Assembly (NCBI GenBank): GCA_910585015.1 | Contig: CAJUCT010000008.1 | Coordinates: 29,106 to 93,105 of the forward strand | Direction: 5' to 3' | DNA: 64,000 nt | From: an uncultured Acetatifactor sp. | Lineage (GTDB): Bacteria > Bacillota > Clostridia > Lachnospirales > Lachnospiraceae | Translations under genes and position numbers: made by a program | Shown: positions 1 through 64,000 of the stretch, piece by piece | How positions within the stretch are numbered: the first letter of the stretch is position 1 | How the letters are laid out: each line of letters begins with the position of its first letter | Notes under the pieces: generated by a model | What the model was told of the DNA's origin: nothing | What the model saw: only the letters and a program-made list of their open reading frames with translations | The model's database searches: none

Positions 1-772
1 CGGCGCCGTCGCACTGAAGGATGGTGTGAATATTTACAAGGCGGCTGCTAGTAAGACCGGAGAGTACGGGGCACAGACAGAGGATCAGAAGGTTGCAGCC
101 GGTGACTTGACGGGCAATTTTGAGGTGGTCAGCACCAAATTGGCTTCTGCTACAGATGGTACAGCTATTGAAGAAAAGGATTTGGCCGGATTTTTCAATG
201 AAGATGGTTCTATCAAGACTAAGATGTATTATCTGAAAACAGGCGGTGATGCCACCAAGCCGGCTGACTGGCTGGAGGTTGGCTCTGATCAGATAGCGAA
301 ATTTGTGAATGTAAAGCCCGGTAAGGCGGCAGTAGCCGATGGCACGACAGAGGATGTGGAAGTTACCAAGGCTCTGAAGCTGAGCCTCCATGTTGGCGCG
401 GACGGTGATGATCAGAATAAGATCTCCCTGGAAATTGATGCCATGAACGCGAAGAGCATCGGTGTGAGTGGTTTGAAGGTGGATACGGAGGAGAACGCAA
501 CCGAAACCATCAATACGTTGAATGCTGCTATCAAGAAGGTTTCCGAGCAGCGTTCAGCTCTCGGTGCTATTCAGAACCGTCTGGAGCATACCATCAACAA
601 CCTGGACAATGTAGTAGAGAACACCACCGCAGCCGAGAGCCAGATCCGTGACACCGATATGGCTACCGAGATGGTGAAGTATTCCAACAACAACATCTTG
701 GCTCAGGCCGGTCAGGCTATGCTGGCACAGTCTAATCAGGCCAATCAGGGTGTACTGTCTCTGCTGCAGTAG
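1..772 (+). CDS. fliC: Flagellin, C-terminal portion (5' end upstream of the window)
   Basis: The frame is open from the window edge. It ends in the conserved flagellin C-terminus QNRLEHTINNL...AESQIRDTDMATEMVKYSNNNILAQAGQAMLAQSNQANQGVLSLLQ, followed by a hairpin terminator. Confidence 0.9.
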   Translation, partial: GAVALKDGVNIYKAAASKTGEYGAQTEDQKVAAGDLTGNFEVVSTKLASATDGTAIEEKDLAGFFNEDGSIKTKMYYLKTGGDATKPADWLEVGSDQIAKFVNVKPGKAAVADGTTEDVEVTKALKLSLHVGADGDDQNKISLEIDAMNAKSIGVSGLKVDTEENATETINTLNAAIKKVSEQRSALGAIQNRLEHTINNLDNVVENTTAAESQIRDTDMATEMVKYSNNNILAQAGQAMLAQSNQANQGVLSLLQ

Positions 773-815
773 CCCCAGCATCGATAATATGAATCAGAAA
801 TCCTTTGCAACAGGA

Positions 816-843
816 GAACCCGCCGAAAGGCGGGTTCTTTATA
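816..843. terminator. Bidirectional intrinsic terminator between fliC and the Uma2 gene
   Basis: GAACCCGCC-GAAA-GGCGGGTTC stem-loop followed by a T-run. Confidence 0.7.
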
Positions 844-845
844 AT

Positions 846-1415
846 CTAAGAAAGCAAATCCGCAATATTGATGCTTAAATCCGCGTAAATACATACAGGA
901 ATTGTATCATCAAAAGAATATTGATTCGTTCTTTTTTCCTGCTCAAAATCGTAAACAGTTACTGTTTTTTTTAAGGGGTTTACAATCCAGTATTCCCGAA
1001 CTCCGGCAGTGCGGTACTTAAAAAGTTTTACACCATAATCCAACTGACCTGTAGAAGGGGATGTGATCTCTATAATCCAGTCAGGTGCGCCGTTGCAGCC
1101 GTTTTCATCAATTTTTGCTCTGTCACATATAACCGAAATGTCCGGTTCTACATAATTTCGCTCATCTTTATTAATAAACACTGCAAATGGTGCGGCAAAC
1201 ACATTGCAGGTTCCGCCTCTGGTTTTGATGTAATTGTAGATTGTTCCATGCAGCTCACTTAATATTCTTTGATGGATTGTAGAAGGAGGCGCCATCATAT
1301 ACATGCGACCGTCTATCAATTCTGCCCTTTGACCGTTCGGCAGAGCATAGATATCCGCAATTTCATATATTTCTCTCTGCGGTTGTAACATAAGAAATAT
1401 CCTCGCTTTCGTCAT
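846..1415 (-). CDS. Uma2 family (DUF820) PD-(D/E)xK endonuclease-like protein
   Basis: 189 aa with family-typical blocks ELIDG, EPDISV, PDWIIEITSPST and GVREYWIV. The local sequence is AT-rich. Confidence 0.75.
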   Translation of the reverse strand: MTKARIFLMLQPQREIYEIADIYALPNGQRAELIDGRMYMMAPPSTIHQRILSELHGTIYNYIKTRGGTCNVFAAPFAVFINKDERNYVEPDISVICDRAKIDENGCNGAPDWIIEITSPSTGQLDYGVKLFKYRTAGVREYWIVNPLKKTVTVYDFEQEKRTNQYSFDDTIPVCIYADLSINIADLLS

Positions 1416-1781
1416 TTTGCTCCCACAGCAGCCTTGACAATGTATTCCTGTACGAGAGATCCTTTAACAGATATATTATACATCTATAAAAAAGTTCATA
1501 CAATATAAAATAGCTAAAAGTATGTAAAGAAATCTTTTCATCCCTGTTTTTTTTCCGTAAACAGCAGAACTCGGGAAGACCCGCTGCAATATGACAAATT
1601 AATTAGTGGCATAATACGGCAAACTATGATACAATATATCCATATTCAAGGCGGGAAACGGCCAGGAGGCATCTTTGCGCAGCCGCATGGCGATCATGGC
1701 ATAAGTCCCGCAAAGGGCAGAGCAGGTGGGAGAAGGGGGAGATTGGCTATCCATGCCCCGGATATCCACGAAGAGGTAATT

Positions 1782-3845
1782 ATGGCAGGACATATGAAAA
1801 AATATATCAGGTTAAAGGGACGTATTAAGACATATTTGAATTTTACGATTTATCTGGGGATTCTGCTCTGTGCTGTCTCAGCGGCAGTGTTCCTGATTGA
1901 TTACCGGGCAGGCGGTATTGTGACCTGCTTTACTATATTTTACCTGGCGATCACCCTCACCCTGTATTTTTACAACAAGCCCCTGATTATGAATGAACTG
2001 ATCAGCTTTGCGACGGAATACGGGCAGATTCAGAAAAAACTCCTGCGGGAGTTGGAAATTCCTTATGCGTTGCTGGATGACGGAGGTAAGATAATCTGGA
2101 CCAATGCGGCTTTTGAGACGGTGGTACATCAGCCCAAGGGCTACAGCAAATCCCTTACAAGCCTGTTTCCCACCCTCACCCGGGACCGGCTGCCGGATGA
2201 CAGCGGTCTGGACGAGGCACAGTATGATCTTCGTTATGAAGGCAGCGAGTATGTGGTCCGGTTCAAAAGAATTTCTCTGAAGGAGATGGCCGAGCACAGC
2301 GATATGATCCAGGCGGAGGGGTACAATGGATATCTGATCGCCATGTACCTTTTTGATGAGACGGCGCTGCATATCGCCCTGCAGGAGGTGGACGACCAGT
2401 CTCTGGCGGTGGGCATGGTCTATCTGGACAATTATGACGAGGCCCTGGAGAGCGTGGAGGAGGTCAGGCGTTCCCTGTTGATCGCTCTGATTGATCGAAA
2501 GGTCAATAAATACATTTCAGGATTGGACGGCATATCCAAGAAGCTGGAGAAGGACAAATACTTGATTATCCTGCGGAAAAAGGCCATAGCCCAGCTGCAG
2601 GCGAACCGGTTTGAACTGCTGGAGGACGTCAAGACCGTCAATATTGGCAATGAGATGGCTGTAACCATCAGCATGGGCGTGGGCTTGGACGGACTGACAT
2701 ACGCGCAGAACTATGAATTTGCCCGCAATGCCATTGACCTGGCTTTGGGACGCGGCGGCGATCAGGCCGTGATCAAGACTCCGGAGAGTGTGACCTACTA
2801 TGGCGGCAAGAGTCAGCAGGTGGAGAAAAATACCCGCGTGAAGGCCCGTGTGAAAGCCCATGCTCTGCGGGAGATTATCACAGCCAAGGACACGGTGCTG
2901 GTGATGGGCCACAGAAATCCGGATGCCGACAGCTTTGGAGCCACGGTGGGCATCCACCGGATAGCCCAGACGCTGGAGAGAAAAGCCCATATTGTATTGA
3001 ATGATACTCCGGCCTCCATACAGCCGCTGCTGGAGTTGTTCCGAAATAATCCCGATTACGAGGAGGACATGATCATTGACAGCCAGCGCGCCATTGAGAT
3101 TGCCGGTGGCAATGCGGTGCTTGTGGTAGTGGATGTAAACAAGCCTTCTATTACGGAATGTCCTGATTTGCTGCGGTTCTGTAAATCCGTGGTGGTGCTG
3201 GATCATCACCGGGCGGGCAAGGAAACCATCGAGAACGCCACGCTCTCCTATGTGGAGCCCTATGCGTCTTCGGCATGCGAAATGGTATCAGAGATATTGC
3301 AGTACACTTATGACAATATCAAAATACGTCCCGAGGAGGCGGATTGTATGTATTCCGGCATCATTATTGACACCAACAATTTTGTCAGTAAGGCCGGTGT
3401 GCGAACCTTTGAGGCGGCTGCGTTCCTGCGCCGTAATGGCGCGGATGTGACCAGGGTGAGAAAGCTGTTTCGGGAGGATGCCAATGAGTACAAGGCCAAG
3501 GCGGATGCCGTCAGCCAGGCCGAGATATACCGGCAGAATTTTGCCATATCGGTGTGTACCAGCGACGATCTGCCAAGTCCTACGATTGTGGGTGCCCAGG
3601 CGGCCAACGAGCTTCTGAACATAAAGGGAATCAAGGCCAGCTTCGTGCTTACGGATTACCAGGGCAAGATTTATATCAGCGCCCGGTCCATTGACGAGGT
3701 CAATGTGCAGCTGATCATGGAGCGAATGGGAGGAGGCGGACATATGTCCATTGCCGCCTGCCAGATGGAGGGCGCTGGGATTATTGAAGCCATCGGCGTC
3801 TTGAAATCCACCATAGACAATATGCTGGAGACAGGGGAAATTTAA
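1782..3845 (+). CDS. gdpP: GdpP-like DHH/DHHA1 cyclic-di-AMP phosphodiesterase
   Basis: Two N-terminal TM helices. DHH motifs GHRNPDADSFG, VVVDVN and LDHHR, plus DHHA1 GGGGH. Classic yybT-rplI-dnaB synteny. Start moved to the ATG at 1782, preceded by GAAGAGG; the ORF-track start at 1626 has no RBS. Confidence 0.85.
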   Translation: MAGHMKKYIRLKGRIKTYLNFTIYLGILLCAVSAAVFLIDYRAGGIVTCFTIFYLAITLTLYFYNKPLIMNELISFATEYGQIQKKLLRELEIPYALLDDGGKIIWTNAAFETVVHQPKGYSKSLTSLFPTLTRDRLPDDSGLDEAQYDLRYEGSEYVVRFKRISLKEMAEHSDMIQAEGYNGYLIAMYLFDETALHIALQEVDDQSLAVGMVYLDNYDEALESVEEVRRSLLIALIDRKVNKYISGLDGISKKLEKDKYLIILRKKAIAQLQANRFELLEDVKTVNIGNEMAVTISMGVGLDGLTYAQNYEFARNAIDLALGRGGDQAVIKTPESVTYYGGKSQQVEKNTRVKARVKAHALREIITAKDTVLVMGHRNPDADSFGATVGIHRIAQTLERKAHIVLNDTPASIQPLLELFRNNPDYEEDMIIDSQRAIEIAGGNAVLVVVDVNKPSITECPDLLRFCKSVVVLDHHRAGKETIENATLSYVEPYASSACEMVSEILQYTYDNIKIRPEEADCMYSGIIIDTNNFVSKAGVRTFEAAAFLRRNGADVTRVRKLFREDANEYKAKADAVSQAEIYRQNFAISVCTSDDLPSPTIVGAQAANELLNIKGIKASFVLTDYQGKIYISARSIDEVNVQLIMERMGGGGHMSIAACQMEGAGIIEAIGVLKSTIDNMLETGEI

Positions 3846-3852
3846 GCAGGAA

Positions 3853-4090
3853 AACATGCGGAACATGCGGAACGCCAAGACAGCATGTTCCCGGACAGTA
3901 CACTGATGAACATCTGGACGCCAAAGCGGCCGGATGTGCATCACCTGATATGTGAACTGGTAGGGAACATGCGGAACGCCAAGACAGCATGTTCCCGGAC
4001 AGTACACTGATGAACATCTGGACGCCAAAGCGGCCGGATGTGCATCACCTGATATGTGAACTGGTAGGGAACATGCGGAACTCTAATAGG
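3853..4090 (+). repeat. Tandem duplication (104 bp unit, 2 full copies plus partial copies) of the hairpin/GCGGAAC element, family 1
   Basis: Unit 3861-3964 is repeated at 3965-4068 with no differences seen by eye. A third partial copy ends in CATGCGGAACTCTAATAGGAGG directly before the rplI ATG. Confidence 0.95.
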
Positions 4091-4099
4091 AGGAAGAAT

Positions 4100-4546
4100 A
4101 TGAAGATTATTTTATTACAGGATGAGAAAAAGCTGGGGAAGAAGGGCGACATTATCGAGGCCAGTGACGGATATGCGAGAAATTACATTCTGCCGAAAAA
4201 GATCGGCGTGGAGGCCACACCTAAGAACCTGAATGAACTAAAGCTGCAGAAAGCCAACAGTGAGAAACTCGCCCAGGAACAACTGGATGCCGCTAAGGCG
4301 CTGGCCGCAGACCTGGAGCCTCGTCAGGTGGTGGTTAGGATCAAGGCGGGTGAGGGCGGCAAGACCTTCGGTTCTGTGTCTTCCAAGGAGATCGCGGCGG
4401 CACTGAAGGAACAGCATGGCATTGAACTGGACAAGAAGAAGATACAGCTGGGAGAGAGCCTGAAGAGCTTTGGCAATTATGAGGTGGCTGTGAAGCTCCA
4501 TCCCCAGGTGACCGGAAAGTTTACCGTGAAAGTGACGGAGGCATAG
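4100..4546 (+). CDS. rplI: 50S ribosomal protein L9
   Basis: MKIILLQDEKKLGKKGDIIEASDGYARNYILPKK is the L9 N-terminal signature. AGGAGG RBS sits 6 nt upstream. Confidence 0.95.
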   Translation: MKIILLQDEKKLGKKGDIIEASDGYARNYILPKKIGVEATPKNLNELKLQKANSEKLAQEQLDAAKALAADLEPRQVVVRIKAGEGGKTFGSVSSKEIAAALKEQHGIELDKKKIQLGESLKSFGNYEVAVKLHPQVTGKFTVKVTEA

Positions 4547-4642
4547 AATCTGGGGCGGGCTTGCGGGCCTGGGAGCTTGTATGAAACGCGATAGCACAGC
4601 TTGGCCTAAGTCAAACTCCAGTTATGCGGGAATAAGGAAAAT

Positions 4643-5971
4643 ATGGATGAAATAGCGATTAAAAGAATTTTGCCCCACAGTGTGGAGGCGGAACAGGCGG
4701 TGATTGGTTCCATGATCATGGATCGGGAGGCCATTGTGGTGGCTTCCGAGATCGTCATGGGAGAGGATTTTTACAACAGGCAGTATGGCATCCTGTTTGA
4801 GACCATGGTGGAACTGAACGATAAGGGCTATCCGGTGGACCTGGTGACATTGCAGGACAAGCTGAAGGAAAAGGATGTGCCGCCGGAGGTGAGCAGCCTG
4901 GAGTTCGTCCGGGACCTGCTGGGGATGGTGACTACCTCCGCAAATATCAAATACTATGCCAACATTGTGGCGGAAAAGTCCACCCTGCGCAGACTGATCA
5001 GACTCAACGAGGAGATTGCCAACACCTGTTATACGGGCAAGGAAAGCCTTGAGAACATACTGGAGGACACGGAGAAGAGAGTTTTCCAGCTGGTGCAGAA
5101 GCGCAATACCGAGGATTTCACCCCCATCCGGCAGGTGGTGATGAACGCCATGGACAGAATCGAGGCAGCGTCCAGGCAGAAGGGTACGGTGACAGGTATT
5201 GCCACCGGCTTTCTGGATCTGGATTACCGAACGGCGGGCCTGCAGCCCTCGGATTTGATTCTGATTGCCGCCCGCCCTTCCATGGGTAAGACGGCGTTTG
5301 TGCTGAATATCGCCCAGCATATTGCTTTTAAATTGGACCTCACGGTGGCGATCTTCAGCCTGGAGATGAGCAAGGAGCAGCTGGTAAACCGTCTTTTTTC
5401 TCTGCAGTCCAGCGTGGATGCCCAGAAGCTGCGCACGGGACAGTTGGATGACGAGGAGTGGGAAAAGCTGATCGAAAGCGCGGGTGTGATTGGCCGCTCC
5501 AACCTTTTTATAGATGATACTCCTGGCATCAGTATCGCGGAACTGCGGACCAAATGCCGTAAGCTGAAGTTGGAGCACAATCTGTCCATCATTATCATCG
5601 ACTATCTGCAATTGATGTCGGGCAGCGGCAAGTCGGATTCCAGACAGCAGGAGATCTCGGATATTTCCCGGGCACTGAAGGGCCTGGCAAGGGAACTGCA
5701 TGTGCCGGTGGTGGCGCTGTCCCAGCTGAGCCGTGCAGTGGAGCAGAGGCCGGATCACCGTCCAATGATGTCGGATCTGCGTGAGTCCGGTGCCATCGAG
5801 CAGGATGCGGATGTGGTGATGTTTATATATCGGGATGATTATTACAATCACGATACGGAGAAAAAGGATATTGCTGAGATTATCATAGGTAAGCAGAGAA
5901 ACGGCCCCATAGGCACTGTGGAGTTGGCCTGGCTGCCCAAATACACCAGGTTCGCCAATCTGGAGAGATAA
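4643..5971 (+). CDS. dnaB: Replicative DNA helicase
   Basis: 442 aa. Walker A ARPSMGKTAF, IIIDYLQLM, and the RecA-like C-terminal domain SQLSR...SDLRESGAIEQDAD. Confidence 0.95.
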   Translation: MDEIAIKRILPHSVEAEQAVIGSMIMDREAIVVASEIVMGEDFYNRQYGILFETMVELNDKGYPVDLVTLQDKLKEKDVPPEVSSLEFVRDLLGMVTTSANIKYYANIVAEKSTLRRLIRLNEEIANTCYTGKESLENILEDTEKRVFQLVQKRNTEDFTPIRQVVMNAMDRIEAASRQKGTVTGIATGFLDLDYRTAGLQPSDLILIAARPSMGKTAFVLNIAQHIAFKLDLTVAIFSLEMSKEQLVNRLFSLQSSVDAQKLRTGQLDDEEWEKLIESAGVIGRSNLFIDDTPGISIAELRTKCRKLKLEHNLSIIIIDYLQLMSGSGKSDSRQQEISDISRALKGLARELHVPVVALSQLSRAVEQRPDHRPMMSDLRESGAIEQDADVVMFIYRDDYYNHDTEKKDIAEIIIGKQRNGPIGTVELAWLPKYTRFANLER

Positions 5972-5986
5972 AAAACAGAACCTACG

Positions 5987-6021
5987 AAAGAGAATGGAAG
6001 GGAAAGTCCATTCTCTTTTTA
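5987..6021 (+). terminator. Intrinsic terminator after dnaB
   Basis: AAAGAGAATGGA / TCCATTCTCTTT stem followed by a T-run. Confidence 0.75.
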
Positions 6022-6053
6022 TACGCGAAACAGGAAATTATATAAACAGCATA

Positions 6054-6152
6054 TCCCTGGAATATACACTGAACAAAAGCAAGACGCCCAAGCGGCATGA
6101 TTTTGTTCACCAGGATTGTGTACAGACAAGGAATATGCGGAACTTTAAATAA
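6054..6152 (+). repeat. Family 1 hairpin/GCGGAAC element, single copy
   Basis: ACTGAACAAAAGCAAGACGCCCAAGCGGCATGATTTTGTTCACC aligns by eye with the cores at 3903-3945 and 17523-17566. It ends in ATATGCGGAACTTTAAATAAGAAAGGGG before the merR-like ATG. Confidence 0.7.
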
Positions 6153-6166
6153 GAAAGGGGAAAGTT

Positions 6167-6955
6167 ATGGGAACTTACTTGCTCATATCGGATGCCGCCA
6201 AGGAGGTCAAGGTGGAGAGTCATGTGCTGCGCTATTGGGAGGAGGAACTGCGGCTGCCCATCAAGCGCAATGAGCTGGGGCACCGTTACTATACGCAGGA
6301 GGATGTGGAACGCTTCAAGCAGATCAAAGCTATGAAAGAAAGGGGATTACAGTTGAAAGCGATCAAGATGATCCTAAAAGATGGAAAATTGGATGTTCTG
6401 CCTCAGGAGGAATTTCGTGAGAGGACAGCAGGGAGAGAAATGCCCCGGGAGGATATATCCCAGGGAAATATGCAGGACGCAGGTAGAGATCCTTCCATGG
6501 CTATTGAGGTGGTTTCTGTCAGGGACAGCGATATGGTCCCGGAGAGAGAGGAATATTCCGCTCCCGTGCAGCAGGAGTTGGCGGAGCCTATCCGGCAGAA
6601 ATCGTCCGGTTTGTCAGCGGAAAGCCGGGAGGACAAAGCGCGCCGCCTGCAATGGCTTTTGCAGCAGTTGATCCGAGAAACTTTGCGGGAAAACAATGAG
6701 GAACTCTGCCAGAGTATGAAGGAAAGCCTTATCAAGGAGTTGGATTATCAATTTCGCAGTCAGGAGGAGCGGGAGGAGGAGAGGGACCGTCTGGCCCAGC
6801 AGCGCAGCGAGGAATACTACCGGAAGATGGATGAACTGTTGTGCAAAAAAAGTCGCAGGAAGGCGGACAAAGCGGACAAAAAGGAGCGGGCAGCGGAGAA
6901 GGTCAAGCCCCCCAAGCCTACCGGAGATAAGAAAAAAAGGCATTTCGTTTTCTGA
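6167..6955 (+). CDS. MerR family transcriptional regulator with a long charged C-terminal tail
   Basis: N-terminal HTH ISDAAKEVKVESHVLRYWEEE...LGHRYYTQEDVERFKQIKAMKERGLQLKAIK. The C-terminal approximately 180 aa are E/R/K-rich. Confidence 0.8.
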   Translation: MGTYLLISDAAKEVKVESHVLRYWEEELRLPIKRNELGHRYYTQEDVERFKQIKAMKERGLQLKAIKMILKDGKLDVLPQEEFRERTAGREMPREDISQGNMQDAGRDPSMAIEVVSVRDSDMVPEREEYSAPVQQELAEPIRQKSSGLSAESREDKARRLQWLLQQLIRETLRENNEELCQSMKESLIKELDYQFRSQEEREEERDRLAQQRSEEYYRKMDELLCKKSRRKADKADKKERAAEKVKPPKPTGDKKKRHFVF

Positions 6956-6965
6956 AATGCCTTTT
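6934..6965. terminator. Bidirectional terminator between the merR-like gene and ferredoxin
   Basis: AAAAGGCATTTC / GAAATGCCTTTT stem flanked by A-run and T-run. Confidence 0.7.
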
Positions 6966-6982
6966 CACTCTCACAAATACGC

Positions 6983-7153
6983 TTACTCTTCGCTGATGGT
7001 ACCCACAGGGCAGTTACCGGCACAGGAACCACAGGAAATGCAGGTATCGGGATCGATCACTGCAACACCGGTATCCATGCTGATTGCGCCTACAGGACAC
7101 GCACCGGCACAAGCACCGCAGCCTACACAAGCGTCGCCTACTACAAATGCCAT
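6983..7153 (-). CDS. 2x[4Fe-4S] ferredoxin
   Basis: 56 aa with two CxxCxxCxxxCP motifs (CVGCGACAGACP and CISCGSCAGNCP). Start placed at MAFVV. Confidence 0.9.
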   Translation of the reverse strand: MAFVVGDACVGCGACAGACPVGAISMDTGVAVIDPDTCISCGSCAGNCPVGTISEE

Positions 7154-7231
7154 ACTCTTATCCTCCCTAATGATAGAATAGATTTTTAATACCTCTCTTA
7201 TTGTAATATAGAATGCGGATGAATACAAGTA

Positions 7232-7987
7232 CTAATTTTGCTCTGCGCGGCGTTTTTTGACACCTTCCAAAATCACCTTTTTCTTTTCAACCACCTTGTC
7301 CTTGTCCATGGCAGGGACACCGGCCAGTTTGTAGTCAATTCCCAGTTTTTTGTATTTGGCCTCGCCCATGGTGTGGTAGGGCAGCACATCCAGCGCCTTT
7401 AAATTGTCAAATTGGCCGATGAAATAGCCCAGGTCATACAGGTATTTATCGTCGTCTGTGATGCCTGGCACCACCACATGCCGTATCCACATATCAACTT
7501 TTTTCTCGTTCAGGTAGGCGGCAAATTCCAGAATGTGCTGGTTGGGCTGGGAGGTCAGTTCCTTGTGCTTGGCGGGATCGATGTGCTTGATGTCCAGCAT
7601 TACTAGGTCCGTCAGCGTCATCAGCTTATCCAGTTTCTGAATCCATGCAGTGTTGTCTGGATTAAAGGCAATACCTGAACTGTCAATACAGGTGTGTATA
7701 TTTTTCTCTTTTGCCAATGTGAACAGGTCGATCAGAAAGTCCACCTGCATCAGGGGTTCCCCGCCGGTGACGGTCAGGCCGCCGCCGTTTTTGTAGAAAG
7801 CACTGTTTCTTTCGTACTGCTCGATGATATAGGCCGGCTCCATCATTGTGCCGCCGCTCATCTCCCAGGTGTCAGGGTTGTGGCAGTAGGCACAACGCAT
7901 GGGACATCCCTGTACGAACACAACAAAACGTGTGCCGGGGCCGTCCACAGTGCCAAAACTCTCAAGTGAATGAATTCTCCCTTGCAT
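7232..7987 (-). CDS. pflA: Pyruvate formate-lyase activating enzyme (radical SAM)
   Basis: CPMRCAYCHNPDTW radical-SAM cluster motif and GGGLTVTGGEPL. The start at MQGRIHSLESFG is chosen by RBS spacing. The ORF-track start at 8017 is possible but less likely. Confidence 0.88.
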   Translation of the reverse strand: MQGRIHSLESFGTVDGPGTRFVVFVQGCPMRCAYCHNPDTWEMSGGTMMEPAYIIEQYERNSAFYKNGGGLTVTGGEPLMQVDFLIDLFTLAKEKNIHTCIDSSGIAFNPDNTAWIQKLDKLMTLTDLVMLDIKHIDPAKHKELTSQPNQHILEFAAYLNEKKVDMWIRHVVVPGITDDDKYLYDLGYFIGQFDNLKALDVLPYHTMGEAKYKKLGIDYKLAGVPAMDKDKVVEKKKVILEGVKKRRAEQN

Positions 7988-8023
7988 AAATAATAGCATC
8001 TCCTTTCGTGAAGGCAATTCCTG

Positions 8024-8102
8024 GCTTACCTCTTTCCTGCATAACGTGGATTATGCTCGTGTTATTACCTTAATCGGTATTTGGATGTGCAACATCCAAA
8101 AC
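8024..8102 (+). repeat. Family 2 palindromic element, single unit
   Basis: CTTACCTCT...CCTGCATAACG...TTAATCGGTATTTGGATGTGCAACATCCAAA matches the units at 61738-61898 and 25214-25380. Confidence 0.75.
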
Positions 8103-8214
8103 CAATATTGAATAAAGTCATTATAGCAGAATTTCTAATAAATGGAAAGATGGTTTTGAAAGAATGCCGCATGGATATAGTATGTCCGAAAAATGGAAAA
8201 GGAGTACAAAAAAA

Positions 8215-8252
8215 GGGAGTCCCGGTTCACGGGACCCCTCTTTCGGTTAATC
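8215..8252 (-). terminator. Intrinsic terminator after the stand-alone glycyl-radical ORF
   Basis: On the minus strand: GAGGGGTCCCG-TGAA-CCGGGACTCCC followed by TTTTTTT. Confidence 0.75.
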
Positions 8253-8264
8253 GGCCACTGCCGA

Positions 8265-8507
8265 TTAGATAGCCTCATGGAAGGTACGGGAGATAACGTC
8301 AGCCTGCTGTTCCGGAGTCAGCTTGATGAAGTTCACTGCATAGCCGGACACGCGGATGGTCAGCTGAGGATAATTCTCGGGATGAGCCTGAGCATCCAAT
8401 AAGGTATCTCTGTTCAACACGTTTACATTCAGATGATGACCGCCCTTCGTAGCATAGCCATCCAATAAGTTTACCAGGTTATCAACCTGTGCTGCACTTG
8501 CTGCCAT
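8265..8507 (-). CDS. Stand-alone glycyl-radical domain, the detached C-terminal piece of PflB (GrcA/YfiD-like)
   Basis: 80 aa containing [55 protein letters not shown], the PFL C-terminal glycyl-radical signature RVSGYAV. It has its own AGGAGG RBS. Confidence 0.9.
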
Positions 8508-8634
8508 AATTTTTTCCTCCTATTCTGAGTTCCGTCTCTGCACTACGGCGTCCCCTGAGAGGGAGGCCGTAGTGCAGAGACTGTTATTGATATATTTTAT
8601 GCCGCCCGCCCGTAGGGGGCGGCATGTACTGCAC

Positions 8635-8835
8635 CTATTCGTAATCATCCAGTCCCTGATGCAAAGTAGGTACACTGCAGGCCAGCGGGGTGCGGGAACA
8701 ATCCGAACAACCCATGGTCTGAACGGTTTTGTTTTCCTCGGTATCGTCACGGTCCACATTGATGTGTCCCATGCCGTCTGCCATGCCCTGATCGAGCATT
8801 TTTACGAGGTCATCAATCATTTTATTCTCGTCCAT
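8635..8835 (-). CDS. 66 aa acidic Cys-containing protein encoded inside the pflB interruption
   Basis: GAAAGAGG RBS 5 nt upstream of the ATG. Residues 7-28 resemble the start of the glycyl-radical piece (DDLVKMLD..G.GHINV versus [15 protein letters not shown]). It also carries a CSDC...C motif. Coding status is unproven. Confidence 0.5.
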   Translation of the reverse strand: MDENKMIDDLVKMLDQGMADGMGHINVDRDDTEENKTVQTMGCSDCSRTPLACSVPTLHQGLDDYE

Positions 8836-8877
8836 ATTTACCTCTTTCTACATCATAGTCTCGATGTGGTCTACAGA

Positions 8878-10917
8878 TTACTTGCTCAGATCCAACTCAA
8901 TGTCTCCGCTGAACACCTGATCTTCCTTGCCCAGAGCGCCGGGGATGATGGTGAAGGTATTGGAGATACCGTCCTGCGCATCATTGAAGGGCAGCTTGGA
9001 TACGGAAGACAGAGATGCCACTGCGCCGTGGGTGTCACGTCCATGCATCGGGTTAGCGCCGGGAGCGAAAGGCTGGCCCTTTCTACGTCCGTCAGGCGTG
9101 TTACCGGTTGCCTTGCCGTAGGTTACATTGGAAGTAATGGTCAGGATGGAAGTGGTAGGGAATCCATCTCTGTAGGTGTGATGCCTTCTGATAGCGGTCA
9201 TAAACTTATGAACCACATCCTGGGCAATGCTGTCAACACGGTCGTCATCGTTACCATACTTCGGGAACTCGCCGGTGGTCTTGAAGTCAACGATGATACC
9301 ATCTTCATCGCGGACAACTTCAACCTTGGCATACTTGATAGCGGACAGAGAGTCTGCCACGATGGACAGGCCGGCAACACCGGTTGCGAAGTATCTTCTC
9401 ACATCTCTGTCATGCAGAGCCATCTCAGCTCTCTCGTAACAGTACTTGTCATGCATATAGTGGATAATATTCAGGGTATTTACATACACATCAGCCTGCC
9501 ACTCCAGCATGTCGATGAACTTGCTGTACACATCGTCAAAGTCCAGAACATCGCCGACCACAGGACGGTACTTAGGACCAACCTGCTTCTTGGTAACTTC
9601 GTCCACGCCGCCGTTCAAAGCGTACAGCAGGCACTTAGCCACGTTGGCGCGAGCGCCGAAGAACTGCATCTCCTTACCGATTCTCATGGAAGATACGCAG
9701 CAGGCAATACCATAGTCATCGCCATGGGTCACTCTCATCAGGTCATCGTTCTCATACTGGATGGAAGATGTGTTGATGGAGGTCTTAGCACAGAAGCGCT
9801 TGAAGCCCTCAGGCAGTCTGGTGGACCACAGTACGGTCAGGTTGGGCTCAGGTGAAGCGCCCAGATTGTACAGGGTCTGCAGATATCTGAAGCTCATTCT
9901 GGTAACCATATGACGACCGTCTACGCCCACACCAGCCAGGGACTCGGTTACCCATACAGGATCACCGGCGAAGATCTGGTTGTACTCAGGAGTACGGGCA
10001 AACTTGATCAGACGCAGCTTCATGATGAAGTGGTCGATGAACTCCTGGATCTGCTCCTCGGTGAACACACCGTTCTTCAGATCTCTCTCTGCATAGCAGT
10101 CGATAAAGGTGGAGGTACGTCCCAGGGACATAGCGGCGCCGTTCTGCTCCTTAACGGCACACAGATAGCCGAAGTAGGTCCACTGAATAGCCTCTTTTAC
10201 GTTGGCAGCGGGCTTAGAGATATCGCAGCCGTAGGAAGCAGCCATCTCCTTCATCAGCTTCAGGGCAACGATCTGCTCGGAAATCTCTTCGCGCAGACGG
10301 ATCACATCGTCGGTCATCACACGGCCGGTGGAAGCCTTCTGCTCCTCCTTATCCTGAATCAGTCTGTCGATACCGTACAGGGCAACCCTTCTGTAGTCGC
10401 CGATGATACGGCCACGGCCATAGGCATCAGGCAGACCGGTGATAATATGGGAAGAACGGCAGGCTCTCATCTCTGCATTATAAGCATCAAAACAACCTGC
10501 ATTGTGGGTCTTTCTGTGAGTGGAGAAAAACTCGCTGATCTCGGGATCGACCTCGTAGCCGTTGTCGGCGCAAGCCTTCTCTGCCATACGGATACCGCCA
10601 TAGGGCTGCAGGGATCTCTTGAAAGGCTTGTCGGTCTGGAAACCAACGATGGTCTCCTTGCTCTTGTCAAGGTAACCAGGACCATGGGAGGTGATGGTGG
10701 AAACAACCTTGGTGTCCATGTCCAGAACGCCGCCTGCTTCTCTCTCCTGCTTCTGCAGATCCAGTACCATTGCCCACAAATCCTTTGTGTTTTGTGTAGG
10801 GCCAACTAAGAAAGAATCATCTCCATCATAGGGATGATAGTTCTTCTGGATGAAATCACGAACATTGATTTCATTTTCCCACTTGCCGCCTACAAATTCG
10901 TTCCATTCAGGTCTCAT
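8878..10917 (-). CDS. pflB: Formate C-acetyltransferase (pyruvate formate-lyase) lacking the glycyl-radical domain
   Basis: 679 aa with the catalytic Cys pair ACCVSSM and [23 protein letters not shown]. Homology stops at ALGKEDQV, followed by 11 unrelated residues and TAA. RVSGYAV is absent from this ORF. Confidence 0.92.
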
Positions 10918-10985
10918 TTGAAATAGCCTCCTATAAGATATTGAATTAGTGAATGTGTTTTGGTAACTCCTAATCCTATGCCCCT

Positions 10986-11014
10986 ATTATAGGAGAAAGA
11001 ATCGGGATAGTCAA
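10986..11014 (-). promoter_or_regulatory. Sigma-A type promoter of pflB
   Basis: On the minus strand: TTGACT, 17 nt, TATAAT, about 65 nt upstream of the pflB ATG. Confidence 0.7.
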
Positions 11015-11261
11015 GGCTGGTAGTGTACTTTTTCCTGTACATAATTGCTATTTTGGCCATTATTTTTATTAAAAATTTATAAAAACTGTCCATAAAAGGT
11101 TATGCTTGCCAGAAGCGGGGAAAAGTATTATACTGTAAAGGCGGAAAAGGAAACTAAAAACGGCATTTTCCCAACGAAGGCGGAAGCAGGACAGGCACTG
11201 CCTGCGGGTACGAGGATGTTCGGGGGAAGATGCAAAGCACTAAATCAGGAGGTGTTGAAAT

Positions 11262-11453
11262 ATGCAAGGAATTACCAAGGAGATGACCATCGGGGAAATT
11301 CTGAGGAAGAACCCGGATGTGGCGCCGATTTTGATGGAAGCAGGTATGCACTGTCTGGGATGCCCGTCCGCTCAGGGCGAGAGCCTGGAGGAGGCCGCAA
11401 TGGTGCATGGCATTGATGTTGAAGCGCTGATGAAGAACATTCAGGAGGCGTAG
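11262..11453 (+). CDS. DUF1858 / hybrid-cluster-protein-associated redox disulfide domain protein
   Basis: 63 aa: [43 protein letters not shown]. Confidence 0.8.
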
Positions 11454-11463
11454 TTATGTTAGG

Positions 11464-11496
11464 AATGCCTGGGGAATCCCCCAGGCATTTTTTTTG
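11464..11496. terminator. Bidirectional intrinsic terminator
   Basis: AATGCCTGGGG-AAT-CCCCCAGGCATT followed by eight T. Confidence 0.8.
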
Positions 11497-11508
11497 GAAC
11501 TGCAGTTT

Positions 11509-12237
11509 TCAGATTTGAGCCAGAGCCTGCAACGCATTTTTCGAAACCACCGTCTCACAGTGCTCTTCCAGATAGGAGGGGGTGGAGGCCGTCACCTTGA
11601 CAAAGGATCCATATTCCGAGAGAATATTGCAGCATCTGTTGAAGTCGGAAGCATCCCGCTGGGGATGGGACAGGAACAGCAGATAGCAGTCTTCCCGGGT
11701 ATCTTTGTACAGGGAACTGGAGCCCTTTGCACCGGCTGCGACGGCAGCGGCGGCTGTTATCAGCAGATGCAGAGAATGGAACCGGAGCATTCTCATCATC
11801 AGTTTACTCTCCGTATCGGCGGAAAGCTCCGGAGCCGGCATTTCGGGGGAGGAGATATCCTCGCTGCCCTGAAGTCTGCGGAACAGATCCAGCACCTCGT
11901 CAGCCGCAGAGGCTGCTTCCTCCTCGGCATCCGCCAGATCCTCATGTACGGAGGGGGCAAACCGGGCAAACCGGGTATCCAGTTCTTCAGGGTCCTCCAC
12001 TTTGGTGATAATCAGCACTATGCACTCCGCGTTCATGGGGATGGCCTCGATCATCAGCGGAATATCTTCGGCCTCAAAGCCAAACTCGAAATTGGCCTGC
12101 TGCATCATGTCCCGGAACAGGTTTTTTGCCTTTTCCGTGCCGTAAGCCAGTTCGCTGATCTGGAGTTCCCTGCTGGCCAGATCCTCTTTAGTCAGGGTAC
12201 AGCGAATCTGGTTTTCGCTTACTTTTTCTATTTTCAT
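11509..12237 (-). CDS. mecA: Adaptor protein MecA
   Basis: MKIEKVSENQIRCTLTKEDLASRELQISELAYGTEKAKNLFRDMMQQA matches the MecA N-terminal domain. Start set at the second in-frame ATG by RBS spacing. Confidence 0.85.
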   Translation of the reverse strand: MKIEKVSENQIRCTLTKEDLASRELQISELAYGTEKAKNLFRDMMQQANFEFGFEAEDIPLMIEAIPMNAECIVLIITKVEDPEELDTRFARFAPSVHEDLADAEEEAASAADEVLDLFRRLQGSEDISSPEMPAPELSADTESKLMMRMLRFHSLHLLITAAAAVAAGAKGSSSLYKDTREDCYLLFLSHPQRDASDFNRCCNILSEYGSFVKVTASTPSYLEEHCETVVSKNALQALAQI

Positions 12238-12356
12238 TAGGATCATCTCCTTTCGGATCTATAAAAAAATTCCGTAATTGCTTTTACAGCATATACTTTC
12301 CCAGGTTCTTCGTCAATAGACCTTAGAATGTTTTTAGAAAAAATTTAATTTTCTAC

Positions 12357-12385
12357 TTGCCAAAATATGACAGATGGCATATAAT
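12357..12385 (+). promoter_or_regulatory. Candidate sigma-A promoter in a long AT-rich spacer
   Basis: TTGCCA, 17 nt, TATAAT. The nearest downstream + strand ORF starts about 390 nt away. Confidence 0.5.
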
Positions 12386-12773
12386 GCATTCCAAGAGATG
12401 CTTCCGATATTCCGTACAGGAAGGGAGGCAAGCGGTTAAAAATATCTTTATTTATTCCGAAGATCCGGAACGTTTCGTTCCTCTCATCCTTTTTATTTTA
12501 TAGTATGAGTCAGTCTGTTCTTTTGCTAAAATAATCGGGATGTCTTACAAGCGGTTAATGCGAGCTTGATCGGTTTATATAATATATTTCCCACTTTTTA
12601 AATTTAAGTCACATTATAATTCAAAATCTACATTTATATTTTTTGCATTGTACTGTCGGAGCTCTCTGGACCAACTATTCCCCGCGTTTACCCAACACAG
12701 ATATGGAATTTGCTGACATAATATATCACGATTTTTCCTTTTGGATGTACAGCATATTGGGAGGAGGGATAAC

Positions 12774-12995
12774 TTGAGCGAAGAAGAAGTCCAAAGCGTC
12801 CGGGAGATGATACGGATGCAGCTGCAGAAGGTGCAGGAGCGGGGCGTAGACCTGTATGTGGACAACCGGCCGGCTTCCCCGGACGAAGTGGCCTGCAAAT
12901 GTGTGCAGGAGCAAACGGTCTACATGCCCGATTATGTTCTGAACGATATGGGCATTCTTGAACAGGTAAGGTTTGACAGAATCGATCCACAGTAA
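12774..12995 (+). CDS. Hypothetical 73 aa protein (TTG start)
   Basis: GGGAGGAGGG RBS 5 nt before the TTG. Codon usage resembles its neighbours. No family recognised. Confidence 0.45.
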   Translation: MSEEEVQSVREMIRMQLQKVQERGVDLYVDNRPASPDEVACKCVQEQTVYMPDYVLNDMGILEQVRFDRIDPQ

Positions 12996-13226
12996 GCCAT
13001 GGATCAGTGCCTCGAAATAGGGCGGAACGGATGCCTGCGGCGGAGAATGCCTCTCTAACAAAAAGCAGCTGATAAAAATAATATGACGTTCTGCCGTATT
13101 TTGTCAAAATAGGTGATGACGTTGCCGGAATAGTTTGGTATACTATTACATATTGGCGGAAAGGATCGGCTCCTTTTCGCCGGTATGTATGGTAGCTGTC
13201 TGATTTTAGAAAGAAAGAGGTAATTT

Positions 13227-14939
13227 ATGAAAAAAGCGATTCCAGTAATCATAGCAATCCTGCTCATTTTAGTGATCGGCGCAGTGACGCTTGGCAGTAT
13301 GCTGGTGGAAAAGTACTCTTATTCCAAGGAGAGAGTGGAACTGACGGAGTATTATGGATTGACGGCGGAAGAGGCCGACAGTCTGGTGGCTGTGTACCTA
13401 CAGGATGAGAGGCTGGAGACGCTGGCGCCCTTGAAGGAGGGAAAGTGTTATTTTCCCATGGATATGGTGCATCAATATTTTAATGATACTTTTTACGCGG
13501 ATCGCGCAGAGGGTCTGCTGCTGTATGCGCTGCCCACGGAGGTAGTGCGTGTGTCGCTGGGAAGCTCCGTAGAGGAGCGGGAGGGCGGCAGCGAGGATCT
13601 GGGCTATATGATTGCCTATGAAGATGGGGGCCAGGTCTATATCGCGGCGGATTATGTACAGCGTTACAGCAATGTGGAACTGCAATACGCCCAGTGTCAT
13701 GTGCAGGTGTACACACAGTGGGGCAGCGCCACCGTGGCCACTGTGGCGAAGGATACGGCGGTGCGGGTAAAAGGGGGCATTAAGAGCGAGATTTTGTGGG
13801 ACGTGCCCGGGGGCAGCCAGGTAAAAGTGCTGGAACAGATGGAGACCTGGAGCAAGGTGCGGACCAGTGACGGATATATCGGCTATGTGGAAAACAAACT
13901 GCTCCAGGATATAACGGAGATCCAGGAGATTCCGGTGACGGACTATGTGGAGCCGGAGTACACTTCCATCCGGCTGCCCGGCAAGGTGAGTCTGGGCTTT
14001 CACTCCATAGGGGGAGTGGGAGGCAATGATACTTTGGAGAGCATGGTGGCCGGCACCAGGGGGATGAATGTGATTGCGCCTACCTGGTTCAGCCTCAGCG
14101 ACAATGAGGGCAATTTCCAGAGTTTTGCCAGCAGTTCTTACGTGGAACGCGCCCATGGCATGGGACTGCAGGTATGGGGGGTGTTGGACAATTTCAACTA
14201 TAACAATATAAATCGGGTGGGCATCAATGAGTTCCAGATCCTGTCCTCTACTACCATCAGAGGCAGATTGATTGATAATATAGTAAACGAGGCGCTGAAC
14301 CTGAATCTGGATGGCATCAATATTGACTTTGAGAATCTGACGACGGAGTGCAGCGACCATTATGCCCAGTTTATTCGGGAACTGTCCATCGCATGTCGAA
14401 AAAGCGGGTTGATTTTGTCCTTTGACAATTATGTGCCCTATAATTTTAATGATTATTATCGCAGGGATGTGCAGGGGAAGGTGGCCGACTATGTGATTGT
14501 CATGGGCTACGACGAACATTGGCACGGCAGCGGAGATCCCGGTTCCGTGGCCAGCATCGGCTATGTCAGCGGCGGCATTGACCGCACCCTGGAACAGGTG
14601 CCGAAGGAAAAGGTGATCAACGCCCTGCCCTTTTATACAATTCTGTGGACAATTGACGGAGCTACGGTGACGGACGAGTACCTGCTCTTGTCCAACACCA
14701 AGGATTATCTGCGGCGAGTCGGTGTGGAGGCCACCTGGGACGAGGAGACCTCCCAGCTGTACGCGGAATGGCAGAGCGGCAGCAAGACCCACAAGATATG
14801 GGCGGAGACGGAGGAATCCATCCAGGTGAAGCTGAATGTGATGCAGAACCGGGGCATTGCCGGAGCGGCCGTATGGCAGATCAGTTACGGCACCCCGGAG
14901 GCATGGGAACTGATCAACGCCTATGTCAATGCCCCGTAG
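13227..14939 (+). CDS. GH18 family hydrolase with signal anchor and SH3b-like domain (YaaH/YdhD-like spore peptidoglycan hydrolase type)
   Basis: N-terminal TM helix. SH3-like block WSKVRTSDGYIGYVENKLL. GH18 catalytic motif LDGINIDFE. Confidence 0.8.
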   Translation: MKKAIPVIIAILLILVIGAVTLGSMLVEKYSYSKERVELTEYYGLTAEEADSLVAVYLQDERLETLAPLKEGKCYFPMDMVHQYFNDTFYADRAEGLLLYALPTEVVRVSLGSSVEEREGGSEDLGYMIAYEDGGQVYIAADYVQRYSNVELQYAQCHVQVYTQWGSATVATVAKDTAVRVKGGIKSEILWDVPGGSQVKVLEQMETWSKVRTSDGYIGYVENKLLQDITEIQEIPVTDYVEPEYTSIRLPGKVSLGFHSIGGVGGNDTLESMVAGTRGMNVIAPTWFSLSDNEGNFQSFASSSYVERAHGMGLQVWGVLDNFNYNNINRVGINEFQILSSTTIRGRLIDNIVNEALNLNLDGINIDFENLTTECSDHYAQFIRELSIACRKSGLILSFDNYVPYNFNDYYRRDVQGKVADYVIVMGYDEHWHGSGDPGSVASIGYVSGGIDRTLEQVPKEKVINALPFYTILWTIDGATVTDEYLLLSNTKDYLRRVGVEATWDEETSQLYAEWQSGSKTHKIWAETEESIQVKLNVMQNRGIAGAAVWQISYGTPEAWELINAYVNAP

Positions 14940-15052
14940 GCTTCGGGCAAGCCAGGGGAGCCCGTCCGGCGTCTGTGGTGCCTTGCGGCGCGGCATATGA
15001 CCGATTGGGCCGACATATATTGATAATAAGAAGATTGAGGATTATTATCAAT

Positions 15053-15775
15053 ATGGTGAAAAGGACAGAAAAAATTTTTTCGCTGGCGCTGGGAGTACTG
15101 CTGGTTTTGTCCATGGTCTATGTGGCGCACAGCGCGGCGGTATTCGTGGGCGGAAAGAATGTGGAGACAGGGGATGCGGCACAGGCCAAGGATCAGGTCT
15201 GCGTGGTGATCGATGCGGGGCACGGGGGAGACGATCCCGGCAAGATAGGCATAGGCCAGGTGCTGGAGAAGGACGTAAATCTGAGCATTGCCCGTAAGGT
15301 GCAGCAGTATCTGGAAGCGCAGGACATTCGGGTGGTGCTGACCAGGGAGGATGAAAACGGTCTGTATGACAGCGACGCATCCAACAAAAAGGTGCAGGAT
15401 ATGAAGCGGAGGGTTGCCCTGATTGAGGAGACAAAGCCCGCTATCACCGTCAGCATCCACCAGAACAGTTATCCGGAAGAATCTGTCCACGGAGCGCAGG
15501 TATTTTACTATGACGGCAGCAGGGACGGGCAGCTGCTGGCACAGTTGCTGCAAAAGCAGCTGGTGGAGAAACTGGATCCGGAGAACCATCGGCAGATCAA
15601 GGCCAACGACAGTTATTATCTGCTGAAAAAGACGGATATTCCCATCGTCATCGTGGAGTGCGGCTTCCTGTCCAACCAGGCGGAGGCGGCGCTGCTGGCC
15701 AGGGATGACTATCAGGATCGGGTGGCCTGGGCCATACATATGGGTATATTACAGTATCTGGCGGAGACGAATTAG
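15053..15775 (+). CDS. cwlD: N-acetylmuramoyl-L-alanine amidase, CwlD-like
   Basis: Signal anchor followed by amidase_3 motifs VVIDAGHGGDDPGK, SIHQNS and VIVECGFLSN. Confidence 0.8.
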   Translation: MVKRTEKIFSLALGVLLVLSMVYVAHSAAVFVGGKNVETGDAAQAKDQVCVVIDAGHGGDDPGKIGIGQVLEKDVNLSIARKVQQYLEAQDIRVVLTREDENGLYDSDASNKKVQDMKRRVALIEETKPAITVSIHQNSYPEESVHGAQVFYYDGSRDGQLLAQLLQKQLVEKLDPENHRQIKANDSYYLLKKTDIPIVIVECGFLSNQAEAALLARDDYQDRVAWAIHMGILQYLAETN

Positions 15776-15863
15776 ACAAATCCGCCAAAGTGTGTTATGA
15801 TACAATACAGAAACATGTTTTGGGGCAGAGCGGCAGGTTTGCCTGTCGGTAAAGGTATGGGGA

Positions 15864-16967
15864 ATGGACACTAGGGTGATAATGATACAGGGGCGGGGGG
15901 AAACGCTTTCTTCCGAGGAGGAACAGGCATTGCAGGAGGCAGGAGAGGTGCTGCGCCGGGGCGGTCTGGTGGCTTTTCCCACGGAGACGGTATACGGTCT
16001 GGGGGGAGACGCTTTGAACCCGGAGTCCTCCAGGAAAATTTATGCCGCCAAAGGACGGCCGTCAGACAATCCGCTGATTGTCCATATTGCCCGCATGGAG
16101 GATCTGGCCGCCATTGTCAGACAAGTGTCCGGAGAGGCGGCGCTGCTGGCCCGGACTTTCTGGCCAGGGCCGCTGACCATGATCCTGCCCAAGGCGGAGA
16201 GCGTTCCTTATGAAACCACGGGAGGACTTGAGACGGTGGCGGTGCGGATGCCCTCCCACCCGGTGGCGCGCAGGCTGATTGTCTGGGGCGGCGGTTATGT
16301 GGCGGCTCCCAGCGCCAATCTCTCCGGCAGACCCAGCCCCACTTCGGCCAAGTATGTGTTAGAGGATATGAACGGGCGGATTGATATGATTCTGGACGGC
16401 GGCGAGGGGGATATCGGTCTGGAGTCCACCATTGTGGATTTGACCGTCAGTCCGCCGCAGATACTTAGGCCGGGATATATTACCCGGGAAATGCTGGAGA
16501 CGGTGCTGGGGCAGGTGGGTGTAGATCAGACGATTCTCCAGGCAGACAGTGGACAGGCTCCCAGAGCGCCGGGAATGAAGTACCGGCATTATGCGCCGAA
16601 GGGAGAACTTACGATTATCTCCGGGCCCGCCGGACAGGTGACGAATTACATCAATATCCATGCGGCAGAGGACAGGAAACAGGGATATAAGGTGGGCGTT
16701 ATCGGCACAGATGAGGCGCTGGCGCAGTACCGGGCCGATGTGGTCAGCAGTCTGGGCAGCAGGCGGGACGAGGACAGTATCGCCAGACATTTATACAGTA
16801 TTCTGAGAGAGTTTGACGATGCGCAGGTGACAAGGATATATTCGGAATGTTTTGAAACCACAGGGCTGGGACAGGCGATTATGAACCGCCTGCTGAAAGC
16901 GGCGGGCCATAAACTAATCGTGTTGGATGGCACGGTCTCTTCTGCTGGACAGGATAATAGGGTATGA
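15864..16967 (+). CDS. tsaC: L-threonylcarbamoyladenylate synthase (Sua5/YwlC/TsaC)
   Basis: GGLVAFPTETVYGLGGDA, KIYAAKGRPSDNPLIVHI and a Sua5 C-terminal domain. The exact start is uncertain. Confidence 0.88.
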   Translation: MDTRVIMIQGRGETLSSEEEQALQEAGEVLRRGGLVAFPTETVYGLGGDALNPESSRKIYAAKGRPSDNPLIVHIARMEDLAAIVRQVSGEAALLARTFWPGPLTMILPKAESVPYETTGGLETVAVRMPSHPVARRLIVWGGGYVAAPSANLSGRPSPTSAKYVLEDMNGRIDMILDGGEGDIGLESTIVDLTVSPPQILRPGYITREMLETVLGQVGVDQTILQADSGQAPRAPGMKYRHYAPKGELTIISGPAGQVTNYINIHAAEDRKQGYKVGVIGTDEALAQYRADVVSSLGSRRDEDSIARHLYSILREFDDAQVTRIYSECFETTGLGQAIMNRLLKAAGHKLIVLDGTVSSAGQDNRV

Positions 16968-17072
16968 CTCTCCAGGGGAGGGAACCGGTTCGGAAAATCA
17001 GCAGGGAAGAGGCAAAAAAACGCATATCAATAATTTAGGAAGCGGCTGTAAAAGCGGCGGAATGGAGGGACT

Positions 17073-17501
17073 ATGATAGCGATCGGAAGTGATCATGGCG
17101 GTTATGATTTAAAGAAGAGGGTAATTCAGTATCTGGAGGAGAAGCAGATCCCCTATCAGGATATGGGATGCGACAGCAAGGCATCCGTGGATTATCCCAT
17201 ATACGGGAAAGCGGTGGCCCAGGCAGTGGCTGAGGGCAGTTGTGAGAAAGGTATCGTAATCTGCACCACAGGCATCGGCATCAGTATTGCGGCCAACAAG
17301 GTGCCGGGAGTTCGCTGCGCGCTGTGTTCGGATACTTTGTCCGCCAAGATGACCCGCCTGCACAACGATGCCAACGTGCTGGCCTTGGGCGGCGGCATGA
17401 TCGGCGACAATCTGGCGCTGGACATCGTGGAGACCTTTTTAAACACCCCCTTCTCCAACGAAGAAAAACATCAGAGAAGAGTAGATATGCTGAACTTCTA
17501 G
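17073..17501 (+). CDS. rpiB: Ribose-5-phosphate isomerase B
   Basis: IAIGSDHGGYDLK...GIVICTTGIGISIAANK...NDANVLALG. Confidence 0.92.
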   Translation: MIAIGSDHGGYDLKKRVIQYLEEKQIPYQDMGCDSKASVDYPIYGKAVAQAVAEGSCEKGIVICTTGIGISIAANKVPGVRCALCSDTLSAKMTRLHNDANVLALGGGMIGDNLALDIVETFLNTPFSNEEKHQRRVDMLNF

Positions 17502-17502
17502 A

Positions 17503-17622
17503 CAGCAGATTCCCGGACGGCTCACTGATGAATATTCGAACGCCGAAGCGTCAAGATGTTCATCACCGGATGAGTGTGCCAGGAGGGAAGCTGCGGAATT
17601 TCGAACGGAACTTTTAAATAAG
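17503..17622 (+). repeat. Family 1 hairpin/GCGGAAC element, single copy
   Basis: ACTGATGAATATTCGAACGCCGAAGCGTCAAGATGTTCATCACC core with an outer stem GCAGATTCCC / GGGAAGCTGC, then GGAATTTCGAACGGAACTTTTAAATAAGAGG before the upp ATG. Confidence 0.8.
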
Positions 17623-17633
17623 AGGACAAAATT

Positions 17634-18263
17634 ATGGCAAAGGTAGTAGTTATGGATCATCCCCTGATCCAGCACAAGATTGGCTTTATCCGCAGGGCTG
17701 AGACCGGCACCAAGGATTTCAGGCAGACCATCAGCGAGATCGCCATGCTGATCTGCTATGAGGCCACCAGAGAGTTACAGTTGGACGATGTGCAGATCGA
17801 GACCCCTATCTGTTCTGCCACAGTGAAGGAACTCAGGGGCAAAAAGATGGCAATCGTGCCCATACTGCGGGCGGGTCTTGGCATGGTGGACGGTATGCTG
17901 AACCTGATCCCTGCGGCCAAGGTGGGACATATCGGCCTGTACCGTGACCCGGAGACTTTGAAGCCGGTGGAATATTACTGTAAGCTTCCTGCCGACTGCG
18001 CGGACAGAGAGGTGTTTGTGGTGGATCCCATGCTGGCCACCGGCGGCTCTTCGGCGGCGGCCATACAGATGCTGAAGGACAAGGGCTGCAGAAACATCCA
18101 TTTCATGTGTATTATCGCTGCTCCCGAGGGAGTGGAACTGATGGGGCGGCAACATCCGGACGTAGACATGTATATCGGCGCGCTGGATGAGAGACTGAAC
18201 GACCACGGGTATATTGTACCCGGTCTGGGGGATGCGGGGGATCGCATCTTCGGCACCAGGTAA
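17634..18263 (+). CDS. upp: Uracil phosphoribosyltransferase
   Basis: 209 aa with [24 protein letters not shown] and [12 protein letters not shown]. Confidence 0.95.
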
Positions 18264-18274
18264 GGGGGCGGGTT

Positions 18275-18763
18275 ATGAGCGGCAAGAGAGAGGATTATAT
18301 CAGCTGGGACGAGTATTTTATGGGAGTGGCCCAGCTTTCGGGAATGCGTTCCAAGGATCCCGGCACTCAAGTAGGCTCCTGTATTGTCAGCCGGAAAAAC
18401 AAGATTTTGTCCATGGGTTATAACGGTTTTCCCAATGGTTGTGGCGATGACAGTTTTCCCTGGGCAAGGGAGGGAGAGGAGGAACTGGACACCAAATACC
18501 CTTTTGTGACCCACAGCGAACTCAATGCCATACTCAATTACCGGGGCGGCTCCCTGGAGGGAACCAAGCTGTATGTGTCCCTGTTTCCCTGCAATGAGTG
18601 CGCCAAGGCCATCATCCAGGCGGGCATCAAGACGGTGGTATATGCAAGCGACAAGTATGAGGGGACGCCCTCCAATGCGGCGTCCAAGAGGATGTTTGAT
18701 GCCGCCGGAGTGGAGTATGTGGCTTACCGTAAAACGGGCAGAAAAGTGGAATTGGAACTGTGA
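18275..18763 (+). CDS. comEB: dCMP deaminase (ComEB type)
   Basis: Zinc motifs HSELNA and PCNECAKAI. Confidence 0.9.
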   Translation: MSGKREDYISWDEYFMGVAQLSGMRSKDPGTQVGSCIVSRKNKILSMGYNGFPNGCGDDSFPWAREGEEELDTKYPFVTHSELNAILNYRGGSLEGTKLYVSLFPCNECAKAIIQAGIKTVVYASDKYEGTPSNAASKRMFDAAGVEYVAYRKTGRKVELEL

Positions 18764-18769
18764 GAAAAT

Positions 18770-19942
18770 ATGAAAACATACTATAAGCGTGGAACAAAAC
18801 GGAGGATTGCCTTTTTAGTGGCGGCGGCGCTGATGCTTGTCAGTGTGCCGTTCCCTTCGTATGCCACCAGTTCCACCAGGCAGGAGATAGAGGAAAAAGA
18901 GCAGGAGAAGGATCAGCTGGAAGGCCAGATGGATGCCAACCAGCATGAACTGGACGGTTTGAAGGGGGAACAGAAATCTCTGAAACGGCAGTTGGCGGAG
19001 TTGAATGAGCAGTTGGCTGAGATCAGTGACCGTCTGGCGGTATTGGAACAGCAGATCAGAGATACGGAGCAGGAGATCGCGGATACTACGCAGGCGCTGG
19101 AGGATGCCAGGACCAAAGAGCAGTGGCAGTATGCCTGTATGGAGAAGAGGATACAATACGCCTACGAGATGGGCCAGGATAATTTGCTGGATATTTTCTT
19201 TAGCTGGGAAAGCTTTGCAAGATTTCTGAACCTCTCCATATATACGGAGCGCATTGCGGAAGCGGACGATGCCATGCTGGATCAGATTGTCGAGAACCGG
19301 GAGTTTATTGAATCCGAGGAAATCAGGCTGCAACAGGAGATGGAGGAACTGGACTATCTGAAAGTGCAGGCGGAAGTGGAAAAGAGCCGGGTATCCGGCC
19401 TGATCAGCCAGACCAGCAACCGCATGGCAGACTATGCGGATCAGATATCGGACGCGGAGACGGAGGCCAGGGAGTACGAGGCCAATATGAAAAAGCTGGA
19501 AGAGGATTTGGAAGCGCTCAAGCAGAAATTGCAGCAGGAGATTGCCATGTCCCAGCGGGCGGCCAATGCCACCTGGCGTAATATCTCGGACGTAACTTTT
19601 GCGGACGGGGATCTGTATCTGCTTGCCAATCTGATTTACTGCGAAGCGGGCGGGGAACCTTATGAGGGTAAATTGGCGGTGGGCGCTGTGGTGATCAATC
19701 GTATGCTCAGCAGTGTCTATCCAGACACGGTGCTGGGCGTGATCTATCAAAAAAAGCAATTCTCGCCGGTGGGCAGCGGCAGGCTGGCGTTGGCGCTGAC
19801 AGACAATAAGGCCAATGCTGACTGTTATAAAGCGGCGGAAGAAGCTATGTCCGGCATGAGCAATGTGGGGAATTGCGTGTATTTCCGCACCCCTATACCG
19901 GGATTGACCGGCATATCCATAGGCGGGCATATTTTCTATTGA
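18770..19942 (+). CDS. Cell wall hydrolase with coiled-coil N-terminus and SleB-type (Hydrolase_2) C-terminal domain
   Basis: Signal peptide and a long E/Q-rich coiled coil. C-terminus reads LLANLIYCEAGGEPYEGKLAVGAVVINR...QFSPV. Confidence 0.8.
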   Translation: MKTYYKRGTKRRIAFLVAAALMLVSVPFPSYATSSTRQEIEEKEQEKDQLEGQMDANQHELDGLKGEQKSLKRQLAELNEQLAEISDRLAVLEQQIRDTEQEIADTTQALEDARTKEQWQYACMEKRIQYAYEMGQDNLLDIFFSWESFARFLNLSIYTERIAEADDAMLDQIVENREFIESEEIRLQQEMEELDYLKVQAEVEKSRVSGLISQTSNRMADYADQISDAETEAREYEANMKKLEEDLEALKQKLQQEIAMSQRAANATWRNISDVTFADGDLYLLANLIYCEAGGEPYEGKLAVGAVVINRMLSSVYPDTVLGVIYQKKQFSPVGSGRLALALTDNKANADCYKAAEEAMSGMSNVGNCVYFRTPIPGLTGISIGGHIFY

Positions 19943-19952
19943 TCTGACGCAG

Positions 19953-19982
19953 GAACCTCGGACGTTACAGTCCGAGGTTTTC
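19953..19982. terminator. Convergent-gene terminator
   Basis: AACCTCGGAC-GTTACA-GTCCGAGGTT followed by TTCT. It overlaps the stop of the minus-strand gene. Confidence 0.65.
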
Positions 19983-20444
19983 TATAGGCGCCTGCAGCTG
20001 ATCGAACTTATCTTTGTAGATGTAGGTGAGCAGGTGATTTAACTGCCGCAGGGCAGCAGAAAGCTGTGCGGCGGTGAGCAGCCCCGTTTCAAAAGCCTGG
20101 GCCAGTTCGTCCAAATCCACCACTTTGGTGCGGCCGTCGGGGTAGACGATCACATCCGCCAGCAGATCCGTGGTGGTCAGGGTATGGGCGGATTCGTCCT
20201 GGGCATACTCTACAATGTCGCAATACCAATACAACAGAGAATTGTTTTGCGTGTAGAACTTGCTGATTTTGAACCCCTCTCTCAGGAAATAGCAGGAACA
20301 GCCGTGGCTGAAGGCAATCTTGGGATTCAGAGTTTTCCAGGAGGTGATAATCAGGTCCTTCGTCTGCTTTACGATGATATCATCCTTCAGCAGAATGCAT
20401 TCGGCGGGGATCAGGCGTCTGCGGTACAATTGTAATTCGCTCAT
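19965..20444 (-). CDS. DUF402 domain protein (nucleoside di/triphosphatase-like)
   Basis: 159 aa with a WYCDIV..TDLLADVIVYPDG pattern typical of DUF402. Confidence 0.65.
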   Translation of the reverse strand: MSELQLYRRRLIPAECILLKDDIIVKQTKDLIITSWKTLNPKIAFSHGCSCYFLREGFKISKFYTQNNSLLYWYCDIVEYAQDESAHTLTTTDLLADVIVYPDGRTKVVDLDELAQAFETGLLTAAQLSAALRQLNHLLTYIYKDKFDQLQAPIENLGL

Positions 20445-20658
20445 GGGGTCTCCTTATTGGTTGGGGGATATATCTGTCAGGCTCCGGGCTGCAGAACAAG
20501 ATGCTGATTGACAGATGGGGATCTATTGGCTGTTAAAATGATACTACAATGCCCCTGTGCAGAAGTCAACTTTATTTTTTGGAAAAATTTATAGAATTTT
20601 CAAGGGATATTGTTTGCTTTTGCTGGACTTTTTTTGAAAATTTATATATAATAATGGA

Positions 20659-20964
20659 ATGAGCAAAAAAGCGCCCTATGGCAGAAAAGACAAACAGGAT
20701 AAAAGCGTATACCGTGCATTGGTGCTGATCATGCAGTTTGGCATAAATATGCTGGTGCCCATCGGGATTATGTCCTGGCTGGGAATTCTGCTGGATCGCA
20801 GGTGTGACACCTCTTTTTTTATGGTGTTGTTCTTCTTTATCGGCGCTGTTGCAGGTTTTCAGAACATCTGGCGTATGGCCAAGTCGGTATATGACGATGA
20901 GCCTTATGAGAAGAACGCAGGTGGGCGGGAAAAGAAGAAGGATACAGGCAAAAACGATGATTAA
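20659..20964 (+). CDS. atpZ: AtpZ/AtpI-like small membrane protein of the F-ATPase operon
   Basis: 101 aa with two TM helices, directly preceding and overlapping atpI. Confidence 0.7.
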   Translation: MSKKAPYGRKDKQDKSVYRALVLIMQFGINMLVPIGIMSWLGILLDRRCDTSFFMVLFFFIGAVAGFQNIWRMAKSVYDDEPYEKNAGGREKKKDTGKNDD

Positions 20965-21418
20965 TAGGTTGAGAGAGATGAATCGGGCCTTGCTGGAACT
21001 GGATTTGGGAATCCTTTTCTGCGGTGCGGTGTGCCAGCTGGTGGGCATGTGGTTTGCCGGGCACAAGGGAATGTACGGCGCCGCCCTGTGGCTGGGAATC
21101 CTGCTGGCTCTGCTGGGAACCTGGCATATGTACAGGACTTTGGACAGAGCGTTGGATTTAGGGGATGGCGCCGCCAAGGTAATGGTGACGGCCGGTTTGC
21201 TGCGGTATGGGGTATTGTGTATTATTTTAGGGATTATCATGCTGACAGACGTACTGAATCCCCTGATTGTATTTTTAGGCTATATGATGATGAAAGTAGC
21301 GGCATATATTCAGCCGTTTACCCATAAATTATGCAATATGTTTTTCCACGAGACAGACCCGGTGCCCGAACCCATGCCGGACGAAGAGACGGTGACAGAG
21401 CCTGCGTCTTTGGAGTGA
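20957..21418 (+). CDS. atpI: ATP synthase subunit I
   Basis: Start ATG overlaps the atpZ stop (ATGATTAA). Polytopic small membrane protein located upstream of atpB. Confidence 0.65.
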   Translation: MINRLREMNRALLELDLGILFCGAVCQLVGMWFAGHKGMYGAALWLGILLALLGTWHMYRTLDRALDLGDGAAKVMVTAGLLRYGVLCIILGIIMLTDVLNPLIVFLGYMMMKVAAYIQPFTHKLCNMFFHETDPVPEPMPDEETVTEPASLE

Positions 21419-21484
21419 GAACAGGAATCCGGGCCCGTGAAGAAGCATATAGAACTCTATATAGAATAAGAGGGAGGTGAGAGT

Positions 21485-22219
21485 ATGCAAATTGGACCTT
21501 TGTTATCCTCAGCTGACAATATCGATTTTATGATCCATGGCCTGTTTAAATACAGTTTTTTTGGTCATGAGGTGTGGATAACAACATCGCATGTGTGCAT
21601 CCTGATCGTCATGCTGATCATTATCATCTTTGCCATTGCGGCCAACCGGGCCATGAAAAAGGCCACGGAAGTGCCGACGGGTTTCCAGAACGTGGTGGAA
21701 CTGATGGTAGAGAAACTGGACGGCATGGTGGATAGCCCCATGGGAAAAAATGCCCCCAGATTCTACAATTATATTGGGACGGTATTTATTTTCATCCTGC
21801 TGTCCAATATATCGGGTCTGCTGGGACTACGGCCGCCCACGGCGGACTATGGTGTGACGCTGCCGCTGGGTATCCTCACTTTTGTGCTGATTCATTTTAA
21901 TCAGTTTAAATATCAAAAGCTTAAGGATATCTGGGTGGATATGTGTTCGCCTCTGCCGCCATGGCTGCCTATCTGGTTACCGATCAACCTGATCAGTGAA
22001 ATCGCGGTGCCGGTGTCCCTGTCCCTGCGTCTGTTTGCCAACGTGCTGTCCGGCACGGTGATGATGGCGCTGGTATATGGACTGCTGGGATGGTTTGCCA
22101 CCATTTGGCCTGCGGCGTTGCATGTGTATTTTGATTTGTTCTCCGGAGCAATTCAGACCTATGTATTCTGCATGCTGACCATGACATATATTAATAATGC
22201 CATAGGCAGCGAAAACTAA
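21485..22219 (+). CDS. atpB: F0 ATP synthase subunit a
   Basis: 244 aa containing LSLRLFANVLSG with the essential Arg. Confidence 0.93.
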   Translation: MQIGPLLSSADNIDFMIHGLFKYSFFGHEVWITTSHVCILIVMLIIIIFAIAANRAMKKATEVPTGFQNVVELMVEKLDGMVDSPMGKNAPRFYNYIGTVFIFILLSNISGLLGLRPPTADYGVTLPLGILTFVLIHFNQFKYQKLKDIWVDMCSPLPPWLPIWLPINLISEIAVPVSLSLRLFANVLSGTVMMALVYGLLGWFATIWPAALHVYFDLFSGAIQTYVFCMLTMTYINNAIGSEN

Positions 22220-22252
22220 AAATGAATAAGGAATTGCAAAACCTAAATTTAG

Positions 22253-22519
<267 letters not shown>

Positions 22520-22588
22520 GCCTCCGGGACAAGTCAATCCACGCCGCAAACGGCGTACTACGGAACGAGTATATAAAGGAGGCAGAGA

Positions 22589-23118
22589 ATGATACTTTTA
22601 ACGGCCCAGGAGCCCATGGAGAGACTCTTTGATCTGGACTACCAGCTGCTGGCTGATTCCATGCTGATGATCATCGCTATCTTTGTACTGTTCCTGCTGC
22701 TGAGTTACTTTCTGTTCAATCCGGCCAGGAAGATGTTGCAGGATCGTAAAGACAAGATCAAAAACGAACTGGACGATGCGCAGAGCAATATGGAACATGC
22801 CGCCAGACTCAAGGAAGAGTATGAGGCGAAGATAAGGGATATCGACAAGGAAGCGGAAGAGATTCTCAGCGATGCCCGCAAACGCGCATTGGAGAATGAG
22901 AACGCGATCATTGCCAAGGCCAAGGAGGAAGCGTCCAGAATTATGGAGCGCACACGCACAGAGGCCCAGCTGGAGAAGCAGAAGATGGCTGACGAGGTGA
23001 AGCGGGAGATGATTGGCATCGCCGCGATGATGGCAGGCAAGGCTGTGGCAGCTTCCATGAATGCAGAGATCCAGGATAGCCTGGTGAATGAGACTCTGAA
23101 GGAAATAGGTGATCATAC

Positions 23119-23131
<13 letters not shown>
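22589..23131 (+). CDS. atpF: F0 ATP synthase subunit b
   Basis: One TM helix followed by a long charged helix. Position in the operon supports the call. Confidence 0.88.
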
Positions 23132-25204
<2,073 letters not shown>

Positions 25205-25213
25205 GTGTAGAAA

Positions 25214-25380
25214 TCAATGCAATATCCATAGTAAGGTAAATTTGGATCTGACGTTCCAATTACTGATTAACGCAGTATTGCAGGCTCCGCCTGCGATATG
25301 CATGTAGAAGTAAGTTCGGATGTTGCACATCCAAAAACGTATTAGGGCAATATCACAGGTATAGCCTGTGATATGCAGGA
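25214..25380 (-). repeat. Family 2 palindromic element, two units, in the atpA-atpG spacer
   Basis: The reverse complement reads CCTGCATATCACAGG...TTTTTGGATGTGCAACATCCGAACTTACTTCT...CCTGCAATACTGCGTTAATCAGTAATTGGAACGTCAGATCCAAA, colinear with 61738-61898. Confidence 0.8.
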
Positions 25381-25391
25381 AAGAGGTATAT

Positions 25392-26249
25392 ATGGCATCA
25401 ATGCGTGATATCAAGCGTCGCAAGGGGAGCATACAGAGTACCCAGCAGATCACCAAAGCCATGAAACTCGTTTCTACCGTAAAGCTGCAGCGGGCCAGAG
25501 CCAGTGCAGAGAACTCCAAGGCATATTTTAACTGCATGTACCAGACGGTAAACCGGATTCTGGCAAGGGTGGGTGGTCTGCAGCACAGATATTTGCAGTC
25601 TGTAGACGGCGGCAAAAAGGCCGTGGTTGTCATCTCCTCCAACAGAGGACTGGCGGGAGGTTACAATTCCAATATCGTGAAGCTGGTGACCCGTCATGAG
25701 GGTTGGAATAAAGAGAACGTGCTGGTCTATGCCGTGGGCCGCAAGGGCAAGGATGCTCTTGTCAGAGAGGGCTATGAGGTGCGGATGGATCTGTCCGATA
25801 TTGTAGAGGAGCCGGCTTATCCGGATGCAATGCTGCTGTGCAGCGAATTGCTGAAGGCGTATGCGAAGGGTGAGATCGGAGAGATCTATCTGGCCTACAC
25901 GGCTTTCAGGAACACCGTGAGCCATGTGCCGACTCTGTTAAAGCTTCTGCCTGTGGAGCATGTGGCGGAAAGCGGCGGAGAAGAGCCCGAAGTGCCCATG
26001 AATTTTGAGGCAGACGATGAAGAGGCTCTGGAGATGATCATCCCCAAGTATGTGGCCAGCCTGATCTACGGCGGACTGATGGAGGCCGTGGCCAGTGAGA
26101 ACGGCGCACGTATGCAGGCAATGGACAATGCGACCAGCAATGCGGAAGAAATGATAAGTGATTTGACGCTGAAATACAATAGAGCTCGTCAGGGCTCGAT
26201 CACACAGGAATTAACAGAGATTATAGCGGGAGCAGAGGCAATTTCATAG
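25392..26249 (+). CDS. atpG: F1 ATP synthase subunit gamma
   Basis: MASMRDIKRRKGSIQSTQQITKAMKLVS...ARQGSITQELTEIIAGAEA. Confidence 0.95.
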   Translation: MASMRDIKRRKGSIQSTQQITKAMKLVSTVKLQRARASAENSKAYFNCMYQTVNRILARVGGLQHRYLQSVDGGKKAVVVISSNRGLAGGYNSNIVKLVTRHEGWNKENVLVYAVGRKGKDALVREGYEVRMDLSDIVEEPAYPDAMLLCSELLKAYAKGEIGEIYLAYTAFRNTVSHVPTLLKLLPVEHVAESGGEEPEVPMNFEADDEEALEMIIPKYVASLIYGGLMEAVASENGARMQAMDNATSNAEEMISDLTLKYNRARQGSITQELTEIIAGAEAIS

Positions 26250-26265
26250 CTTTGTTCCCCTAGAA

Positions 26266-27788
<1,523 letters not shown>

Positions 27789-27805
27789 GGAAAGGCGGGT
27801 TTTCC

Positions 27806-28210
27806 ATGGCAGAAAATAATTGCTTGACTTTGAAGATCATAACGCCGAGCAGGGTATTTTACGAGGGCGAGGCGGAAATGGTGGAGCTGAACACATCCGA
27901 GGGAGAAATCGGTGTGCTGCCCGGCCATCTGCCCATGACAGTGATCGTTAAGCCGGGAGTACTTACCATCACAGAACCGGAGGGAGAAAAGGAAGCAGCT
28001 TTACATGCGGGCTTTGCAGAAATCTTGCCTGACAGAGTTACGATTCTGGCAGAGATTATCGAGTGGCCCAGCGAAATTGATGCCGCCAGGGCGGAAGCTG
28101 CGAAGGAGCGTGCCCAAGAGCGCATTCATGAACATGCCAGCGACACGGATATAGCCAGAGCGGAGACTGCTCTGCTGCGGGCAATGGCCCGTATCCAGGT
28201 AATAAAGTAA
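27806..28210 (+). CDS. atpC: F1 ATP synthase subunit epsilon
   Basis: 134 aa, last gene of the operon, with a GVLPGH motif. Confidence 0.92.
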   Translation: MAENNCLTLKIITPSRVFYEGEAEMVELNTSEGEIGVLPGHLPMTVIVKPGVLTITEPEGEKEAALHAGFAEILPDRVTILAEIIEWPSEIDAARAEAAKERAQERIHEHASDTDIARAETALLRAMARIQVIK

Positions 28211-28215
28211 ATCAT

Positions 28216-28285
28216 GCCCATAATCCCGGCGAAGCCCATAATCCCGGCGAAGCCCATAATCCCGGCGAAGCCCATAATCCCGGCG
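28216..28285. repeat. 18 bp tandem repeat, about 4 copies (GCCCATAATCCCGGCGAA)
   Basis: Read directly from the sequence, immediately after the atpC stop. Confidence 0.95.
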
Positions 28286-28368
28286 GTAGCGTCATCCGTG
28301 CCGTGAAAGCCTGTAACGCCGGATATGCCGGATGCATATGTTATATAAAAAGAAAAGGTATCATTGAC

Positions 28369-28782
28369 ATGGACTTTGAACGCAGAATTTTACCTTTTTA
28401 TATGACATATCCGGCGGCGGGCTTTGGGAATGCCTTCCCTAATGGCCAGCAGGATGCGGACGTGCTGCGTGATCTGGAATATTTCCGGCAGATGTATCCG
28501 GCTGAGATACGGCTTTACCAGACCAGGATCGCCGAGATTTTGGATAAGATGGATTATGAGGGCAGTGTGATTTACGATGAGTATCCTGACCGCTATACCT
28601 TGGAGCATCTTGCCGAGAATATAACCGATATTATCCGGCGGGAGGATAGACAGCAAGAGTCAATGAAGGAGATTCCGGGCGATGATGGGAAAAAGATGCC
28701 GCCATTGATTTTTGTGCTCTTGGTAAATGAAGTATATAAACGCCGTAGAGGCGGCAGAAGAGGATTTTTCAGCTTCAGCTGA
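28369..28782 (+). CDS. Hypothetical protein, 137 aa
   Basis: ORF with neighbour-like codon usage and a basic C-terminal tail KRRRGGRRGFF. No family recognised. Confidence 0.5.
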   Translation: MDFERRILPFYMTYPAAGFGNAFPNGQQDADVLRDLEYFRQMYPAEIRLYQTRIAEILDKMDYEGSVIYDEYPDRYTLEHLAENITDIIRREDRQQESMKEIPGDDGKKMPPLIFVLLVNEVYKRRRGGRRGFFSFS

Positions 28783-28833
28783 AGAGAATTTACAATAAGC
28801 AGAGCCACGGGAACCATGTGTTTTCGTGGCTCT

Positions 28834-29047
28834 GCGGAACTCTAAACGGTATGTGCCCGGGCGGGGCGGATGCGGAACTCTAACGGTATGTGCCCGGGCG
28901 GGGCGGATGCGGAACTCTAAACGGCATGTGCCCGGGCGGGGCGGATGCGGAACTCTAAACGGCATGTGCCCGGGCGGGGCGGATGCGGAACTCTAAACGG
29001 CATGTGCCCGGGCAGGGCGGATGCGGAACTTTAGTCGGAGGAAAAGG
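28834..29047 (+). repeat. 38 bp tandem array, 5 copies plus a partial sixth (GCGGAACTCTAAACGGCATGTGCCCGGGCGGGGCGGAT)
   Basis: Contiguous units at 28834, 28872 (37 bp), 28909, 28947 and 28985. The final partial unit GCGGAACTTTAGTCGGAGGAAAAGG runs into the methyltransferase ATG. A hairpin at 28801-28833 precedes the array. Confidence 0.95.
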
Positions 29048-30277
29048 ATGGACGAGCTTAGCGGGCTGCTGAGAGAAATTATGAATGAGAAACTGGTGCA
29101 GGCGATCCTGAGCAACAGCCGGGACAAGTCCTATGGGGACAAGCTGAAGATGCGCCCGGTGCTTTTGCAGGGAAAGCTGATGTTCCAGAGTACCCGCTAT
29201 GCGGGAAACCAGGTATTCCATGAAAACCATGATGCCCCAGGAGCATGTGGATTAATAGAAAAGCTGCTGCAGGGGCAGTTTCGTCAGTGCGAGATTATAA
29301 CTCAGGACAAAAGCGCCACTGTGTTGGTCAGCAAGAAGGGGAAAATGACGATTAAGGCCAGAGCGGCGGCCTGCAATGCCCCCAGGGAGCTTTCCCATAA
29401 CAGAGAAAAGCAGTATATCCTGAGGGAAGGCTGTCCGGTAGATTTCCTGGTAGGGCTGGGGGTCCAGACACCGGATGGCAGAATCACCAAGAACAAATAT
29501 GACAAATTCCGCCAGATTAACCGTTATCTGGAGTTTATCGAGGATATATTGGATCAGCTGCCCAGGGAGGGCACGATCCATGTGATCGACTTCGGCTGTG
29601 GAAAGTCTTATCTGACTTTCGCCATGTACTATTACCTTCGTGTGCTGCAGGGGAGGGATATCCACATCACAGGTCTGGATCTGAAGGCGGATGTAATCCG
29701 GCGTTGCAATGAGTTGGCCGCACAGTGTGGGTATAAGCAGCTGCGATTTCAGGTGGGGGATATCAGCGCCTATGAGGGGGAGCAAAAAGTAGATATGGTG
29801 GTATCTCTCCACGCCTGTGATACGGCTACAGACTACGCATTGGAAAAGGCTGTGGGCTGGGGGGCCAAGGTGATCCTGGCGGTGCCCTGCTGTCAGCACG
29901 AAGTCAACAGACAGATTCATTGCAAAGAGTTGGAGCCGTTACTGCGCTATGGAGTGATCAAGGAGCGCATGTCAGCTTTGATCACAGATGCAATCCGGGC
30001 AGGATTGCTGGAGCAGCAGGGGTACGATACGCAAATCCTGGAGTTTATAGATATGGAGCATACACCCAAAAATCTTCTTATCAGAGCGGTGAAGAGACCC
30101 AATGGAACAGGTACGGGACGGCAGCGTATGCTGAAAAAGCAGGAAACCCTTGGGGAATCAGGGAGGCAGGAGGGCAAAGGAAGCGCCTTGCGGGAAGAAT
30201 ACACTTTGCAGCACACTATGGAACTGTTGGGGGTGAATCCCACGTTGGCACGTCTGCTGGATAGGAATCAAGTATAA
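29048..30277 (+). CDS. Class I SAM-dependent methyltransferase
   Basis: VIDFGCGKSYLT motif I. Start set at MDELSG, after GGAGG. Confidence 0.75.
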   Translation: MDELSGLLREIMNEKLVQAILSNSRDKSYGDKLKMRPVLLQGKLMFQSTRYAGNQVFHENHDAPGACGLIEKLLQGQFRQCEIITQDKSATVLVSKKGKMTIKARAAACNAPRELSHNREKQYILREGCPVDFLVGLGVQTPDGRITKNKYDKFRQINRYLEFIEDILDQLPREGTIHVIDFGCGKSYLTFAMYYYLRVLQGRDIHITGLDLKADVIRRCNELAAQCGYKQLRFQVGDISAYEGEQKVDMVVSLHACDTATDYALEKAVGWGAKVILAVPCCQHEVNRQIHCKELEPLLRYGVIKERMSALITDAIRAGLLEQQGYDTQILEFIDMEHTPKNLLIRAVKRPNGTGTGRQRMLKKQETLGESGRQEGKGSALREEYTLQHTMELLGVNPTLARLLDRNQV

Positions 30278-32808
30278 TGAAGAAAATTATAATAAAATGG
30301 GTAATTTTTCTGCTGACCTTTCTGGCTGCTCTGTTGGTGGCGGGCAGGGTCATGAATCATGACAATCAGAATATGACCATGGAATTGTCTGAGGCCAGCT
30401 TTCCGGTCATTACCCTGGAGAAGGGCGATATCGCCTACAATGAACTCCATGGGTATATCCAGGCCATGGACACCGCTTATCAGCGGGGAACCATTGCGGA
30501 ACTGGGGGATAACAGGGAACTGGTATTCCGGATCGATACCTATGGGGTGAAGCTTTCGGGAATACGCATGGAGGTGCGCAGCCTGGATGGGAGCCGTCTT
30601 ATTGAGAATACCGAGATTACGGATTATGAGCCGGGCAGTGTCATACGGGTGGAGACTGCCCTAAAAGATCTGATTGAAAAGGATACGGAGTATTCTTTAA
30701 TTCTGGTGCTGCTCGATAATGCCGGTCGGGAGATCTGGTACTATACCCGGGTCATTTGGAGCGACAACACTTGGGGATATGAAAAATTGGCCTATGTGCG
30801 GGATTTCCATGAGAAGACCTTTGACAGGGAAGCCGCTAAGGACTTGATCAAATATCTGGAAAGTAACTCTCAGGGGGACAATACAAGCTTTCACAAGGTG
30901 GATATCCACAGCAGCTTTCATCAAATTACATGGGGGGATCTGGAGGTGAGGCGTTTAACGGATCCTGCGGTGAATCTGGTGGAACTGGCCACCCAGACCG
31001 CTTCTATGGAACTTCATTATCTGGTGTCCACCGGCAGCGGCGAGAAAAGCAACTGTTACCTGGTGGAGGAACTGTATCGAATTCGTTACACGCCGGAGCG
31101 AGTATACCTGTTGGCATTTGAACGGACCATGGAACAGATTCCTGCAGTGAAGGGAGATATCTATGGCAATGACAAGATCATGCTGGGCATTGTAGGTGAG
31201 GATATGACCCTGGTGGAGAGCGAGGACGGTAACATTGTGGTCTTTGAGGCGGCCGGGCGGCTGTGCAGTTATAATGTGACCACCAACAAATTAACTCTCC
31301 TTTTTTCTTTTTATGAGGATCAATCCCAGAATGCCGGAACAATGTGGGACGCACGGGAAATGTATCAGAAGTACGACCTGAAAATCCTGGATGTGGATGA
31401 AGGTAATAATATACAGTTTGCCGTGTATGGGTATATGAACAGGGGCAGGCATGAAGGAGAGGTGGGGATACAGATATATGCCTACAACAGCGAACAGAAT
31501 ACTATCGAGGAACTGGTGTATATCCCTTATGACAAGACCTATGAAATCTTGAAGCAGGAACTGGAGCAGCTTCTGTATCTGAACCGGGAGGGGAAACTTT
31601 ACCTGTATCTGGACCATGGCATCTACGAGGTGGACACTATGGAGCGCACCAGCGAGCGGATTGCTCTGGTGGAAAACGATGAGGCTATGGTCATATCCGG
31701 CAACCATAAAATTGTGGTATGGTATCAGGATCAGGCACTGCAAATTATGAATCTGGGAACGGAGCAGGTTACCCGGATTGATGTGGGAGCGGACGAGGAG
31801 GGCCGTCCCTTGGGCTTTATGGGAGAGGATATCATTTATGGCGTGGCAAAGCGGAAGGACGTGGTGAGCGACGGGATGGGACGACAACTCTTTCCCATGT
31901 ATCAGGTCTGCATTCGGGATGCTTCAGGAAAACTGCTGGAAGCCTATGAGAAGGATAATATCTATACGCTGTCCTGCCAGGTGGGGGAGAACCAGATTAC
32001 CCTGGAACGGGTGCTGCGCCGGGAGGATGGAAGTTATGTGAATACTACCCAAGACCATATTATGAACAGCACCCCCCAGGAGGTGGGAAAGAATCAGCTG
32101 GTGGTGGTGGCGGTGGATACCTATGAAAAGTTGGTGCAGATTCAGGTGAGGGAAGAGATCCAAGTCAAAAATCTGCAGGTACTGACTCCCATGGAAGTAG
32201 TATTTGGAGGGGGAAGGAATGTGATTCTGCCTGCGGACAATGAACGGGAACGCTATTATGTGTATGATCTGGGCGCTGCGGTGGGGATCTATTACGATCC
32301 TGCCATAGCCATAAACCAGGCCGATGACTGCTTTGGCGTGGTGGTGGATGACAGTGGCAAAACCATATGGCAAAGGGGAAACAGGGTAACCCGCAACCAG
32401 ATCATGGCGATCACGGCCCAGGAGGCCACAGAGGAAAAGGGCAGCCTGGCGGTATGTCTGGATACCATGTTGGCTTTGGAGGGTATTGTGAGAAACACAG
32501 ATGATCTGCTTAGACGAGGCAAATCGGCTTTGCAGATCCTGGAGGAGAATCTGGAGGGTCGGGCCCAGGTGCTGGATCTGGGGGGCTGCAGCTTGGATGC
32601 CATGTTGTATTTTATCAATCAGGATATCCCGGTGCTGGCCCGCTTGGAGGACGGAGAGGCAGTGTTGCTCACTGGCTTCAATGAATTTAATGTGGTGGTG
32701 ATGGAGCCGTCCACGGGCAGGCTCTATAAAAAGGGAATGAATGACACCAGAGAGTGGATGGAGGAGAATGGAAATCCCTTTATCACTTATATCAGGACAG
32801 AGGATTAG
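30277..32808 (+). CDS. Large membrane-anchored protein of unknown function (843 aa)
   Basis: Single N-terminal TM helix. The start overlaps the methyltransferase stop (TAATG). No catalytic motif recognised. Confidence 0.6.
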   Translation: MKKIIIKWVIFLLTFLAALLVAGRVMNHDNQNMTMELSEASFPVITLEKGDIAYNELHGYIQAMDTAYQRGTIAELGDNRELVFRIDTYGVKLSGIRMEVRSLDGSRLIENTEITDYEPGSVIRVETALKDLIEKDTEYSLILVLLDNAGREIWYYTRVIWSDNTWGYEKLAYVRDFHEKTFDREAAKDLIKYLESNSQGDNTSFHKVDIHSSFHQITWGDLEVRRLTDPAVNLVELATQTASMELHYLVSTGSGEKSNCYLVEELYRIRYTPERVYLLAFERTMEQIPAVKGDIYGNDKIMLGIVGEDMTLVESEDGNIVVFEAAGRLCSYNVTTNKLTLLFSFYEDQSQNAGTMWDAREMYQKYDLKILDVDEGNNIQFAVYGYMNRGRHEGEVGIQIYAYNSEQNTIEELVYIPYDKTYEILKQELEQLLYLNREGKLYLYLDHGIYEVDTMERTSERIALVENDEAMVISGNHKIVVWYQDQALQIMNLGTEQVTRIDVGADEEGRPLGFMGEDIIYGVAKRKDVVSDGMGRQLFPMYQVCIRDASGKLLEAYEKDNIYTLSCQVGENQITLERVLRREDGSYVNTTQDHIMNSTPQEVGKNQLVVVAVDTYEKLVQIQVREEIQVKNLQVLTPMEVVFGGGRNVILPADNERERYYVYDLGAAVGIYYDPAIAINQADDCFGVVVDDSGKTIWQRGNRVTRNQIMAITAQEATEEKGSLAVCLDTMLALEGIVRNTDDLLRRGKSALQILEENLEGRAQVLDLGGCSLDAMLYFINQDIPVLARLEDGEAVLLTGFNEFNVVVMEPSTGRLYKKGMNDTREWMEENGNPFITYIRTED

Positions 32809-32918
32809 TACACCCTAAGAACTTTAAACTGCCTGCAAAGAAAAAGGCAAGAGATATTTTTAAAAGCATGTTCTCGGACAGCGCGGCACATGCGGAATGC
32901 AAAATAGGAGAGATGAAA

Positions 32919-33413
32919 ATGAAGGTAGTGAGTAAACAGAGGAACAGCAGAATGTGCTATGTCTGCGGGATGGATAACCCGGTGGGGCTGAAGGCGCCGT
33001 TTTACAATATGGAGGACGGGAGTGTGATGACCCTGTTCCGGTTTGAGGAGGAACATCAGAGTTTCCCTCAGAGGGTTCACGGAGGACTGGCGGCTACCAT
33101 GCTGGACGAACTGGGCCTGCGGGCTCTGTGGGCGCTGGAGGGGGAAGATGCGCTGGGAGTCACCATGTCCATGGCAGTGAAATACCGAAAACCTGTGCCC
33201 TATCAGGAGGAACTGGTGGGGAAGGGAATTGTGGTGAAAGCTTCATCCAAGTTTGCTACCATGAAGACGGAGATCTATGATCGAAAGGGGATACTTCTGG
33301 TCGGTGGGGATCTCCGATACATAAAACTGGATGCGGAGCAAATTGCGGAGAATGTGGATGCCCATGAGGAGACGTGTTATTTGATTGCGGATGACGTGAA
33401 GGAAATATTTTAG
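32919..33413 (+). CDS. PaaI/hotdog-fold thioesterase
   Basis: CYVCG near the N-terminus and the HGGLAATMLDE hotdog motif. Confidence 0.7.
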   Translation: MKVVSKQRNSRMCYVCGMDNPVGLKAPFYNMEDGSVMTLFRFEEEHQSFPQRVHGGLAATMLDELGLRALWALEGEDALGVTMSMAVKYRKPVPYQEELVGKGIVVKASSKFATMKTEIYDRKGILLVGGDLRYIKLDAEQIAENVDAHEETCYLIADDVKEIF

Positions 33414-33463
33414 AGAAAACAGCGTTGCAGGAGCCGTTTTGCTATTTTACTTTGCTTTTGGTT

Positions 33464-33961
33464 CTATTTTTCAGGTGCAGGGAAAATATATTTTTTATAT
33501 CGCTGCAGCACAAGAAGCAGCAGTATCCCAAGCACACCGCAGGACAATATCTCACCGATGCCTACGGTCAGCATGAAAAACGGAATGGAGCCAGGAATAT
33601 GATATGCGAAGTACAGCACCAACGGCACGATTATGGTGTTGGCGGCGATGGGGGGCAGGGGAGCCAGCCATTTACAGCGGCGCAGCAGATAAGTGCCAAT
33701 AGCCCCTATCAGCGTGGCCATGCTGCCAAAGACCACGTCCCAGATGATGGCACCGGTCAGCAGGTTGCTGATCAGGCATCCCAGGAACAGGCCCGGTATG
33801 GCAGCAGGTGTGAAAAAGGGTAATATGGTAAGCGCTTCGGAAAAGCGAAGCTGGATGGCATGGTTTGCCAGGCCCAGAGCGTTGGCCAGCAATGTCAGCA
33901 CCACATAGAGGGCGGCGATAAGCGCCGCCTGGGCGATGAAAAGTGTTTTACTGTTTTTCAT
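33464..33961 (-). CDS. queT: QueT queuosine-precursor transporter (ECF S component)
   Basis: 165 aa polytopic protein with RFSEALTILPFFTPAAIPGLFLGCLISNLL. Start at MKNSKT, after GAGGAG. Confidence 0.75.
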   Translation of the reverse strand: MKNSKTLFIAQAALIAALYVVLTLLANALGLANHAIQLRFSEALTILPFFTPAAIPGLFLGCLISNLLTGAIIWDVVFGSMATLIGAIGTYLLRRCKWLAPLPPIAANTIIVPLVLYFAYHIPGSIPFFMLTVGIGEILSCGVLGILLLLVLQRYKKYIFPAPEK

Positions 33962-33970
33962 TGTGTATAT

Positions 33971-34014
33971 CTCCTCTAGTATTTTTTTAACGAGTGGAAG
34001 GTCTCGAACACTCG
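33971..34014 (-). ncRNA. Candidate preQ1-I riboswitch in the queT leader
   Basis: On the minus strand: CGAGUG-UU-CGAG-ACCUUC-CACUCG-UUAAAAAAAUA-CUAGAGGAG. This gives a 6 bp P1, UU after P1, a C immediately 5' of the 3' P1 strand, an A-rich tail, and a 3' segment overlapping the SD that can pair with the loop. The layout matches the B. subtilis queC aptamer as I recall it. Confidence 0.55.
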
Positions 34015-34124
34015 GTTTGATCAGCCTATTGACCTTGGTTAATGAGGCTCCTGCAACGAAAAATAGTGTAGCACAATTCCGGCGGAATGGCAAGGGGGAT
34101 AAATCTCCGTAAAAGGCAGGCTTG

Positions 34125-34664
34125 TCAGCCGATAAGCCCGGCTTTTTTAAGTCGTTTGCGGATCAGCCCTCCAAGTCCCAGAGTGACAGCGAGCTTGATT
34201 AGGTCGGCCGGGATGTAGGGGATCACGCCCATCCACAGTGCTTCCAGGAAGGAACACTTCATCAGGTAGCCCAGCCACAGGGTGCCAAATAAGTACATAA
34301 CCGCCGTTCCCAGCACCATGCCCGCCAGATGCATCAGCCATTTAGCGGGCCATTTGCTGATGAAGAAGCCGGCAATCAGGGATAGGAAGATATACCCCAG
34401 CAGGTAGCCGCCCGTAGGTCCCAGGACTTTGCCCACACCGCCAGAAAAGCCGGTAAACACAGGCAGTCCCACCAGGCCGATCAGCAGATAGGCCAGGCAG
34501 CTGATTGTCCCCCATTTCATCCCCAGCAAATAAGTGGCCAGCAGCACTCCCAGAACCCCCAGGGATATGGGCACCGGGCTTATGGGCAGCGGAAAGGAAA
34601 TAGGCCCCAATACGCAGATAACGGCAGTCATCAGTCCAATTAACGCAATTTTTTTTGTGTTCAT
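34125..34664 (-). CDS. bioY: Biotin transporter BioY
   Basis: GPTGGYLLGY motif, 5-6 TM helices. Start at MNTKKIAL, after AAGGAGAA. Confidence 0.88.
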   Translation of the reverse strand: MNTKKIALIGLMTAVICVLGPISFPLPISPVPISLGVLGVLLATYLLGMKWGTISCLAYLLIGLVGLPVFTGFSGGVGKVLGPTGGYLLGYIFLSLIAGFFISKWPAKWLMHLAGMVLGTAVMYLFGTLWLGYLMKCSFLEALWMGVIPYIPADLIKLAVTLGLGGLIRKRLKKAGLIG

Positions 34665-34731
34665 ATATTTGTTCTCCTTGTATAGTGTTTTTGCTGCCCC
34701 AGCGTTAGAAAGTTGTCTGTAACAGAGCAGC

Positions 34732-34795
34732 TTGTGAACGTATATTGTAAACCTTTGCACAAAAGGAGTATATAATATATCGGAACAAATGTCAA
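34732..34795 (-). promoter_or_regulatory. bioY promoter (TTGACA-17-TATACT) with an inverted repeat just downstream, a possible BirA-type operator
   Basis: On the minus strand, the -35 lies at 34790-34795 and the -10 at 34767-34772. The arms TTGTGCAAAGG and CGTTCACAA (34732-34762) form an imperfect inverted repeat and contain GGTTTACA. Confidence 0.45.
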
Positions 34796-35031
34796 CCTGT
34801 TATGCAATGCGGTTTACAAATAATAGAGAACAATGCTTCGGGAATGTTGATACAGGCTGCAGGCAACCCCTGTAAGACTATTTCCGAGGGGCGTTCTGCG
34901 CCATATCCTATAGATTGTTTAGAAGCGGATGACAAAACTTCAGAGTCCTATATGTATTCAATGGAGCGAAAGAGGGTTGAAGAAAATCCCCGAAAATCAG
35001 AGGAAATAGTGGTCTGACTTTCGGGGGATTT

Positions 35032-36219
35032 TTATTGCAGTTCTCCGTTGCGATACCGGGCCACGATGCTCTGTATCCTCTCATTGGGATTCAGCAGGTC
35101 GCTGATGGAGGAGTCATGGTTCAGGGTATCAATGATGTAGGCGATATATTTGCTCATGTCACAGTTGATATACCATTCCCGTTCCAGGAGTTCAGGTGTC
35201 TGGTAGATCAGGTTGGTGGTCAGGATTCTGGAGATCAGGCCGCTCTCATAAGCTCTGTCAAATTTTGCCAGGCCATTGGTAAACAGACCAAAGGTAGAAA
35301 ATACAAAGATATTGGCCGCTTTACGCTGTTTCAGGGCGGCGGCGGTCTCCAGAATGCTGTCGCCGGAGGAGATCATATCGTCGATGATGATCATATCTTT
35401 GCCCTCTACGCTTGAACCCAAAAACTCGTGTGCAACGATGGGATTGCGGCCATTCACCACCTGGGTATAATCCCGGCGCTTGTAGAACATACCCATATCC
35501 AGTCCCAGCACATTGGCGATATAGATGGCCCGTTTCATACCTCCTTCGTCCGGGCTGATGACCATCATGTGTCGGCTGTCGATCTGCAAATCCTTCACAT
35601 GGCGCAGCAATCCCTTGACAAACTGATAGGCGGGCTGTACGGTTTCAAAGCCGTGCAGGGGAATGGCATTCTGCACCCGGGGGTCGTGGGCATCGAAGGT
35701 AATGATATTGTCTACGCCCATGCCAACCAGTTCCTGCAGGGCCAGAGCACAGTCCAGGGATTCCCGGCCGGTCCTCTTATGTTGGCGGCTTTCATACAGG
35801 TAAGGCATAATCACGGTGATCCGGCGGGCCTTTCCGCCCACAGCGGCAATAATGCGCTTTAAATCCTGATAGTGGTCGTCGGGGGACATATGATTTTCAT
35901 GCCCGCATAGGGAGTAGGTCAGGCTGTAGTTGCAGACATCCACCAACAGATAGAGATCACAGCCTCTGACGGATTCCAGAATCATGCCCTTGGCTTCTCC
36001 GGAACCAAAACGGGGCACCTTGGCATTCAGCAGATAAGAATCTCTTTGATAGCCGGCAAATGCCAGGGAATCCCGGTGCTCATGTTCCCGCTCAGTTCTC
36101 CACCTTACCAGGAACTTGTCCACCATATCGCCCAGTACTCTACAGCCCTCCAGGGCTATTATTCCCAAGGAACCCACGGGAATGGTTTCTAGGTTGCGCT
36201 TCTCTTCACGATTTGGCAT
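35032..36219 (-). CDS. prs: Ribose-phosphate pyrophosphokinase (long form)
   Basis: DAHD, ISPDEGG and the IIDDMISSGDS PRPP-binding loop. Confidence 0.88.
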   Translation of the reverse strand: MPNREEKRNLETIPVGSLGIIALEGCRVLGDMVDKFLVRWRTEREHEHRDSLAFAGYQRDSYLLNAKVPRFGSGEAKGMILESVRGCDLYLLVDVCNYSLTYSLCGHENHMSPDDHYQDLKRIIAAVGGKARRITVIMPYLYESRQHKRTGRESLDCALALQELVGMGVDNIITFDAHDPRVQNAIPLHGFETVQPAYQFVKGLLRHVKDLQIDSRHMMVISPDEGGMKRAIYIANVLGLDMGMFYKRRDYTQVVNGRNPIVAHEFLGSSVEGKDMIIIDDMISSGDSILETAAALKQRKAANIFVFSTFGLFTNGLAKFDRAYESGLISRILTTNLIYQTPELLEREWYINCDMSKYIAYIIDTLNHDSSISDLLNPNERIQSIVARYRNGELQ

Positions 36220-36390
36220 GAAAATCCTCCTTATTTATACTGACGGTCACTAAAACTTGCCAAGTAACCCGACTCACGAGCAAAAGATTTCAGAGACATC
36301 GCGGCATATTTCATCGCTGGTGAGTATAGAGTTTCGTATATGCCCTGCCAGTCTTCAATCCGGGCGATCAATTTCCGGGAATATACTGAT

Positions 36391-37383
36391 TTAAAGTTTT
36401 GTTGCTGCTTGACGCTCTTTGCCCGATAATCTTCTTTTGTACATGCGAATATCCGGGCCGGTCAGCTTACACAGAGAATAATTGCTGGTGATGCGGGAAA
36501 AAATGCGGTCCGAGTAACGGTCACGTATCTCTTCCAGATTCAGGTTAGTGGAGATAATAGTAGCTTTCTGCCGCAGGTGCCGTTCGTTGAGTAACGAGAA
36601 CAGCTGGGAAGTCACAAAGCTGTTGGTCACTTCCGTCCCCAGATCGTCAATAATCACCAGGTCACTATTGTAAATGTCTTTGCAGAAATTGTAAAGGGTT
36701 TCTTTTGCTTTTGTGTCGAAGTTATAGCGGGCCAGAGTATCAAACAGGCCGCTGGCGCTGAAATAGATCACGGCCATGCCCAGAGAGAGCAGTTCCCTGG
36801 CAATACAGCCGGATAAAAAACTCTTGCCTGTACCTACTGTACCATAAAACAGTAAATTATGATAGCTTTTTTTGAAATCCTCCACGAATTTATGACTGAT
36901 GGACACTGCGTTTTCAAAACGCTGCAGGTCCTCGCCCTTGTAGTAGGAGGTGGAAAGGGTGTCAAAATTCTCCCGGGCAATCATTTCTTGAATGCCGGAT
37001 TGTTCATAGAGCAGGGTGATCTCCTGCTGGCGGAAGCAGTGGCATTTCTCACTGCCGATATAGCCGGTGTCCTGACAGTCGGGGCAGTCATAGAAAGGCT
37101 CCAGATAGTCTGGGGGATACCCGGCCTGGGACAGCAGCTTCCGACGGCGGGCGGCTTTTCGGGCCAGTTCCTGCCTTAGTTCGTCCAGCGCCGCCTGATC
37201 CCCGTCCAGCAGCAGACGCGCGTGAGCCACGCAGGTTCCGCCCACGGAGGTGTCCAGTTCCCGGTACTCCGGCAGCTTTGCATAAACCTGCGCTCTGCGC
37301 TGCATCAACAGACGCATATTGTGATTTTGCTTTTCCTCATAACTGCGTTTTATGGTGTCGTACTGTGCTTTAGTCAATGCCAC
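36391..37383 (-). CDS. DnaC/DnaI-like helicase loader ATPase (GTG start)
   Basis: Zn-ribbon CPDCQDTGY..CHC, Walker A GTVGTGKS and Walker B LVIIDDLG. Confidence 0.8.
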   Translation of the reverse strand: MALTKAQYDTIKRSYEEKQNHNMRLLMQRRAQVYAKLPEYRELDTSVGGTCVAHARLLLDGDQAALDELRQELARKAARRRKLLSQAGYPPDYLEPFYDCPDCQDTGYIGSEKCHCFRQQEITLLYEQSGIQEMIARENFDTLSTSYYKGEDLQRFENAVSISHKFVEDFKKSYHNLLFYGTVGTGKSFLSGCIARELLSLGMAVIYFSASGLFDTLARYNFDTKAKETLYNFCKDIYNSDLVIIDDLGTEVTNSFVTSQLFSLLNERHLRQKATIISTNLNLEEIRDRYSDRIFSRITSNYSLCKLTGPDIRMYKRRLSGKERQAATKL

Positions 37384-37430
37384 GGCGGATTCTCCTATAT
37401 TGGCGCTCTGTTTGCGGTTCTACGGATTCC

Positions 37431-38606
37431 CTAGTTGCTGAGGAGTTCTTTTTCCAATTCCTCAAAATTGTAGGTGTTCTGCTTAAACTGATTGAACTTG
37501 TTGCCGGTGCTGCTGTTGCGGGCAGTGGTGCTTGAAGCGGTATTCTTTTGCTTCTGATGTTGTTCGTCCACTCTCTTGATGTCGGCTTTATGGCGGACAT
37601 TCTCCTTGCGCCAGCTGTTTAAGATCCCTTCCGCATATTCAAAGCGGTGCTTATCCACAGCCAGCACCGTGCGCTCACATGCCTCGAAAATGATATCCGG
37701 GCTGAAGCCGTACTCTCCGGTCCAGCGGTTGATATATTCCAGTTCCTTACTGGTGGGAGCGGAGGTCTTGCCCAGCTCATTCATGATGGCATAGACAGAC
37801 TTATCGTATTTGAGGGCGGTCTTTTGTGCCTGCTTGGGGTTAGTGATCCCCTGCTGGGCCCAGCTGATGGCCACCTTTTCCATATAGCGGAAATCTTTTT
37901 TGCCCCGATCTACACAGTACTGGATGAGATAGTCGATGAGGTCGTCGGAAAAATGCAGTACATCCGACAGATACAGGATTGTTCTCATATCCGATGATGT
38001 CAGAGGTCTGCCCACGTACACCTGGGCCACGAACAGCAGCTGGGCAGTGTTCTCCTGCTCCTTAAAGTTGCGCAGCTGGTCGGCGCTGTAGGTGGGCTTG
38101 GCGTAGGGATCGGGCTCCTGTTCCTGTTCCGGCTCCGGTTCTTTATGCATGGCTGTCGGGCTATTAACGGCAGGACCTGCGTCGGATACAGTGGTCACGT
38201 CCGTGGCGGAAGGCCGGATATCCGGTATAGTCATCGGTTCCTGGGGCCGCAGCGCCACGGCGTCGGCACTATCACCGCGGGAGGAGACGGAAGGGGTACC
38301 GGTTTTCACAGGATTCAATTCACACAGATGGATGCCCACCAGATTTTTGTCCTCATCGTAGTCCAAGGACAAAAGTTTTTGCTTTTCCCAGTAGCGAAGA
38401 GCGCGCAGTACGTCCTTCTCCGTATGGTTAAACTTATCCGCAATATCCGAGACGCTGAAAGCCATGTTGGCATGGATCATGCGCAGCAGATATAAATAGA
38501 CCTTCAGCTGGGCATCATTGGCATCTTTCATATAGTTGTCAATAAAATAGTCGGATACGGCGGTGGACTCTATGTAATTATCCTTATAAATCGTTAAACG
38601 TGCCAT
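37431..38606 (-). CDS. DnaD-domain replication initiation/primosome protein
   Basis: 391 aa with a winged-helix N-terminus and a DnaB_2/DnaD-type repeat region (YINRWTGEYGFSPDII, YAEGILNSW). Paired with the downstream loader. Confidence 0.75.
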   Translation of the reverse strand: MARLTIYKDNYIESTAVSDYFIDNYMKDANDAQLKVYLYLLRMIHANMAFSVSDIADKFNHTEKDVLRALRYWEKQKLLSLDYDEDKNLVGIHLCELNPVKTGTPSVSSRGDSADAVALRPQEPMTIPDIRPSATDVTTVSDAGPAVNSPTAMHKEPEPEQEQEPDPYAKPTYSADQLRNFKEQENTAQLLFVAQVYVGRPLTSSDMRTILYLSDVLHFSDDLIDYLIQYCVDRGKKDFRYMEKVAISWAQQGITNPKQAQKTALKYDKSVYAIMNELGKTSAPTSKELEYINRWTGEYGFSPDIIFEACERTVLAVDKHRFEYAEGILNSWRKENVRHKADIKRVDEQHQKQKNTASSTTARNSSTGNKFNQFKQNTYNFEELEKELLSN

Positions 38607-38790
38607 GTATAACCATCCTTATTTAAAGTTCCGCAGCTTCCCTGTCACTGCACAGATCCGGTGATGAACATCCAGCCGCTGACGGCGTCTGAATATTCAT
38701 CAGTGCAGTAACAGGGAAGCAGCTGTTTAAAGTTCCGCAGCTTCCCTGTCACTGCACAGATCCGGTGATGAACATCCAGCCGCTGACAGA
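38607..38790 (-). repeat. Family 1 hairpin/GCGGAAC element, tandem (104 bp period, about 1.7 copies)
   Basis: AAAGTTCCGCAGCTTCCCTGTCACTGCACAGATCCGGTGATGAACATCCAGCCGCTGAC occurs at 38625 and 38729. In the gene orientation it ends in GCTGCGGAACTTTAAATAAGGATGG before the dnaD-like ATG. Confidence 0.92.
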
Positions 38791-39061
38791 ACTGTTTCGT
38801 GTCAGTGGTTCAAAGTATATCATAAGAAAACTGAAAAAGAAATAGGCATTTTGCCGGAAAGAAAAACACCTTACAGGAAGGCGGAAAAATGTGGAAACGG
38901 TGGATAGAGTGGATAATTTTTATAGCGTTGAGGGAATTTTCCTGATAGATTCGGCAAGCCGCTTCTTCCGAACGGGAGGACGGCTTATCCACAGTTTTTA
39001 GAAAAATATCCACATTTTTTTGCCGCGGGAGCAGCAGAAAAAATGTGGATATGGTGGATAA

Positions 39062-40441
39062 CTATTTTTGGAGGAGGGATTCGCCGATTTTCACCACATC
39101 CCCGGCTCCCATAGTTATCAACAGGTCGCCGTTTATGCAATTTTCTAACAGGAATTTTTCGGCTTCCTCAAAAGTGGGGAAGTAGTCGCACTCCCGGCCA
39201 AGCCTTTGGACAGCGGCCTGCAGATCCCGGGAACTGATGCCCAGGGTATCCTTTTCCCTGGCGGCATAGATATCTGTCAGCACTACCCGGTCAGCCAGGG
39301 TCAGGGCCTGGGCAAACTGCTCCATAAAGTCTCTGGTGCGGGAGTAAGTATGAGGCTGGAACATGCACCAGAGGGTCTTGTGGGGATAATTATGCGCCGC
39401 CTGCAAGGTTGCAGTAATTTCTGTGGGGTGATGTGCATAATCATCTATTATAGTGACACCGTTCACATTGCCCTTGTACTCAAAACGCCGGTCCGTGCCC
39501 TGAAATTCATGCAGGGCCGCCAGGGTATTTTCACGGCTGATGTCCAACAGATCCGCGGTGGCGATAGCCGCCAGAGCATTGTGTACATTGTGACTGCCGG
39601 GCACTTTCAGCGACACCTGTTGGGGATCCCGGCCGGGACTGTGCAGCAGGAAGGAGGCGTTGCCCTGCTCATCCTGGGCAATGTCGCTGGCATAGTAGTC
39701 ACAGCCGCCGTCATGACCGTAGGTGATAATCCGGCAGGACAAGCCCTGGGTCAGTTCCTGCCAGCGATCAATGTCGCCGCTGATTACCAGGGTGCCATCC
39801 TGGGGCAGCAGCCGGGCAAAGTTATGGAAGGAATGACGGATGGCCGCCAGGTCTTTGAAAAAGTCCAGATGATCCTCTTCCACGTTCAGAATCAGGGCGA
39901 TCTTGGGAAAGAAGCTTAAAAAGCTGTTCGTATACTCACAGGCTTCGGTGAGGAAGTAGCCGCTTTCCCCCACTCTTATGTTGCCGCCGATAGACTTTAA
40001 GATACCGCCGATGGACAGGGTGGGATCGGTGCCCGCTTTAAGCAGGATTTCGGAGAGCATGGATGTGGTGGTGGTCTTGCCGTGGGTGCCGCTGACGGCG
40101 ATGGGAAGTTCATAATTCTTCATGATCTGTCCCAGCAGCTGGGCCCTGGACAAGTAGGGGATTTCCTTCTGGCGGATGGCCGCAAATTCCAGATTGTCCT
40201 CGTGTACGGCGCTGGTCAGCACGGCGCAGTCGATACCCTCCGTGACATGGGCGGCATCTTCCCCATAGTAAACCTGAATGCCTTTTTTCTCCAGAGCCTG
40301 GGTGATGGGGCTGGATTTCCAGTCGGAACCGGATACGGCAAAGCCCGCCTGGTGCAGAATTTCCGCCAGCCCGCTCATGCTGATACCGCCGATACCCACA
40401 AAATAAACAGAAACGGGGTGTTTAAAATCTATCTGATACAT
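39062..40441 (-). CDS. murC: UDP-N-acetylmuramate--L-alanine ligase
   Basis: FVGIGGISMSGLAEIL and GTHGKTTTTSM. Confidence 0.95.
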   Translation of the reverse strand: MYQIDFKHPVSVYFVGIGGISMSGLAEILHQAGFAVSGSDWKSSPITQALEKKGIQVYYGEDAAHVTEGIDCAVLTSAVHEDNLEFAAIRQKEIPYLSRAQLLGQIMKNYELPIAVSGTHGKTTTTSMLSEILLKAGTDPTLSIGGILKSIGGNIRVGESGYFLTEACEYTNSFLSFFPKIALILNVEEDHLDFFKDLAAIRHSFHNFARLLPQDGTLVISGDIDRWQELTQGLSCRIITYGHDGGCDYYASDIAQDEQGNASFLLHSPGRDPQQVSLKVPGSHNVHNALAAIATADLLDISRENTLAALHEFQGTDRRFEYKGNVNGVTIIDDYAHHPTEITATLQAAHNYPHKTLWCMFQPHTYSRTRDFMEQFAQALTLADRVVLTDIYAAREKDTLGISSRDLQAAVQRLGRECDYFPTFEEAEKFLLENCINGDLLITMGAGDVVKIGESLLQK

Positions 40442-40598
40442 AACAGCGCATAACTCCTTTTTGAGAAATGTTCTAAAATTATTATATTCCTTATTATATA
40501 CTTTGTGGGTAAAAAAAACAAACGCATTTTAATGTTAAGAAAATTCTGTTAAAATTGAATAAAAAAGGGAAACAAAATAACTTTTTTCTGTAAAAATA

Positions 40599-40627
40599 TT
40601 CACAATTCTTATTGGATATGTTATAAT
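40599..40627 (+). promoter_or_regulatory. glgC promoter
   Basis: TTCACA, 17 nt, then TATAAT preceded by TG (extended -10 TGTTATAAT). Confidence 0.6.
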
Positions 40628-40684
40628 GTATACAAGACAAGGCCGAGGAATGCATTGTCTATTATGCTAGATTGAGGTGATGAC

Positions 40685-41956
40685 ATGATTAAGAAAGAAA
40701 TGATAGCCATGTTATTGGCTGGAGGGCAGGGCAGCCGACTGGGAGTTCTTACATCCAAGGTAGCCAAGCCGGCAGTGGCTTTCGGAGGAAAGTACCGCAT
40801 TATTGATTTTCCCCTGAGCAACTGTATCAATTCGGGTGTCGATACGGTGGGTGTATTGACCCAGTATCAGCCGCTTCGGCTGAATACCCATATCGGAATC
40901 GGAATTCCCTGGGATCTGGACCGGAACATCGGCGGTGTAACGGTGCTCCCTCCCTATGAGAAGAGTGCCAACAGCGAGTGGTATACCGGCACTGCCAATG
41001 CGATTTTCCAGAATCTGGATTACATGGAGAGCTTCAACCCGGAATATGTCCTGATCTTGTCAGGCGACCATATCTACAAGATGGATTATGAGGTGATGCT
41101 GGATTTTCACAAGGCGAACGAAGCGGAGGTGACCATCGCGGTCATGCCTGTCCCCATGGAGGAGGCCAGCCGTTTCGGAATCATGATTACGGATGAGAAC
41201 CGGCGGATCACCGATTTTGAGGAGAAGCCTGAACATCCCAGGAGCAACCTGGCCAGCATGGGTATTTACATTTTTAATTGGAAGACGCTGAAAGAAGCGC
41301 TGCTGACCATGGCAGATCAACCGGCTCTGGATTTCGGTAAGCATGTCATCCCCTACTGCCATGAAAAGGGAGCGCCGCTGTATGCTTATGAGTTCAACGG
41401 CTACTGGAAGGACGTGGGTACATTAAACTCTTATTGGGAGGCCAATATGGAGTTGATCGATATTGTGCCGGAGTTCAATTTGTATGAGGAATACTGGAAG
41501 ATTTATACCAAGAGTGATATTCTGCCGCCTCAGTATATGTCCAGAGACAGTGTCGTTTCTCGCTGTATCATCGGCGAGGGTTCGGATGTATACGGAAAGG
41601 TGTACAACTCTGTGGTGGGGTGCGGCGTGACCATTGGAGAGGGCGCTGTGGTTCGGGATTCCATCATTATGAACAATGTCGTCATAGGCGCCGGATGCGA
41701 GATTAACAAGGCGATCATAGCGGAGAATGTACAGATCGGTAAGGGTGTAAAGCTGGGCGTGGGAGACGAGGCGGAGAACAACACGGCTCCTCATATCTAT
41801 AATCACGGTCTGGTGACAGTGGGTGAGAAGAGTGTGATTCCCGACAATGTCAGCGTGGGCAAGAACACGGTGATCGCCGGGGCTACCACGGCTGCGGACT
41901 ATGAGAACGCCTACCTGGCAAGCGGCAAGACATTAATCAAGGCAGAGGAGAGATAA
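40685..41956 (+). CDS. glgC: Glucose-1-phosphate adenylyltransferase
   Basis: [14 protein letters not shown] and the C-terminal left-handed beta-helix repeats. Confidence 0.93.
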
Positions 41957-41958
41957 CA

Positions 41959-43077
41959 GTGAGAGCTATAGGAATCGTTTTGGCAGGTGGCAATAACCAC
42001 CGAATGAAAGAGTTGTCACAGAAACGTGCCATCTGTGCCATGCCGGTGGCCGGCAGCTACCGGAGCATTGACTTTACACTCAGCAATATGTCCAATTCCC
42101 ATATCCAGAAAGTTGCGGTGTTTACCCAGTACAATTCCAGAAGCCTGAATGAACACTTAAGCTCCTCCAAATGGTGGGATTTCGGACGAAAGCAGGGCGG
42201 CCTGTACGTCTTTACGCCGGCAGTGACCGTGAATAACAGCAACTGGTACAGGGGCACGGCAGACGCCATCGCCCAGAACCTGACGTGGCTGAAGAACAGC
42301 CATGAGCCCTATGTGGTCATCGCCTCCGGCGACTGCGTGTACAAGATGGACTTCAACAAGCTGTTGGAGTACCATATTGACAAGAAGGCCGACATCACAG
42401 TGGTGTGCCGGGATATGGAGCCGGGCACGGAGATCGAGCGCTTCGGCACCATGAAAATGAATGAGGATTACCGCATCACGGAGTTTGAGGAAAAGCCATT
42501 ACAGGCCAAGAGCAATACCGTCTCCTGCGGCATCTACGTGATTCGCCGCCGCAATCTGATTGAGATGATCGAGAGATGTGTGGAGGAGGAGCGGTACGAT
42601 TTTGTGCGTGACATCCTGATCCGCTACAAGGATATGAAGAGAATCTACGCCTACAAGATTAAGGAATATTGGCGCAATATCGCATCGGTGGAGGATTATT
42701 ACGGAACCAATATGGATTTCCTGAAGCCGGAGGTGCGCAGCTATTTCTTCAAGCAGTATCCCGACATATATTCCAAGGTGGACGACCTGCCGCCCGCAAA
42801 ATATAATCCGGGCGCGGATATCCGCAACAGCCTGATCTCCAGCGGCTGCATTGTCAACGGCGTGGTGGAAAATTCGGTGATTTTCAAGAAGAGTTATATC
42901 GGCAACAACTGCGTGATTAAGAACTCCGTGATTCTGAACGATGTATACATCGGCGACAACACATATATTGAGAACTGCATTGTGGAGAGCCGGGATACCA
43001 TCCGTGCAGGCTCCCGCTTCGTGGGTGAAGGCGGCATCAAGATCGTGGTGGAGAAAAATGAAAGATATGTAATGTAG
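41959..43077 (+). CDS. glgD: Glucose-1-phosphate adenylyltransferase regulatory subunit GlgD (GTG start)
   Basis: Paralogue of glgC with a degenerate N-terminal motif VLAGGNNHRMKELS. Lies immediately downstream of glgC. Confidence 0.88.
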   Translation: MRAIGIVLAGGNNHRMKELSQKRAICAMPVAGSYRSIDFTLSNMSNSHIQKVAVFTQYNSRSLNEHLSSSKWWDFGRKQGGLYVFTPAVTVNNSNWYRGTADAIAQNLTWLKNSHEPYVVIASGDCVYKMDFNKLLEYHIDKKADITVVCRDMEPGTEIERFGTMKMNEDYRITEFEEKPLQAKSNTVSCGIYVIRRRNLIEMIERCVEEERYDFVRDILIRYKDMKRIYAYKIKEYWRNIASVEDYYGTNMDFLKPEVRSYFFKQYPDIYSKVDDLPPAKYNPGADIRNSLISSGCIVNGVVENSVIFKKSYIGNNCVIKNSVILNDVYIGDNTYIENCIVESRDTIRAGSRFVGEGGIKIVVEKNERYVM

Positions 43078-43300
43078 AAGTAATAAAAACATCTTATACT
43101 GCTTAACAGTTAAAATTTCCGAGTAACCTGACTACATAACGCCAGCCATATACGTTTAACCAATGCAGTACGGTAAATTCTGGCGTTATGTAGTATAAAA
43201 CGAGAAATGCTCTGCATTTAATTCTTTTGAACTGAATGTGTGCGGCGGCGCACGGGATCAATGTTTATAATAAAAGCATTTAGCTAAGGGGGTTGTTCCA

Positions 43301-43579
43301 ATGCAGATTACAGATGTACGGGTACGTAAGATTACCAAGGAAGGAAAGATGAAGGCTATCGTGTCCATCACTCTGGACGATGAGTTTGTGGTACACGATA
43401 TCAAAGTGATCGAGGGGGAGAAGGGCATGTTTATTGCCATGCCCAGCAAGAAGGCGGCGGACGGGGAGCATCGGGATATTGCGCATCCTATCAATTCCGC
43501 CACCAGGGAGCATATCCAGCAGGTGATTCTGGAAAGCTATGAGAAGGCGCTGGCGGCACCGGATGTGGAAGAGGAGTAA
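43301..43579 (+). CDS. spoVG: Septation/sporulation regulator SpoVG
   Basis: [49 protein letters not shown]. Confidence 0.95.
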
Positions 43580-43634
43580 TTCATACTGACATGTATTGGG
43601 GTGGGAAAGCTGTCGCAGAGATGCGGCGGCTTTC

Positions 43635-44885
43635 TTATTCCGCGTACAAGTTCCGCTGCTTCCCGTACCGCGCCCTCTCATAGTCCTCGTGAAGCGTCTG
43701 CATGGCGGCATCCTCCGCCAGCCCGGCCTTTTCCTCAATCTCCGCGGGCGACTCGTATGCCGCCGGACGATCCTTGCGATGTTTTCTGATAGTTCGCTTA
43801 TACAGGCGTTTGATTCGGATCGTCTCGCTGTCCTGTTCCCGGGCCGTCATCACAATGCGCCTGCCGCCTGTTTTTTTCTCCAGTTCCTCGATCTTATCTC
43901 CGTTCTCGTCAAGATCTCTGCGGAAGTCCCGGAAAATTTTTTTAATTGCCATCACAACAGCGTAGACACAGGCAATTATGCAGGCTACACTCAATCCCCA
44001 AAACAGTACCTCCCAGATCATTGACAATTTTGAAGGTTCACCCACATCCATGAAGAATTGCGACATCCCTCCGGCATTGCCGCCGGAGGTTTGAAAGTTA
44101 AAATTTCCTTCATAGTCGCCCGGCGCCAGGGGCATATCCGTGAACCATTCCCTCACGTCGGTATATCTCCTTGCTTTTATCAGAAGGAAGGAGGGCAGGA
44201 TCACCGCAAGCAGGAGCACCGCGTACAGGCATAACATCCCGCCGCTTACCGCATACAGGCGTTTTGCAGGTATCCCCTTGGTCCGTTTATTCAGCATAAG
44301 ATAATGCTCTGTGGTCCTGAAAAAGGTGTATGCCAGCGCAAGAAACAGATAGACAATCGCACTGAAAAGGGCGATGTCGCACAGAAGTTTCGCGTTAAAT
44401 AAAATGCCTGCAATATACATTGTGATAAAATACCCGTTGCTCAAAGATGGTCGGTCCAAAAAGCTTTCTCTATATAGCGCAAGGGGATCCGTTTCTTTTC
44501 GGGCTTCATATCTTTTGCGCTTTATCCTGTCCGCAAGCCGTATCACGGCAATAATGGCTGTCTCCGCAAGCATACAGACCCGGTAGCAGTTTACGGGTAA
44601 TTCCGCGGAGCCGTCCTGTCCCATAAGCCGCGGCACACCGGCTATAACCCCGTATATTACTGTAAAAAGCGCCGCGCAGACAAGAAGATACGCACCCAGT
44701 GTTCTAACGCGATCCGCCGCGATTTTCGTGACTGCCACCGGCACCGCCACCAGCAGACATTTCAGATAGAACGGCGCCGTGCCTTCCGGGGGCGTAAACA
44801 TGCATAACCCATATACAAATGGGATAAACAGAGCAAAAATAAGTGTCGCATGAATCCATTCCATCACCACCAGATGCTTTTTCAT
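43635..44885 (-). CDS. Polytopic membrane protein with DUF4129-like C-terminus
   Basis: Several TM helices. The C-terminal ESPAEIEEKAGL...LHEDYERARYG resembles DUF4129. Third gene of the MoxR-DUF58 operon. Confidence 0.6.
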   Translation of the reverse strand: MKKHLVVMEWIHATLIFALFIPFVYGLCMFTPPEGTAPFYLKCLLVAVPVAVTKIAADRVRTLGAYLLVCAALFTVIYGVIAGVPRLMGQDGSAELPVNCYRVCMLAETAIIAVIRLADRIKRKRYEARKETDPLALYRESFLDRPSLSNGYFITMYIAGILFNAKLLCDIALFSAIVYLFLALAYTFFRTTEHYLMLNKRTKGIPAKRLYAVSGGMLCLYAVLLLAVILPSFLLIKARRYTDVREWFTDMPLAPGDYEGNFNFQTSGGNAGGMSQFFMDVGEPSKLSMIWEVLFWGLSVACIIACVYAVVMAIKKIFRDFRRDLDENGDKIEELEKKTGGRRIVMTAREQDSETIRIKRLYKRTIRKHRKDRPAAYESPAEIEEKAGLAEDAAMQTLHEDYERARYGKQRNLYAE

Positions 44886-46018
44886 TCCCTGTCCACCTCC
44901 CGCACCAGTATCCGGACATTTTTACTGCTCTTTATATGGGAAAACTCTCCCTGTAAGGCTTCTCCCCGGTAGACAGGGCAGACGAGGATTGTCTGACTTT
45001 CTCCGGCGCGTCTTTTTATGGCGTCAAACAGTGCAAGACTCAGATTTTTGGTAATAAAAATCAGCAGTGTATCCGCAGGGACAGAGTATTTGTTCAACTC
45101 CGCCCCAAAGGGATGAGCCCCGTTCACGGTCTGATATTCCGCAAGCATACGCTCCATGCGGATCAGCATTTCTTTCTTATTGGTGGGCGCAAAGCCGCTC
45201 TCCTGACCGGCGGCAGTGCTGCCGTTAAAGCAGAATCCCACCTCGATTCCCCGCCGCAGCAGCCTGCGCGCCAGGGACGCGGCAATGGAGATGCTTTCCT
45301 CCACCAAATCCTGGTATTTCAGGATGCCGCTATCCTCCACATCCAGAAACAGCATGGCTTTCTGGGACAGCGCCGAATCAAAGGTATTGACCATCAGTGT
45401 TCCCGTTTTTGCGCTGGCCTTCCAGTTAATTGCTTTCATCGGGTCGTCAGTGGTGTAGTCCCTGATGGTGCGGAACGCAAAGGGATCCTCATACAGCCGC
45501 TTGGCGCATTGCAGGGTTCCCAACATCCGCTCGCACAGCGGCATAATGTCAGACACATTTGCCATTCGGGGATAGACGTATATTGCCGCGTTGCTCTCCA
45601 GTTCCTTGCCGAGGCGTTTTCTGTACAGAAGGGAATGGGTGGCAAGCTCCGCTTCCCTGATCTCATAATGTCCGCGCCGCGTACATTTTAACGGGATTTC
45701 CCGCGTAATCTTCTGCCTGCCCAGCACCGCGAAGATGTCCCTCTTGTAAATATAGTCGCTTACATTGGTGTTGTCCGCCCCCGCAAAGTCCAGTTCCTTC
45801 CTTGTATGAAAGCCCACCTCGAGCACCGGAACCGGCATTGCTCCCCGGTTCTCGATTACCTCATAAAGTTTTGTCTCCTCCCCCGCATAGAGGGCATCTG
45901 TCTCAAACCGGAGCAGGACCGTGATGTTCTTTGCCCAAAAATGTTTGTAATAGAGGTTCCATAGGGCTGTAACCAGTCCCACTGCAAGTAGAAAATAAAG
46001 TATCATCTCTTTGACCAA
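44882..46018 (-). CDS. DUF58 domain protein
   Basis: 378 aa. Position after MoxR, overlapping stops/starts, and an N-terminal TM helix. Confidence 0.65.
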   Translation of the reverse strand: MVKEMILYFLLAVGLVTALWNLYYKHFWAKNITVLLRFETDALYAGEETKLYEVIENRGAMPVPVLEVGFHTRKELDFAGADNTNVSDYIYKRDIFAVLGRQKITREIPLKCTRRGHYEIREAELATHSLLYRKRLGKELESNAAIYVYPRMANVSDIMPLCERMLGTLQCAKRLYEDPFAFRTIRDYTTDDPMKAINWKASAKTGTLMVNTFDSALSQKAMLFLDVEDSGILKYQDLVEESISIAASLARRLLRRGIEVGFCFNGSTAAGQESGFAPTNKKEMLIRMERMLAEYQTVNGAHPFGAELNKYSVPADTLLIFITKNLSLALFDAIKRRAGESQTILVCPVYRGEALQGEFSHIKSSKNVRILVREVDRE

Positions 46019-46893
46019 TCCTCTGTGGGCAGCGCCACACTGTCTAAAAGTTTCTGTATAAATGCATTTTTCTGGACTTCTTCAAACTCCCCCACCAGCC
46101 GGTGGCCCAGCACAGGGACGGCAACCGCTTTGATATCCTCCGGCACCACATAATCTCTGTCGTTTACAAGGGCCATTCCCTGTGCCGCGCGCGCAAACGC
46201 AAGGGTCCCTCTGGGACTTACGCCCGCCGCCGCGCTGCCCTGCACACCGCTTTTGTGCCGTCTGGTCTCCTGAACCAGCGACACGATATAGTTTTTCAGA
46301 TCGTCATGGATAAACACTTCTCTGCAGGCGCGCTGGAGCAGTCGAATATCCTCGCCGGTACACACGGCTTCGATATGCGCCAGAGGTTCCTCATGAATAT
46401 AGCGGTCAAGCTGTGCCTCCGGCAGAGGAAAACAGCCGATGGTCTCAATCGGATTCTGGGTGGCCAGGACAAAGAACGGCGCGTCCAGGCAGCGTGTTGT
46501 GCCATCCACCGTCACCTGTCCTTCGGCCATACATTCAAGAAGGCTTGACTGCGTCCTCGGCGTTGCGCGATTGATCTCATCCGCCAGCAGAATATTGGTG
46601 AATACCGGCCCCTCCTTAAAGGTGAAAGCATTCTTCTCCTGATTAAAAAAGGACAGTCCGGTTACGTCGCTTGGCAGTAAATCCGGTGTGAACTGCACAC
46701 GGTCAAATCGGCATCCCATGGACTTGGCAATGGTCTTTGCCAGCACAGTTTTTCCGGTGCCCGGCACGTCCTCCAGCAGCACATGTCCGCCTGCGGCGAT
46801 GGATGCCAGCAGCAGGCGCGTGACTTCTCTTTTTCCTATAACAACTCTTGCCACATTCTCCTGGATTTCCGATAATAGATGTGTACTTTGCAT
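46003..46893 (-). CDS. MoxR-like AAA+ ATPase
   Basis: LLEDVPGTGKT Walker A, LLADEINRA Walker B and ATQNPIE..PLPEAQLDR. Start set at MQSTHLL, after GGGAGGAAG. Confidence 0.88.
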   Translation of the reverse strand: MQSTHLLSEIQENVARVVIGKREVTRLLLASIAAGGHVLLEDVPGTGKTVLAKTIAKSMGCRFDRVQFTPDLLPSDVTGLSFFNQEKNAFTFKEGPVFTNILLADEINRATPRTQSSLLECMAEGQVTVDGTTRCLDAPFFVLATQNPIETIGCFPLPEAQLDRYIHEEPLAHIEAVCTGEDIRLLQRACREVFIHDDLKNYIVSLVQETRRHKSGVQGSAAAGVSPRGTLAFARAAQGMALVNDRDYVVPEDIKAVAVPVLGHRLVGEFEEVQKNAFIQKLLDSVALPTEDWSKR

Positions 46894-47151
46894 TTTTCTT
46901 CCTCCCACTCTTTATACTGACGATCGATAAGCTTTTTCTTTCTGCCCGGCGTATGCTGCGCTGTTTGATTTCATGGATTTATTTTAAGGTATATTTCCGA
47001 AGCAGACAATAGTTATTGGGCAAATAGTGGGATTTCCCCATAATTTTTCCGGCATATGGGTTCGATAGAAAATTCTGCTTGAATTAACAATGTGTTATGG
47101 GGTATCATTAGAATGCTTGAGCAAAGGCACAAGTGTTGAAGGAGGAGTACT

Positions 47152-47727
47152 ATGTTTATTATTGCGGGCCTGGGCAATCCGGGCAGGGAATATGAAAATA
47201 CAAGGCATAATATCGGTTTTCTTGTCATAGATGATATTGCGAAGAAATACCAGATTACCATGCTGGAGAGAAAACATAAGGCAGTCATCGGCAAGGGCTA
47301 TATTGACGGGCATAAGGTGGTTCTGGTGAAACCCCTCACCTATATGAACCAGAGCGGGGAGAGCATCCGTCAGGCGACGGATTACTATAAGGTGGATGTG
47401 ACTACCCAGCTGGTGGTGGTCTCCGACGATATCAGCCTGGATGTGGGGCAGCTGCGTATCCGCAAGAAGGGCAGCGCAGGGGGGCACAATGGACTGAAAA
47501 ATATAATCCTGCATCTGGGAAGCGAGAATTTTATCCGAATCAGGATGGGGGTCAGCGACAAGCCTCAGGGCTATGATCTGAAGGACTATGTGCTGGGCCA
47601 TTTTACGGACAAAGAGAAAAAGGTGCTGGAGGAGACGAGCGGGAAGGCGGCGGAGGCTATCCGTATGATTTTGCAGGGCGATGTGGACGGCGCCATGAAC
47701 CGGTATAACACGAAGAAGAAAGTATAG
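47152..47727 (+). CDS. pth: Peptidyl-tRNA hydrolase
   Basis: GLGNPGREYENTRHNIGF. Confidence 0.95.
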   Translation: MFIIAGLGNPGREYENTRHNIGFLVIDDIAKKYQITMLERKHKAVIGKGYIDGHKVVLVKPLTYMNQSGESIRQATDYYKVDVTTQLVVVSDDISLDVGQLRIRKKGSAGGHNGLKNIILHLGSENFIRIRMGVSDKPQGYDLKDYVLGHFTDKEKKVLEETSGKAAEAIRMILQGDVDGAMNRYNTKKKV

Positions 47728-47744
47728 TGGGGGGAGGTAGAAGG

Positions 47745-50700
47745 ATGCAGGCTTTATTGGCACCTTTGCGGGATCTGGCGGAGTATGACCAGATCAGGGA
47801 GGATATCCGCAGGGGGAGGACCCCGGTGGCGCTCAGCGGCTGTGTGGACTCCCAGAAACTGCATATGATTTATGGACTGTCCGATGGCCTGCGCTGCAAG
47901 GTCATCGTGACTTACAGTGATTTAAAGGCCAGGGAATTGTATGAGGAGTATCGCTTCTATGACAGGAACACGCTGCTCTATCCGGCCAAGGATCTGATTT
48001 TCTTCCAGGCGGATATCCACGGCAACCAGCTGACAAGAGAGAGGGTACGGGTGCTGCGGCGGATTGCGGAGGGCAAACCCCTGACGCTGATCACCACCTT
48101 TGCGGCGCTGATGACGCCCCAGGTGCAGTGGGACCCACAGAAAGATATTCTGGCGGTGGAGAACGGGGGAACCCTGGACGAAGCGGCGCTGGCCAGGAGA
48201 CTGGTGGATCTGGGCTATGAAAAGACGGCCCAGGTGGAAGGCAGCGGACAATTTTCCATCCGGGGCGGCATCATCGACATCTATGATCTGACGGAGGAAA
48301 ATCCCTACCGCATTGAGTTGTGGGGGGATCAGGTGGAATCCATCAGGTCCTTTGACGTGCTGAGCCAGCGCTCCATCGAGAAGCTGGAGAGTGTCACCAT
48401 CTATCCGGCGGCGGAGTTTGTCATGGACAGGGAGCGTCTGGAGGCGGGGGTTAAACGGATTGAGGAGGAGGCCGCCGCCCAGGAAAAGAAGCTGCGGGAT
48501 GCCTTTGAGACTGAGGCGGCCCATCGGATCCATACCCAGATCGGGGAACTGAAAGAGCAGCTGCTGGAGTTTCAGGCCAAAGTAAATCTGGAGAGTTATA
48601 TCCATTATTTTTTCCAGGAGACTCTCACCTTGCCGGAACTGCTGCAGAAGCTGGACGAGTCACGGGAGATGAAGAGGGTGCATCCCAACTTGATTTTCTA
48701 TATGGATGAACCCGTCCGAATCGCCGAACACGCGGATGCGGTGGAACTGGAGTTTCGGGAGAGCATGGGGCAGCGGGCCCAGAAGGGTTATGTGCTGCCG
48801 GGACAGATGGACATTCTCTACGGCAGGGAGCAGGTCATGGCCAAGTGTCTTAAGTCTGCCGTGGTATCTCTGGCCACCATGGACGGGAAGAACAATCTGC
48901 TGAAGCCCTCCTCCCGGGTCATGGTATCCGCCCGCAGCGTGTCCCCCTACAACAACAGCTTTGAGGCATTGGTAAAGGATCTGACCCGTTACCGGAGGCA
49001 GGGCTATCGGGTGCTGCTGTTGTCCGGTTCCCGGACCCGTGCGAAACGCCTGGCGGAGGATCTGCGGGAGTATGAACTGACCGCCGTGTACACGGAGGAC
49101 CCTTTCCGTGAGGTGCAGCCCGGGGAGGTAGTTACCTATTACGGTCATGTGAACAAAGGTTTTGAATATCCGCTGATCAAGTATGTGGTGATCGCCGAGT
49201 CGGATATTTTCGGGGCGGAGAAGAAGAAAAAGAAGAAAAAACTGTATCAGGGACAGAAGATCAACGATTTCCACGAGTTGAAAGTGGGGGATTACGTGGT
49301 GCATGAAACCCATGGGCTGGGCATCTACCGGGGCATTGAAAAGGTAGAAGTGGAAAAGGTGGTCAAGGATTACATTAAGATTGAGTACCGTGACGGGGGC
49401 AATCTCTATGTGTTGGCTACGGGCCTGGACGTGATCCAGAAATATGCATCGGCGGAAGGGGGAAAACCGAAGTTAAACAAGCTGGGCACCAAGGAGTGGG
49501 ACCGCACCAAATCAAAAGTGCGCACCGCCGTGGACCAGGTGGCGGGAGACCTGGTGGAACTCTATGCCCTGCGTCAGCAGAGCCAGGGTTACCAATACGG
49601 CAGGGACACAGTGTGGCAGCGGGAGTTCGAGGAGATGTTCCCTTTTGAGGAGACGGAGGATCAGCTGGCTGCCATAGCGGATACCAAGGCGGATATGGAG
49701 AGCGGCAAAATTATGGATCGGCTGATCTGCGGCGACGTGGGATACGGCAAGACGGAGATTGCCATCCGGGCGGCGTTCAAGGCCGTACAGGAGGGTAAGC
49801 AGGTGGTGTACCTGGTGCCCACCACGATCCTGGCCCAGCAGCATTACAACACATTTACCCAGCGGATGAAAGATTTTCCGGTCAGAGTGGAACTGTTATC
49901 CCGGTTTCGGACACCGGGGGAGATTAAAAAGTCGGTGGCGGACTTGCAAAAGGGTCTGGTGGACATTGTCATCGGCACTCACCGGGTGTTGTCGGAGGAT
50001 GTGAAATTCAAGGATCTGGGGCTGCTGATCATCGACGAGGAGCAGCGTTTCGGCGTGGCCCACAAGGAAAAGATCAAGAAGCTGAAGGAGAATGTGGACG
50101 TGCTGACGCTGACGGCCACTCCTATCCCCCGAACCCTCCATATGAGCCTCATCGGTATCCGGGACATGAGTGTGCTGGAGGAGGCGCCGGACGAGCGTCT
50201 GCCCATACAGACCTATGTCTTAGAGTACAACGAGCAGATGGTCCGGGAGGCCATCGTCCGGGAACTGGCCCGGGGAGGACAGGTTTTCTATGTCTACAAC
50301 CGGGTAAACAATATTGCGGACATCGCATCGGGGATTGCGGCGCTGGTGCCGGAGGCCACGGTGGCCTATGCCCACGGGCAGATGAAAGAGCATGAACTGG
50401 AAAAAATCATGGTAGATTTTATCGCCGGGGACATAGATGTGCTGGTGTCCACCACCATTATCGAGACCGGGCTGGATATCTCCAATGTGAATACCATGAT
50501 CATTCACGATTCGGACAATCTGGGCCTGTCCCAGCTGTATCAGCTGCGTGGGCGGGTGGGGCGCTCCAGCCGGACGGCCTACGCTTTTCTGATGTACAAG
50601 CGTGACAAGATGCTCAAGGAGGTGGCGGAGAAGCGCCTGGCGGCCATCCGGGAGTTCACGGATCTGGGCAGCGGCTTCAAGATTGCCATGAGGGATCTGG

Positions 50701-51347
50701 AGATCCGGGGAGCGGGAAATCTGCTGGGTATGCGTCAGCACGGGCATATGGAGGCGGTGGGCTATGACCTGTACTGCAAGATGCTGAACGAAGCGGTGCA
50801 ACGGCGGAAAGGGATCGCCACGGCAGCGGATTTTGCCACGGTGGTGGATCTGGATGTGGACGCTTTTATACCGCCGGAATATATTGTCAACGAGGTGCAG
50901 AAGCTGGATATCTACAAGCGAATAGCGGGCATCGAGAATATCCGGGAGCGGGACGACATGCGTGACGAGCTGCTGGACCGCTTCGGGGAGGTTCCCACCT
51001 CCGTGGAGAATCTGCTGCGGATATCCCTGATCCGGGTGGCGGCCCACAGACTTTACATGACGGAACTGAAGGGAAAAAATGAGCGGATCATCTTTACTTT
51101 CCGGCCTGATGCCCCCATTGCGCCGGAGCGGATTCCCGGCTTTTTGAAGCCTTACGGAGACAGGCTGCGCTTCACGGCCTACGGCAATCCCTTTTTTACC
51201 TATAAATATAAGAAATGCAATGTCATTGAGAAGGATGCCCAGAACCTGCTCTCGGACACGGAACAGCTGCTTGTGGCCATGGAAGTGCTGTTGGATGAAA
51301 ATCATGTGGGCGATAAGCTTGGAACTGACGTTCCAAATACTGATTAA
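47745..51347 (+). CDS. mfd: Transcription-repair coupling factor
   Basis: About 1200 aa with [30 protein letters not shown] and a TRCF C-terminal domain. Follows pth as in most Firmicutes. Confidence 0.95.
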
Positions 51348-51375
51348 TGCAGTATCGCAGGTAAGAGGAAACCAT
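51315..51375 (-). repeat. Family 2 element variant overlapping the 3' end of mfd
   Basis: GGAACTGACGTTCCAAATACTGATTAATGCAGTATCGCAGG parallels 25247-25286 (GGATCTGACGTTCCAATTACTGATTAACGCAGTATTGCAGG). Confidence 0.75.
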
Positions 51376-51494
51376 GGGGAGAGGTGCGCCAAGATGCACG
51401 AAATTACGTTGTAATGAATCTGTGTTTATCTTTACCGCACCGTGAAAGTGTGCTAAAATGAATCTATCATCCTTTTAGGAAAGAAAGGCAGGGT

Positions 51495-52523
51495 ATGCGT
51501 ATGAAGAAAGATTTTGATCTGTTGTCACTGGGTGAGTTGATGCTGCGTCTGTCGCCGCCGGATAATGAGAGAATTACCAGAGGGGACACGCTGGGCAAGC
51601 AGGCGGGAGGAGCGGAACTAAATGCTATCACCGGTGCTGCCATGCTGGGCCTGCGCTGCGGCATTATCTCCAAGCTGCCAGCCAACGATCTGGGCACATA
51701 TATTAAGAACCGTGTCCGTCTCTGCGGGGTCAGCGATGACTATTTGGTTTATGATCAGGACCAGGACGCGCGTCTGGGGGTATATTACTATGAGAGCGGC
51801 GCCTATCCCCGCAAGCCCAGGATCGTCTATGACAGGAAGAATACCTCCGTCAACAAGCTGACAGTCGCGGATTATGACGACAGTCTTTATCAGGCCACCC
51901 GGTGTTTCCACACCAGCGGCATTACGCTGGCCTTAAGTCCCCAGCTGCGGGAGACCACCATAGAGATGATCCGGCGGTTCAAGGCACAGGGGACGCTGAT
52001 TTCCTTTGATGTAAATTTCAGAGGCAACCTGTGGACCGGGGCGGAGGCCAAGGAATGCATCGAGGGCATCCTGCCCTATGTGGATGTGTTTTTCTGTTCG
52101 GAGGATACAGCGAGGCTGACATTCCTGAAGGAGGGCAATGCCAGAGATATCATGAAGAGCTTTACCCAGGAGTATCCCATATCCATTGTGGCCTCCACCC
52201 AGAGGATAGTACATAGCCCCAAGCGCCATACTTTTGGATCTATCATCTACAGCGCCAAGGACGACACCTATTATGAGGAACAGCCCTATGCGGACATTGA
52301 AGTGGTGGATCGGATCGGCAGCGGTGACGCCTATATTTCCGGTGTGCTCTACGGCCTGCTGTCCAAGGAGGGAGACTACCAGAGAGCCCTGGAGTACGGC
52401 AATGCCACCAGCGCGCTGAAAAATACGATTCCCGGCGATCTGCTGTCCACGGACTTAAAGGAGATTGACGGCATCATCAAGGAGCATAAGTCCACCGGCC
52501 GGGTGGCGGAGATGGACCGGTAA
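51495..52523 (+). CDS. PfkB-family sugar kinase (2-dehydro-3-deoxygluconokinase-like)
   Basis: AGGAELNA near the N-terminus and DRIGSGDAYISG near the C-terminus. Confidence 0.8.
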   Translation: MRMKKDFDLLSLGELMLRLSPPDNERITRGDTLGKQAGGAELNAITGAAMLGLRCGIISKLPANDLGTYIKNRVRLCGVSDDYLVYDQDQDARLGVYYYESGAYPRKPRIVYDRKNTSVNKLTVADYDDSLYQATRCFHTSGITLALSPQLRETTIEMIRRFKAQGTLISFDVNFRGNLWTGAEAKECIEGILPYVDVFFCSEDTARLTFLKEGNARDIMKSFTQEYPISIVASTQRIVHSPKRHTFGSIIYSAKDDTYYEEQPYADIEVVDRIGSGDAYISGVLYGLLSKEGDYQRALEYGNATSALKNTIPGDLLSTDLKEIDGIIKEHKSTGRVAEMDR

Positions 52524-52674
52524 GGGAAGCTCTTAAAATTTTATAAAGATATTGCGAATCGGCGTATTATGTGTGATAATGGGCGTAAAGGTTTTAGTTA
52601 TCGCAGGCACAGCCCGTATTATGCGGGGAAAAGGTAAGTTAGAAGCAGACCGGTATGGATGAGGTTTGAAGTTA

Positions 52675-54072
52675 ATGAGTGAGAATATAGGCAACAACGC
52701 ACTGGGTGAGCAATTCCGTGACGCTTTGACGGAGGGGCTTAACAGCGGCGATTTTAAAAATCTGAATGAATTGGTGGGCCAGACGGTGAACAATGCCATC
52801 CGCGAGGCAAACTATACTTTCCTGGGGGGCAGCCCCGAGGGGACGGAGCGGGTAAACAACCAGAAGGAGCAGATGAAACAGAACTGGGAGAACTGGAAGC
52901 GGCAACACGAGCATTTCAGCGCCAGCTGGAGCACCAGGGGACAGACAGGACAGCAGCCGGGCCAAGTACCTCCCCAGGGAAATATGGTTTCCCAGGGAAG
53001 CCAGAATGGTCAGCCGGGTCAGCCGGGAAGGGGTTTTTTCGGCGGTCAGGGCGGCGCCGGCAATATGCCCTATGGCCGGCCCATGACGCGTCCGGGACCG
53101 CTGGTTAAGACCAAGCGTGTGGGCAATGTGGCCGGTGTTTTATATAAGGTATTCGGCGGTATCGGCATGGGATTCGGAAGTATGATTCTGCTGGCTGCGC
53201 TGCTTGCCGGGGCAGTTCCCGGGATGATGACGGGAGCGATAATCACGCTGTTCTTCTTTGGCATGATCCAGCTTGGAAGTTCCAAACACCACCGCCTGAA
53301 GCGGGCGGATCGCTATATCCAACTGTGCGGCAGCAGGATGTATGCCGAGATTGCCCAGCTGGCGGCGGCCACCCAGAACAGCAAGGGCTATGTGCTTCGG
53401 GATGTAAAACGGATGCTGCGGCTGGGGATTTTCCCTCATGGACATTTGGACGACAAGGGAACTACCCTTATGCTCAACGATGTGATTTACAAACAGTATC
53501 AGGATGCTGAACGGGCGCGCCAGTTCAGGGAGCGGGAGGCTTTGCCGCCGCCCCAGGAGCGGCCGCTGACCCCCGGGGAGATGGTGGAGAAAGAGCAGCA
53601 GGCCCGTATGCAGGAGTTGAACCAGATGGTGGCAGAGGGTATGGAATGTATCCGCAAACTGCGGGATATGAATGACGCCATCGAGGGGGAAGTGATCTCG
53701 ACCAAGCTGTACCGGCTGGAGAACCTGCTGAAAGAGATTTTTGACAAGGTGAGGGAGTATCCGGATCAGATGTCCCAGATGCACAAGCTGATGGACTATT
53801 ATCTTCCCACTACACTGAAGCTGGTAGAGGCATACAGGGAGTTTGGCGAGGTCAGCGTACCGGGGGAGGACATCCTTTCCGCCAAGGCCCAGATTGAGAA
53901 GACGCTGGATACTATCAATGCGGCGTTCACCGAACTGCTCAACAACCTGTTCCGCAACCGTGTATATGATGTGACCACGGATGCCCAGGTGCTGGAGACC
54001 ATGCTTGCCCAGGAGGGCTTGACCAAGGAGAGCATCAGCAAAGAACTGGAATATGCCAAGTTGGAACAGTGA
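52675..54072 (+). CDS. XpaC-like (5-bromo-4-chloroindolyl phosphate hydrolysis family) membrane protein
   Basis: G/Q/P-rich N-terminus, two TM helices and a helical C-terminal domain. The xpaC-yaaN type pairing with telA supports the call. Confidence 0.6.
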   Translation: MSENIGNNALGEQFRDALTEGLNSGDFKNLNELVGQTVNNAIREANYTFLGGSPEGTERVNNQKEQMKQNWENWKRQHEHFSASWSTRGQTGQQPGQVPPQGNMVSQGSQNGQPGQPGRGFFGGQGGAGNMPYGRPMTRPGPLVKTKRVGNVAGVLYKVFGGIGMGFGSMILLAALLAGAVPGMMTGAIITLFFFGMIQLGSSKHHRLKRADRYIQLCGSRMYAEIAQLAAATQNSKGYVLRDVKRMLRLGIFPHGHLDDKGTTLMLNDVIYKQYQDAERARQFREREALPPPQERPLTPGEMVEKEQQARMQELNQMVAEGMECIRKLRDMNDAIEGEVISTKLYRLENLLKEIFDKVREYPDQMSQMHKLMDYYLPTTLKLVEAYREFGEVSVPGEDILSAKAQIEKTLDTINAAFTELLNNLFRNRVYDVTTDAQVLETMLAQEGLTKESISKELEYAKLEQ

Positions 54073-54143
54073 GAATCTGCGCAGGGCACAGATTTTGACC
54101 GATAAAGAAAGAGCCGCCCGAGCGGCAGAATGAGAGGAAGAAA

Positions 54144-55313
54144 ATGAGTGATTTGGATACTATGTTAAAACAGGCTCCCACCTTGACGCTGGAGCCTTTT
54201 GGGACGCCAAAGCAGGAGATGGCTCCCATGAGTGATGCCCAGGTGGCAGAGGCGGTTAAGGAACAGATGAATGTGGAACTGACTCCCGAGGAGCAAAAGA
54301 TGGTGGATGATTTCGCCGAGCAGATTGACCTGCACAATACCCAGCTGATCCTGCAATATGGTGCGGGAAGCCAGAAGAAGATTGCGGATTTCTCCGAGAA
54401 TGCCCTGGGCAGTGTGCGCACCAAGGATCTGGGGGAGATTGGCCAGCTGCTGACGGACGTGGTAGGCGAGTTGCGTTCCTTTGAAGAGGAAGAGGAAGAG
54501 AAGGGTTTTCTGGGTATCTTTAAGAAGACCGGCAACAAGCTGTCCAATATGAAGGCAAAGTATGACAAGGCGGAGGTCAATATCAACAAGGTGTGCAAGG
54601 TCATGGAAGAGCACCAGATCACGCTGCTGAAGGATGTGGCCATGCTGGACAAGATGTATGAACTGAACCTGAACTATTTTAAGGAATTGTCCATGTATAT
54701 ACTGGCCGGCAAGAAGAAGCTGGAGCAGGCCCGCAACGTGGAACTGAAGGAACTGGTGGCCAAGGCGGAGCAGAGCGGATTGCCGGAGGATGCCCAGAAG
54801 GCCAAGGATTTCTCCAGCATGTGCGAGCGTTTTGAGAAGAAACTCTATGACCTGGAGTTGACCAGAACCATCTCACTGCAGATGGCGCCTCAGATTCGTC
54901 TGATCCAGAGCAATGACACCATTATGTCCGAGAAGATTCAGTCCACTCTGGTGAATACCATTCCTCTGTGGAAGAGCCAGATGGTGATTGCCATCGGCCT
55001 GGATCACTCTGCGGACGCTGCCAAGGCCCAGAGGGAAGTCAGCAACGTAACCAACGAGTTGCTGAGGAAGAACGCGGAGGCGTTGAAAATCGCCACAGTG
55101 GAAACAGCCAAAGAGGCGGAGCGGGGTATCGTGGATATCGAGACATTGACAGCCACCAACCAGACCCTGATCAGCACCCTGGACGAGGTGAGGAAGATTC
55201 AGGATGAAGGACGCCAGAAGCGTCAGAGCGCAGAAATCGAGTTACAGCGTATTGAAAATGAGATGCGCAGTAAGTTGCTGGAAATGAGCCGTCAGGATCA
55301 GCCAGGGGCGTAA
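54144..55313 (+). CDS. telA: TelA/YaaN family toxic anion resistance protein
   Basis: QYGAGSQKKIADFSENALGSVRTKDLGEIGQLL and overall helical architecture. Confidence 0.85.
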   Translation: MSDLDTMLKQAPTLTLEPFGTPKQEMAPMSDAQVAEAVKEQMNVELTPEEQKMVDDFAEQIDLHNTQLILQYGAGSQKKIADFSENALGSVRTKDLGEIGQLLTDVVGELRSFEEEEEEKGFLGIFKKTGNKLSNMKAKYDKAEVNINKVCKVMEEHQITLLKDVAMLDKMYELNLNYFKELSMYILAGKKKLEQARNVELKELVAKAEQSGLPEDAQKAKDFSSMCERFEKKLYDLELTRTISLQMAPQIRLIQSNDTIMSEKIQSTLVNTIPLWKSQMVIAIGLDHSADAAKAQREVSNVTNELLRKNAEALKIATVETAKEAERGIVDIETLTATNQTLISTLDEVRKIQDEGRQKRQSAEIELQRIENEMRSKLLEMSRQDQPGA

Positions 55314-55364
55314 ATTGGATGCTGCGTACTCAAATCTTTTGCGCGGCGGATGCATATAGACACA

Positions 55365-55398
55365 TAAAATGGGACCTTTTAAGAGGTCTCATTTTATT
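55365..55398 (+). terminator. Intrinsic terminator after telA
   Basis: AAAATGGGACC-TTTTAA-GAGGTCTCATTTT followed by ATT. Confidence 0.65.
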
Positions 55399-55734
55399 GT
55401 AGATACTTCACTCTTGGGCACGGGAAAGGCCCGGATGAGAGATATGGTTCTGCTGGCCTTTGAGGGAGACGTGTCGTGGCAGTTGAGCGACAGCGTAAAC
55501 TCGGAAAGCATTATGAAAATTGAGGCGTAAGAGGGGAAAAGGGTAAAGATTTCCGTTGGTAAAGCCTGTAGGGATTCGTTCCATACGGTTTGCGGTGATA
55601 TTATGTTGACTTCCTACATTAAAGCAAGTATGATAAGAACATAAGAGACAGCGTTATATCTTACCAGAAAAGAGGCGGTTGCTTCATTATAATTGCCTGC
55701 GAATGACTGTTTGGAAAAGGGGCATGGACGATAA

Positions 55735-55806
55735 ATGTATGATTTTGAAAAGAAGCGGCTTCCCATCGGAATCGAGAACCTTGAGGAGATGCGCAAACTC
55801 ACATAA
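55735..55806 (+). pseudogene. N-terminal stub of an AAA-ATPase-like (PF09820-type) gene
   Basis: The 23-codon ORF MYDFEKKRLPIGIENLEEMRKLT* matches the characteristic ..KLPIGIQ.F..LR. opening of that family and then stops. Confidence 0.4.
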
Positions 55807-56184
55807 AAAGGGCGGGACTGGAAAACGGAAACAAATGTTATTTACAGTGTAAAACAAAAGATAGGGTAAGGAAATAAGCAAAACTATAAATAAGAGAGAG
55901 CAACATTCAGTTTTAAGGGATACCTAAAATGAGTGTTGCTTTTTTTTCTAATAACATATATAATCTAGAATTACAATATGTAGAAAAGAAATTAATCTTA
56001 ATTATACTATTTAACTCTATAAATATAAACGGTTCTGAAAGAGGTTAATTTCGTATTTGGCAATAATCAAGTGATATTACATGGGATGTAAATGGCAGGC
56101 GAAAGCCGATTGGAATGTGACCGACGTGTAAGATATACTGTCTGACTGCAGGGATCAGCGGAGTGATTTTATCGGGTTGGGCTT

Positions 56185-57798
56185 ATGGAAAGGATAATAC
56201 GGATGATGACAGAGTTTGAGCATGATGCCACGCCTACATGGAGTGGATTTATATATCAGGGCCATGTGGCAATGTATTTAGCGGTACGGAAGATCTGTGA
56301 ATTGTTGGAGTCACCGCATCCTATGGAAGTACAGGAAATTGCCGCATCGTTTAGGCTGGAAGTGGAAAATTGGGAAGATGTGGCTATTTTCAGCGAGGAT
56401 AAACAGGGAAAACATTATAAATCAATACATCAGGTCAAAAACAGGCGGGAAAATAATATTGGAGCCTACAAGGATCCGATTGTGCAATTACTGTTAGAAA
56501 AGAGTAAGATGGGGGAATTGGCGTTGGGAACGCCAGAAGCATATTTACATACAAGCGCCATAATCAATGAAAGTGAAACAGTAATCAAACAGTCTCTGCA
56601 AGACTGGAATCATCGAGTCCTGGATTTTTATAATAGTCTGGCGGATCTCAAAGATCAAGAGATAGAGGAAAGTGAGAAGAATGAATTCCAACAAAGGGTG
56701 AGTGCTGCGATAGAGGAGGAACCTATAGGACTTAACAGGAAAAAATATTCGAGTTTACTAAAAAATATAAAGAGTTGCATTGAAAGCGACCAAGGGATAT
56801 ATGAATTAAAACAAAATATAGAAAAATTGTGGTTATATCTGAAAAACGAGTTGGCAGTCGGAAGTATGGGTGCAGACGCAAAGATTTATACTTATGATGA
56901 CGGGGCTGCTGGTGGCAACGCGGAGCAGATTTTTGATAAGATAGTTGGACAGGTAAAACGATACAAAGAGATCACGAATAGTCCCGATCGATTGACAGAG
57001 GAACAATACGTGTACATAGCAGATAAGCTGCTGGAATATATGAGAAATTTTATTTCCAATAGGCATAACTTAATGCACAAAAAGGAGGAGTATCCTAAAG
57101 AGTTTTTATTTTCAGAAGTGATAAGTATTTTGGATAATTGTGTACAATTTATTGAAAAAAAAGCTAATGTAATGGCTCTCAGAAGAAGATATGATGAGGT
57201 GATGTCTCAATATTGCAGAGTGATTTGTAAAAATAAGTGTGAAGAGGAGAACGGTTGTGAATGCAGACTGCTGTACCCGGAATATGGAATAACGGATTTG
57301 GATGAAGAAAGCTTTATAAGGATGTGCTTTGGCTATAATCCGGACTGCGATACGGGGATAGAGGATCGCATGTGTATAGGAAAACTGCTTAACAGCGATG
57401 GGCTACAGAATTCCGTTTTTAAAGTATTAAAAGAGTGTTCGCAAGAATTCTTCAGGCAGGAAAAGGACAAAACAAGAGTCGTGATTAATGATAAAAATAA
57501 AAATGCGTTTCTGACGGCAATTTCAAAGGGAAATGCCGATGCGGTAATAGAAGATATTGTAAAAGGAATCAATAAAAATTCTTCCATGGTGAGCCCTGTC
57601 TTTGAGGCGGATGAATTGATTACAGACCGACTGCATTCAACCGACGAAGAAATGTGGGATAGCAACTTTTGTTATATAACGGAAAGATATTTGAGCGCAA
57701 AAGCGAAGGAGAATAGCGACAATATCCAGAAAAGTATTTGCGCTCCCAAGAAACCTACATTTGTCACTGCGGGGGAAGTGATGGCGAGGCTGCAATAA
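56185..57798 (+). CDS. Lamassu LmuA-like / ABC-3C effector candidate: N-terminal PD-(D/E)xK (Cap4/DUF4297-like) nuclease fold plus a long uncharacterised C-terminal region
   Basis: WSGFIYQGHVAMYLAV, then EVENWEDVAIFS and SIHQVK (E/D...QxK arrangement). AT-rich codon usage. First gene of a tight three-gene operon. An alternative start at 56203 has a better RBS. Confidence 0.55.
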   Translation: MERIIRMMTEFEHDATPTWSGFIYQGHVAMYLAVRKICELLESPHPMEVQEIAASFRLEVENWEDVAIFSEDKQGKHYKSIHQVKNRRENNIGAYKDPIVQLLLEKSKMGELALGTPEAYLHTSAIINESETVIKQSLQDWNHRVLDFYNSLADLKDQEIEESEKNEFQQRVSAAIEEEPIGLNRKKYSSLLKNIKSCIESDQGIYELKQNIEKLWLYLKNELAVGSMGADAKIYTYDDGAAGGNAEQIFDKIVGQVKRYKEITNSPDRLTEEQYVYIADKLLEYMRNFISNRHNLMHKKEEYPKEFLFSEVISILDNCVQFIEKKANVMALRRRYDEVMSQYCRVICKNKCEEENGCECRLLYPEYGITDLDEESFIRMCFGYNPDCDTGIEDRMCIGKLLNSDGLQNSVFKVLKECSQEFFRQEKDKTRVVINDKNKNAFLTAISKGNADAVIEDIVKGINKNSSMVSPVFEADELITDRLHSTDEEMWDSNFCYITERYLSAKAKENSDNIQKSICAPKKPTFVTAGEVMARLQ

Positions 57799-57833
57799 GT
57801 CTGGCAATTTTCTAAAGAAGAGGAGAGAAAGGT

Positions 57834-58586
57834 ATGCGTGAGTTTATCAGATCAATTGCAGGGGATAGCTGTTGGGATTTTTCTTATAAAGAGTACAATT
57901 TCCTTTTTGCTGAGCAAAAGTATCAATCTTATTATCTGTTCTATTTTCCCTCTGATAGAGATCAATTATTGAAACTGAAGAAGGAGGCCGGAGATATTTT
58001 TCGGGCTATAAAAGAAAGTAAAAGATATCATTCAGATATGGATAAAAACATAACCTGTATTCTGTGTCTGGAGGTAGATAATCATGCGTATTATGAAGCA
58101 AGCGCATCCGGAAAAGTCAGTGATTTGGGTAAGATCATTTGCCTTGTAGAGGAAGATTTGAACTATTTTAAGAAGAATGTGCTTTTATACACAAAAGAGA
58201 TGGACGAGTTCTCACAAGAGCATATAGGGTGTTTGAAATCTCTTTGTCAGGAATATTTTACAGAAGAGAATTTCCAGTCCTATAAAAAATCGTATGGTGA
58301 TAATATTGAATATGACTTTTTAATTAATCTGTTTATTAAAATTCCATTTCTTAGTTTTGAGGGATATCAGCCTGGAAACCGCAAAGAATATCAATCTATG
58401 GAGGCATTTATTAAGGCCAGACTGACAGAAAAAGAACTCAATCTGAAGCTTATAGAAGAAATATGTATTCATCTTGAGGAGAATTTACAGGATGATGATG
58501 CTTTATTTGAGTATCTTGATGCAATGGTGAAAGAGCAGATAAATGAAGCAGGTATGACAAAGGAGGAACAGATTCATGAGGATTAA
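57834..58586 (+). CDS. Small acidic helical protein, LmuC-like / ABC-3C middle-component candidate
   Basis: 250 aa with GAGGAGAGAAAGG RBS. Its stop overlaps the start of the ATPase gene by 11 nt. No catalytic motif seen. The call rests on position and size. Confidence 0.45.
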   Translation: MREFIRSIAGDSCWDFSYKEYNFLFAEQKYQSYYLFYFPSDRDQLLKLKKEAGDIFRAIKESKRYHSDMDKNITCILCLEVDNHAYYEASASGKVSDLGKIICLVEEDLNYFKKNVLLYTKEMDEFSQEHIGCLKSLCQEYFTEENFQSYKKSYGDNIEYDFLINLFIKIPFLSFEGYQPGNRKEYQSMEAFIKARLTEKELNLKLIEEICIHLEENLQDDDALFEYLDAMVKEQINEAGMTKEEQIHED

Positions 58587-61011
58587 AAGTCTTGAAATAA
58601 AGAATTTTAAACTATTTGATGATAAATTCGATAAAATGCGGAATATTTCGCAGGCAGATCTGATTTTGCTAAACGGTCCTAACGGATATGGTAAAACGAC
58701 AATCTTTGATGCGCTGGAACTGGCTTTGACGGGTGAAATAAAAAGAATCAATACTTATAACGAAGAGTTAGGAGTGTCCAAAAGTGAGAAGTCCAAAAGA
58801 AAAATACTGATTGCTAATCCCTCCGAGGAGGCATATGTAAATGTAGTATTGGAAGAGGATGGAAATGAACTGAAGATGGTGCGGTTTTATGAAAAACCAT
58901 TGGGGGATCAGGGAACAGAGGCTTCTCAGGACAATAATCCACACAAGATCTTTAAAAAATTCCAGTTAAGGCTTATTTTTAATGGTGAAGAGATAAAACA
59001 GGAGGAAGAAAGAATCCGCGTTTTAAAGCAGTATAATTTATACGGTATAGGAGATTTTTTTGATAAATGCTGTTTCCTTTCACAAGATGAGCATTTACAG
59101 TTTCTGAAAGAGACGAAAAAGGACAAGTCGATAGCTTTAGATTTTTTGTTTCAATTGCCTGAGAAACAGCAAAAAGAATTGAACAGGGTAAATGCTATTC
59201 TCAATTCAATACAAAATTCCAATACAAAAAACAATTTGGGATTTATGAAAAAATTCGAAAAACTTGAGAATGGCCTAAGAGAAGAGATTGAAAAGCTAGA
59301 AAGCATCTTGCAAAATAATTTAGTCGGACAGAACATGGAAGAGCGGGCGGGGGCTGAATATATGCGTCTGTTTCCGGATAAAGAAATTAATTGGGACGGA
59401 GAAAATCCGTTACTTAAAGATGAGGAATTTGACGCGGCTCTTAAGGTATTAGAAAGACTGGAGTACTATGCGCAGAATCAGGAAAGCTGCAAAAAATATA
59501 TTTGGAATAACCCCTACAGGGAATTATTGAAGCCTTTTAAGGGGACAGAAGATATTTTATATGAGGAAAATGCGCTTGAGTATGCGTTACGCTTTTTTCC
59601 GTTATCACAAAATGGAGAAATACTTGAAAATAGGTATCACAGGCAACAACAGTTGGAGTTACTTAAGCAAAACTTGGACAAGCGGGAAATCTATAAGCTG
59701 AATTGGACGGTGGTGGCCAGTGAAAAACTTTTAAAGGAAGAAATGATTGAACTTGCCCAAAGTGATATAAAACAGGTGAGAGCTTTGGAACAAGTTCAGG
59801 GAACAATTGATCAAGTACTTTCAGAGATCAGCAATACTAGGACTGTCTTATTACGTCAGACAAAGGCGGCTATGGAGCAAAAGGCGATTCCAGACGGGGA
59901 ATGCCCGTTTTGTGGTACCTCATATGGTGAGTGGGAGATACTGGAACAACATATTTCAGCAGAAAAAGATAAATTGTTGTCCTTAAGCGAAGGAACAATT
60001 ATAGATATACAGAATCGAAAAGATGATATATATGAAAAATATTTAGACGAAATAGCTGTATCAATACAAGTTCTTTTGCAAAATAGAGTATCAGAGGCGG
60101 TTTATAAAAAATGCTTGGAGGTAAAGAAGTATAAAGCGGGACTGGACGAAATAAATGGGCTGCTCAAAAAAATAAATGTTGAGCTTCCTTTGGAATACCA
60201 GGAGGATATGACTCAAACAGCCCTGGCTTATGAGCATTTGGTTCAATCAATAAAAAATGGATTAATGACAATTCCAGATGCGGTTCAGGAACAGTTGGAT
60301 TTAAGTGAATTCTGGAAAGATTTTACGTATTATTACGATAAAAGTGAGGATAAGTTCAGTGAAAAAGTAGCTTTTATGATATGGGCAAAGAAAGACTATA
60401 TTATGCGATTTTCATTGGATTCCCGTAGAAAACTGCTTTTGGTCAAAAAGAGCGAATTATCGAAAATAGTAGACAGGCGTACAAAATTAAATGAAATATA
60501 CAATATGCTGTCAGAGTATAAAAATGCCATAGAGGCAGGAGTGACAGATTATAAACAAAAAGTAATCCGGGATATTGAGCCGTTACTGCATGTGTACACT
60601 GCGAAGATCCTGCAACAAAAATTTTGTGGAAAAAGTATTTTTATTTTGACGGATAAAAATATGCAGAATTTCCAGCTGACACATTCACAGGAAGACAATC
60701 AGGATATTTTATACAATATGAGTTCAGGGCAGCTTGCTGCAGTTTCACTTTCTTTTTTGCTCTGTATGCATCAAGTATATGCAAAGCAGCAATCATTGTC
60801 TGTTTTACTGATAGATGACCCTGTTCAGACAATTGATGATGTGAATATGGTGGGGTTAGTGGATATTTTGCGTTTTGAATTTCAAGATACACAGATTTTT
60901 ATATCAACACATGAGCAAAAGTTTGAGTGGTATCTGAAATACAAATATGAAAAAGCCCAGAAGAAAATAGAATCGTACAATATGAAGAATATTGTATTAC
61001 AGGTGGATTGA
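58576..61011 (+). CDS. SMC/Rad50/SbcC-like ABC ATPase with coiled-coil insert and CxxC hook (LmuB-like)
   Basis: Walker A LNGPNGYGKTT, Q-loop FLSQDE, signature MSSGQ, Walker B VLLIDDP and H-loop STHE. About 550 aa of heptad-rich sequence lie between the head halves, with CPFCG at residues 443-446. Confidence 0.85.
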   Translation: MRIKSLEIKNFKLFDDKFDKMRNISQADLILLNGPNGYGKTTIFDALELALTGEIKRINTYNEELGVSKSEKSKRKILIANPSEEAYVNVVLEEDGNELKMVRFYEKPLGDQGTEASQDNNPHKIFKKFQLRLIFNGEEIKQEEERIRVLKQYNLYGIGDFFDKCCFLSQDEHLQFLKETKKDKSIALDFLFQLPEKQQKELNRVNAILNSIQNSNTKNNLGFMKKFEKLENGLREEIEKLESILQNNLVGQNMEERAGAEYMRLFPDKEINWDGENPLLKDEEFDAALKVLERLEYYAQNQESCKKYIWNNPYRELLKPFKGTEDILYEENALEYALRFFPLSQNGEILENRYHRQQQLELLKQNLDKREIYKLNWTVVASEKLLKEEMIELAQSDIKQVRALEQVQGTIDQVLSEISNTRTVLLRQTKAAMEQKAIPDGECPFCGTSYGEWEILEQHISAEKDKLLSLSEGTIIDIQNRKDDIYEKYLDEIAVSIQVLLQNRVSEAVYKKCLEVKKYKAGLDEINGLLKKINVELPLEYQEDMTQTALAYEHLVQSIKNGLMTIPDAVQEQLDLSEFWKDFTYYYDKSEDKFSEKVAFMIWAKKDYIMRFSLDSRRKLLLVKKSELSKIVDRRTKLNEIYNMLSEYKNAIEAGVTDYKQKVIRDIEPLLHVYTAKILQQKFCGKSIFILTDKNMQNFQLTHSQEDNQDILYNMSSGQLAAVSLSFLLCMHQVYAKQQSLSVLLIDDPVQTIDDVNMVGLVDILRFEFQDTQIFISTHEQKFEWYLKYKYEKAQKKIESYNMKNIVLQVD

Positions 61012-61082
61012 CGATTTTAGAAATAGATTGAAAAGGGGAATATATGCCATAGAACGAATTCTTTCCCGTGTGGCGTTATGGA

Positions 61083-61181
61083 ATGACCACAAATTTACAA
61101 TTATGGATCGCAGAACTGCGTAGGTAACAGGGGATCAGCCAGCAGCAACTGGCTGATCGGCTGGGACCTTTATGGTCATAA
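61083..61181 (+). pseudogene. Truncated XRE-family HTH gene with an in-frame stop
   Basis: MTTNLQLWIAELRR*QGISQQQLADRLGPLWS*. The helix-turn-helix opening is interrupted by TAA and ends after 32 codons. Confidence 0.5.
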
Positions 61182-61192
61182 TATATTGTCTG

Positions 61193-61699
61193 CTACAGCT
61201 TGTCAATGGATTTTTCGGCCGAATTATTTTCTTCGTTCCTCTGCCGGAAAGCCCAGAGTTTGTTGACCAGATAATTCATAGGCAGTATCAAAACCAGATT
61301 GACACCCTCCGCAAACAGATTGCCAAGAACCTCCGCGTCCAGAAAACGGATGCCCCACCTGCTCAGCAGCCCGGCCACCGGGGTCATATAGTTCGCGATA
61401 TGCAGTACATCAATCCAGAGTACCAATAACATCAGATTGGCCAGAAATCCCCAGAGATAGGCGATAAACGTCTTGATCAATACCTTCCACCAGACTCTTT
61501 TCTCCAGGCTTTCATCTTCTTTGAATACATATCGGTTGTTCCAATAGTAGGCGTTAAAGATACTGAGTACAAATCCCGTGGTGCTGGCAAACAGATAATG
61601 TCCCTTCAGGCACACGATCACGGCATATATGACTTCGCTGATCAAAGTATTGGACAGCCCCACCAGGCCGAATTTGAGAAACTGCTTAATGTGTTTCAT
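61193..61699 (-). CDS. GtrA family membrane protein
   Basis: KFGLVGLSNTLISEVIY...NRYVFK, four TM helices. Confidence 0.85.
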   Translation of the reverse strand: MKHIKQFLKFGLVGLSNTLISEVIYAVIVCLKGHYLFASTTGFVLSIFNAYYWNNRYVFKEDESLEKRVWWKVLIKTFIAYLWGFLANLMLLVLWIDVLHIANYMTPVAGLLSRWGIRFLDAEVLGNLFAEGVNLVLILPMNYLVNKLWAFRQRNEENNSAEKSIDKL

Positions 61700-61737
61700 A
61701 TGATAATCGCAATCCTTTTTGTCTATGGAGGTTCAAG

Positions 61738-61898
61738 CCTACCTCTTCCCTGCATATCGCAGGCCCAGCCTGCGATACTGCGTTAATACGTATTTGGATG
61801 TGCAGCATCCAAACTTACCTCTTCGTGGATATTGCTGGCCGCGCCTGCAATATCCCTTAATGCGTATTTGGATGTGCAGCATCCAAACTTACCTCTGG
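61738..61898 (+). repeat. Family 2 palindromic element, two tandem units (74 bp period)
   Basis: TTTGGATGTGCAGCATCCAAACTTACCTCT at 61793 and 61867, each preceded by CCTGC(G/A)ATA..TTAAT(A/G)CGTA. Confidence 0.9.
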
Positions 61899-61908
61899 TT
61901 TCAAATGT

Positions 61909-63624
61909 CTATTTTCTATAAAACCGCACGTATCTGCCGTCATTCACTTGGCTGTACCCGAAATCTTTCTCGATATACTCCATAATCCAGCTTCCGGGAT
62001 TTTCCTTTAGTTCCCCATACCAGCAGTCCACCACAATGACATTGGGCTGCTTCTCCGGGTACAGTTCCCAGTAGGTCAGCAGCCTTTCGTCGTAGGCCGT
62101 GGGGTCCACGATGGAGTAATGCGCCACTTCCGCCCCGGCCATCATGTAGGGCGTAGTGCCTGCGGACGTGACCATGTTGGTCACAATAAGCACTACATCT
62201 TCCTCATTTACATAGGTCCCGAAATCTTCATAATTGCAATTATAGATATAGCAGTTCATATAGTCGGAAAAAATTCCTATCGCCGGGCCGCATTTCATGA
62301 CACTCTCCGTGTCCGGCACCACATTGTAGTTCCGGCCCGCCCGGAGCGTATAGCCCTTTCCGAAGATGCTTATCAAACACAGGCTGACCAGCAGGAAATA
62401 AATCCATTTTTCTGATGTTTTTCCCAGTGCTTCCCGCAGGGCCAGTGCCAGGAGGACAGCGCAAAGCAGCACTCCTAAAACCCCATGGGGCAGTGCGTAA
62501 AACATTTCCAGGTCGCTGATATAGACCACTGCCGCCAGGGAGAGCAGTGTGCCGACAATGCCGGCTGAAAAATATCTCCTGAGAGATCCGGCCTGTCTCC
62601 AGACCAGCAGACCGGCCAGCAACAGCAGAAGCAGGTGCAGCTGATACACCTCGTAGCCGCTTTTTTTCACGGTCCACAGATAGAACTGGACGCATTCCGA
62701 GACAAACACGGCGATGGTCATAAACACAGGGAGGCTTTGATGCCTGTCCCATCCCGGATTCCTTTTCCGCGCCAGAATCATGCCGGGAAGACTTAAAAGC
62801 AGGGTCAGAAGCAGGAAAATACAGCCGCCCAGCAGATTGGAGAAGATGCCCGGTATCTTTCCCTGGGTAGCGCCGGATATTTCATGAGTCAGGTCAAAGC
62901 GCAGCAATAATTCCACATTGCGCAGCAGTTCCTCCAGGCTCACATGGCCCAGCACCAGGCATAGCCAGATTAGGGCGCTGACAGCGCATGCGCCGGTAAA
63001 CAGTCCCATGTCGCGCCATTTTTCAGGCCCGGACTTTCGATATATATATAACAGGAAAAAGGGAAACAGGATCACGCAGGAGGGGTAGGCCAGAACTTCC
63101 AGGGCCATCCATAGGCCCGCCATAAAAACGAGCCAGGCCCTGCCTGTGTTTTTCCGGTCTTTTTGTAAGTAATATTGCAGCAGGCACAGCACCGTCAGGG
63201 TAAAGAACCATAGCTGCATATTGGAAAAATCGGGGATTTGGATGATCTTGGGGACCATATTAAAGTAGATGAGAGCGCAGAGCAGGGCATAATTTCGCTC
63301 CAGCAGTTGTCTCAGCACCCGGTAGAGGCACAGGCTGATGCCGGCCTGGATCAAAGTGGTGCAGACCCTGAGATAGATCAACACGCCCGTATAGGTTCCT
63401 GTGAGGGTTTTGTATACCCACATAAGTATGGTACACAGGAAAGCGGAGGTCTGGTGGGGCTCCCACATCTCTTTGAATAGGCAGTCCCCCCGCAGGGTGC
63501 GGTAGCCCATCATCAGCTGGTATTCTTCGTCCATGGTGTAGTCGAAAAAAATCAGTTTCAGAGCAGCCAGCAGGCTTCCGGTCAAAAGAATTGTAAAGAT
63601 GATTTTCCATCGTTTTGTTGTCAT
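61909..63624 (-). CDS. Polytopic membrane protein, probable GT-C fold (ArnT/GT39-like) glycosyltransferase
   Basis: 571 aa with more than 10 TM helices and a soluble C-terminal domain. Sandwiched between gtrA-like and GT2 genes with a 4 nt start/stop overlap. Confidence 0.5.
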   Translation of the reverse strand: MTTKRWKIIFTILLTGSLLAALKLIFFDYTMDEEYQLMMGYRTLRGDCLFKEMWEPHQTSAFLCTILMWVYKTLTGTYTGVLIYLRVCTTLIQAGISLCLYRVLRQLLERNYALLCALIYFNMVPKIIQIPDFSNMQLWFFTLTVLCLLQYYLQKDRKNTGRAWLVFMAGLWMALEVLAYPSCVILFPFFLLYIYRKSGPEKWRDMGLFTGACAVSALIWLCLVLGHVSLEELLRNVELLLRFDLTHEISGATQGKIPGIFSNLLGGCIFLLLTLLLSLPGMILARKRNPGWDRHQSLPVFMTIAVFVSECVQFYLWTVKKSGYEVYQLHLLLLLLAGLLVWRQAGSLRRYFSAGIVGTLLSLAAVVYISDLEMFYALPHGVLGVLLCAVLLALALREALGKTSEKWIYFLLVSLCLISIFGKGYTLRAGRNYNVVPDTESVMKCGPAIGIFSDYMNCYIYNCNYEDFGTYVNEEDVVLIVTNMVTSAGTTPYMMAGAEVAHYSIVDPTAYDERLLTYWELYPEKQPNVIVVDCWYGELKENPGSWIMEYIEKDFGYSQVNDGRYVRFYRK

Positions 63625-64000
63625 AATTTCATGCCGCTTCCGGGCTTTTCACCCGGCGCCGCCTCCTCGTCTATAATGAACGGCGGCCTGGTCCTGGCCG
63701 CGTCCAGGGTCCGCCACAGATATTCCCCCAGAATCCCCAGCATCAGCAGGATCAGTCCCGAGGAACACAGAACAACGCACATCAGGGAGGACCATCCAGC
63801 AATGGGAGTCCCCTTGGTAAAATATTCCACCAGTACACTGATAAACAGGATGACGGCGCCGATGTTGAAAAGTACGCCCACCAGGGACATAAAACGGATG
63901 GGAACGTAGGAAAAACTCATCATGGAATCCATTACCAGCTTGAATTTTTTGGCAAAAGTCCATTTAGACTTTCCTTTTTCCCGGTCCCTTCTGTCAAAAT
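63621..64000 (-). CDS. GT2 family glycosyltransferase (GtrB/DPM1-like), C-terminal part only
   Basis: C-terminal two-TM tail with LGILGEYLWRTLDAARTRPPFIIDE. The ORF continues past the window edge. Confidence 0.75.
   Translation of the reverse strand, partial: FDRRDREKGKSKWTFAKKFKLVMDSMMSFSYVPIRFMSLVGVLFNIGAVILFISVLVEYFTKGTPIAGWSSLMCVVLCSSGLILLMLGILGEYLWRTLDAARTRPPFIIDEEAAPGEKPGSGMKL

Follow-up and report, generated by a model that had tools for sequence, protein, structure and literature searches.

A family of ~104-nt hairpin repeats abutting SD sequences in Acetatifactor-clade Lachnospiraceae: candidate structured mRNA elements

The 64,000-nt stretch of DNA analysed here (the window), from an uncultured Acetatifactor species, carries 10 loci of one repeat family, whose units are hairpins of about 104 nt standing in sense orientation, nearly always directly upstream of the SD of a gene, and which is apparently undescribed so far in Acetatifactor-clade Lachnospiraceae. 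Our preferred reading of the sequence evidence, to which we give a probability of roughly 0.55, is that these are lineage-specific interspersed repeats, able to amplify in tandem, that have been retained as cis-acting structured mRNA elements affecting stability, processing or the context of translation. Taken together, a strict sense orientation, a constant distance from the SD, pairing that is strand-specific and kept at neutral divergence, and an invariant single-stranded motif point to a cis element of the mRNA under purifying selection and not to decaying selfish DNA.

Allowing at most one mismatch, the window contains 12 matches to GCGGAACTYTAA where shuffles predict 0.39, an enrichment of about 30-fold, and a count of 12 was reached in 0 of 100 shuffles. 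About one gene in six within the window carries a hairpin element (Table 1). The seven loci and the weaker eighth listed in the first-pass annotation are all present, at coordinates that are exact or a few bases off, and a covariance-model scan of the kind it had called for recovers every one of them in the window; its list had overlooked two further copies, 11146-11257 (+) and the decayed 36312-36403 (-). The 104-bp period that it had reported at two independent loci was found by both Tandem Repeats Finder and a repeat finder, at 3860-4081 (+), where Tandem Repeats Finder gives period 104, 2.1 copies and 100% identity, and at 38622-38787 (-), where the spacing is 104. The same programs describe 28833-29030 as a 38-bp array of 5.2 copies. 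A look-alike below threshold lies before atpF, at about 22540-22566.

Table 1. Copies of the repeat family in the 64-kb window (CM, covariance model).
Feature	Position	Strand	Details
5' unit remnant (AACATGCGGAACATGCGGAACGCCAAG)	3853-3879	+	Begins 8 nt past the gdpP-like stop codon (3843-3845)
Full 104-nt unit 1 before rplI	3880-3983	+	Ends in CGGAACGCCAAG; TRF period 104, 100% identity
Full unit 2 before rplI	3984-4086	+	Ends in GCGGAACTCTAA; CM 126 bits; MFE -51.4, z -7.1; followed by TAGGAGG 4087-4093, ATG 4100
Single unit, dnaB-helicase terminator to MerR-family gene (ATG 6167)	6046-6148	+	CM 109 bits
Short variant: ACAG, 21-bp hairpin, CGGAACTCAGAA	8523-8584	-	CM 36.5 bits, E 3e-7; z -7.2; abuts SD of 80-aa C-terminal glycyl-radical fragment (ATG 8507)
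Diverged unit (ACGGC...GGGGGAAGATGCAAAGCACTAAATCAGGAGG)	11146-11257	+	SD-adjacent; CM 23.4 bits, E 9e-4
Unit before upp (ATG 17634), linker duplicated	17502-17617	+	CM 91.6 bits
Unit between atpG and atpD (ATG 26397), interior divergent	26265-26377	+	CM 43 bits
Short hairpin variant ending TGCGGAACTCTAA, head of 38-nt array	28797-28845	+	z -5.8
About 5 tandem 38-nt mini-units (ACGGCATGTGCCCGG then GCGGGGCGGATGCGGAACTCTAA)	28846-29034	+	CM 46-52 bits; SD 29038-29042, methyltransferase ATG 29051
Apparent internal-deletion derivative (AGCATGTTCTCGGACAGCGC then GGCACATGCGGAATGCAAAA) before thioesterase gene	32864-32905	+	CM 22.9 bits, E 1e-3; fold not significant
Decayed unit, internal deletion	36312-36403	-	CM 34.9 bits; sole window copy not abutting an SD, ~85 nt upstream of SD
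Full 104-nt unit before DnaB_2/DnaD-like gene (ATG 38606)	38623-38726	-	CM 113.5 bits; MFE -59.5, z -8.0; directly 5' of native SD AAGGATGG
Upstream partial unit: ACAG and 3' half kept, 5' arm lost	38727-38795	-	Whole insert missing from the orthologous IMSAGC_003 (L123) site

To read the grammar of the unit, 67 non-redundant units, some from the window and some from other genomes, were aligned. The left flank is A-rich, usually (GGAA)CTYWAAA, and precedes ACAGC, which forms the 5' boundary; the body is an imperfect hairpin, about 85 nt long and made of three helices, often with GACGCnAAGCGGC at its apex; and the 3' end consists of TGCGGAAC and an A/U-rich tail, which is TYTAA or, in some lineages, TAAAAT. 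The SD of the gene begins 0-4 nt after this tail. Units are mostly 103-105 nt long, with a range of 97-106 nt. The left flank is a copy of the 3' linker, even ahead of single units, so that arrays read linker-(hairpin-linker)n-SD, and they often start with the remnant of an earlier unit. The outer and inner stems proposed in the first-pass annotation fold as quoted, the best copies reaching MFE z-scores of -7 to -8 and the merR, upp and atpD copies scoring less strongly; what that description had overlooked was the conserved ACAGC boundary and the left flank that repeats the 3' linker. Its common 3' ending does not apply to the upstream rplI unit, which has CGGAACGCCAAG in place of TYTAA. In the upp copy, 12 nt of the linker are duplicated (CGGAATTTCGAA followed by CGGAACTTTTAA).

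Four of the shorter features (8523-8584, 28797-28845, the 38-nt array and 32864-32905) look like mini forms of the unit or products of internal deletion, each with both boundaries kept. Of 170 copies whose 3' end is intact, about 50 lack the 5' part, and the 3' end is absent in 0 of 15 units ascertained by their 5' end. Truncation from the 5' side, as in LINEs, does not describe the short copies as a whole, since several of those inspected by eye keep the 5' boundary and at least some are therefore internal deletions. Furthermore, GCGGAAC / ATGCGGAAC is intact in all 15 units that a metagenome scan ascertained by the 5' end only, and in this set every terminal unit is followed by an SD and an ATG.

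The position of the elements relative to genes was analyzed with an HMM built from the alignment, which yielded 178 copies without overlap, grouped into 125 arrays (82 singles, 35 doubles, 6 triples and 2 quadruples). Among the 108 arrays away from locus edges, 91 have, within 40 nt downstream, an SD and the beginning of an ORF of 80 codons or more, compared with 9.4% at random positions, and 0 of 108 have one on the opposite strand; the strict co-orientation with the downstream gene that had been claimed for the window is thus borne out in the larger sample. From GGAACTYTAA to the start codon the distance is mostly 13-19 nt. The upstream gene is co-directional for 96 of 107 arrays, against a background of 72%, and the median gap from its stop codon to the array is 24.5 nt, which indicates that the elements fill intercistronic spacers; they lie mostly inside operons and sometimes in a 5' UTR. 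In addition, GC skew is positive or near zero along the whole window with no switch of sign, so that the window is one replichore, and the three minus-strand copies each precede minus-strand genes; orientation therefore follows transcription and not replication. The CTYTAA linker is found before 1.8% of element-free genes compared with 83% of genes with an element, which discards the linker as a general feature of 5' leaders or as a pre-existing target. A promoter inside the element was likewise rejected, as no sigma-70-like site was found within the elements. A -10-like TATACT stands immediately before the elements at the dnaD-like site, and the corresponding locus of isolate IMSAGC_003 conserves it; if it is a promoter, the hairpin at this site would be close to the start of the transcript, the place at which a 5' stabiliser would act.

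The genes downstream (rplI, upp, atpD, dnaD-like, merR-like and methyltransferase) are functionally unrelated. An invariant single-stranded motif at a fixed distance from the SD, before unrelated genes and at about one in six genes of the window, is what could be expected of the operator of a post-transcriptional regulon, in which GCGGAAC beside the hairpin would be bound by one global RNA-binding regulator or by a trans-acting sRNA, and the translation of many genes repressed or activated together. This explanation seems doubtful to us. No complementary sequence was found in the window outside the elements, all 12 matches on both strands being element copies save the one-mismatch match at 38062-38073; moreover, the downstream genes have no evident common function, tandem copy number varies freely, contrary to what a tuned operator would lead one to expect, and no regulator was pinpointed. 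Pairing of the linker CUYU with the SD, as an anti-SD, was also considered and rejected, with no covariation between the two (Y base against SD type, Fisher p = 0.48).

To assess the compensatory changes noted in the first-pass annotation, covariation was computed on a MAFFT alignment, which is not fitted to any structure. Both sides change in 24 of 27 pairs, and 88.8% of cells are able to pair compared with 66.3% after shuffling and 35-45% when the partners are slid. Compensatory change is statistically strong, with 373 double-change cells against 112 expected, a number reached in 0 of 500 shuffles. G·U pairs (168) exceed A·C mismatches (39) in a model-fitted alignment, which itself leans somewhat to G·U, and the sense strand folds more stably than the antisense strand by 6.4 kcal/mol, in 71 of 77 units, a comparison that is independent of any alignment. 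Strand asymmetry alone is no proof of RNA, as G·T wobble also stabilises same-strand single-stranded DNA; a further caveat to an mRNA role is that the copies were partly ascertained by their 3' motif. The asymmetry does bear on a purely DNA-level explanation, in which the units would act only as DNA, either as structures such as cruciforms or as binding sites for proteins (nucleoid, gyrase or recombination sites). Cruciform extrusion is open to long palindromes. In E. coli, REP/BIME bind gyrase and IHF (PMC3184786). However, double-stranded DNA predicts neither an excess of G·T over A·C nor a difference between sense and antisense folds, and the strict sense-strand adjacency to the SD (91/108 vs 0/108) has no explanation at the DNA level, which makes this reading very improbable. 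Function at the RNA level, as put forward from the window alone, is supported in so far as the evidence points to constraint on the transcribed strand, given the G·U excess, the sense fold, the gene-tracking orientation and the retained pairing.

Three loci syntenic with the window (L058, L117 and L123, with proteins 90-96% identical) allowed the comparison of copies at the same site in sister species. Such copies are 55-65% identical, and fourfold-degenerate sites of the helicase gene beside the elements are 57-62% identical between the same species. Between same-site copies, 49 pair changes are compensatory and 13 one-sided, and 27 pairs are unpaired in one copy. Divergence is therefore close to neutral with pairing and boundary motifs held, which indicates that structure and motifs are conserved while the sequence drifts. 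Compensatory differences at the same site could also stem from replacement by another copy and not from evolution in place; as divergence of the elements equals that of the fourfold-degenerate sites, replacement is not required.

The same comparisons showed units to be gained and lost fast in tandem. The window has 1.7 units in the 5' UTR of the dnaD-like gene and IMSAGC_003 (L123) has none, and the spacer next to this site is empty in the window and filled with two units in IMSAGC_003. Between gdpP and rplI there are two units and a remnant in the window, a single unit plus remnant in L058, and in L117 nothing but a linker-like remnant; in the same three genomes the dnaB-merR spacer has 1, 3 and 1 units. 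At both comparisons of empty and filled sites the SD is native (AAGGATGG and ATAGGAG), and its presence at empty orthologous sites rules out that the element carries it; the insert ends 0-3 nt before it. Solo linkers (L083, L117) and decayed copies were also found. The gain or loss of sites between close species and the decayed units within arrays show that individual copies are dispensable. Units inside one array are 96-100% identical, compared with a median identity of 74% and a maximum of 88% between different loci of one genome and a median of 69% across genomes; recent tandem duplication is thus common and recent dispersal was not seen. Copy number may shift by slippage or by unequal recombination between the repeated linkers.

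These dynamics are those that a selfish, non-autonomous mobile element (MITE, REP or PATE-like) would show, if the hairpin and its ends were the substrate of a transposase or recombinase, possibly as single-stranded DNA, and if its insertion were specific to sites just 5' of the SD and its effects on the mRNA only incidental. Filled and empty orthologous sites between species with 90-96% identical proteins, near-identical arrays of up to four units, the placement of both comparable insertions 0-3 nt from the SD, a family confined to one clade and a unit bounded by a repeated linker, so that solo linkers stay behind after loss, all fit this explanation. Against it, no dispersed copies exceed 88% identity, which gives no sign of recent transposition, and old copies hold their pairing and GCGGAAC at neutral divergence, which dead copies would not. 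MITEs are recognized by conserved TIRs to which the transposase binds, a TSD of variable sequence, near-identical dispersed copies and a parent IS with matching ends. Here the outer stem, the would-be TIR, is complementary within each copy yet differs among copies (GCATGTTCCC, GCATCTGCCC, GCAAATGCC and others) and lies inside asymmetric, non-complementary ends, ACAGC and GCGGAAC; the flanks repeat the constant (GGAA)CTYWAAA and not a site-specific sequence, and the two comparisons of empty and filled sites revealed no target-site duplication; and no parent IS was seen in the ~800 kb sampled. The MITE alternative raised in the first-pass annotation therefore captured the gain and loss of sites and the tandem amplification, whereas the TIRs, the TSD at the two empty sites and the near-identical dispersed copies that it entails were not found. 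As for PATE derived from IS200/IS605, these insert into the lagging-strand template and carry subterminal hairpins at both ends, whereas here a single hairpin spans the unit, and both orientations occur in one replichore and track genes, unlike single-stranded DNA insertion of the IS200/IS605 type. A tblastn search with IS200 TnpA revealed no IS200-like Y1 transposase in the ~800 kb sampled (best E 0.79), which is weak evidence. Taken together, we regard a purely selfish mobile element as unlikely, at perhaps one chance in four or five.

The family is confined to one clade. A scan of species-representative genomes with the 3' arm and linker gave at least 101 loci; among the 101 matches listed, 93 come from at least 32 assemblies of Lachnospiraceae, Acetatifactor or 'Clostridia bacterium', and the other 8, from unrelated phyla, look like chance. 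The element-bearing assemblies among the matches listed are mostly from mouse gut and include Acetatifactor muris DSM 23669 and the isolates IMSAGC_003 and 1xD8-48. No copy was found in ~70 kb of four related Lachnospiraceae contigs, whose AtpD is 92-94% identical to that of the window; the atpG-atpD spacer is 11-86 nt in these four element-free relatives compared with 147 nt in the window. Scanning viral contigs with two patterns gave only chance or coding-sequence matches; the three viral-contig loci that were read include two homologous stretches, L006 and L010. At the gathering threshold Rfam matched nothing in the window, and a search of four element-rich loci at E <=1 gave no match on the elements; a match to mir-3179 (L091:1424-1524) lies off the elements and is spurious. 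The literature searched contained no paper with the family's 12-mer and none on repeats of Acetatifactor or Lachnospiraceae.

Among known systems, the family is a structured interspersed intergenic repeat marked by obligate sense-strand adjacency to the SD and by a unit bounded by a repeated linker. It resembles REP/BIME, MIRU, BOX and Neisseria REP2 in habit (PMC3184786, PMC3049150) and lacks the testable defining features of each. REP/BIME are abundant extragenic palindromes, often intercistronic and co-transcribed, which stabilise upstream mRNA or attenuate transcription (PMC3184786, PMC3049150). The likeness lies in intercistronic palindromes whose presence and copy number vary among relatives and in a short conserved motif at the foot of the hairpin, here ACAG at the 5' foot, the sole trait shared in a membership test. 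REP/BIME are, however, 20-40 nt long with a conserved 5' tetranucleotide, usually in inverted pairs, near the 3' ends of genes and associated with RAYT, whereas our elements, at about 104 nt, occupy the sense strand and abut the downstream SD; membership was rejected on unit length (97-106 nt) and because every array detected is a direct, same-strand tandem. No gene for a RAYT, the Y1 HUH transposase that such repeats flank, emerged from the weak tblastn search of the ~800 kb sampled. MIRUs are tandem units of 40-100 bp in the spacers of polycistronic operons, co-transcribed and with filled and empty sites between species (PMC3184786), and are similar to the 125 arrays of 1-4 units described here, with their mostly co-directional upstream genes (96/107). 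In contrast to MIRUs, which have small ORFs overlapping the flanking stop and start codons and tetranucleotide direct repeats at filled sites, our elements show no evident conserved ORF, their sequences are unrelated, and the hairpin and invariant linker are specific to the family. A MIRU-like coupling ORF was rejected on unit lengths, which at mostly 103-105 nt are mostly not multiples of 3; additionally, the ATG within ACAGCATG is not conserved, as ACAGCATA and ACAGCAGA also occur.

Neisseria REP2 and Borrelia IR also lie on the sense strand immediately 5' of ORFs and have predicted internal RNA stem-loops (PMC3184786), as do the repeats found here. REP2 nevertheless brings its own promoter, RBS and ATG, whereas our elements show no sigma-70-like promoter, are mostly intra-operonic and precede an SD that, at the two comparable sites, is the gene's own. 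ERIC is cleaved by RNase E and Correia by RNase III, which alters mRNA stability (PMC3049150). Like these and BOX, the family consists of structured repeats that are interspersed and would lengthen operon transcripts at the 5' or 3' side and, like BOX with its boxB, it has a tandemly variable module. BOX, Correia and ERIC differ in that they occur in both orientations and at variable distances from genes, mostly have TIRs and candidate parent IS, and are not tied to the SD.

A stable hairpin or an SD near the 5' end protects an mRNA from 5' decay, and among Gram-positive and phage mRNAs 5' stabiliser hairpins or A/U-rich enhancers are found in the ermC and aprE leaders, in the STAB-SD of cryIIIA and in the 'epsilon' of T7 gene 10 (UUAACUUUA), which the linker just upstream of the SD (AACUUUAA/AACUCUAA) may resemble. 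The analogy is one of function only. Such leaders are single-copy, in contrast to the dispersed and tandemly amplifying family described here. The 38-nt array was also compared with other tandem repeats. CRISPR repeats are separated by unique spacers, and type III toxin-antitoxin loci have repeats of 36-45 nt, a terminator and the gene of a ToxN-like endoribonuclease; the array runs head-to-tail without spacers, which excludes CRISPR, and its downstream gene encodes a 408-aa Methyltransf_32 protein, which excludes ToxI. Lastly, integron attC sites are imperfect hairpins bounded by RYYYAAC and GTTRRRY, each placed after a cassette ORF; here neither GCGGAAC nor ACAGC matches its core site (RYYYAAC and the partner site, respectively), and the flanks are housekeeping genes in conserved synteny.

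If the elements do act in the mRNA, as we favour, several effects could be combined in one module. By looping out the extra 100 nt, the hairpin would keep the upstream stop codon and the downstream SD spatially near. It may also block exonucleases, protecting the upstream cistron at its 3' end and, once the mRNA has been cleaved or where a transcript starts, the downstream cistron at its 5' end; in addition, it could prevent the SD region from pairing with upstream RNA. GCGGAAC with its U/A-rich continuation, at a set distance from the SD, may be a sequence-specific site, for an endoribonuclease or an RNA-binding protein, or a translational enhancer. A bolder and rather improbable version is a clade-wide 'operon punctuation', in which a dedicated, putative endoribonuclease or RNA-binding protein would read the hairpin and GCGGAAC and cut or cap polycistronic mRNAs immediately before the SD of roughly every sixth gene, so setting the stability and translation of each cistron, with tandem copy number as an evolvable tuning knob. 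Its logic would be akin to that of PPR-defined intercistronic processing in chloroplasts and of Cas6 processing of CRISPR repeats.

For genome annotation, the arrays are a warning to gene callers, since ORFs are extended through them (for example the window ORFs 3989-4546 and 26295-27788). They could also serve as VNTR-like markers for strain typing. If the element works in mRNA, a sizeable share of the genes of a common mouse-gut clade of Lachnospiraceae would have in common one modular leader, made of a hairpin, an invariant 8-nt motif and the SD. To our knowledge, little is known of the effects of intercistronic structure in Clostridia, and the family would offer an unusually clean natural system for its relation to mRNA stability and translation in this group, as well as a portable insulator or RBS-context part for the engineering of gut Firmicutes. 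The type strain A. muris DSM 23669 bears the family, which makes the question directly testable there.

The pyruvate formate-lyase gene is split (8265-10917, minus strand), and a short variant of the main family of approximately 104-nt hairpin units lies in the interruption. The first part, an ORF of 679 aa, covers positions 1-50 of the 106-position Pfam glycyl-radical domain and thus breaks off midway in it. The insert that follows is about 370 nt long and contains a 66-aa ORF (8836 to 8636) and a GC-rich hairpin as well as the short element. The Shine-Dalgarno sequence immediately 3' of this element belongs to an 80-aa ORF beyond the insert, which encodes the remainder of the domain (positions 51-106).

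Mechanical ORFs pass through main-family elements into rplI (3989-4546) and atpD (26295-27788), so N-termini may be over-extended by gene callers at these elements. Long AtpD homologues of 555-575 aa were also found (P0001, P0002 and P0008); at least one of them, P0001, from a related Lachnospiraceae contig without the main family, has its N-terminus at the normal start, and its extra length therefore lies further along the protein and has another cause.

The window also holds a second repeat family, unrelated to the main one yet alike in habit (see table). Its unit consists of two hairpins, TTTGGATGnTGCACATCCAAA followed by TACGnATTAA and GCAGTATCGCAGG...CCTGCGATATGC, and ends in AGGAAAGAGGTA a short way upstream of a start codon. 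It is repeated in tandem with a period of 74 nt, fills the atpA-atpG spacer and had no Rfam match at the gathering threshold. Separately, the interval from atpC to the following ORF contains a perfect tandem repeat of an 18-nt unit, GCCCATAATCCCGGCGAA (3.9 copies, 28216-28285).

Copies of the second repeat family
Location	Position	Strand
Window	8030-8100	-
Window	25237-25390	+
Window	51314-51365	+
Window	61740-61896	-
L083 (locus from another genome)	~840-930	

Upstream of the DnaB_2/DnaD-like gene, five DnaA-box-like 9-mers (TTATCCACA, at most one mismatch) cluster within about 155 nt (38908-39061). Because GC skew keeps its sign there, the cluster is probably regulatory rather than an oriC. 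Skew is strong in a low-GC block at 56001-60000 (37.5% versus about 50% elsewhere), which may be an acquired island.

Lastly, the type strain Acetatifactor muris DSM 23669 bears an array in which long units alternate with short ones (L105, ~4200-4490, minus strand), and a cultured organism is therefore at hand for experiments.

Follow-up and report, generated by a model that had tools for sequence, protein, structure and literature searches.

The pyruvate formate-lyase (PFL) locus described here probably encodes an obligately heteromeric enzyme, in which a catalytic core is accompanied by a replaceable radical subunit, GrcA3, and an accessory subunit, ORF66. In many gut anaerobes, pyruvate is converted to acetyl-CoA and formate chiefly by PFL. 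Comparison of the sequences strongly supports the notion that the gene is truly split, and the radical domain would thus have to come in trans from a GrcA-like protein. An earlier note on this DNA had suggested a two-chain PFL assembled in trans; the detached radical domain is upheld by the comparative evidence, but the locus is a three-gene module and not a two-chain one. The genes are arranged on the minus strand of the window (the whole 64-kb stretch of DNA analysed) in the order PFL core, ORF66, GrcA3, terminator, pflA and a ferredoxin gene, and all features discussed below lie on that strand.

The split PFL gene and its neighbourhood

The catalytic core (8878-10917) is a chain of 679 aa and 76 kDa with a PFL-like barrel (Pfam PF02901, PFL-like domain, E 5e-215) and the Cys-Cys site, and without a glycyl-radical loop. 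It scores 1087.3 bits against TIGR01255 (equivalog cut-off 994.2), is 61% identical to PflB of E. coli, and loses its homology to full-length PFLs at ...GALGKEDQV. As the earlier note had recognized, the Cys-Cys site is retained: the Cys loop ACCVS occupies residues 405-409, and C406 and C407 are invariant in 41 homologues, the adjacent catalytic cysteines of the reference being C418/C419 of E. coli. The same note's assertion that the main chain lacks a radical domain is likewise borne out by the absence of the glycyl radical enzyme (GRE) fingerprint RVxG[FWY]x6-8[FL]x4Qx2[IV]x2R from the 679-aa chain. A promoter-like site, TTGACT-17-TATAAT, is predicted upstream of the core gene (10986-11014; 11 of 12 matches in a consensus scan).

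The end of the homology and the TAA were placed correctly in the earlier note, but the 11 codons preceding the TAA (8881-8913), taken there for unrelated sequence, encode a conserved, acidic and amphipathic tail. Its consensus across 82 loci is VF(S/A)GD(I/L)E(L/I/V)DL(N/S)K, its pN/pS is 0.13, and acidic alternating tails are found also on distant split cores; we propose that the tail constitutes a pseudo-beta10 strand. The AlphaFold2 model of the core, for which the alignment comprised 41 sequences at ~88% identity, was unusable (pLDDT 46.5). Several longer relatives were considered as intact PFLs and rejected, with P0121 (805 aa) and P0127 (821 aa) containing internal assembly duplications and P0430 (751 aa) having an over-extended N-terminal gene call.

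The radical domain is encoded separately by the gene of GrcA3 (8265-8507; 80 aa, 8.8 kDa), which is made up of a helix, the beta10 strand, another helix, the Gly loop (RVSGY, with Gly55) and a helix at the C-terminus. The ORF indeed possesses the ATG and the ribosome-binding site of its own ascribed to it before (TAGGAGG, 8 nt upstream of the ATG). The protein matches NF038360, 'autonomous glycyl radical cofactor GrcA3', with 160.6 bits (cut-off 158) over model positions 2-78 of 78, aligns to positions 51-106 of Pfam Gly_radical, and carries the GRE fingerprint at residues 52-74. At the locus, the fingerprint is confined to GrcA3 and the Cys-Cys site to the core, and the two chains tile both TIGR01255 (positions 2-665 of 744 for the core and 665-743 for GrcA3) and E. 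coli PflB (residues 10-681 and 683-758, respectively) with nothing missing. The equivalence to GrcA/YfiD proposed for the 80-aa piece does not extend to its architecture. GrcA3 aligns to residues 67-126 of YfiD (E 4e-24), but its score against the GrcA equivalog TIGR04365 is 99.3 bits, below the cut-off of 170, with only the C-terminal 61 residues aligned; it has 7 residues ahead of the docking helix and is devoid of the long disordered N-terminal half, a region of 60 residues. At this type of locus, the partner core of GrcA3 never carries a radical domain (>80 species).

The terminator and the pflA gene reported downstream of the 80-aa ORF are both recovered. An intrinsic-terminator-like hairpin closes the core-ORF66-grcA3 unit (8216-8238; a 9-pair stem with 7 GC pairs, followed by the T-run CTTTTTTTGT), and a promoter-like site, TTTCCA-17-TATAAT with a TG, is predicted upstream of pflA (8120-8148; 10 of 12 matches in a consensus scan). 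The pflA gene itself (7232-7987), starting ~280 nt downstream of the grcA3 stop codon, encodes a PFL-activating radical-SAM enzyme of 251 aa from its ATG, or of 261 aa from an alternative TTG start at 8017; the protein reaches 297 bits on TIGR02493 (cut-off 231.75) and contains the Pfam domains Radical_SAM and Fer4_12. It is followed by a gene for a small 2x[4Fe-4S] ferredoxin (6983-7153; 56 aa as called, Pfam Fer4 families) and a further terminator-like hairpin (6934-6966; a 13-pair stem, then a T-run). The ferredoxin gene follows pflA in most related loci, and its product is the probable electron donor for PflA.

Inspection of 80 species-level genomes, drawn from at least 561 hits in a collection with one genome per species, showed the order core-ORF66-GrcA3-pflA-fdx in every one of them. 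The earlier note had left it to related genomes to tell an uninterrupted pflB from a split one, and throughout these hits the split is kept. Isolates with this gene order include Acetatifactor aquisgranensis DSM 110981, Bacterium D16-50 and IMSAGC_003, and the core of A. muris measures 678 aa. The 679-aa protein recurs with identical sequence in public assemblies (704 indexed blocks), and the gene order is the same on the contigs that were inspected; the locus is thus no assembly artefact. All pieces are under purifying selection, with dN/dS values of 0.057 for ORF66, 0.054 for GrcA3 and 0.059 for the C-terminal 120 codons of the core, in agreement with the initial impression of a locus that has not decayed.

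ORF66, a small protein between core and GrcA3

The gap of 430 bp between the two pieces, treated as empty in the earlier note, holds a conserved ORF (8635-8835) for a protein of 66 aa (7.3 kDa, pI 4.2), the third component of the module. ORF66 is preceded by a ribosome-binding site of its own, GAAAGAGG, as each of the three cistrons is. It has 1,511 homologues at E<=0.01, and its family forms 212 clusters at 50% identity in a library of 1.84 billion proteins. In the loci inspected, ORF66 is always situated between the core and GrcA3, and its distant relatives (~35-45% identical) still lie between a core of ~680 aa and a GrcA3 of 80 aa. Neither ORF66 nor the profile of its family found a match in Pfam, NCBIfam or PDB. 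The idea that ORF66 is a pseudogene remnant was rejected on account of the dN/dS of ~0.06 and the 212 clusters, and a protein of 813 aa (P0307), matched in the ORF66 profile search, was dismissed as a coiled-coil false positive.

Residues 3-32 of ORF66 (8740-8829), a helix followed by a GxGHxNV strand, are homologous to the N-terminus of GrcA3, i.e. to the PFL helix and beta10. An hhalign comparison of the two families placed ORF66 residues 3-32 on GrcA3 residues 4-33 with a probability of 94% (E 1.4e-7), and BLASTP supported the relationship with an E of 2e-4; the resemblance is limited to this helix-strand, with the Cys motif being extra in ORF66. The AlphaFold2 model of ORF66 is of low confidence overall (pLDDT 64.7) and shows a helix at residues 3-19 and a strand at 25-28 in the N-terminal part (pLDDT 71-81). 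A Foldseek search with the model found nothing (best E 3.6), and in a comparison of the ORF66 profile with YfiD only the GGQHLNVNV strand aligned, at a probability of 2%. With a helix-strand resembling that of GrcA3, ORF66 might compete with GrcA3 instead of cooperating with it.

The Cys motif, C-x-D-C-x6-C-S-V-P-T-L-x-x-G-L-D, spans residues 43-64 (8644-8709) within the most constrained part of the protein (residues 38-66, dN/dS 0.027). C46, C53, P56, T57 and L58 are invariant or nearly so across the wide family. In the clade of the window the cysteines are C43, C46 and C53, only the latter two of which are conserved family-wide. Four conserved Cys ligands for a [4Fe-4S] cluster were not found in the ORF66 family, and a classical Fe-S site is disfavoured because just two Cys are conserved throughout it.

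The spacer between ORF66 and grcA3 contains two GC-rich RNA hairpins (8625-8599 and 8581-8534) without a U-tract. Its minimum free energy is -65.7 kcal/mol (z = -8.8 relative to shuffled sequences), and similar spacer hairpins, unrelated in sequence, are found in other species.

The proposed enzyme and competing explanations

The mechanism that we propose is as follows. The 76-kDa core would provide the barrel and the Cys-Cys loop. It lacks the final strand of the barrel as well as the finger loop with the glycyl radical, and both would be supplied in trans by the 8.8-kDa GrcA3. PflA, encoded adjacent together with the ferredoxin, would turn Gly55 of GrcA3 into the glycyl radical, and GrcA3 would then dock into the core by strand complementation, completing the PFL active site. 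Both the assembly in trans and the activation of GrcA3 by PflA are what we infer for this locus. The presumed benefit is that the oxygen-labile part would be a cheap, replaceable subunit, such that a protein of 80 residues would be lost to oxygen and not one of 760. ORF66 would be an accessory subunit, with its N-terminal helix-strand copying the docking element of GrcA3 and its C-terminal Cys motif being the functional part that acts at the hinge between the core and the radical domain. We thus prefer to see ORF66 as a hinge or recognition module, presumably of a ternary complex.

A different role of ORF66, which we consider rather unlikely, is that of a cap or placeholder of the core's socket. 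Its GrcA3-like helix-strand would sit in the empty beta10 slot and its Cys loop in the Gly-loop cavity, keeping the radical-less core folded and protected until ORF66 is displaced by (activated) GrcA3; binding of the two would be mutually exclusive. The homologous residues 3-32 do correspond to the very segment by which GrcA3 would dock, the size of ORF66 approximates that of the N-terminal GrcA3 fragment left after cleavage at Gly55, and in E. coli the binding of YfiD requires that the corresponding leftover, residues 696-733, be moved out of the way, with truncated or cleaved PFL being prone to proteolysis (PMC8683613). However, the acidic tail of the core could already be the cap, and related loci are hard to accommodate. 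The Cys motif is present in every split locus inspected (~100), whether carried by ORF66 or by the tail of the core. L097 has DCGTGACSTPTLFEGLD, an ORF66-type Cys motif, fused to its core tail, and L091 and 13 further metagenome loci exhibit a Cys-rich core tail and a separate GrcA piece, the motif in all these cases being tethered to the core without the helix-strand. At the syntenic locus L092 the PFL is even unsplit and has CxDCx6C inserted at the corresponding hinge, i.e. the motif and an intact radical domain in one chain. Given L092 and the core-tethered variants, the Cys motif seems to work alongside the radical domain and not instead of it.

Very improbable is a role of the 80-aa protein as an ordinary spare part, as in E. 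coli, for an intact PFL elsewhere in the genome, with the 679-aa ORF being a remnant, either decaying or non-catalytic, although only repair parts are known among the GrcA-type proteins (PMC8683613). The purifying selection on the core is as strong as that on GrcA3, and the chain has kept the Cys-Cys site along with a score above the PFL equivalog cut-off. Across >80 species the chain terminates at one and the same position and bears the conserved tail there, and it is always co-located with GrcA3 and pflA. Moreover, the closest intact PFLs that span the junction are at most 81% identical over it, whereas the split ones are 88-100% identical among themselves. No intact pflB is present within the 64-kb window.

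Even less credible is the view that ORF66 has nothing to do with PFL, being a RiPP precursor modified by the radical-SAM enzyme or a hitch-hiking metal-binding or redox protein. A small acidic Cys-containing peptide encoded beside a radical-SAM gene, and one with no family assignment in Pfam, NCBIfam or PDB, might invite such an interpretation, but PflA is a bona fide PFL activase without SPASM or RiPP-recognition domains, the N-terminus of ORF66 is homologous to that of the PFL radical domain, and the Cys motif, besides its occurrence at all of the ~100 split loci, is found joined to the PFL core or within a PFL that is not split.

Restoration of a single-chain PFL by a self-splicing intron, by programmed frameshifting or readthrough, or by protein trans-splicing has next to no chance of being correct: the core and ORF66 do share a frame in the window, separated by TAA and TAG, and the spacer hairpins are very stable, but the spacers between cistrons vary from 14 to 271 and from 2 to 397 nt in 82 loci and are unrelated in sequence between species, the relative reading frames are distributed evenly, as if at random (27/28/27), and purifying selection acts on the protein encoded in between. 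Searches for group I/II introns and other Rfam families were negative even at E<=10, and the flanks, of 11 aa (tail) and 7 aa (leader), could by no means accommodate the halves of a split intein, with no intein domain found by Pfam. Rfam gave no hit in the whole window at the gathering score, and the permissive scan (E<=10) of 8100-9200 yielded only chance-level miRNA-like hits on the spacer hairpin. Readthrough from the core into ORF66 was rejected, the frame common to both in the window not being common to them in relatives. The variable spacers, the random frames, the lack of an Rfam intron and of room for an intein thus indicate three separate cistrons and not a spliced or recoded gene.

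The heteromeric enzyme envisaged here bears on mechanistic questions that are still open, namely the oxygen sensitivity of PFL and the way in which GrcA/YfiD recognizes the damaged enzyme (PMC8683613). A radical domain that is naturally and permanently detached, is strongly conserved as such and is accompanied by a small partner makes a model for the docking and undocking of glycyl-radical domains, for the activation of a free radical domain by PflA, and for the ways in which a cell keeps oxygen damage from becoming costly. The split system is shared by hundreds of species of the Lachnospiraceae, cultivable isolates of Acetatifactor among them, and thus also matters for the formation of formate and acetate in the gut. 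As for genome annotation, a 'formate C-acetyltransferase' of ~680 aa and a 'GrcA' should be read as one enzyme, and the 66-aa 'hypothetical protein' between them merits a family of its own. Our broader idea, to which we grant some but less than even credence, is that split PFLs represent a distinct, widespread class of GREs with an exchangeable radical subunit, where a hitherto unrecognized Cys-motif module governs the docking of that subunit, its activation or its exchange, perhaps in dependence on redox state or metal. If this were true, the module, be it free, attached to the tail of the core or placed within the hinge of an unsplit PFL, would represent the first accessory subunit known for a formate lyase, and it would correspond in nature to the 'recognition element' that has been postulated for the repair by YfiD in E. 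coli.

Comparison with known systems

The GrcA3 family name in NCBIfam was already in existence, and NF038360, of which the present GrcA3 is a member, records a stand-alone radical domain only. Our literature search found no paper on a split PFL, on GrcA3 or on the PDB codes 38LA/38LB, and no description of a truncated partner, an obligate split or ORF66 for NF038360.

A radical enzyme that normally forms a single chain is known in separate polypeptides from Pseudomonas aeruginosa, in the form of its split class II ribonucleotide reductase, as reported (PMC4520616). The reductase is similar in having its gene in pieces and polypeptides that must associate, and differs in its family and in the site of the split. 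We know of no third accessory gene originating from the junction in that reductase.

Small Cys-containing chains of ~60-90 aa bind to the large subunit of other GREs near the radical domain and modulate its movement, as documented for BSS beta/gamma, the MASS subunits and HPAD gamma (PMC13450708). ORF66 can be likened to them as a small Cys-containing accessory chain, but these subunits bear four-Cys [4Fe-4S] sites, in contrast to the two family-wide Cys of ORF66, and belong to X-succinate synthases and decarboxylases. No similarity of ORF66 to the known GRE small subunits was detected in Pfam, NCBIfam or PDB, or with the family profile. To our knowledge, no small subunit has been known for formate lyases.

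The E. coli pair PflB/PflA (PDB 1H16/2PFL; TIGR01255, TIGR02493) belongs to the same enzyme class, with the Cys-Cys loop, the RVSGY motif and, at the present locus, an adjacent PflA equivalog in common. PflB is, however, one chain of 759 aa, whereas the present enzyme is interrupted between the positions corresponding to residues 681 and 683, its core ends in an additional acidic tail, and the gene of a third small protein separates the two parts. GrcA/YfiD of E. coli and Y06I of phage T4, autonomous glycyl radical cofactors known as 'spare part' proteins (TIGR04365, IPR011140; PDB 6OWR), resemble GrcA3, YfiD likewise being a small stand-alone protein with the PFL beta strand, the Gly loop and the C-terminal helix. 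The activator of YfiD is PFL-AE, and YfiD complements PFL bodies without a working radical loop; it has 127 aa, requires its disordered 60-residue N-terminal half for binding, and acts only after oxygen has cleaved an intact PFL (PMC8683613). GrcA3, in contrast, has 80 aa, with a preceding helix in place of the disordered half, and residing beside a body that never carries a radical domain it would be an obligate subunit, not a repair part like YfiD. The enzyme that we propose would resemble a permanent version of the complex formed in E. coli by oxygen-cleaved PFL and YfiD.

An engineered counterpart of such an arrangement exists in E. coli: tPFL(1-695) combined with YfiD is as active as the wild type once activated (Andorfer et al. 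2021, PMC8683613). Like the natural split, it divides PFL into two chains and leaves the body without beta10 and the Gly loop. The binding and activation of tPFL-YfiD need the 'recognition element', residues 696-733, which contains beta10, and truncated E. coli PFL binds YfiD too weakly for measurement (PMC8683613), from which it follows that a two-chain PFL is not automatically efficient. The tPFL-YfiD pair is artificial and poor in binding and activation, while the natural split falls 14 residues earlier and leaves the docking helix on the radical piece. The core tail and ORF66, as beta10-like elements, may be the natural answer to the recognition problem.

Gene content of the locus and the divided enzyme

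The locus consists of five co-oriented genes on the minus strand between 6.9 and 11.0 kb of the window: a pyruvate formate-lyase (PFL)-like core ORF of 679 aa (10917-8878), an ORF of 66 aa (ORF66; 8835-8635), an ORF of 80 aa (GrcA3; 8507-8265), the PFL activase gene pflA (7987-7232) and a gene for a 56-aa 2x[4Fe-4S] ferredoxin (7153-6983). Each cistron has a Shine-Dalgarno sequence of its own, promoter-like sites precede the core gene and pflA, and terminator-like hairpins follow the 80-aa ORF and the ferredoxin gene. ORF66, which sits between the two PFL pieces, had been missed by the earlier note, where the stretch that encodes it figured only as an interval of 430 bp. The neighbouring genes, for a MerR-family regulator of 262 aa with a long charged C-terminal region (6167-6955, plus strand), a DUF1858 protein of 63 aa (11262-11453, plus strand) and a MecA-like adaptor (PF05389; 11509-12246, minus strand), are conserved in relatives. 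A DnaB gene is located beyond the MerR gene, and this MerR-DnaB synteny is also kept in L092, a locus with an unsplit PFL.

The core passes the curated PFL equivalog TIGR01255 (1087 bits, cut-off 994) and, as the earlier note had it, contains the Cys-Cys site (ACCVS, residues 405-409). The detachment of the radical domain is likewise borne out, the fingerprint of glycyl radical enzymes (GREs) being absent from the core and exactly fitted by the 80-aa ORF. The core spans TIGR01255 model positions 2-665 of 744 and aligns with E. coli PflB residues 10-681, and the 80-aa ORF spans positions 665-743, equivalent to PflB residues 683-758; the two coverages abut, and together the ORFs thus make up an entire PFL without a gap. 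The 80-aa protein belongs to the NCBIfam family NF038360, "autonomous glycyl radical cofactor GrcA3" (160.6 bits, cut-off 158), and falls below the cut-off of the classical GrcA/YfiD equivalog (99 versus 170 bits). Unlike YfiD, the GrcA of E. coli, it has no 60-residue disordered N-terminal half; its N-terminus is instead the helix that in PFL comes before the barrel strand beta10. What had been taken for 11 unrelated codons past the homology break of the core proves to be conserved as VF(S/A)GD(I/L)E(L/I/V)DL(N/S)K (pN/pS 0.13), and distant split cores, too, end in tails of alternating hydrophobic and acidic residues.

A return of the pieces to one chain by an intron, recoding or an intein is excluded. 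No Rfam family reached threshold anywhere in the window, and a permissive scan of 8100-9200 gave only chance matches to a spacer hairpin. Across 82 loci the spacers vary from 14 to 271 nt (core-ORF66) and from 2 to 397 nt (ORF66-80-aa ORF) and are unrelated in sequence, with relative reading frames 0, 1 and 2 occurring in 27, 28 and 27 loci, respectively. No intein domain was detected at the break, and its flanking peptides, 11 and seven residues long, could not accommodate the halves of a split intein. The core, ORF66 and GrcA3 are three independently translated cistrons.

The spacer at 8534-8625 (minus strand) holds very stable GC-rich hairpins without U-tracts (-65.7 kcal/mol, z = -8.8). 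Such hairpins, species-specific in sequence, are found in either spacer of L009, L010, L014, L018, L031, L050, L058 and other loci, and may set the core:ORF66:GrcA3 ratio through processing or stabilization of the mRNA.

Conservation of the split and of ORF66

An identical 679-aa protein occurs in 704 blocks of public assemblies, with the same neighbours in the contigs read, so the split is neither an error nor private to one genome. The comparison of pflB across relatives that the earlier note had called for shows the split to be kept, in the order core-ORF66-80-aa ORF, in all 80 retrieved loci where the contig covers these genes; pflA and the ferredoxin gene then follow in most of them. A scan of a one-genome-per-species collection with an ORF66 profile yielded at least 561 confirmed matches, nearly all from Lachnospiraceae (Acetatifactor, Eisenbergiella and unnamed genera), including the isolates A. 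aquisgranensis DSM 110981, Bacterium D16-50 and IMSAGC_003. The core of A. muris (678 aa) falls into the same 90% cluster as that of the window. Lachnospiraceae-type split PFLs were also encountered in metagenome-assembled genomes (MAGs) labelled Gastranaerophilales and Muribaculum (L060 and L073), a placement that probably reflects binning contamination rather than horizontal transfer.

At E<=0.01, 1,511 homologues of ORF66 were retrieved, nearly all of them 66-67 aa long and either called "hypothetical protein" or without annotation. Among 1.84 billion cluster representatives its profile matched 212 clusters (50% identity), and virtually all of these are stand-alone small proteins. No Pfam, NCBIfam or PDB family was found for it. 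Its dN/dS of 0.057 (72 species; 0.027 for residues 38-66) matches that of the 80-aa ORF (0.054) and of the C-terminal 120 codons of the core (0.059). Its residues 3-32 share homology with residues 4-33 of GrcA3 (profile-profile comparison: 94% probability, E 1.4e-7; BLASTP E 2e-4); the shared segment consists of a helix and then a strand with the sequence GxGHxNV. The same two elements, a helix (3-19) and a strand (25-28), are modelled by AlphaFold2 with pLDDT of 71-81, the remainder being of low confidence. The rest of ORF66 is unlike GrcA3 and comprises a variable linker and a Cys motif, which in the clade of the window is near-invariant (C-x-D-C-S-R-T-P-L-A-C-S-V-P-T-L-H-Q-G-L-D-D) and across the wide family reads DC-x(3-10)-(A/S/P)C-x-x-P-T-L-x-x-G-(L/I)-D. 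In that wide family D15, G23, C53 and P56 are invariant, and G21, H24, N26, C46, T57 and L58 nearly so; even distant relatives (approx. 35-45% identical) are encoded between a core of approximately 680 aa and an 80-aa GrcA3.

Alternative architectures at the hinge

Several loci bear on where ORF66 acts. In the Lachnospiraceae MAG locus L092, which shares the neighbours of the window (pflA, ferredoxin, MerR, DnaB), the PFL is unsplit, and precisely where the split PFLs break it has an insert: ...ALGKNSDLFSDNIDAEI-CGDCGCGDSIC-VDGSDSF-QVDNLVSLLDGY..., made up of an acidic tail and then CxDCx6C, with the same spacing as C43, C46 and C53 of ORF66. In L097 the core ends in ...GDIEVDL-DCGTGACSTPTLFEGLDSDQ*, with the C-terminal motif of ORF66 fused straight onto the acidic tail; GrcA3 is encoded separately, next after the core. 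L091 and 13 other metagenome loci have a Cys-rich core tail (...GDLDVSLDCGCCE... or ...LEPDCACCEPNL...) followed by a separate GrcA-type ORF, and ORF66 is absent from these loci. In all of the approximately 100 split loci inspected, either the core tail or ORF66 bears a Cys motif preceded by an acidic, strand-like segment; the remaining metagenome matches are ordinary single-chain PFLs without an insert. This Rosetta-stone pattern of fusions suggests that ORF66 acts physically at the core C-terminus, beside the docking site of the radical domain.

Among the two-piece split PFLs (L094-L098, L101 and L107), several GrcA-type pieces have a low-complexity C-terminal extension of approximately 60 residues, beginning after ...SRTFHSSLGS (e.g. 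...TSVGTMSMPSDF...), which the GrcA3 of the window lacks. The unsplit PFL of L093 (440-739) has a different hinge insert (...GKSDEIFAESISKDCVAHNEDTVYVPGTPSKF-QVDNLV...), which is approximately 26 residues long and contains a single Cys but no CxDC motif; the junction of core and radical domain thus seems particularly prone to insertions. Three seemingly longer PFLs from the protein collection are artefacts: P0121 (805 aa) and P0127 (821 aa) each have more than 100 residues duplicated internally in tandem, in a way that looks like an assembly error, and P0430 (751 aa) has an over-extended N-terminal gene call. P0127 nevertheless pointed to the Cys-rich core tail of L091.

Possible function and relation to known systems

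The core alone lacks beta10 and the Gly finger loop, so GrcA3 would have to supply in trans the helix, beta10, the Gly loop and the closing helix. PflA would then generate the radical on Gly55 of GrcA3, probably with the adjacent ferredoxin as the reductant, and the core with docked GrcA3 would constitute a complete PFL. The 56-aa ferredoxin, encoded next after pflA in most related loci, may be a dedicated reductant of PflA; E. coli uses flavodoxin for its PFL activase.

As for ORF66, we favour the hypothesis of an accessory subunit with a hinge or recognition role that would work jointly with GrcA3, because in L092 its motif is present in one chain with an intact radical domain, and in L097 and L091 the motif is attached to the core. 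Alternatively, ORF66 might cap the empty socket of the core and be displaced from it. The locus could also be read as a decaying pflB beside an ordinary spare part serving another PFL. This reading is contradicted by the purifying selection on the genes, their strict co-location, and the conservation of both the truncation point and the tail; within the 64-kb window there is no second pflB. An identity of ORF66 as a RiPP precursor is at odds with its homology to the N-terminus of the PFL radical domain and with its fusions to PFL. The two conserved cysteines of ORF66 are candidates for a redox switch, a metal site or a contact with the catalytic cysteines. The acidic tail of the core (G-D-I-E-L-D-L, compared with G-H-H-L-N-V-N-V) could hypothetically act as a strand mimic.

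Prior recognition of this system is limited to the NCBIfam name GrcA3 and the PDB entries 38LA (38la_A, 687 aa) and 38LB (38lb_A, 739 aa), both named "Formate acetyltransferase" and both without a glycyl-radical domain, which match core residues 5-666 (1092 bits) and 1-675 (1127 bits), respectively. The former ends exactly at ...SLGKED, and the latter runs on with NVMFGECDM and 43 more residues. A PDB copy with entries up to 2026-04-08 lacks both, which were hence released later. In view of the family name and the two entries, someone may be working on split PFL. Our full-text literature search found nothing on split PFL or GrcA3, and no paper citing either entry. A 2026 GRE review lists spare-part proteins as repair factors only and does not mention split PFL (PMC13450708), and YfiD and its phage T4 counterpart Y06I are the only validated spare parts according to Andorfer et al. 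(PMC8683613).

Judging from the sequences, we would classify the module as a PFL/GrcA system that has become an obligate enzyme of several subunits, among them a member of a new accessory protein family. By analogy, we read it as a constitutive version of the complex of cleaved PFL and spare part, in which oxygen damage would cost an 8.8-kDa subunit, not an 85-kDa enzyme. E. coli PFL cut at residue 695 shows wild-type activity with YfiD once activated, and binding and activation are poor without residues 696-733, the beta10-containing "recognition element" (Andorfer et al. 2021, PMC8683613). Compared with that truncated PFL and YfiD, the natural system has its docking helix attached to the radical piece and adds two beta10-like elements, the acidic tail of the core and the strand of ORF66.

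Follow-up and report, generated by a model that had tools for sequence, protein, structure and literature searches.

The window, the whole 64,000-nucleotide stretch of DNA that was analysed, carries three co-directional genes, lmuA, lmuC and lmuB, with a gap of 35 nt between the first two and an overlap of 11 nt between the last two; the coordinates of an initial annotation are reproduced exactly. That annotation described the operon as AT-rich within flanks of about 60% GC, of which the former holds (36.7% GC for the three genes) and the latter does not, since the remainder of the window has 51.4% GC and the local 500-nt windows of the surroundings 50–58%. The features of the locus are given below.

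54144-55313, + strand: TelA, core gene on the left of the island
55396..61167 (ends approximate), no strand: low-GC variable island, 37.3% GC, broader than the three ORFs
55601..55806, + strand: remnant of a gene for a PF09820 (AAA-ATPase-like) protein, 5′ end, 84% identical in nucleotides to the loci L003 and L007 beside TelA
55894..55950, + strand: strong intrinsic-terminator hairpin with U8, ending the upstream module (RNA fold)
56185..57798, + strand: lmuA ORF (gene 1), 537 aa
56215..56556, + strand: predicted Cap4-like PD-(D/E)xK nuclease core, LmuA aa 11-124 (from motif invariance and Cap4_nuclease-matching relatives)
56575..56868, + strand: four-helix insertion, LmuA aa ~131-228 (~95 aa), at the junction of nuclease core and CTD1, Clostridial-clade-specific
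56881..57630, + strand: ABC-3C CTD1, C-terminal domain of LmuA, aa 233-482 (Pfam PF20276)
57214..57375, + strand: cysteine cluster within CTD1, candidate metal site, clade-specific
57834..58586, + strand: lmuC ORF (gene 2), 250 aa
57966-58235, + strand: MC1 domain, LmuC aa 45-134 (PF20289 MComp1)
58576..61011, + strand: lmuB ORF (gene 3), 811 aa
58675..58698, + strand: Walker A GPNGYGKT (K40) of LmuB
59902..59913, + strand: zinc-hook motif C443-P-F-C446, then G447; apex of the LmuB coiled coil
60718..60732, + strand: ABC signature MSSGQ, LmuB 715-719
60802..60819, + strand: deviant Walker B VLLIDD, LmuB D747-D748 (hhhIDDP in 27/27 orthologues)
60910-60912, + strand: H-loop H779 of LmuB
61193-61699, − strand: GtrA-like, core gene on the right of the island

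The island edges are drawn where the match to operon-free contigs of the same species ends (55395) and restarts (61168). Among same-species contigs the TelA-GtrA site is found in three states, namely without the operon, with the operon, and with the operon plus a restriction island. The operon-free state retains a 159-bp remnant of lmuB, and in other strains an intact PF09820 gene leads the restriction island, which spans ~9 kb between TelA and the Lamassu operon. The operon thus sits in a gain/loss hotspot of this gut Lachnospiraceae genome. The terminator hairpin has a folding energy of −24.4 kcal/mol (z = −6.45) that is reached by 0 of 200 shuffles; as it shuts the upstream module, the Lamassu promoter must fall in about 55950–56184. 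A promoter scan for the operon gave no signal above chance. A Shine-Dalgarno sequence GAAAGGA lies 9 nt upstream of ATG 56203, homologues of lmuA begin at the position equivalent to M8, and gene calls on other contigs are 530 or 531 aa long; the genuine start of lmuA is probably ATG 56203 or 56206 (531 or 530 aa) rather than 56185.

LmuA matches the PADLOC model LmuA PDLC03848 (E 2.8e-23) and has homologues in 124 clusters. Its N-terminus, earlier noted as PD-(D/E)xK-like, displays the motifs W19-S-G-F-x-Y-Q-G26, an acidic residue at position 61, D65, H82-Q83-x-K85 and H122, the same in the long and short clades. Residues G21, F22, Y24, Q25, G26, E64, D65, Q83 and K85 are invariant among 40 aligned homologues, and the catalytic signature is kept unchanged in more than 60 sequences. 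Relatives with 30–39% identity over the nuclease core pass the Pfam Cap4_nuclease threshold (28.3–29.0 bits, cut-off 26.2), a profile to which the LmuA of the window itself gives no match at E≤1. Foldseek searches of the PDB with the full AF2 model (pLDDT 86.4) return Lamassu LmuA (9hr5, 9nxx) and HerA-DUF4297 (9c1m) as best matches, and with the N-terminal domain alone mostly generic four-helix bundles (best E 0.058, none at E≤0.001). In a weak profile match to anti-bacteriophage protein A (8zue) the GF-x-x-Q ... D ... QVK motifs align with those of LmuA; the solved Lamassu chains are not reached by LmuA sequence profiles. Together the motifs support the prediction of a divergent Cap4-like PD-(D/E)xK nuclease with an intact catalytic signature.

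The C-terminal domain matches PF20276 with E 2.1e-41 (142.5 bits, cut-off 25), a profile also matched by all 40 aligned homologues, and is inferred to serve docking and oligomerisation. Between the two domains the insertion forms helices 131-157, 162-177, 186-200 and 205-222, all with pLDDT >90, and conserves W141, Y149, P180, I181, R185 and Y188. Bacteroidota and Proteobacteria have CTD1 LmuAs of 413–434 aa that lack it, and Bacillaceae have part of it. Within CTD1, C344, C360, C381 and C388 are invariant and C397 is conserved in at least 90% of 40 long-clade homologues, while short-type CTD1 LmuAs are devoid of this cluster. By sequence comparison, insert and cysteines are specific to the Clostridial clade; characterised systems offer no equivalent of either, and both might affect regulation.

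LmuC is preceded by a strong Shine-Dalgarno sequence and, as had been remarked, is acidic (pI 4.73). Its MC1 domain is recognised by PF20289 with E 3.1e-12 (46.6 bits, cut-off 27.3), and the C-terminal half, acidic and helical, lies outside the model and carries no annotation. N72, E106, F112, K114, F147, K169, P171 and F172 are invariant among 17–27 orthologues. No match was obtained in PADLOC, its LmuC models included, or in the PDB, and the LmuC sequence profile does not reach the solved Lamassu chains.

LmuB is a Rad50/SMC-like ABC ATPase and putative DNA sensor, which agrees with the initial annotation: Walker A K40, Q-loop Q170, MSSGQ and H779 are present, and the head is split by ~545 aa between Q-loop and signature (about 550 aa had been stated). 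It matches PADLOC LmuB PDLC03859 (E 1.3e-50) as well as Pfam SMC_N and AAA_23; in the PDB the clade profile finds Rad50 heads best (E 3e-11) and does not reach solved Lamassu chains. Orthologues show no variation in Walker A, Q-loop, MSSGQ, IDD and H-loop, nor in the CxxC motif, present once per protein in 27/27. The ATP-binding motifs are intact, and the Walker B (DD), with an Asp where the catalytic Glu is expected, is predicted to weaken hydrolysis.

The A-C-B triplet recurs with similar sizes in every one of ~27 related loci with enough sequence, ranging from Clostridia to Bacteroidota and Proteobacteria. In other Lachnospiraceae the operon has ~80% nucleotide identity and unrelated flanks; in further taxa relatives lie within BREX or adjoin Zorya-like (ZorA/OmpA) or Tn7-like genes. 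Presence or absence at one site within the species and differing neighbourhoods across taxa mark it as island cargo rather than core. Compared with orthologues 72–82% identical in protein, dN/dS is 0.14–0.25 for the operon (lmuA 0.22–0.24, lmuC 0.14–0.25, lmuB 0.16–0.17), and all three genes are under purifying selection.

The layout proposed at the outset, Lamassu / ABC-3C, is borne out by Pfam CTD1 and MComp1 together with PADLOC LmuA and LmuB, which cover all three proteins; the two Pfam domains, both above gathering cut-offs, link genes 1 and 2 to these families. On sequence grounds the operon can be recognised as Lamassu (ABC-3C) and does not represent a new system. The suggestion of a new subtype is not sustained; the ~1100 residues formerly left unplaced correspond to catalogued ABC-3C domains and, in LmuB, to the coiled coil with zinc hook that PMC12663957 describes for the ‘long’ type. 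Very probably this is a Lamassu / ABC-3C defence operon of type II (LmuA-LmuC-LmuB) and of the ‘long’ class, with a Cap4-like nuclease-CTD1 effector and an MC1-class middle component; the 811-aa LmuB, its single CxxC zinc hook and the terminal DD of its Walker B are published hallmarks of ‘long’ Lamassu.

If it works like the short Lamassu complexes whose structures are solved (V. cholerae, Salmonella, Bacillus), a pair of LmuB protomers would be joined through the zinc hook with their coiled coils folded and, together with one LmuC, would hold the CTD of a single LmuA, keeping the nuclease monomeric and inactive. Phage or plasmid DNA ends or hairpin-type replication intermediates, together with ATP-driven head engagement, would free LmuA, which may then oligomerise via CTD1 and bring its nuclease domains together; the resulting indiscriminate DNA cutting would abort the infection or eliminate the plasmid. 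This model of A1B2C1 sequestration and tetramer formation is an extrapolation because no long Lamassu is known to have been solved structurally and a single one, with a different effector, is reported as validated; it also spans CTD classes, from CTD7/MC3 and CTD12 of the solved systems to CTD1/MC1 of this operon.

With the mechanism unchanged, the main target might be plasmids or conjugative elements, as for V. cholerae DdmABC, instead of phages. Lamassu/DdmABC is described as acting against both plasmids and phages, and competition among mobile elements would fit the short-type relatives carried by conjugative Klebsiella and E. coli plasmids, there being no relative encoded in phage records. 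However, the sequence itself does not tell the two targets apart and the systems found as neighbours, restriction-modification, BREX and Zorya-like, are classically directed at phages, so that a chiefly anti-plasmid role appears possible but rather unlikely. An N-terminus of LmuA that is no active Cap4-type DNase but another or inactive PD-(D/E)xK-like fold, for instance DNA-binding, with the toxicity located elsewhere, would accommodate the missing Pfam match and the domain-only Foldseek result. It is nevertheless improbable given the invariant signature, the sequence continuity with relatives above the Cap4_nuclease cut-off, the motif alignment to 8zue and a Pfam search that found no other enzymatic domain in the operon.

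Even less probable is that the operon is decaying into a non-functional relic: the site changes between strains, with deletions leaving a piece of lmuB and a neighbouring-gene remnant in the window, but no ORF is broken and every motif is kept, dN/dS is low, and the operon recurs at 97–100% identity across many independent metagenomes. A DNA-repair module of the housekeeping Rad50/SbcC type, to which the Rad50 matches and the common zinc hook of LmuB might point, can hardly be entertained. An Mre11/SbcD partner is missing and the genes found alongside encode ABC-3C CTD1 and MC1 proteins, the GC content lies 15 points under the genome background, other taxa have the operon in unrelated settings of a defensive or mobile kind, and the presence/absence polymorphism among same-species strains effectively refutes it.

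Compared with known systems, the Lamassu operon shares with Rad50-Mre11 / SbcCD, from which Lamassu is proposed to derive, an ABC ATPase head interrupted by a coiled coil that bears a CxxC zinc hook, and differs in being accessory and in having neither an Mre11/SbcD nuclease nor the Walker B catalytic Glu. In structure the LmuA model comes closest to V. cholerae DdmABC (VcLmuACB) and Salmonella enterica LmuACB (PDB 9hr5), both short Lamassu with Cap4 nuclease, CTD7 and MC3; no sequence-level match of the operon proteins to their chains was found. Gene order, a Cap4-like nuclease with the Q-x-K catalytic lysine, Walker A K40 and a deviant Walker B are shared, and presumably the logic of sequestration, release and oligomerisation. 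In contrast, the operon has CTD1 and MC1, a LmuB ~200 aa longer, Walker B DD where short Lamassu has D[Q/S/T/E], and a zinc hook, which VcLmuB lacks. The type I Lamassu of Bacillus cellulasensis, LmuAB (CTD12), likewise combines a Cap4 nuclease effector with a canonical zinc hook in LmuB, but consists of two genes, is devoid of LmuC and belongs to another CTD class.

For ABC-3C systems with CTD1 and Middle Component 1 (PF20276 / PF20289) both diagnostic domains exceed the curated cut-offs here, with the MC1 model spanning only aa 45-134 of the 250-aa LmuC. Krishnan et al. reportedly included this combination in their 2020 classification of ABC-3C systems. Relative to long Lamassu with Cap4 effector (DefenseFinder Lamassu family), as presented in PMC12663957, the Clostridial-clade LmuA has the extra ~95-aa four-helix insert and the cysteine cluster, of which no mention was found in the Lamassu literature consulted. 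The likeness to this class, which refers to length, motifs, gene order, effector and context, comprises a LmuB of ~800 aa with exactly one CxxC zinc hook, the consensus Walker B hhhhDD, the LmuA-LmuC-LmuB order, a Cap4-type nuclease effector and the defence-island context.

The three co-directional open reading frames described in the initial annotation were re-derived identically, including the 35-nt gap between the first and second and the 11-nt overlap between the second and third. The features of the locus, from one flanking core gene to the other, are:

54144–55313, + strand, TelA, core gene
55601–55806, remnant of the 5′-end of a PF09820 gene, 84% identical to the intact gene start in the same-species loci L003 and L007; short ORF MYDFEKKRLPIGIENLEEMRKLT, closed by a stop
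55894–55950, strong hairpin followed by U8 (−24.4 kcal/mol, z −6.45, RNA folding)
56185–57798, + strand, gene 1, lmuA (effector), 537 aa
57834–58586, + strand, gene 2, lmuC (middle component), 250 aa
58576–61011, + strand, gene 3, lmuB (Rad50/SMC-like ATPase), 811 aa
61193–61699, − strand, GtrA-like, core gene

The drop in GC content reported for the operon is real (36.7% overall, down to 33–41% across the three-gene block), but the rest of the window stands at 51.4% and not at the "about 60%" given for the flanks. Strong Shine-Dalgarno sequences precede genes 2 and 3. The start of gene 1 is better supported at ATG 56203/56206 than at 56185, because GAAAGGA lies 9 nt 5′ of 56203, orthologous proteins have their first residue at the position of M8 and 530/531-aa calls exist on other contigs; residue numbers nevertheless follow the 537-aa frame. 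The triplet of effector, small middle component and SMC-like ATPase recurs in the same order in about 27 related loci, and lmuA, lmuC and lmuB are all under purifying selection (dN/dS 0.14–0.25). The upstream hairpin insulates the operon from upstream transcription. It was found by reading and folding and had been missed by a scan for promoter and terminator consensus sequences, the counts of which equaled the shuffled expectation. On the 3′ side of lmuB another very stable hairpin is located at 61133–61160, without a subsequent T-run (segment 61095–61185 folds at −34.2 kcal/mol, z −4.5). Translated, the same sequence gives a fragment of an HTH_XRE-like peptide (ISQQQLADRLG), possibly the remnant of another gene.

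Profile searches place all three proteins. Residues 233–482 of LmuA match Pfam CTD1 (PF20276; E 2.1e-41, 142.5 bits vs a cut-off of 25) and residues 12–488 the PADLOC LmuA model PDLC03848 (E 2.8e-23). Residues 45–134 of LmuC match MComp1 (PF20289; E 3.1e-12, 46.6 bits vs 27.3), and the PADLOC search of this protein returned no LmuC match at E ≤ 1. LmuB matches PADLOC LmuB PDLC03859 from end to end (E 1.3e-50) as well as SMC_N (51.8 bits) and AAA_23 (53.6 bits), both above the Pfam cut-off; NCBIfam holds no specific model matching genes 1 and 2. With CTD1 and MComp1 above their Pfam cut-offs and LmuA and LmuB recognized by PADLOC, the Lamassu/ABC-3C reading of the initial annotation is supported. 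Its suggestion of a new subtype is not. The proteins fit the long class of Lamassu, with CTD1, MC1 and a Cap4-like nuclease, and the residues it could not place are now accounted for by catalogued ABC-3C domains and coiled coil.

The first 125 residues are the best-conserved part of LmuA. Among 40 homologues F11, H13, D14, W19, G21, F22, Y24, Q25, G26, E59, E61, E64, D65, H82, Q83, K85 and H122 are invariant, so that the PD-(D/E)xK pattern proposed earlier for the N-terminus (E64, D65, Q83, K85) is retained throughout. In the window protein W19-S-G-F-I-Y-Q-G26, D65 and H82-Q-V-K85 fit the signature G-F-x-Y-Q, acidic residue, Q/E-x-K on a PD-(D/E)xK core. K85 occupies the same motif position as the catalytic lysine mutated in the solved systems, K57 in Vibrio and Bacillus and K68 in Salmonella. 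When GTDB species genomes were scanned for the motifs WSGF[IL]YQG and YxSIHQVKN, 58 loci emerged. Long LmuAs (520–550 aa) occur in Lachnospiraceae, Acetatifactor, Dorea, Faecalicatena, Frisingicoccus and other Bacillota; shorter ones (413–474 aa), 30–39% identical to the window protein over residues 13–125, occur in Flavobacterium, Pedobacter, Pseudomonas, Vibrio, Escherichia whittamii, Bacillaceae and others. W-S-G-F-x-Y-Q-G, D65, H-Q-x-K85 and H122 are conserved across both.

In a Pfam search the window LmuA has no match to Cap4_nuclease (PF14130, gathering cut-off 26.2 bits) at E ≤ 1, and two of the 40 long-clade proteins match it at E ~8e-4, below the gathering cut-off. Ten relatives outside the Clostridial clade (nine short LmuAs and the 524-aa archaeal LmuA L030) were scanned as well: all ten match PDLC03848, nine contain CTD1, and seven match Cap4_nuclease, three of them above the cut-off (28.3, 29.0 and 28.6 bits vs 26.2). 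From these intermediates and the shared motifs we conclude that the N-terminal domain is a predicted, divergent Cap4-like PD-(D/E)xK nuclease; it is named Cap4-like and not a formal member of PF14130 because the window protein falls below the Pfam threshold while relatives of 30–39% identity score 28.3–29.0 bits.

The AlphaFold2 model of full-length LmuA (pLDDT 86.4, pTM 0.86) has as its best PDB neighbors the Salmonella LmuA tetramer 9hr5 (E 1.2e-3, probability 1.0), HerA-DUF4297 9c1m and LmuA 9nxx, with global TM scores of only 0.24–0.33 (0.24–0.31 for 9hr5) because the domain arrangement differs. In the domain-only model (pLDDT 90.7) the predicted α-β-β-β-α-β core exceeds a pLDDT of 90. Foldseek returned no significant match for this model (best 9c1m_G, E 0.058, the others generic helical bundles), since its helical insert attracts generic four-helix bundles. 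The nuclease-core profile found a weak match in the PDB, the anti-bacteriophage protein A 8zue (E 0.016), with the same motifs aligned. The top matches of this profile, to "AI-designed TIM-barrels" (E ~5e-10), were dismissed as artefacts caused by repeated short segments of designed repeats.

Relative to short-type LmuAs with CTD1, the Clostridial proteins carry an insertion of ~95 aa (residues ~131–228) between nuclease and CTD1, which is modeled as four long helices (pLDDT >90), has no match in a Pfam search and contains the conserved residues W141, Y149, P180, I181, R185 and Y188. Their CTD1 furthermore harbors a cysteine cluster that is absent from the short forms (C344, C360, C381 and C388 invariant, C397 at least 90% conserved). 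The clade is small: a search of 1.84 billion cluster representatives matched 26 proteins at E ≤ 1e-30 and 230 at E ≤ 1e-3. Its closest relatives with a name, uncultured Lachnospiraceae and Acetatifactor MAGs, have 72–74% LmuA identity. In the homologue clusters P0119, P0120, P0118, P0112 and P0109 the N-terminal module of nuclease plus insert (residues 7–200, up to ~360) is joined to other C-terminal parts, with precomputed Pfam tags PGK (PF00162), SMC_N, HNH (PF01844) and PF17762. These fusions may represent domain shuffling or assembly chimeras.

LmuB was compared with 27 orthologues from related loci (759–843 aa). The Walker A motif GPNG(Y/F)GKT with K40, the Q-loop (Q170), the signature (M/F)S(S/A)GQ, the D-loop and S-T-H (H779) are invariant. 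The Walker B motif of the window protein, VLLIDD, has an Asp at the position of the catalytic Glu, and h-h-h-I-D-D-P is invariant in 27/27. C443-P-F-C446 is the sole CxxC of the protein; it forms a C-x-x-C-G (443–447) halfway along the coiled coil and occurs once in each of the 27 orthologues. According to PMC12663957, LmuB of short Lamassu has ~600 aa, a Walker B motif hhhhD[Q/S/T/E] and zero to two hooks, whereas that of long Lamassu has ~800 aa, hhhhDD and always one hook, and the effectors of the long class include Cap4. The window LmuB shows all three sequence marks of long Lamassu (length, DD Walker B, single CxxC). With single sequences and profiles of LmuA, LmuC and LmuB, HMMER searches of PDB sequences reached none of the solved Lamassu chains, and LmuB reached Rad50/SMC heads only (Rad50 heads at E 3e-11 for the clade profile). 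That this profile matches Rad50 heads and misses the solved LmuBs, which are short, agrees with the statement in the same source that long LmuB is nearer to SbcC/Rad50.

Two other Rad50/SMC-type complexes were considered. A housekeeping repair complex of the Rad50-Mre11/SbcCD kind was rejected because the operon contains no Mre11/SbcD phosphoesterase domain and is missing from some strains of the same species. Wadjet (JetABCD) was rejected because no Jet models are among the PADLOC matches and the partners of the ATPase are LmuA and MC1, not the kleisin JetA, the KITE protein JetB or the Toprim protein JetD. Judged by its sequence, the operon is a type II Lamassu/ABC-3C system (LmuA-LmuC-LmuB) of the long class with a Cap4-like nuclease effector and CTD1/MC1, and it opens no new category.

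Same-species contigs were gathered by looking up the exact sequences of the TelA and GtrA proteins on either side, and 25 were read for the state of the site. Three carry TelA, a TetR gene and GtrA without Lamassu; four resemble the window (TelA, Lamassu, GtrA); in 18 TelA is followed by a ~9-kb island (PF09820 ATPase-like gene, HTH gene, two DNA methylases, Mrr_cat, MTaX1/AAA_5 and RE_LlaJI) and, wherever the contig is long enough, by Lamassu and then GtrA. At the nucleotide level core homology stops at 55395 and restarts at 61168, and 55795–64000 is common to the Lamassu-bearing alleles at 97–98% identity. In this comparison the 84% identity to the first gene of the island covers 55601–55795, and the remnant suggests that the window allele arose from an island-bearing allele by deletion. 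The TetR alleles retain a 159-bp piece of lmuB (window 60665–60823, L001 11327–11485, also in L002 and L010) that is 96% identical and covers the signature and Walker B motifs, which shows that alleles lacking the operon have secondarily lost Lamassu or had it replaced by the TetR-family gene. The TelA-GtrA intergenic site (54144–61699) is a defense hotspot, for which at least three alleles exist within a single species (loci L001–L012).

In other species the operon is 80–82% identical at the nucleotide level without homology of the flanks. In L071–L074, loci of more distant relatives, a homologous triplet together with an AAA_15/AAA_21 pair lies inside a BREX operon between PglX methyltransferase/Ser-Thr kinase and PglZ, an example of one defense system nested in another. 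Other distant relatives adjoin ZorA-like and OmpA genes or Tn7-like TniQ/TnsA genes. A search of a phage collection returned no relatives of the operon, and on conjugative enterobacterial plasmids only short-type relatives occur, annotated as "ABC-three component system protein". The triplet is thus accessory and found in a defense-island or mobile context: neither the three site states within the species nor the BREX-, Zorya- and Tn7-associated relatives agree with core genes in conserved housekeeping surroundings, the outcome that would have spoken against the initial annotation.

The window also contains several repeats. A dispersed intergenic family at 8027–8109, 25255–25388, 51314–51361 and 61716–61896 has the palindromic core TTGGATGTGCAGCATCCAA in both orientations, with two tandem copies adjoining the GtrA-like gene, and looks like a REP- or MITE-type element. 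Six to seven tandem 38-nt units (AACGGCATGTGCCCGGGCGGGGCGGATGCGGAACTCTA) at 28807–29071 extend into the start of an ORF at 29021, and related ends, GCGGAACTTTAAA, are present at 6091–6158 and 38613–38787. A perfect 104-nt tandem duplication at 3860–4067 has a third, 71% identical copy at 17482–17585; a 62-nt pair at 38622/38726 (region 38622–38787) has a spacing of 104 nt, and these sequences may form a single intergenic repeat family.

By analogy with the solved short systems, an LmuB dimer and one LmuC would hold the CTD of one LmuA, the nuclease of which would stay monomeric. DNA ends or hairpins and ATP-dependent head engagement would set LmuA free, which would then oligomerize via its CTD and pair its nuclease domains; DNA degradation would lead to abortive infection or plasmid loss. 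On the same analogy, the DD Walker B motif of LmuB predicts slow ATP turnover, hence a switch rather than a motor. The solved systems belong to the short class and use CTD7/MC3 or CTD12, whereas the window system is of the long class with CTD1/MC1, and stoichiometry and oligomer order are therefore assumptions for the latter. For the window operon itself, the analysis shows that its proteins belong to the family, that the catalytic and ATP-binding apparatus is intact, that LmuB has a zinc hook, and that the operon is mobile and under selection.

The main value of the locus lies in the clean annotation of a long-class, Cap4-like, CTD1/MC1 Lamassu in one of the gut Lachnospiraceae, at a hotspot where strains differ naturally by an island that is present, absent or extended. 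Of the two classes of the family, the long one is under-studied: in the accessible text of PMC12663957 one long system alone is validated, that of Bacillus cereus B4077 with a hydrolase-protease effector, the structural work having been done on the short V. cholerae system, and the accessible literature yielded no solved structure of a long Lamassu and no mention of the helical insert or the cysteine cluster. Being compact and well conserved, with a natural knock-out allele and with an insert and a cysteine cluster particular to its clade, the system would be a sensible choice for structural and functional studies. It is improbable, though conceivable, that the four-helix bundle and the Cys344/360/381/388(/397) cluster constitute an extra regulatory layer, for instance metal or redox gating of effector release or oligomerization; if so, the long Lamassu of the window would assemble or fire in a manner unlike the A1B2C1-to-A4 scheme of short Lamassu.
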